Below are positions 1 through 5,000 of a stretch of DNA of 5,000 nt, piece after piece. The notes under the pieces are model-generated. The model worked only from the letters and a program-made list of their open reading frames with translations. It made no database searches and was not told where the DNA came from. Both the position numbers and the translations under genes were made by a program. This DNA is from a virus. Lineage: Duplodnaviria > Heunggongvirae > Uroviricota > Caudoviricetes. Position 1 is the stretch's first letter. Each line of letters opens with the position of its first letter. The stretch is taken from the IMG/VR virus record IMGVR_UViG_2571042870_000016; one strand, 5' to 3'.

Positions 1-201
1 ATGGCAAATAACAAACAAAGACATGTTGATGACATGACGGACTATGCTCGCATCAGAGTTGGCTCGAGGGGAGGTGCTTACATACCCTCTGAGGAAATTG
101 CCAATCTCCCTGAAGTCAGGGATATGCAGCAGCGAGCAGCAGCTATAGTAGGACGAGCTGCTAGAGTGCAAACTATGCAAAAAGCAAAGGAAAAGGTTTA
201 G
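1..201 (+). CDS. Small hypothetical protein (66 aa), first gene of an int-adjacent two-gene cassette
   Basis: Seen in sequence: ATG at 1-3, TAG at 199-201. Its 3' end carries the purine-rich AAGGAAAAGG that serves as the RBS for the next gene, which starts 4 nt after the stop, so the two are likely co-transcribed. C-terminal half is Ala/Arg/Gln/Lys-rich and probably helical. No family recognised. The ORF begins exactly at the window edge, so an upstream extension cannot be excluded. Confidence 0.45.
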   Translation: MANNKQRHVDDMTDYARIRVGSRGGAYIPSEEIANLPEVRDMQQRAAAIVGRAARVQTMQKAKEKV

Positions 202-205
202 CTAG

Positions 206-1057
206 GTGATTGCTTTACTACTGATTCCCATTCTTGTTAGCGGCTACATTTTAGTAGTCGCTAATTTATATCATTACTATCAATTGCATCGATACGATGG
301 CCAACTTTTGTATATAAAAGTTGCAGCTCATGGAACAATGAGTGTTGTTTTTGTGATTTTAGCAGCAGTAGTAGTGAAATATTTCTTTCCTAATTTTCAC
401 CCAATAGGAATGCTTTCAGATATTCTTAATGTCAAGAAAATAATAAATGGTAATAAAGCTGAAACATGGCTTGCTTTGATTTCATTATCATCAATTATAT
501 TTTCTTTAATTTGGGTGGCTTTAGTTTGGTTAAAAAATATGTTTTTTGGTTTCTTTTGTGAAAAGAAACATCATGAAAACATCTTTCATGCTAAGAAACT
601 TAGAGTATTAAGAAAAACAATTTCTAACTCAACTTTGGATAGTATGCTTTTAGATGCATTAGAAAGCAGTCCTAAAGAACCGATTCTAATAACCTTATCT
701 TCACGGAAAGTTTATGTTGGTATAGTTAATGGAATTCAAGAACCAACAGAAAGCGAAGCGCCAAATAGTTATATATCAATTTTCCCTATTATGTCAGGCT
801 ATAGAGATAAAGATACTCTTTCCATCACCTTTACGAATTCATATCCATCAGAAGTACTAGTGAGTTCAGCTATTACAATGGACTCCCAAAAAAGGCATAA
901 AGTGAAAAATATGGATATAATATTTCGTGCTGATGAAATTTCTCATCTTTCATGGTTCGATTTTGAACTATTTGAACAAGTCAATGATTCGATGAAGCAC
1001 GATACCATTGACTTGCGAAGTGAGACTTACTCAGGGGAAACTAGCGAAAATTTTTAG
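206..1057 (+). CDS. Hypothetical membrane protein (283 aa): three predicted N-terminal TM helices plus a roughly 170-aa soluble C-terminal domain; AT-rich cargo gene
   Basis: Seen in sequence: GTG start at 206 with AAGGAAAAGG upstream, TAG at 1055-1057. Hydrophobic stretches at about residues 2-22, 44-66 and 88-110, followed by a Lys/Arg/His-rich segment (KNMFFGFFCEKKHHENIFHAKKLRVLRK), which fits positive-inside topology. Hand counts of sample lines give roughly 22-37% GC here against about 48% in the prophage genes. No catalytic motif recognised. Alternative start at internal ATG (Met44) would delete the first TM helix. Confidence 0.6.
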   Translation: MIALLLIPILVSGYILVVANLYHYYQLHRYDGQLLYIKVAAHGTMSVVFVILAAVVVKYFFPNFHPIGMLSDILNVKKIINGNKAETWLALISLSSIIFSLIWVALVWLKNMFFGFFCEKKHHENIFHAKKLRVLRKTISNSTLDSMLLDALESSPKEPILITLSSRKVYVGIVNGIQEPTESEAPNSYISIFPIMSGYRDKDTLSITFTNSYPSEVLVSSAITMDSQKRHKVKNMDIIFRADEISHLSWFDFELFEQVNDSMKHDTIDLRSETYSGETSENF

Positions 1058-2243
1058 TAATTTCAGGTTTCGCTAAAATTTCAGCATGAGGTACACACAC
1101 CCAATCGATATGATTTTTAGTATAAATTTTTGTAGATTTGGCGTCGCTGTGTGCCATGCGGCCTTGCGGATCTATTCCCTGCTGATCGAAAAGGTGTGCC
1201 GCCAGCGCACGGATTTCGTGGAAGGTTGGTCTTTCTTCCATGGGTACATTGTCAAATAGTCTCAACCGATCACGAATTGCGGAAAACGATCTACTTAAAT
1301 AATCTGGGGCAACTTGTGTCGGATGTGAAACCTCTTTGCTTCGTTTAACTTGGCGTTCTGGGATCCTGTGAACGACAAACGGACTTGCCACATTATCTCT
1401 GCTATCGTCAATTATCCGTTTCAACTCTTCACCAATCGGTATTGCAACGTGTGATGCCTCTTTTTTTTGTACTTTCTGCCTATGGATATATAGTGTCCCA
1501 TAAATACCGTTTTTTGGCTGTTCTAACCATACGCACCCGCAGATGCCGTCTTTAGGTTCGCGAATTGAGTAACGGATTCGCGATACTTCGAGTCGTGCAT
1601 GTGTAGTTTGCAATGCTAGATCCATTGCTGTTCTTAACCATGGTGCAGCGGCCTGCCTGATAGCTATAAAATGCTCGAGTGACAGGCGCCGTCTTTTCTT
1701 CTCATCAGTCCTACGCATTTTTTTTCTGATGGCCGGGTTATCCAGCATTAGTGATTCATCGACCGCATAAGAGAACAACTTTTTAAGAAAGCTGACCTTT
1801 CTGTTCTGCACATTTGCGGATGCGCTGGCATGATATTTGTTGATGTAGGTATTAACGTGTTCAAGTTCGATATCGCATGCCGGAACATTTACGAAAAACG
1901 CTTTTACGCGTAGAGCGTCATTTTTCCAGTCATCTAAGGTACTCTGGGAAGGACGTTCGTCTTCGATAATCCGGGTCATTATGTGATCAACATGTTCAGC
2001 AAATGGTTTTGCTTCTCCGATAACACCGCCAGATTCTCTAATAAGATTTTCTACTGATGGAGATAATTCTGGTCTCATCCTCAGGTTGTACTCTCTGGCG
2101 ATTGCAATAGCTATTGCCCTATCCTTACCTATATTTTTCTTCTTTCCGGTAATAAGTGTGAATTTATAAACACCTCGATCTTTATCAAAAATCAGATAAT
2201 CAGGAAGATGTCTGTATTCTTTTTTACGTGGCCTTGCCGCCAT
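1041..2243 (-). CDS. int: Site-specific tyrosine recombinase, lambda Int family (prophage integrase)
   Basis: Seen in sequence: the N-terminus (RPRKKEYRHLPDYLIFDKDRGVYKF...GKDRAIAIAIA) parallels the lambda Int arm-binding domain (RRRSHERRDLPPNLYIRNNGYYCYRDP...GRDRRIAITEA). The catalytic region carries the conserved residues: Arg in TTHARLEV, PTFHEIRALAAHLF (H-x-x-R), RMAHSDAKSTKIYTKNH (His and the nucleophile Tyr). The track ORF runs 1041-2249 from a GTG; I place the start at ATG 2243 because GAGGGG sits 7-8 nt upstream of it, 3 nt after the xis stop. TAG stop at 1043-1041. The gene appears intact. Confidence 0.93.
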   Translation of the reverse strand: MAARPRKKEYRHLPDYLIFDKDRGVYKFTLITGKKKNIGKDRAIAIAIAREYNLRMRPELSPSVENLIRESGGVIGEAKPFAEHVDHIMTRIIEDERPSQSTLDDWKNDALRVKAFFVNVPACDIELEHVNTYINKYHASASANVQNRKVSFLKKLFSYAVDESLMLDNPAIRKKMRRTDEKKRRRLSLEHFIAIRQAAAPWLRTAMDLALQTTHARLEVSRIRYSIREPKDGICGCVWLEQPKNGIYGTLYIHRQKVQKKEASHVAIPIGEELKRIIDDSRDNVASPFVVHRIPERQVKRSKEVSHPTQVAPDYLSRSFSAIRDRLRLFDNVPMEERPTFHEIRALAAHLFDQQGIDPQGRMAHSDAKSTKIYTKNHIDWVCVPHAEILAKPEITKNFR

Positions 2244-2245
2244 GG

Positions 2246-2455
2246 TCACCCCTCGTTTATTAACTTGCGAACAGCTTGACTAACCATTGAGTCGACTCCC
2301 CATTTTTCTGTTTCGCAGACAAAAACAGAACCGTCCACGATGCGTCCCATGAGTAGACCGTTCTCGACCCAACGTTTTATCGTTCGGTTGTCAGGAATTG
2401 AGCCATTAGAGAATTCACGGCGTCCCCATTGGCTCGCTTTCATTAGTTTTGCCAT
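2246..2455 (-). CDS. xis: Excisionase / recombination directionality factor, lambda Xis-like (69 aa)
   Basis: Seen in sequence: lies immediately upstream of int, and its TGA (2248-2246) overlaps the int GTG and sits 3 nt before the int ATG. The motif SQWGRREFSNGSIPDNRTIKRWVENGLLMGRIVDGSVFVCETE parallels lambda Xis QEWNARQRRPRSLETVRRWVRECRIFP...KDGREYLFHESA (W..R...S..T..RWV...DG..F.E). The track ORF starts at a TTG at 2500; I prefer ATG 2455 (MAKLMKAS...) because GGAG lies 8 nt upstream. Confidence 0.8.
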   Translation of the reverse strand: MAKLMKASQWGRREFSNGSIPDNRTIKRWVENGLLMGRIVDGSVFVCETEKWGVDSMVSQAVRKLINEG

Positions 2456-2516
2456 GGCTGTTTCTCCACTTAGCCCGCTGCACTCGGGCAGTAATATCAA
2501 ATTCCAGTCCTGATAA

Positions 2517-2675
2517 TTAATTTTGTTCTCTGGTTGCTACCTGTTTTATTGGCCTGATGCTGTCCAGGATAAGACGGCGACGCATGTTTGGCGCACCCCA
2601 ACGGTAACCAGTCTTTTTGTCGTAGGATTCACAACGTCCGGCAACCCAGGACGTTTCAGTGGAATGTAATTTCAT
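2517..2675 (-). CDS. Possible small protein (52 aa, MKLHSTETSWVAGRCESYDKKTGYRWGAPNMRRRLILDSIRPIKQVATREQN); not in the supplied ORF track
   Basis: Seen in sequence: hand translation of the minus strand gives ATG at 2675-2673 and TAA at 2519-2517. It fills an otherwise gene-free 230-bp gap between the 120-aa gene and xis inside a tightly packed operon. The Shine-Dalgarno is weak (GGTG about 10 nt upstream) and no family is recognised. Confidence 0.3.
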   Translation of the reverse strand: MKLHSTETSWVAGRCESYDKKTGYRWGAPNMRRRLILDSIRPIKQVATREQN

Positions 2676-2730
2676 CCGCTTTTCACCGTCTCGGGTGAGA
2701 TAACAATTCCTGTATGAGTTTTTATCACGC

Positions 2731-3093
2731 TCATTTCTTAGTCTCCGGTGCTTTCGGCATTACTGCCCAGTGAGTGATATTGACGTTTTCAAGGTCCCCG
2801 ACCTGAAATGTCCACTGCCATTCTCCGGTTTCTTTTTGCCCCCATGTGTACCAGAGAGAACGCCAGCCAATCAGCCAGCCTTCTCCACTAGCATCAAATA
2901 ACAGAACACTTTCATTTGCTGGTGGCAGTTCAGCTGACACTGGTATTATTTTGTTTTCCAGTGCCGCACATTTAGCTTCAAGCGCGTTGAATTTACGTAC
3001 CAGGTACTCAGCATTTGTTTCGTTCACTTTCAGATCTCGCGGTACACATCTCCCACGAAGAAACCCTTCCATTTCGAAAACATTCATGCGCAT
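2731..3093 (-). CDS. Prophage early protein, YfdS-like (120 aa) with a Trp-rich C-terminal half
   Basis: Seen in sequence: ATG at 3093 with GGAG 8 nt upstream; TGA at 2733-2731. The start overlaps the upstream HD-protein gene by 10 nt, and an in-frame ATG at 3087 forms ATGA with that gene's stop. C-terminal region GWLIGWRSLWYTWGQKETGEWQWTF is Trp-rich. The YfdS assignment rests on synteny (P-Q-R-S order) and matching length to K-12 CPS-53 from memory, not on sequence recognition. Confidence 0.7.
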   Translation of the reverse strand: MRMNVFEMEGFLRGRCVPRDLKVNETNAEYLVRKFNALEAKCAALENKIIPVSAELPPANESVLLFDASGEGWLIGWRSLWYTWGQKETGEWQWTFQVGDLENVNITHWAVMPKAPETKK

Positions 3094-3620
3094 TTGCGTA
3101 ACTCCGATAACTCGTTAAAGCGTTCCATAAACATCCCGTAGGCATGGCCCGGTGCCAGTGGAATCACGTTGAACATCTCTGTTGCCGGGATACCTTCCAG
3201 TACAGGCCAGAAAGAGCCATCATCAAGCCCGAGATCGCGGCGTTCGGTTGCCAGCATGATGAGATCGGCATATTTCACGGGCGTACTCATAACTGGGGGT
3301 AACCCGTATTTCTCACGGATTACGGCGTCTATTTTTTCTTCCATTTGTTTATAGTCAGGAAGAAGGCGTTTCAGTGGTGCGGGAATGTCCTGGCAATACG
3401 CTTCTGTTGCATCATGCATTAACGCTTCAAAAGCAAATTCCTGCGGCACCAGCTGGCTGCAAAGAACCGCATGTTGGGCGACGCTGTAGAAGTGCGAAAG
3501 ATGACCGGCAAAGCGACAGATATTTGAAAGGGAAACCGCGATATCGTTAATATCGATGTCGTCTTTATTTATCCTGTCATAATAAAAATGCTTCCCGGAA
3601 AAAGTTTTAATAAATGACAT
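3084..3620 (-). CDS. yfdR: HD-domain metal-dependent phosphohydrolase, YfdR-like 5'-deoxynucleotidase (178 aa)
   Basis: Seen in sequence: HD-domain metal-binding motifs are present (GHLSHFYSVAQHAV, ALMHDATEAY, and a downstream Asp in TERRDLGL). The track ORF starts at a GTG at 3647 (187 aa); I place the start at ATG 3620 (MSFIKTF...) because GGAG lies 6 nt upstream, which gives 178 aa and matches the K-12 YfdR length as I remember it. TGA at 3086-3084. Confidence 0.85.
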   Translation of the reverse strand: MSFIKTFSGKHFYYDRINKDDIDINDIAVSLSNICRFAGHLSHFYSVAQHAVLCSQLVPQEFAFEALMHDATEAYCQDIPAPLKRLLPDYKQMEEKIDAVIREKYGLPPVMSTPVKYADLIMLATERRDLGLDDGSFWPVLEGIPATEMFNVIPLAPGHAYGMFMERFNELSELRKCA

Positions 3621-3713
3621 TTTGTTCTCCACGTATATGCGCTGCACCGCGCTGAATTCTGGTAAAAAGAATCCCTCACCATCCTGCGATTATTGAGTAA
3701 ATTACGTTTCCAT

Positions 3714-3735
3714 AAATGCCCCCGCAGGGGCATTT
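3714..3735 (-). terminator. Perfect 9-bp GC-rich hairpin (AAATGCCCC / CGCA loop / GGGGCATTT), 12 nt downstream of the yfdQ-like stop; candidate weak intrinsic terminator or RNA-processing structure
   Basis: Seen in sequence: 3714-3722 pairs perfectly with 3727-3735 around a 4-nt loop. On the minus-strand transcript the stem ends in UUU followed by AUGGAAACG, so there is no full U-tract. It sits in the 127-bp yfdQ-yfdR intergenic spacer. Confidence 0.3.
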
Positions 3736-3747
3736 GCAGTAATGAAA

Positions 3748-4572
3748 TCAGGCGGTGAAAGTACCAATAAAGGTTTCTACTTTGCTGTCCTTGAATTTCT
3801 CAACAAGCAGATCACGAAATTCGTTAGCCATTTCTTCCTGCACCGCCTCCAGCTGAATAATGCGCAGAACCAGTACAGGACGATCGCCAGTGATAATACT
3901 GAGGCGTAATTTAAACGGACGTTCTTTCAGACCTTCAAACGGAACGCATTTAAATTCAAATGCCACTGGCATAATGTCTTTGGTCTTCGCTTCGACAGAC
4001 TCCATCAGGGAGCGTTTGCCGCTGAAGTCATTATCTTCAAAATCAGCGGTCTGGTTTGCTTCAATCGTGATTTTACGGACAGCCGCAGCCGCTTTTGTTG
4101 CCTGAATGGCGTCACCATTAGCATCAAAGCCCACAAGGTAGTCGGCCCAGTCTTCAATCCATTCTGCCAGTGACTTCTGGGAGTTACGCTCGCCGTTAAC
4201 AGACAACAGAGCAGAGAACGGTGCTGTCTTTTTCAGTTTGAGAGTGGCGGTGTTATCTGCGTGACCTGGTTCATCAATAGTACCCAGGTTAAGCACACTG
4301 ACGGCACGCATATTATCGGCATCGATAAAGCAGCGGGTGCCTTCATCTGCAAGAACTTTAGAATAACGGGTAAAGTCATCGATGCTGGCAGTGGAAAGCG
4401 CACCACGGAAACGGAAGCGATTTAAATTAAATTTTTCCAGATCATGAATGCGGAAATTCTCAGGCAATGCCACAGCATCGGCACCAATCTTACTGATAAT
4501 TTCATTAACACCCTGAGCAGAAATAAGGGCATGGATTTGATTAATTGCGGTTGCGTCTAAGTTCTGAGACAT
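3748..4572 (-). CDS. yfdQ: YfdQ-like prophage protein (DUF2303 family, 274 aa)
   Basis: Seen in sequence: ATG at 4572 with GAGGA 6 nt upstream; TGA at 3750-3748. The protein ([28 protein letters not shown]...) and its length match my memory of E. coli K-12 CPS-53 YfdQ, and it sits in the expected position between the YfdP-like and YfdR-like genes. Function unknown. Confidence 0.85.
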
Positions 4573-4637
4573 AATAAGTCCTCACTATATAAAGATATTC
4601 AGTGATGAGATAAATAATCAGTTTATTACGAACGATA

Positions 4638-5000
4638 TTAACGACCTGCTGCGCGGAGTTTTCCGTCAGGTTCACCGGCAAGAGTCAGTAATTGTCCCTG
4701 GTCTTCCTGCAGAATAGTCAGGCGACCACCGCGATCGACATACATTGGCGTTTCGGTGGTGTCTTCTTCGGAAATTTTCCCGCGGTTAGTCGGGCGAACA
4801 TATGAGAGTTTGTGTTTGATTTTCACACGGTTCTCATCAAACGGTTCGATTTCCAGATTGAGTGAGACCTTCCCTTTGGTTTTCGTGTTCATCACACCGG
4901 AAGCGACTTCACTGAGAACTGCGCCGATTTTGGTTTCAAATACGCCGCCGTCCAGCTCCCCGATAAATGCCTGCACATCAGTACTGCGTTCGCTAGCCAT
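4638..5000 (-). CDS. YfdP-like prophage protein (120 aa)
   Basis: Seen in sequence: ATG exactly at the window edge (5000-4998), TAA at 4640-4638, 65 bp upstream of the yfdQ-like gene on the same strand. The YfdP assignment rests on synteny and length from memory. The RBS and any upstream extension lie outside the window. Confidence 0.7.
   Translation of the reverse strand: MASERSTDVQAFIGELDGGVFETKIGAVLSEVASGVMNTKTKGKVSLNLEIEPFDENRVKIKHKLSYVRPTNRGKISEEDTTETPMYVDRGGRLTILQEDQGQLLTLAGEPDGKLRAAGR

Follow-up and report, generated by a model that had tools for sequence, protein, structure and literature searches.

Morons, as described by Juhala, Hendrix and colleagues, are said to be autonomous units of promoter, gene and terminator that have an atypical composition. 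Next to the integrase gene (int) of phage lambda, the sib element acts by lying across attP, and integration separates it from int. The latter element is cited in PMC5300877. Accessory and defence genes are also gathered in hotspots such as those of P4 and the gpA-gpQ hotspot of P2 (Rousset et al. 2022, PMC9122126), and a survey lists a minor hotspot between int and att in P2 and PICIs at a position that it calls atypical (PMC13586616). The locus presented here can be compared to all of these and lies in a 5,000-nt stretch of Caudoviricetes DNA (IMG/VR record IMGVR_UViG_2571042870_000016; hereafter the window) in which an AT-rich cargo gene and int converge and overlap by 17 bp (Table 1). We think that this overlap is in all probability (roughly 80%) an incidental module junction and neither a boundary nor a dedicated control element. 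The overlap itself is of little importance, and we see the value of the locus in a map of the att-int cargo slot in proL lambdoid prophages across six enterobacterial genera and in a worked example of how cargo exchange beside int can rewrite the last integrase codons and create a chimeric int.

Table 1. Features around the convergent 3' ends of cargo gene and int (window coordinates).
Feature	Position	Strand	Remarks
Small ORF, 66 aa	1..201	+	First gene of the two-gene cargo cassette
Cargo gene, 283 aa, GC 0.32	206..1057	+	Stop TAG at 1055-1057
G/A homopolymer run GGGGAAA	1034..1040	+	Just outside the int ORF; from the junction alignment of four genera
Convergent overlap of cargo and int 3' ends, 17 bp	1041..1057	both
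int ORF, tyrosine integrase	1041-2249	-	Stop TAG at 1043-1041 (complement of CTA)
Derived int tail LAKPEITKNFR and stop	1041..1076	-	Antisense of the cargo 3' end
int 3' segment, ~75% identical to L004	1077..1296	-
Remainder of int, identical to the VE-V11-M prophage	1297..2249	-	RefSeq start at 2243
69-aa gene directly upstream of int	2246..2455	-	Putative excisionase by position only

The convergent overlap and the two stop codons that delimit it had already been described in a first-pass annotation of this DNA and match the ORF coordinates exactly. RefSeq gives the same ends for cargo gene and int in E. coli APEC O78, so the overlap is real, and a start-codon mis-call is no explanation for it because the overlap is set by the stop codons alone. 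Both overlapping ORFs have many homologues, and positions 1-1300 of the window are 100% identical in 23 complete E. coli genomes, mostly poultry isolates of O78 type, and 99.9% identical in a 24th. The integrase matches phrog_1 (E 1e-30) and the Arm-DNA-binding family PF09003 (26.7 bits, cut-off 22), whereas its score for PF00589 is 17.7 and thereby under the cut-off of 27.1; its sequence contains the motifs HEIRALAAH and STKIY. It agrees in this with lambda-family tyrosine integrases, which have an N-terminal arm-DNA-binding domain and a catalytic domain with the R-H-R-H/Y residues. The 69-aa gene precedes int in every related locus examined, and the gene at the same position of phage phiES15 carries an excisionase annotation. 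YfdP/Q/R-type early-region genes are also found in the window.

In E. coli APEC O78, the prophage lies in the region between yejO and yejM, where the empty site of K-12 carries the tRNA-Pro gene proL. Homology to empty-site genomes, K-12 included, ends inside proL and not at int. A perfect 54-bp direct repeat, GGGATTTTTGGTCGGCACGAGAGGATTTGAACCTCCGACCCCCGACACCCCATG, which includes the 3' half of proL, is found at positions 11705-11758 of locus L001 and a second time on the yejM side, where proL is intact, and these two copies enclose a decayed lambdoid prophage of ~16 kb that contains an IS2 and numerous pseudogenes. The left copy stops 243 bp short of window position 1, which places the cassette inside the prophage, between att and int, with the att core 1.28 kb past the int stop; att core, arm and cassette follow one shared order in five genera. 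No repeat of at least 12 nt of the segment 1020-1090 was detected in 53 kb around the prophage. The left att contains only the 3' 46 nt of the proL sequence, which RefSeq annotates as tRNA-Pro; it gave no ARAGORN call in L001 or L004 and no match to the Rfam tRNA model at E up to 1. ARAGORN called proL in L002 and L003, and only on the yejM side. The window covers the int end of this prophage, which has integrated into the 3' half of proL. That the window itself holds neither a tRNA nor an att repeat had been noted correctly at first pass, and the reason is that both lie just outside it. Of the two readings offered there, an att core or prophage boundary at the int 3' end with the cassette on the outside is refuted by the K-12 empty site and the 54-bp repeat: the proposed alignment to prophage-free genomes loses homology inside proL, and the proposed search for a direct repeat around 1040-1060 came back empty. 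The other reading, a moron inserted between int and att, is supported, as the cassette occupies a variable slot that has the conserved att arm on one side and int on the other.

This slot becomes apparent from comparison to relatives. We found int in 108 E. coli genomes (at least 80% of the query), and among the relatives listed, homology to the window starts only at position 1077, 1078 or 1101. In four same-site relatives that were inspected, the shared DNA is limited to the att arm (L001 11701-11890) and to the window to the right of and including 1077. Between these two parts, one of them carries genes for a TPR-like protein, a 127-aa protein, an int fragment and a DUF2971 protein, another a single 239-aa gene on the opposite strand, and a third type has an AAA ATPase with a 167-aa partner, a transposase remnant and a DUF4760 protein, amounting to four different contents among five E. 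coli loci with common att arm and int. PADLOC assigned the AAA ATPase to AbiLi (E 2e-64), classed the DUF2971 protein with PDC-S31 (E 5e-22) and gave a weak PDC-S64 match in relatives (E 7e-7); the window cassette had no PADLOC match. With its position inside an att-bounded element, conserved flanks, varied content and recognised defence systems in relatives, the slot is an accessory or defence hotspot of known kind that houses AbiL-like and other candidate defence genes, and our literature search found no description of this particular proL att-int slot. In this prophage family, it extends from a ~130-bp conserved att arm to the int stop codon.

The right edge of the slot explains the unusual end of the window integrase. 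Integrases of this family (551 protein clusters) usually have 392 aa and end in ...VPHGEI-KTG-stop. In a comparison of 120 cluster representatives, the residues that follow PH(G/A)E(I/V) form a tail of three residues in 106, mostly K(T/A)G, four residues in ten, and six or seven residues in one each, with two further representatives that have a three-residue tail and a different protein length. No tail among these 120 exceeds seven residues, and none has the 11 codons, LAKPEITKNFR, that are found in the window. DNA homology to the alleles encoding 392 aa stops at 1076/1077, right after the EI codons, and the true junction of backbone and cargo is located there, inside int. The int tail lies opposite the cargo +1 frame codon for codon, so that the cargo stop TAA corresponds to the int leucine TTA. 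In one lineage, the two-gene cassette would have joined int four codons before the usual stop, after ...PH(A/G)EI, and int consequently runs on for 11 codons along the antisense strand of the cargo 3' end until it meets a TAG that is the complement of a cargo leucine codon, CTA. A run-on of 11 codons is unremarkable and at chance level, since we calculate that a stop is expected about once per 12-13 codons at 31% GC.

The same junction, ...ACTAGCGAAA.TTTTT......TTTCA..TT.CGCTAAAATTTC..., is common to E. coli, Kosakonia, Citrobacter and Pectobacterium, and its exact pattern CTAGCGAAANTTTTTN6TTTCANNTTNCGCTAAAATTTC had no match in viral or metagenome contigs. The overlap measures 36 bp in Kosakonia and in Citrobacter, 17 bp in E. 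coli (the window) and 4 bp in Pectobacterium. While the int tail is of equal length in all four genera, the cargo tail occurs in three frames, and the G/A run at 1034-1040 has one additional base in the window compared to Kosakonia and Citrobacter and two compared to Pectobacterium. The different overlap lengths are therefore due to one-base indels in this run that shift the frame of the cargo tail, and, judged from the alignment, the length of 17 bp is a derived frameshift state. The + strand at 1038-1076 reads KLAKIFSNFRFR-TAA in the +1 frame, which is the tail kept by the closest cargo homologues in Citrobacter sedlakii and Kosakonia cowanii that end in ...KLAK(L/F)F(N/Q)(N/S)FKFR. In Enterobacter, the cassette family is found 5 bp from an int of 395 aa, and in Klebsiella a different gene intervenes that overlaps int by 8 bp. 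The last ~19 residues of the cargo protein are predicted to be disordered (pLDDT <50 at 265-267 and 272-283 of the AlphaFold model), so this tail looks dispensable; the one-base indels in the G/A run beside it shift its stop to give overlaps of 36, 17 or 4 bp. We infer that the tails on both sides are neutral. The int tail also shows a shared pattern, ILA[KE]xExxK[NK]FR, along with its constant length in the four genera and may not be fully neutral.

How the cassette reached the E. coli prophage is suggested by the comparison to strain VE-V11-M (L004), whose prophage carries an int of 392 aa. From 1297 to 2569, the two are identical at every base (0 mismatches), followed towards the left by 54 mismatches over 1077-1296 (~75% identity) and no homology left of 1077. 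This pattern of three zones indicates that the cassette entered an E. coli backbone by homologous exchange: the segment 1077-1296 arrived together with the cassette, the crossover at 1296/1297 is recent and forms the most recent exchange boundary, and int as a whole is chimeric since its larger part, 1297-2249, is that of the VE-V11-M prophage. The second crossover would have occurred in or beyond the att arm, which shows 96% identity. Residual int 3' fragments, located within the slot at 2446-2795 in L004 and immediately behind the cassette in L008, fit repeated exchanges that carried along pieces of the int end.

The base composition follows these modules only loosely. GC content is 0.322 for the cargo gene (GC3 0.24), 0.428 for int and 0.466 for 2250-5000, and the small ORF at 0.47 shows that the AT-richness is limited to the 283-aa gene. 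A sharp switch from AT-rich to about 50% GC at the overlap, as it had been proposed earlier, is half right: the shift is real, but it is diffuse, as the likelihood in a two-segment scan stays level between 980 and 1140 and is highest at 1140, and the right side only reaches 43-47%. Low GC extends ~90 bp into int, with a value of 0.32 at 1070-1129. AT-richness of this kind is probably just the mark of a horizontally mobile cargo gene, and a compositional break need not mark the boundary of an element or the latest recombination junction.

The 283-aa cargo protein is predicted to start with three transmembrane helices, which a helical linker connects to an Sm/LSm/Hfq-like beta-barrel at the C-terminus; this is modelled as a five-stranded bent barrel that superposes on Sm/Hfq. 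It belongs to phrog_3630 (function unassigned) and has 229 unnamed homologues that range from Enterobacterales to Pseudomonas, Legionella, Lautropia and Shewanella. The small ORF matches phrog_5739 (E 2e-8), and its family shares the motif (R/V)V(G/V)xRG...(I/V)P/DxEE(I/V)...A..IV. In ~40 loci of many genera, the large gene comes directly after a homologue of the small ORF, and nearly every intact cargo ORF is preceded, usually by 0-24 bp, by a small ORF of ~60-115 aa with a VVGRG-type motif, indicating a conserved two-gene module. Neither protein gave anything above threshold in Pfam, NCBIfam or PADLOC. An FPL match (E 0.003) was below cut-off and disregarded, the cargo profile had no credible match among PDB sequences, and the small ORF had no Pfam or PDB sequence match. 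The motif GRGxxxIPxEEI of the small ORF led us to consider an AbrB/MazE antitoxin; this assignment was rejected given that none of 27 family members matches the SpoVT/AbrB or MazE Pfam models and that the PDB matches are repeat artefacts. Literature searches with the protein accessions and the PHROG number found nothing.

The module is also found between int and attP of Cronobacter phage phiES15 (co-directional with int), in a P2-like Klebsiella phage, where it occupies the gpA-portal hotspot with a bSEFIR gene as neighbour, and in a Serratia island that encodes AlpA. These genomic contexts point to a possible role of the cassette in defence or exclusion. It is considerably more doubtful, and in our opinion improbable, that the two cassette genes form a previously undescribed system of anti-phage defence or exclusion that moves between phage hotspots and, in the proL lineage, is coupled to int expression by mutual antisense transcription owing to the convergence without terminator. 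In such a system, the small protein with the VVGRG motif would team up with the protein of three transmembrane helices and Sm-like barrel, the proL att-int slot, the P2 gpA-portal and an AlpA-encoding (possibly P4-like) island would be its hotspots, and its cargo could be shut off by early transcription of the prophage running through int. In any case, this conserved but unnamed two-gene cassette, which occurs in Enterobacterales and as far afield as Pseudomonas, Legionella and Lautropia, would be a sensible choice for defence screens.

Several other explanations of the overlap have to be weighed against an incidental module junction, and the most viable of them is even compatible with it. We consider it unlikely, though worth keeping in mind, that the abutment of cargo gene and int is functional in that their convergence without terminator causes mutual antisense transcription, either because cargo transcription in the lysogen damps int and the 69-aa gene or because transcription from the early promoter upon induction silences the cargo. 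No intrinsic terminator separates cargo gene and int, in agreement with what the first-pass annotation had stated, and the sole terminator-like site on the + strand at 1438-1468 inside int has a weak stem and a T-run that is not conserved in other genera, so we attribute it to chance within coding sequence. The DNA that precedes the small ORF contains a promoter-like element (TTGC[TC]A, a 17-nt spacer, and TAAGAT or TATCAT) as well as a strong Shine-Dalgarno sequence, both of them conserved across five genera, suggesting that the cassette has its own promoter; another promoter-like sequence on the + strand of the att arm (TTTACT-16-TATAAT, L001 11811-11838) was dismissed, its -10 being present only in the E. 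coli version. Based on the missing terminator and the conserved promoter-like element, convergent transcription through cargo gene and int seems plausible and antisense interference between them possible. Furthermore, convergent spacing of -36 to +5 bp recurs in the five genera with the cassette, and such tight spacing, which leaves no space for a terminator, could, like the 8-bp overlap of int with another gene in Klebsiella, reflect selection for convergent transcription and not mere compaction. However, the overlap length and the cargo frame vary between genera, the overlap is conserved no better than the adjoining coding DNA, and there is neither a conserved RNA structure nor an Rfam family at threshold. 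Most relatives with an int of 392 aa lack the overlap altogether, some of them have cargo on the other strand, and the phiES15 cassette runs in the same direction as int.

Far less likely is a retroregulator of the lambda sib type, in which a hairpin past the int end is cleaved by RNase III and int mRNA from antiterminated read-through of the early promoter is destabilised. An 8-bp inverted repeat, TAGCGAAA-N18-TTTCGCTA, indeed spans 1042-1075, yet its predicted fold is weak (z of -1.8 and -2.3) with a loop of 18 nt, it is absent in L013, its stem is broken in Citrobacter with no compensating change, and all Rfam matches remained under gathering scores. The loose analogy to lambda int retroregulation that had been drawn before also does not hold on positional grounds: the cassette is on the int side of att in the phage as well as in the prophage state, and sib logic cannot apply to an element that stays linked to int in both states and that integration cannot uncouple from it. 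Weakest of all and already refuted by the empty-site comparison is a boundary or att core at or by the int 3' end with an AT-rich cassette of chromosomal or foreign DNA outside the prophage, which has in its favour only the approximate coincidence of GC shift and int stop and against it the att repeat ending left of the window, the end of K-12 homology within proL, the repeat-free segment 1020-1090, and the joint movement of att core, arm and cassette in five genera. We regard the overlap as a by-product of a module junction that looks neutral, with a regulatory role as the less probable option.

Compared to known systems, the predicted barrel of the cargo protein resembles those of Sm/LSm/Hfq proteins, including the WYL sensor domains of defence regulators, but differs from them by the fusion to three transmembrane helices and by showing no match at the sequence level. 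As with lambda sib, the sequence downstream of int could affect int mRNA, and int is oriented towards att as in lambda; unlike sib, a conserved hairpin is missing from the window, integration leaves the element joined to int, and the effect that might be considered here would come from an antisense promoter instead of RNase III processing. The cassette shares with morons its low GC, insertion between backbone genes and an own promoter-like element that is conserved in five genera, but no terminator was found for it, and its 3' end is fused into the neighbouring int. With the hotspots of P2, P4 and PICIs, the locus has in common a variable slot between conserved backbone flanks in an att-bounded element and, in relatives, known or candidate defence genes (AbiLi, PDC-S31 and, weakly, PDC-S64). 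Unlike those, the slot described here belongs to a lambdoid family that integrates at proL, and in this lineage its right edge lies inside the reading frame of int.

The integrase gene int carries a sharp recombination breakpoint at window position 1296/1297, where identity to the related prophage of E. coli strain VE-V11-M falls from 100% (1297-2569) to ~75% (1077-1296), and int is therefore chimeric. The final ~100 residues of the integrase, which include the region of the catalytic Tyr, derive from another allele. Fragments of the int 3' end are also found within the cargo slots (the variable DNA between att arm and int) of related prophages, suggesting that cargo has built up via exchanges that carried along pieces of int.

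At the left att site, only the 3' 46 nt of the tRNA-Pro annotated by RefSeq are proL sequence and the remainder is phage DNA; this annotation is recognized neither by ARAGORN nor by the Rfam tRNA model, and the intact proL lies at the opposite prophage end. Within the annotated tRNA, the phage-derived 5' stretch still opens with CGGCGCG, and this sequence could base-pair with the 3' strand of the acceptor. In the att arm, a strong sigma-70-like match (10/12; TTTACT, 16-nt spacer, TATAAT) is directed toward the cargo slot, but only the E. coli arm carries the -10 element. The adjacent block GTATGTATA..CAAACAGTG is kept in the other four genera and shortened in E. coli; it may serve to bind a recombination protein.

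Features of the prophage, its att ends and related loci
Feature	Locus	Coordinates	Position
RefSeq tRNA-Pro, 78 nt	L001 (left att side)	11713-11790	211-288 bp to the left of window position 1, at the left att site
Sigma-70-like match	L001	11811-11838 (+)	att arm
Frameshifted pseudogene (RefSeq note)	window	2517-2734	between putative excisionase and 120-aa ORF
DinI-like pseudogene, IS2, 629-aa DUF262 protein	L003 (opposite side)	23254-27081	opposite att end, beside intact proL
int 3'-end fragment	L004 (strain VE-V11-M)	2446-2795	cargo slot
int 3'-end fragment	L008 (related prophage locus)	about 5838-5920	cargo slot
Small-ORF and 3-TM protein pair	L018 (Klebsiella phage)	3283-5992	gpA-portal defence hotspot

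The frameshifted gene at 2517-2734 has an intact counterpart of 71 aa in relatives, and further frameshifted and truncated genes as well as an IS2 are found deeper into the prophage, so that the element is decayed. The genes at its opposite att end may form a second cargo region; DUF262 is found in GmrSD-type restriction enzymes.

Across 58 loci from species-representative genomes (L022-L076), the GC content of the cargo gene is usually below that of its surroundings, high-GC hosts included (e.g., 0.37 versus 0.59 and 0.40 versus 0.57), which is consistent with horizontal mobility of the module across Proteobacteria. In the P2-like Klebsiella phage ST15-OXA48phi14.1, the same pair of small ORF and 3-TM protein adjoins a bSEFIR-type TIR protein (PADLOC E 7e-103).

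Follow-up and report, generated by a model that had tools for sequence, protein, structure and literature searches.

The four genes next to xis-int in the 5,000-nucleotide stretch analysed here (the window) are, judged by their sequence, a near-identical copy of the yfdP-yfdQ-yfdR-yfdS genes of E. coli K-12, a very common set of phage early genes. It is a known gene set whose function is partly known, and the initial annotation, which had highlighted a conserved four-gene module in the slot of the lambda and Rac recombination genes, therefore entered territory that is already published: yfdPQRS is textbook-level K-12 prophage content and occurs in almost half of the complete E. coli genomes, so that the finding as stated is not new. 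The explanation that we prefer, and hold as a whole with somewhat less than even confidence, is that the block represents the accessory region that SfV/ST64B/LLS-type lambdoid phages ordinarily have on their early-left ('pL-type') side, here kept in a decayed prophage. The block would then be a mosaic of two sub-modules, yfdP-yfdQ and yfdR-yfdS, and not one four-gene machine; yfdRS together with yfdQ would block initiation at oriC, and yfdPQ would accompany DNA-transaction genes.

An ORF scan finds yfdP, yfdQ, yfdR and yfdS intact in the window, all on the minus strand and adjoining xis-int (Table 1); profile matches and identity to K-12 bear out both the gene identities and the location given by the initial annotation. 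The encoded proteins are, respectively, 97.5, 98.9, 97.8 and 95.0% identical to YfdP, YfdQ, YfdR and YfdS of the K-12 prophage CPS-53, and the DNA of the two blocks is 96.8% identical over 2270 bp with zero indels. The DUF2303 profile matches YfdQ over its full length (residues 7-272, 307.7 bits against a cut-off of 26.6). YfdP is placed in its family by its phrog_204 match, by the PF27127 assignment precomputed for close homologues and by its position upstream of the DUF2303 gene. At least 80% of the block is found in 2446 of 5426 complete E. coli genomes; it is also carried by Stx phages and by SfV, SfIV and mEp460, the last three with 97-98% DNA identity to the block. Since dN/dS against K-12 is 0.06-0.31 (lowest for yfdR, 0.06), all four genes are under purifying selection.

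The genes and their order are those of K-12 CPS-53 (KplE1), in which yfdP-yfdQ-yfdR-yfdS(-yfdT) corresponds to SfV orf32-orf29. The window differs from K-12 in what follows the block. First, the small ORF after yfdS is a different one and is frameshifted; its start and the stop of yfdS share 4 nt. It sits where K-12 has yfdT, and its translation is not similar to YfdT. Second, the window block abuts a different xis-int at tRNA-Pro, whereas the K-12 block abuts torI at argW.

Table 1. Features of the window, listed from yfdP to the integrase gene.
Feature	Coordinates	Strand	Description
yfdP	4638-5000	minus	120 aa; phrog_204, E 2e-49; 97.5% to K-12 YfdP
yfdQ	3748-4572	minus	274 aa; DUF2303 PF10065, 307.7 bits, E 8e-92; phrog_210, E 2e-119
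hairpin	3714-3735	minus	9-bp stem AAAUGCCCC/GGGGCAUUU, 13 nt past the yfdQ stop codon
yfdR	3084-3620	minus	178 aa with RefSeq start; HD phosphohydrolase, phrog_318, E 1e-111
yfdS	2731-3093	minus	120 aa, 7 Trp; phrog_583, E 1e-80; DUF551-like C-terminal half
small ORF, frameshifted	2517-2734	minus	RefSeq: frameshifted pseudogene; phrog_1226
excisionase-like gene (xis)	2246-2455	minus	weak phrog_629 excisionase match
tyrosine integrase (int), lambda-type arm-binding domain	1041-2243	minus	PF09003, phrog_1, RefSeq annotation

The genes had been described as co-oriented and coupled. They are co-oriented, but coupling is only partial: yfdR and yfdS overlap by 10 nt, while yfdP and yfdQ are 65 nt apart and yfdQ and yfdR 127 nt (yfdR has an alternative GTG start at 3647). 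Between yfdQ and yfdR lies a hairpin of -17.3 kcal/mol (z -3.0 against shuffles), which a simple terminator scan did not call because it has no T-run. This hairpin is possibly a partial terminator or an RNA-stability element setting yfdPQ apart from yfdRS, and PMC9181523 lists a 'yfdPQ operon'. Within the block, the promoter/terminator scan gave nothing above shuffled expectation, and the Rfam search returned one sub-threshold match only, located outside the block.

The window copy is part of a decayed 16-kb prophage remnant at tRNA-Pro from which the repressor, the promoter and the replication region have all been lost, so the 'pL operon' status proposed initially is inferred from intact relatives such as SfV. 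In the intact phages SfV and mEp460 the block is placed between cI and xis-int, and in 67 of 80 genome loci a cI-type S24 repressor gene lies about 2 kb upstream on the same strand. Lambda Red (gam-bet-exo), Rac RecET and P22 erf/abc occupy the same operon at broadly the same place, flanked by the immunity region and xis-int, and in the window xis-int comes directly after the block as it does in lambda and Rac. The claim that the block occupies the slot of the lambda and Rac recombination genes is thus right as to position, although Zheng et al. (2025; PMC12315714) had already published it; where Rec genes occur, the block is promoter-distal to them and does not take their place. The excisionase-like protein of the window recurs beside integrases in related loci. 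A Rac-like int/xis was rejected, the integrase being unrelated to IntR and the xis product to XisR.

Conservation of the four genes as a unit, also proposed initially, holds among near-identical E. coli and Shigella copies only, and does not hold across species. Across some 200 loci, with identities as low as roughly 40%, yfdP-yfdQ is the sole invariant pair: 79/80 genome loci and 106/118 viral loci have yfdP immediately before yfdQ, and nearly all loci without it are broken by a contig end. The divergence of YfdP and that of YfdQ are correlated across loci (Spearman 0.87). By comparison, yfdR comes after yfdQ in 125 of 178 loci (about 70%; 59/80 among genome loci) and is missing in 22 of the 24 loci with the most divergent yfdQ, while yfdS occurs in 6/80 genome loci and, beyond E. 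coli and Shigella, seldom accompanies yfdPQ. Variants with P+Q only and with R+S only are also found in E. coli genomes. Distant loci were reached with a degenerate DNA pattern for AEWxEDW, scans with single proteins having given 0 and 2 loci; a second homologue search gave matches in Enterobacterales only. The YfdQ (DUF2303) family comprises about 1800 clusters at 50% identity, from temperate and apparently virulent phages of Enterobacterales, Vibrio, Xanthomonas/Xylella, Burkholderia and marine gammaproteobacteria.

We then considered a reading built on the non-canonical recombination function that the initial annotation had suggested: the block would take the place of Red or RecET, and YfdQ would be a cryptic annealing protein. 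In SfV-type phages the interval from cI to int, which the block fills, contains no recognisable Rec genes; in 78 of the 80 genome loci, a search of the 6 kb on either side of yfdQ gave no recombination protein of lambda, P22 or Rac. However, where a Rec module is present, yfdPQ adjoins it instead of replacing it. Complete modules coexist with the pair in P13374 (gam-recT-exo-SSB-yfdPQ), in contigs L106, L116 and L190 (bet-exo-SSB, followed in L106 by yfdPQ) and in Xylella phage Usme (yfdP-yfdQ ... recombinase-exo-SSB). Other arrangements are exo-yfdP-yfdQ-SSB in Kistimonas (L076) and Vibrio phage 64E30.1, Gam-like-yfdP-yfdQ-SSB in Hahella (L084), and RecT-exo-yfdP-yfdQ in locus L080, the exonuclease of which carries a gp5.9-type RecBCD-inhibitor domain; phage VvAW1 is a further case of yfdPQ among DNA-transaction genes. 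The usual neighbours of the pair are an exonuclease upstream and an SSB or HD protein downstream. Gene neighbourhood in mosaic early operons is, as such, weak evidence for joint function.

Zheng et al. described a class of lambdoid phages without Rec module and with high Chi that use host RecBCD (PMC12315714). Like LLS-type phages of this class, the lineage of the window prophage has an early-left region without Rec genes and a high Chi density: co-oriented Chi sites number 6 in the 16-kb remnant and 12 in 18 kb each of SfV and mEp460. Chi density in Rec-less carriers is 3.8-6.6 per 10 kb versus 0 in lambda and P22, and the early-left regions tested from lambda (int-pL), P22 and P13374 hold zero Chi. 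By its Chi counts and by the 78/80 loci without a Rec match, the lineage thus falls into the 'no Rec module, high Chi' class. The pair itself is not diagnostic of that class, since yfdPQ also occurs in Chi-free phages with a Rec module such as P13374. Phage LLS carries homologues of yfdP/yfdQ and of the HD phosphatase, grows better with RecBCD and has active Chi sites, and a recombination function was judged unlikely for these genes (PMC12315714). Because the lineage is Chi-rich and host recombination enzymes are expected to be in use, the block is most likely no stand-in for missing rec genes; Chi enrichment and use of host RecBCD/RecA, and not a takeover by yfdPQRS, would account for the absence of Rec genes.

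Fold and profile searches gave no recognisable relatives of YfdP or YfdQ. The AF2 model of YfdQ (pLDDT 77) had no significant match in the structure-similarity search, mining of weak Pfam matches at E ≤ 10 across 48 YfdQ and 30 YfdP homologues yielded no recurrent second family, and hhalign against RecT/Bet, Erf and Gam, including YfdP against lambda Gam, returned nothing. Neither protein resembles an SSAP, Gam, Ku or SSB in fold or profile, and the block has no sequence, profile or fold similarity to lambda Red, Rac RecET or P22 erf/abc. The C-terminal part of the YfdQ model contains a predicted beta-beta-beta-alpha unit, which would favour an annealing function. The same motif is also present in Rad52-type annealing proteins. 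Against this stand the coexistence of yfdPQ with complete Rec modules, the Chi-rich genomes of Rec-less carriers, the better growth of LLS with RecBCD and the published judgement (PMC12315714), and we regard the replacement of Red/RecET by a cryptic YfdQ system as largely refuted and very improbable. In terms of named functions, an annealing recombinase substitute (RecT/Red-beta, Erf or Rad52-like) was rejected on the lack of similarity and the lack of mutual exclusion with Rec modules, for which L076 and L080 are further cases. A RecBCD inhibitor (Gam, Abc2 or gp5.9) was rejected on the lack of a YfdP-Gam match by hhalign, the benefit of RecBCD to LLS and the abundance of Chi in carriers.

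The structure of a YfdQ homologue has been solved. PDB 9o7m, 'YfdQ Protein', has 36 chains of a protein that is about 40% identical to the YfdQ of the window and 98.8% identical to that of Xanthomonas phage MET23-P3, and YfdQ appears to build a large homo-oligomer. The listing of YfdQ chains starts at 'C', so that chains A and B belong to other molecules, which may be nucleic acid; the YfdP-like protein of MET23-P3, its 470-aa neighbour and its capsid protein were not co-deposited. These data are consistent with YfdP-YfdQ being a putative accessory factor of recombination-dependent phage DNA replication, which would act as a large oligomer on DNA ends, ssDNA, branched intermediates or their proteins, alongside an exonuclease and SSB. 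In Rec-less, Chi-rich phages it would be retained for cooperation with host RecBCD/RecA, and the effect on DnaA would be a side activity of YfdR only. The recurrence of exo-yfdP-yfdQ-SSB, or of a Rec module followed by yfdPQ, in unrelated phage groups argues for such a factor, as do the invariant pairing and co-divergence of the two genes. [quoted passage not shown] On the other hand, YfdQ is acidic (pI 5.0) and shares no fold or profile with SSAP, Gam, Ku or SSB proteins, a recombination function seemed unlikely to Zheng et al., and synteny in mosaic operons can be historical and not functional. We consider this reading possible though rather unlikely. The broader proposal, that phage recombination/replication modules widely include the pair as a so far unrecognised component, with a putative large YfdQ oligomer and its YfdP partner on DNA ends or ssDNA together with exonuclease and SSB, and that Rec-less Chi-rich lambdoid phages retain it to couple replication to host RecBCD/RecA, seems to us unlikely. 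Solving the biochemistry of the YfdP-YfdQ pair would close a gap that recurs in the early operons of phages, Stx-converting ones among them, and could clarify the replication of Rec-less, Chi-rich phages.

Anti-defence or superinfection exclusion, for instance by inhibition of RecBCD, of another host nuclease or of a defence system, would suit an early-left operon, a region rich in such genes (ral, gam, abc), and proteins such as YfdP and YfdQ that are acidic, small to medium in size and without enzyme signature; overproduced YfdQ has also been reported to raise plaque production by phage SW1 in K-12. PADLOC gave no match for the nine window proteins, its library covering defence systems and not anti-defence proteins. 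In addition, the carrier LLS is helped by RecBCD and has active Chi sites (PMC12315714), and yfdPQ occurs beside functions of this kind already in place, namely the gp5.9-type domain in L080 and Gam in P13374. We therefore think that such a role is improbable.

The initial annotation also held that only the HD enzyme has a known activity. [quoted passage not shown] In multicopy, these K-12 genes are the minimal set that inhibits initiation at oriC in vivo, extracts oversupplied with YfdQRST are inhibited for initiation in vitro, and purified K-12 YfdR binds DnaA domain I in a Phe46-dependent manner and competes with DiaA and DnaB (PMC4776307). The window has intact yfdQ, yfdR and yfdS, that is, the gene set of this inhibitor cluster, 95-99% identical to the tested K-12 alleles. 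The same study found that deletion of yfdQRST has no initiation phenotype and that pull-downs showed no tight binding of YfdQ, YfdS or YfdT to YfdR or DnaA, and its authors noted that the multicopy phenotype could be an overexpression artefact. It also found yfdP dispensable; since yfdP is the tightest partner of yfdQ, this suggests that the native job of the pair is something else. With yfdR missing from 22 of the 24 most divergent yfdQ loci, the action on DnaA cannot be what the family as a whole does.

A further alternative makes the dNMP phosphatase activity of YfdR, that is, manipulation of nucleotide pools, the point of the block, with the other genes as unrelated passengers. The HD motif residues of YfdR are intact, the protein matches phage 'deoxyribonucleoside 5' monophosphate phosphatase' families strongly, and its gene has the lowest dN/dS of the four. 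E. coli YfbR 5'-deoxynucleotidase shares the HD fold and motif with YfdR; however, YfdR stays below the YfbR family cut-offs, with 25.0 bits against 25.9 for the Pfam YfbR-like profile (17.3 against 22.5 for HD_3) and 20.4 bits against 122 for the NCBIfam YfbR equivalog model. Its PDB matches are Atu1052 (2gz4, E 3e-14) and, marginally, YfbR (E 0.88). YfdR was thus rejected as a YfbR-type 5'-deoxynucleotidase and is better described as belonging to a separate phage family of HD-fold proteins (phrog_318, 2gz4). Its reported nucleotide affinities are much below those of YfbR, with weak 5'-nucleotidase activity (cited in PMC4776307). Degradation of dNMPs is also hard to square with phage DNA synthesis, and the genetic need for yfdQ and yfdS/T would be left unaccounted for, which makes nucleotide-pool manipulation a quite unlikely purpose of the block.

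Under the explanation that we prefer, by extension from the 95-99% identical K-12 alleles, YfdR would bind DnaA domain I at Phe46, the contact site of DiaA and DnaB. Expressed along with YfdQ and with YfdS or YfdT as DUF551-type partner, it would block new initiation at oriC, as it does in multicopy in K-12; the YfdS of the window scores 21.5 bits against DUF551 (PF04448; cut-off 22.0, residues 50-117). During lytic growth host chromosome initiation would be stopped, and DnaB and precursors would presumably be freed for the phage replicon, much as with lambda P. The strictly linked, co-evolving yfdP-yfdQ pair, which accompanies phage DNA-transaction genes, would act on replication or recombination intermediates of phage or host DNA, or on their proteins, and would not itself be a recombinase. 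The analogy with lambda P was drawn by Noguchi and Katayama (PMC4776307), both being phage early proteins that bind DnaA and inhibit initiation at oriC. The two are not homologous: lambda P binds to domain III of DnaA and doubles as the DnaB loader, whereas YfdR has an HD fold, binds domain I and needs YfdQ and YfdS/T in vivo. With the K-12 alleles, the DnaA link offers a concrete example of a phage targeting DnaA domain I.

Family searches confirmed the gene labels of the initial annotation and give a minus-strand transcription order of yfdP, yfdQ, yfdR, yfdS, a small frameshifted ORF, an excisionase-like gene and the integrase (Table). YfdP homologues carry PF27127, a new Pfam family. In comparison to K-12 CPS-53, the encoded proteins are 97.5% (YfdP), 98.9% (YfdQ), 97.8% (YfdR) and 95.0% (YfdS) identical, the DNA of the block is 96.8% identical over 2270 bp with zero indels, and dN/dS of the four genes lies between 0.06 and 0.31. 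The yfdPQRS genes found here are alleles of the K-12 genes, not merely similar to them, and are intact and under purifying selection. The small ORF located 3' of yfdS is both frameshifted and unrelated to K-12 yfdT, so that the K-12 "yfdS or yfdT" redundancy is absent from the present copy.

Table. Coordinates of features in the window and in the compared loci
Feature	Sequence	Coordinates	Strand	Assignment
Cargo ORFs	window	1-201 and 206-1057	+	between tRNA-Pro attachment site and int
Rfam match	window	968-1015	-	cargo/int convergent junction
int	window	1041-2243	-	tyrosine integrase
Excisionase-like gene	window	2246-2455	-	
Small ORF	window	2517-2734	-	frameshifted; phrog_1226
yfdS	window	2731-3093	-	Trp-rich (7 W); C-terminal half borderline DUF551
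Chi	window	2918-2925	+	inside yfdS
yfdR	window	3084-3620	-	HD-fold phosphohydrolase; phage family phrog_318
Hairpin	window	3714-3735	-	just 3' of yfdQ stop
yfdQ	window	3748-4572	-	full-length DUF2303, 307.7 bits
yfdP	window	4638-5000	-	phrog_204
Whole window	host locus L001	15001-20000		
Prophage remnant	host locus L001	14791-30799		
PerC, Dam and Q fragments	host locus L001	20409-21176		5' of yfdP
tRNA-Pro	host locus L001	30800-30876		recognised by ARAGORN
Chi sites	host locus L001	14798, 17918, 20527, 22803, 23111, 30422	all the same	
yfdO/yfdP spacer	K-12 CPS-53 (L004)	9248-9604		SrsR boxes; outside the window
Exonuclease fusion	Pontibacterium MAG (L080)	4029-5615		528 aa
Split yfdP	phage P13374 (L210)	6558-6934		two overlapping ORFs
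YfdQ homologue	Xanthomonas phage MET23-P3 (L213)	27837-28661		98.8% identical to PDB 9o7m

The window derives from a decayed prophage of ~16 kb, inserted at a tRNA-Pro gene in the narP-yejM interval, and is matched at 100% by E. coli strains such as NC19. RefSeq annotates two flanking tRNA-Pro genes, of which ARAGORN recognises only one. The repressor, cro and the replication genes are missing from the remnant, as is most of the Q region, with only PerC, Dam and Q fragments left 5' of yfdP; its lysis genes are intact, its tail genes persist as fragments, and it carries an IS2 insertion. Because the immunity and replication region is deleted, the "pL operon" position previously attributed to the block is for this prophage an inference from relatives. 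In the intact phages SfV and mEp460, the block sits between the gene for the cI repressor and xis-int, an interval without annotated recombination genes. More generally, the block is 97-98% identical in SfV (orf29-32), SfIV, mEp460, 1720a-02 and many Stx2c phages, and 2446 of 5426 complete E. coli genomes have at least 80% of it, in as many as 7 copies each.

Then, we examined whether the four genes travel as one unit, using 80 genome loci (one genome per species, YfdQ 41-99% identical) and 122 viral contigs retrieved with a degenerate DNA search pattern encoding the AEWxEDW motif. First, yfdQ is immediately preceded by a yfdP homologue in 79/80 genome loci and 106/118 viral loci, almost every exception being truncated by a contig end, and the divergences of YfdP and YfdQ are tightly correlated (Spearman 0.87, 178 loci). 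The pair is also found in Xylella/Xanthomonas phages, Vibrio podophage 64E30.1 and phage VvAW1. Second, yfdR comes next in 125 of the 178 loci and is nearly missing (2/24) where YfdQ is less than 50% identical. Third, a yfdS-like gene occurs at only 6/80 species-level loci, and E. coli variants with P+Q only or R+S only exist. Therefore, the four-gene unit initially proposed is strongly upheld for yfdP-yfdQ but not for yfdS and only partly for yfdR: the conserved unit is yfdP-yfdQ, with yfdR a frequent companion and yfdS a mosaic add-on. In P13374 (the O104:H4 Stx2a phage), yfdQ is intact and the yfdP homologue is split by a frameshift. The split may reflect a pseudogene, an artefact of sequencing or programmed frameshifting, and may extend to further Stx2a phages that carry the identical 52.7% YfdQ allele.

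The spacing of the genes likewise supports the coupling claimed for the block only in part. The yfdR/yfdS and yfdS/next ORF pairs overlap by 10 nt and 4 nt, respectively, whereas 65 nt separate yfdP from yfdQ and 127 nt separate yfdQ from yfdR. The latter gap contains a stable hairpin with a perfect 9-bp stem (-17.3 kcal/mol, z -3.0), at which a clear U-tract was not seen. This hairpin may be a partial terminator or processing site dividing yfdPQ from yfdRS, which agrees with how the block splits in other genomes.

The central proposal of the initial annotation was that yfdPQRS fills the slot of the lambda and Rac recombination genes and might provide a non-canonical recombination function. 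The positional observation is correct; it has already been published for LLS, ST64B and phiNP by Zheng, Casjens, Davidson, Amundsen & Smith 2025 (PMC12315714), who argued against such a function: the yfdP/yfdQ/HD-phosphatase cluster is neither confined to Rec-less phages nor universal among them, ArgO145 has both, and in their judgement unrecognised recombination proteins are unlikely to be encoded there. In our genome sample, a cI-type repressor lies ~2 kb 5' of yfdQ in 67 of the 80 loci and an integrase ~3.5 kb 3', and homologues of lambda Exo/Bet/Gam, P22 Erf/Abc/Arf or Rac RecET occur within ±6 kb of yfdQ in only 2/80. Most carriers therefore truly have no Rec module. At the loci compared, yfdPQ adjoins recombination genes where these occur. 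The order is phrog_7838 protein, YqaJ exonuclease, YfdP, YfdQ and SSB in Kistimonas (L076); phrog_7838 protein, Mu-Gam-like Gp157, YfdP, YfdQ and SSB in Hahella (L084); RecT, a fusion of YqaJ exonuclease with a gp5.9-type RecBCD-inhibitor domain, YfdP and YfdQ in Pontibacterium (L080); bet, exo, SSB, YfdP and YfdQ in three E. coli-type viral contigs (L106, L116, L190); and kil, gam, recT, exo, SSB, YfdP, YfdQ, ea22 ... xis-int in P13374. Proteus-type loci carry YfdP, YfdQ, (YfdR) and SSB, and Xylella phage Usme has YfdP and YfdQ, with recombinase, exonuclease and SSB farther along the same early operon. A true substitute should be mutually exclusive with recombination genes, and this coexistence makes the substitute reading highly improbable.

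Chi sites are an independent explanation for the absent Rec genes. The remnant has 6 Chi (GCTGGTGG) in 16 kb, all on the same strand and one of them inside yfdS, and SfV and mEp460 have 12 each in ~18 kb, as against 0 in lambda (int-pL region), P22 (entire genome) and P13374 (early-left region). A high Chi content in lambdoid phages without a Rec module, and better growth of LLS when RecBCD is present, have been shown before (PMC12315714); our contrast is exactly the dichotomy of Zheng et al. between "no Rec module, high Chi" and "Rec module, no Chi", and yfdPQ is found on both sides of it. As regards the Pontibacterium fusion, the 528-aa protein has a YqaJ exonuclease domain at its N-terminus and a T7 gp5.9-like RecBCD-inhibitor domain (Pfam E 2e-13) at its C-terminus, its gene lies between those of RecT and yfdP-yfdQ, and the joining of an exonuclease to an anti-RecBCD domain is unusual.

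AF2 models of moderate confidence (pLDDT 77 for YfdQ, 74 for YfdP) predict for YfdQ an N-terminal helix, a mixed alpha/beta middle, disordered loops at 45-55 and 172-198 and a C-terminal beta-beta-beta-alpha unit, and for YfdP a long helix packed on a five-stranded meander. DUF2303 comprises ~1800 clusters at 50% identity; in the 150 top-scoring representatives listed, the length is nearly always 250-300 aa, and no protein is of a size that would point to a fusion. By tblastn the family was found in 184 isolated phages of Escherichia, Salmonella, Shigella, Vibrio (32), Xanthomonas (15), Pseudomonas and others. A YfdQ homologue (~40% identical) is deposited as PDB 9o7m, "YfdQ Protein", with 36 copies of a 274-aa chain, its sequence being 98.8% identical to the MET23-P3 protein; a literature search found no paper describing it. 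Chain "C" is given as the example of YfdQ in the entry, suggesting that A and B represent different molecules. Burkholderia phage JC1 gp10, a DUF2303 protein encoded beside RecT and YqaJ, was recovered from CsCl-purified virions, and its authors speculated on DNA-end binding. Together, the 36-chain entry and gp10 in virions hint at a large YfdQ assembly. In K-12, YfdQ overproduction raised plaque production of a resident phage.

The earlier statement that a biochemical activity is known for the HD enzyme alone is no longer up to date. Noguchi & Katayama 2016 obtained the K-12 cluster in a multicopy screen as a suppressor of over-initiation; its genes inhibit oriC initiation in vivo, extracts do so in vitro, and the binding of purified YfdR to DnaA depends on Phe46 and is in competition with DiaA and DnaB (PMC4776307). 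These authors drew an analogy to lambda P and cautioned that the phenotype is one of overexpression, gene deletion being without effect (PMC4776307). Taking all observations together, we tentatively favour, with slightly less than even confidence, two sub-modules within an ordinary lambdoid early-left operon. In the better-supported one, yfdR-yfdS with yfdQ would, when expressed, block DnaA-dependent oriC initiation via YfdR on DnaA domain I, as shown for the K-12 alleles in multicopy, and this block might serve host-replication takeover in lytic growth. The other, yfdP-yfdQ, would have its own biochemistry; because of the strict pairing, the oligomeric state and the recurrent exo/SSB neighbourhood, we infer a role in DNA replication/recombination transactions, accessory to a recombinase rather than replacing it. 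The main rival, which makes this DNA-transaction role the pair's true function and treats the DnaA effect as peripheral, draws on the same pairing and neighbourhood; we consider it rather unlikely. A nucleotide-pool function appears improbable, and anti-defence is similarly given little weight. Gene set, position and the question raised are already in the literature and the function is partly known. The invariant yfdP-yfdQ pairing, the exonuclease/SSB synteny in distant phages, the contrast in Chi content and the lead to an unpublished structure are new here; they sharpen the question of yfdP-yfdQ function and leave the classification unchanged.

Upstream of the block, the K-12 yfdO/yfdP spacer holds four 11-bp SrsR (YgfI) boxes and is the strongest SrsR binding site of that genome (PMC9181523). 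The yfdP start codon forms the very end of the window, and beyond it NC19 differs from K-12 in having a frameshifted hypothetical gene instead. At the other end, the cargo region (1-1057) has a GC content of ~30-38% vs 45-49% in the rest of the window, and the 3' end of its second gene overlaps that of int by 17 bp. The 283-aa product, a member of phrog_3630 (function unknown), shows about three hydrophobic segments in its N-terminal part and is soluble in its C-terminal part; neither PADLOC nor Pfam gave a match. This cargo resembles a typical "moron" located close to att, perhaps with a role in exclusion or abortive infection. The junction with int gave a sub-threshold Rfam match to "Bacillus-plasmid RNA" (26.9 bits vs gathering 31, E 0.009), probably chance or a plain terminator-like hairpin.

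Follow-up and report, generated by a model that had tools for sequence, protein, structure and literature searches.

An intact yfdR copy, encoding an HD-domain phosphohydrolase, in a decayed Escherichia coli prophage

The yfdPQRS block of a tRNA-Pro prophage remnant

The window, by which is meant the whole stretch of 5,000 nucleotides analysed here (IMG/VR record IMGVR_UViG_2571042870_000016), matches stretches of Escherichia coli chromosomes, mostly from poultry isolates, at 100% identity. In E. coli NC19 it forms part of a prophage remnant of ~16 kb, which lies between two tRNA-Pro genes and adjoins yejM. The order there is tRNA-Pro, two plus-strand open reading frames (ORFs), int, an ORF in the xis position, a frameshifted ORF and then yfdS-yfdR-yfdQ-yfdP. 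Past yfdP come fragments of PerC, an adenine methyltransferase, Q and an HNH endonuclease, along with lysis genes, tail-fibre scraps, a DUF262 gene, IS2 and a broken dinI. Repressor, replication, capsid and tail genes are all absent from the RefSeq annotation of the whole element; the prophage which carries the window yfdR is a decayed remnant. The features of the window which are needed below, all on the minus strand, are the following.

1041 to 2243, minus: integrase (RefSeq), with a lambda-integrase arm-binding domain
2246 to 2455, minus: small ORF in the xis position (RefSeq), which with the integrase closes the leftward arm (1041 to 2455)
2517 to 2734, minus: small ORF 3' of yfdS, PHROG 1226 (unknown function), a frameshifted pseudogene in RefSeq
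2731 to 3093, minus: yfdS (DUF551-like), PHROG 583 at E 1e-80, so named in one RefSeq record
3084 to 3620, minus: yfdR coding sequence, HD-domain 5'-deoxynucleotidase of 178 aa (ORF list, RefSeq name yfdR, PHROG 318)
3627 to 3630, minus: Shine-Dalgarno sequence GGAG for yfdR, with a 6-nt spacer to the ATG
3748 to 4572, minus: yfdQ (DUF2303), the upstream partner (Pfam DUF2303 at E 8e-92; RefSeq 'YfdQ family protein')
4638 to 5000, minus: yfdP, first of the yfdP-yfdQ-yfdR trio (RefSeq 'protein YfdP', PHROG 204)

The sequence-only reading had placed a prophage-encoded HD-domain protein at 3084 to 3620, and this identification stands, both in the HD ligands of the product (see below) and in its being the YfdR orthologue of a prophage remnant. 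Indeed, the RefSeq coordinates of the yfdR coding sequence are identical; the minus-strand frame of the ORF list extends over 3084 to 3647, with the yfdR ATG inside it at 3618 to 3620. The product is 178/178 identical (100%) to orf32 of Shigella phage SfIV, an inducible phage from which the gene differs at 1 nt in 537, and it is 174/178 identical (98%), with no gaps, to E. coli K-12 YfdR (b2361, in CPS-53). The four substitutions relative to the K-12 protein (K16R, V23D, R92Q and D170E) are of conservative or surface type.

By Megablast, 2971 of 5426 complete E. coli genomes (about 55%) carry yfdR, and RefSeq labels it 'yfdR: 5'-deoxynucleotidase' in all the genomes listed, except for one partial match of 16%. 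The window protein matches PHROG 318 at E 2.7e-110, a family annotated, Dmp-style, as 'deoxyribonucleoside 5' monophosphate phosphatase', and an exhaustive HMMER scan gives a family of 22,995 cluster representatives at 50% identity (E<=1e-3), with relatives across many hosts, in both temperate and lytic phages. From these sequence comparisons the flagged ORF is the YfdR orthologue, a prophage gene which has been named and studied before, and is not new. What the window holds is an intact yfdR copy, correctly identified but ordinary. The discovery value is little, inasmuch as the gene, its enzyme class, its DnaA binding and its early-left operon location have all been recorded before.

The yfdP-yfdQ-yfdR order is common to the window, K-12, SfIV, strain 2009C_3996 and phage phiNP, and the window gene sits in the conserved yfdP-yfdQ-yfdR(-yfdS) neighbourhood of the lambdoid left arm. 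At the DNA level the similar block runs from yfdS to yfdP and as much as 425 nt further upstream, with 98.5% identity to SfIV (from window coordinate 2740 to 5425) and 97% to CPS-53 (2740 to 5019), and identity is lost outside it. The int/xis module, with its lambda-type arm-binding integrase and tRNA-Pro site, is unrelated to those of SfIV and CPS-53. The mosaic joints, at window position 2740 and at window coordinate 5425 (outside the window; position 17425 of the NC19 record, L001), are sharp.

Within the block, the end of yfdR and the beginning of yfdS share 10 nt (3084-3093), likewise in K-12 and SfIV, such that translational coupling is possible; the yfdS product scores 21.5 bits against Pfam DUF551, slightly below the cut-off. 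The frameshifted ORF at 2517-2734 marks decay beside the intact yfdPQRS. The spacer that separates yfdQ from yfdR holds a perfect 9-bp hairpin, AAATGCCCC-(4 nt)-GGGGCATTT, at 3714-3735 on the minus strand. The hairpin has no T-tract, the terminator scan made no call there, and the yfdQ-yfdR spacer (about 127-140 nt) is more stable than its shuffles (z = -3.2). It might act in RNA processing or RNA stability, or else as a pause site under antitermination. YfdQ itself matches PDB 9o7m, 'YfdQ Protein', at E 2e-44; the deposited structure has 36 chains, which suggests that YfdQ forms a large assembly, and our literature search found no paper on this structure.

Two AT-rich ORFs, of 66 aa (1-201, plus strand) and 283 aa (206-1057, plus strand), are flanked by the tRNA-Pro attachment site and by int, in the classic cargo ('moron') position. 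The sole match of the 283-aa protein is PHROG 3630 (unknown function); homologues of it are located at the ends of the records, or close to them, in Cronobacter phiES15 and Pseudomonas vB_Pae_U5/U6, and ~8 kb inside the record in Klebsiella ST15-OXA48phi14.1. The gene is a candidate for an uncharacterised function in lysogen benefit or exclusion. At the far end of the NC19 remnant, the DUF262-domain gene (629 aa) stands beside the IS2 copy (L001 23730-27026).

Fold, family placement and metal ligands of YfdR

An alignment-based AlphaFold model of the window protein, for which the alignment excluded the K-12 sequence, has a pLDDT of 97.6 and a pTM of 0.92 and displays the all-helical HD fold. 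At the sequence level its tie to YfbR is weak. YfdR scores 25.2 bits on Pfam PF12917 (YfbR-like), for which the cut-off is 25.9, and 20.5 on the YfbR equivalog NCBIfam NF003009, for which it is 122. Its match to the YfbR family models is confined to residues 41-104, and hhalign of YfdR with YfbR gives 95% probability over the HD-E-D-P-K segment only, the N-terminal part of the alignment being unreliable. Because both scores fall below the cut-offs, YfdR is only a relative of YfbR; orthology with YfbR was considered and rejected, and family-model comparison places YfdR in the HD superfamily, as a distant YfbR cousin. The 'dNMPase' label of the window protein derives from the published K-12 assay and not from homology to YfbR.

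The codons of the metal-ligand residues, again on the minus strand, are as follows, with the alignments to YfbR and to the HD protein of PDB 2gz4.

3471 to 3473, minus: His50, first metal ligand (SVAQH), aligned with the VAQH histidine of 2gz4
3411 to 3416, minus: His69-Asp70, the HD dyad (LMHDATE), which phmmer and hhalign both align with the dyad of YfbR (H69 at 3414-3416, D70 at 3411-3413)
3387 to 3404, minus: codons 73-78 (EAYCQD) with Glu73 and Asp78, of the YfbR-type HDxxE...GD pattern by alignment to YfbR (E73 at 3402-3404, D78 at 3387-3389)
3264 to 3266, minus: Asp119, distal metal ligand (VKYADLI), aligned with the KKAD aspartate of 2gz4

In the Glu73/Asp78 segment, HDATEAYCQDIPAPLK of YfdR aligns with HDASEVLTGDLPTPVK of E. 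coli YfbR. The window protein contains the H ... HD ... D motif of the HD superfamily, and the claim that the ligand set is complete is confirmed, in that H50, H69-D70 and D119 can all be read intact from the sequence and its translation. Among 69 relatives from the exhaustive HMMER scan (39-69% identity), H50 is present in 69/69, H69, D70 and D78 each in 68/69, and E73 and D119 each in 67/69.

YfdR is very probably a small, single-domain, metal-dependent phosphohydrolase of the HD superfamily. His50, His69-Asp70 and Asp119 are expected to hold a divalent metal, presumably the Co2+ which is reported for the clade, and the metal would activate a water molecule for removal of the 5'-phosphate from deoxynucleoside monophosphates. 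The hydrolysis of dNMPs is reportedly Co2+-dependent.

Early-left position and expression

In intact relatives, the gene order is cro (on the opposite strand), a cI/LexA-type repressor, a terminator, a promoter, yfdP-yfdQ-yfdR, accessory genes and xis-int. The accessory genes which follow yfdR are variable (PAPS-reductase-like, Ea22-like, Eaa and DUF551). The promoter is predicted as TTGACA-16-CATAAT, with 11/12 matches, at 6345-6372 of SfIV (L003) and at 992-1019 of strain 2009C_3996 (L008); Citrobacter phage phiNP, compared in gene order only, has the same arrangement as these two. For lambdoid phages the literature places yfdR genes in the early-left operon, and in gene order the position of yfdPQR in the intact relatives is that of the lambda PL operon. 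The proposal of an early operon is right for the gene family because of this positional match.

For the window copy the proposal fares less well, in that the locus has kept its strand and its xis-int end but has lost the repressor and promoter segment by deletion. The homology to SfIV begins downstream of the candidate early-left promoter, 425 nt upstream of yfdP. A consensus scan found no promoter-like site upstream of yfdP at the window locus; promoter and terminator matches inside the window are no more numerous than expected from shuffled sequence, and none lies between yfdP and yfdS. Expression during induction, as envisaged by the sequence-only reading, is not supported for a copy which is without repressor, early-left promoter, replication genes and structural genes. 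In this remnant, therefore, effects on nucleotide pools linked to induction are not applicable as they were described, and any expression of the window yfdR must come from another source.

These losses raise the question of whether yfdR is here an intact but untranscribed gene in a decaying prophage, contributing nothing to the strain. The size and state of the remnant (~16 kb, with no repressor, replication or capsid genes), the missing early-left promoter segment, the negative scan upstream of yfdP and the frameshift in the gene downstream of yfdS all point in this direction. Against it, yfdR and three of its neighbours are intact, and the gene is a single nucleotide in 537 away from that of an inducible phage. 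Moreover, the differences among the four yfdR alleles of the window, SfIV, K-12 and 2009C_3996 are mostly synonymous, with dN/dS of 0.02-0.06 (dS 0.18-0.23, dN 0.005-0.011), although this selection may act in the phage phase; YfdR is under strong purifying selection, at least across the lineage as a whole. The yfdQ and yfdS genes of CPS-53, which is equally decayed, are linked to stress phenotypes in work cited in PMC4776307, and the outcome of the consensus scan is compatible with weak or read-through transcription. On balance, a silent yfdR is unlikely.

DnaA binding, nucleotide pools and comparison with known systems

The cellular effects of YfdR have been described for the K-12 proteins by Noguchi and Katayama (PMC4776307), who found yfdQRST as a multicopy suppressor of the over-initiation of hda-185. 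[quoted passage not shown] Multicopy yfdQRT or yfdQRS inhibits initiation at oriC, and in vitro oriC replication is inhibited by extracts that contain an excess of YfdQRST. [quoted passage not shown] As summarised in the same paper from Zimmerman et al. (2008), YfdR is a structural homologue of YfbR with a much lower nucleotide affinity, and the K-12 protein has a weak 5'-deoxynucleotidase activity (EC 3.1.3.89). The DnaA finding is restated in eLife 2025. Deletion of yfdR in an engineered strain did not raise the yield of CMP.

The description of YfdR as a dNMP-degrading enzyme agrees with both RefSeq and the literature in naming it a 5'-deoxynucleotidase; the nucleotide affinity which is reported is low. 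The further suggestion that the enzyme biases nucleotide pools is overstated, since the best documented cellular effect is, instead, DnaA binding and the inhibition of initiation.

It might then be argued that YfdR serves mainly in host takeover, as an inhibitor of oriC which binds domain I of DnaA, and that the weak dNMPase activity is left over from its HD ancestry. The direct, Phe46-dependent binding of DnaA, the competition with DiaA and DnaB and the multicopy inhibition of initiation (PMC4776307) speak for this, as does the low nucleotide affinity reported there. However, the catalytic residues are kept at 97-100% in relatives down to ~40% identity, which include proteins from lytic phages of other bacterial classes, and such near-universal retention in YfdR relatives argues that catalysis is under selection. 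The lack of an initiation phenotype on deletion of yfdQRST, with the possible overexpression artefact (PMC4776307), also counts against a main role at DnaA, as does the setting of the homologue in phiKT, between a helicase and a DNA polymerase. Such a role is possible but rather doubtful.

With regard to that setting, phiKT is a lytic Escherichia phage of the Autographiviridae, and its YfdR-family gene (L005 4190-4777) is preceded by a DNA helicase and followed by a small 'replication initiation protein' and then by the DNA polymerase. The YfdR family sits in replication modules outside the lambdoid phages too.

The account which very probably holds is that the gene encodes the YfdR orthologue, a dNMP-cleaving phosphohydrolase of the HD superfamily and an early-left phage gene product, with DnaA binding as its second role. 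On this account, yfdP-yfdQ-yfdR would be the first early-left block in lambdoid phages of the SfIV/SfV/ST64B type, transcribed from a repressor-proximal promoter towards xis-int. When abundant, and together with YfdQ and either YfdS or YfdT, YfdR would bind domain I of DnaA at Phe46 and compete there with DiaA and DnaB, such that initiation at oriC would be damped. The window allele, with its four substitutions, presumably behaves like K-12 YfdR, and we infer that the protein naturally serves to adjust host replication and dNMP pools during early lytic growth. For the benefit of YfdR to the phage, the candidates are control of dNMP pools, a block on host replication and counter-defence.

The last of these candidates, by which YfdR would remove nucleotide precursors or immune signals and so leave abortive-infection systems untriggered, draws on the phage T5; the sequence-only reading's suggestion that the enzyme degrades defence signalling molecules is pure speculation. 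In T5, the dNMP phosphatase Dmp overcomes Kongming immunity: it depletes dAMP, from which the dITP signal of that system is made (bioRxiv 10.1101/2024.12.20.629578). The location of yfdR in an early region rich in accessory genes would suit such a function, and, given the low affinity for canonical dNMPs, the substrate that YfdR prefers could be a different one. T5 Dmp and YfdR are, however, unrelated: BLASTP gives no significant match and hhalign a probability of 0.1%, and Dmp, despite the PHROG name, was rejected as a homologue and is an analogue only. Our literature searches returned no paper which ties YfdR or its family to defence. PADLOC gives zero matches for YfdR, its neighbours and the two cargo ORFs, and between PADLOC and the T5 Dmp comparison YfdR shows neither a curated defence model nor homology to a nucleotide-depleting anti-defence protein. 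Furthermore, the trigger of Kongming is a phage dNMP kinase, and none is annotated at the window locus or in the part of SfIV examined (~18.5 of 39.8 kb). Counter-defence is thus quite improbable for YfdR. The more specific idea, argued by analogy, that nucleotidases of the YfdR type are convergent counterparts of T5 Dmp, which drain dNMPs or hydrolyse a non-canonical nucleotide and thereby pre-empt signals such as the Kongming dITP, would be a very long shot; if it were true, DnaA binding would be a second layer of takeover.

Set beside known systems, T5 Dmp resembles YfdR in being an early-expressed dNMP phosphatase of a phage, and its role against Kongming is proven, but its phosphatase active site is of the Asp22/Mg2+ kind, and T5 is a lytic phage which degrades host DNA. 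A related HD enzyme, roseophage DSS3_VP1 Dtm, is a dTMP phosphatase which depends on Co2+ (PMC12697855). Dtm (for dU-DNA) and DatZ of cyanophage S-2L (a dATP triphosphohydrolase, for Z-DNA) serve the wholesale replacement of a base, whereas their partners, such as dCTP deaminase or PurZ, are annotated neither in the window prophage nor in the SfIV region examined (~18.5 of 39.8 kb).

Among cellular HD proteins, Atu1052 of Agrobacterium tumefaciens (PDB 2gz4), a structural-genomics protein, is 26% identical to YfdR and differs in having short insertions, in being chromosomal and in having no assigned activity. YfbR (PDB 2paq/2par/2pau; PF12917) is similar to YfdR over ~50-70 residues; it is a housekeeping chromosomal enzyme with a much higher nucleotide affinity, whereas YfdR binds DnaA besides. 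The YfdR of K-12 CPS-53/KpLE1 has the same length as the window protein, and at both loci the gene has yfdP, yfdQ and yfdS as neighbours and overlaps yfdS by 10 nt; CPS-53 is integrated at argW, whereas the window element lies at tRNA-Pro with a different int/xis module.
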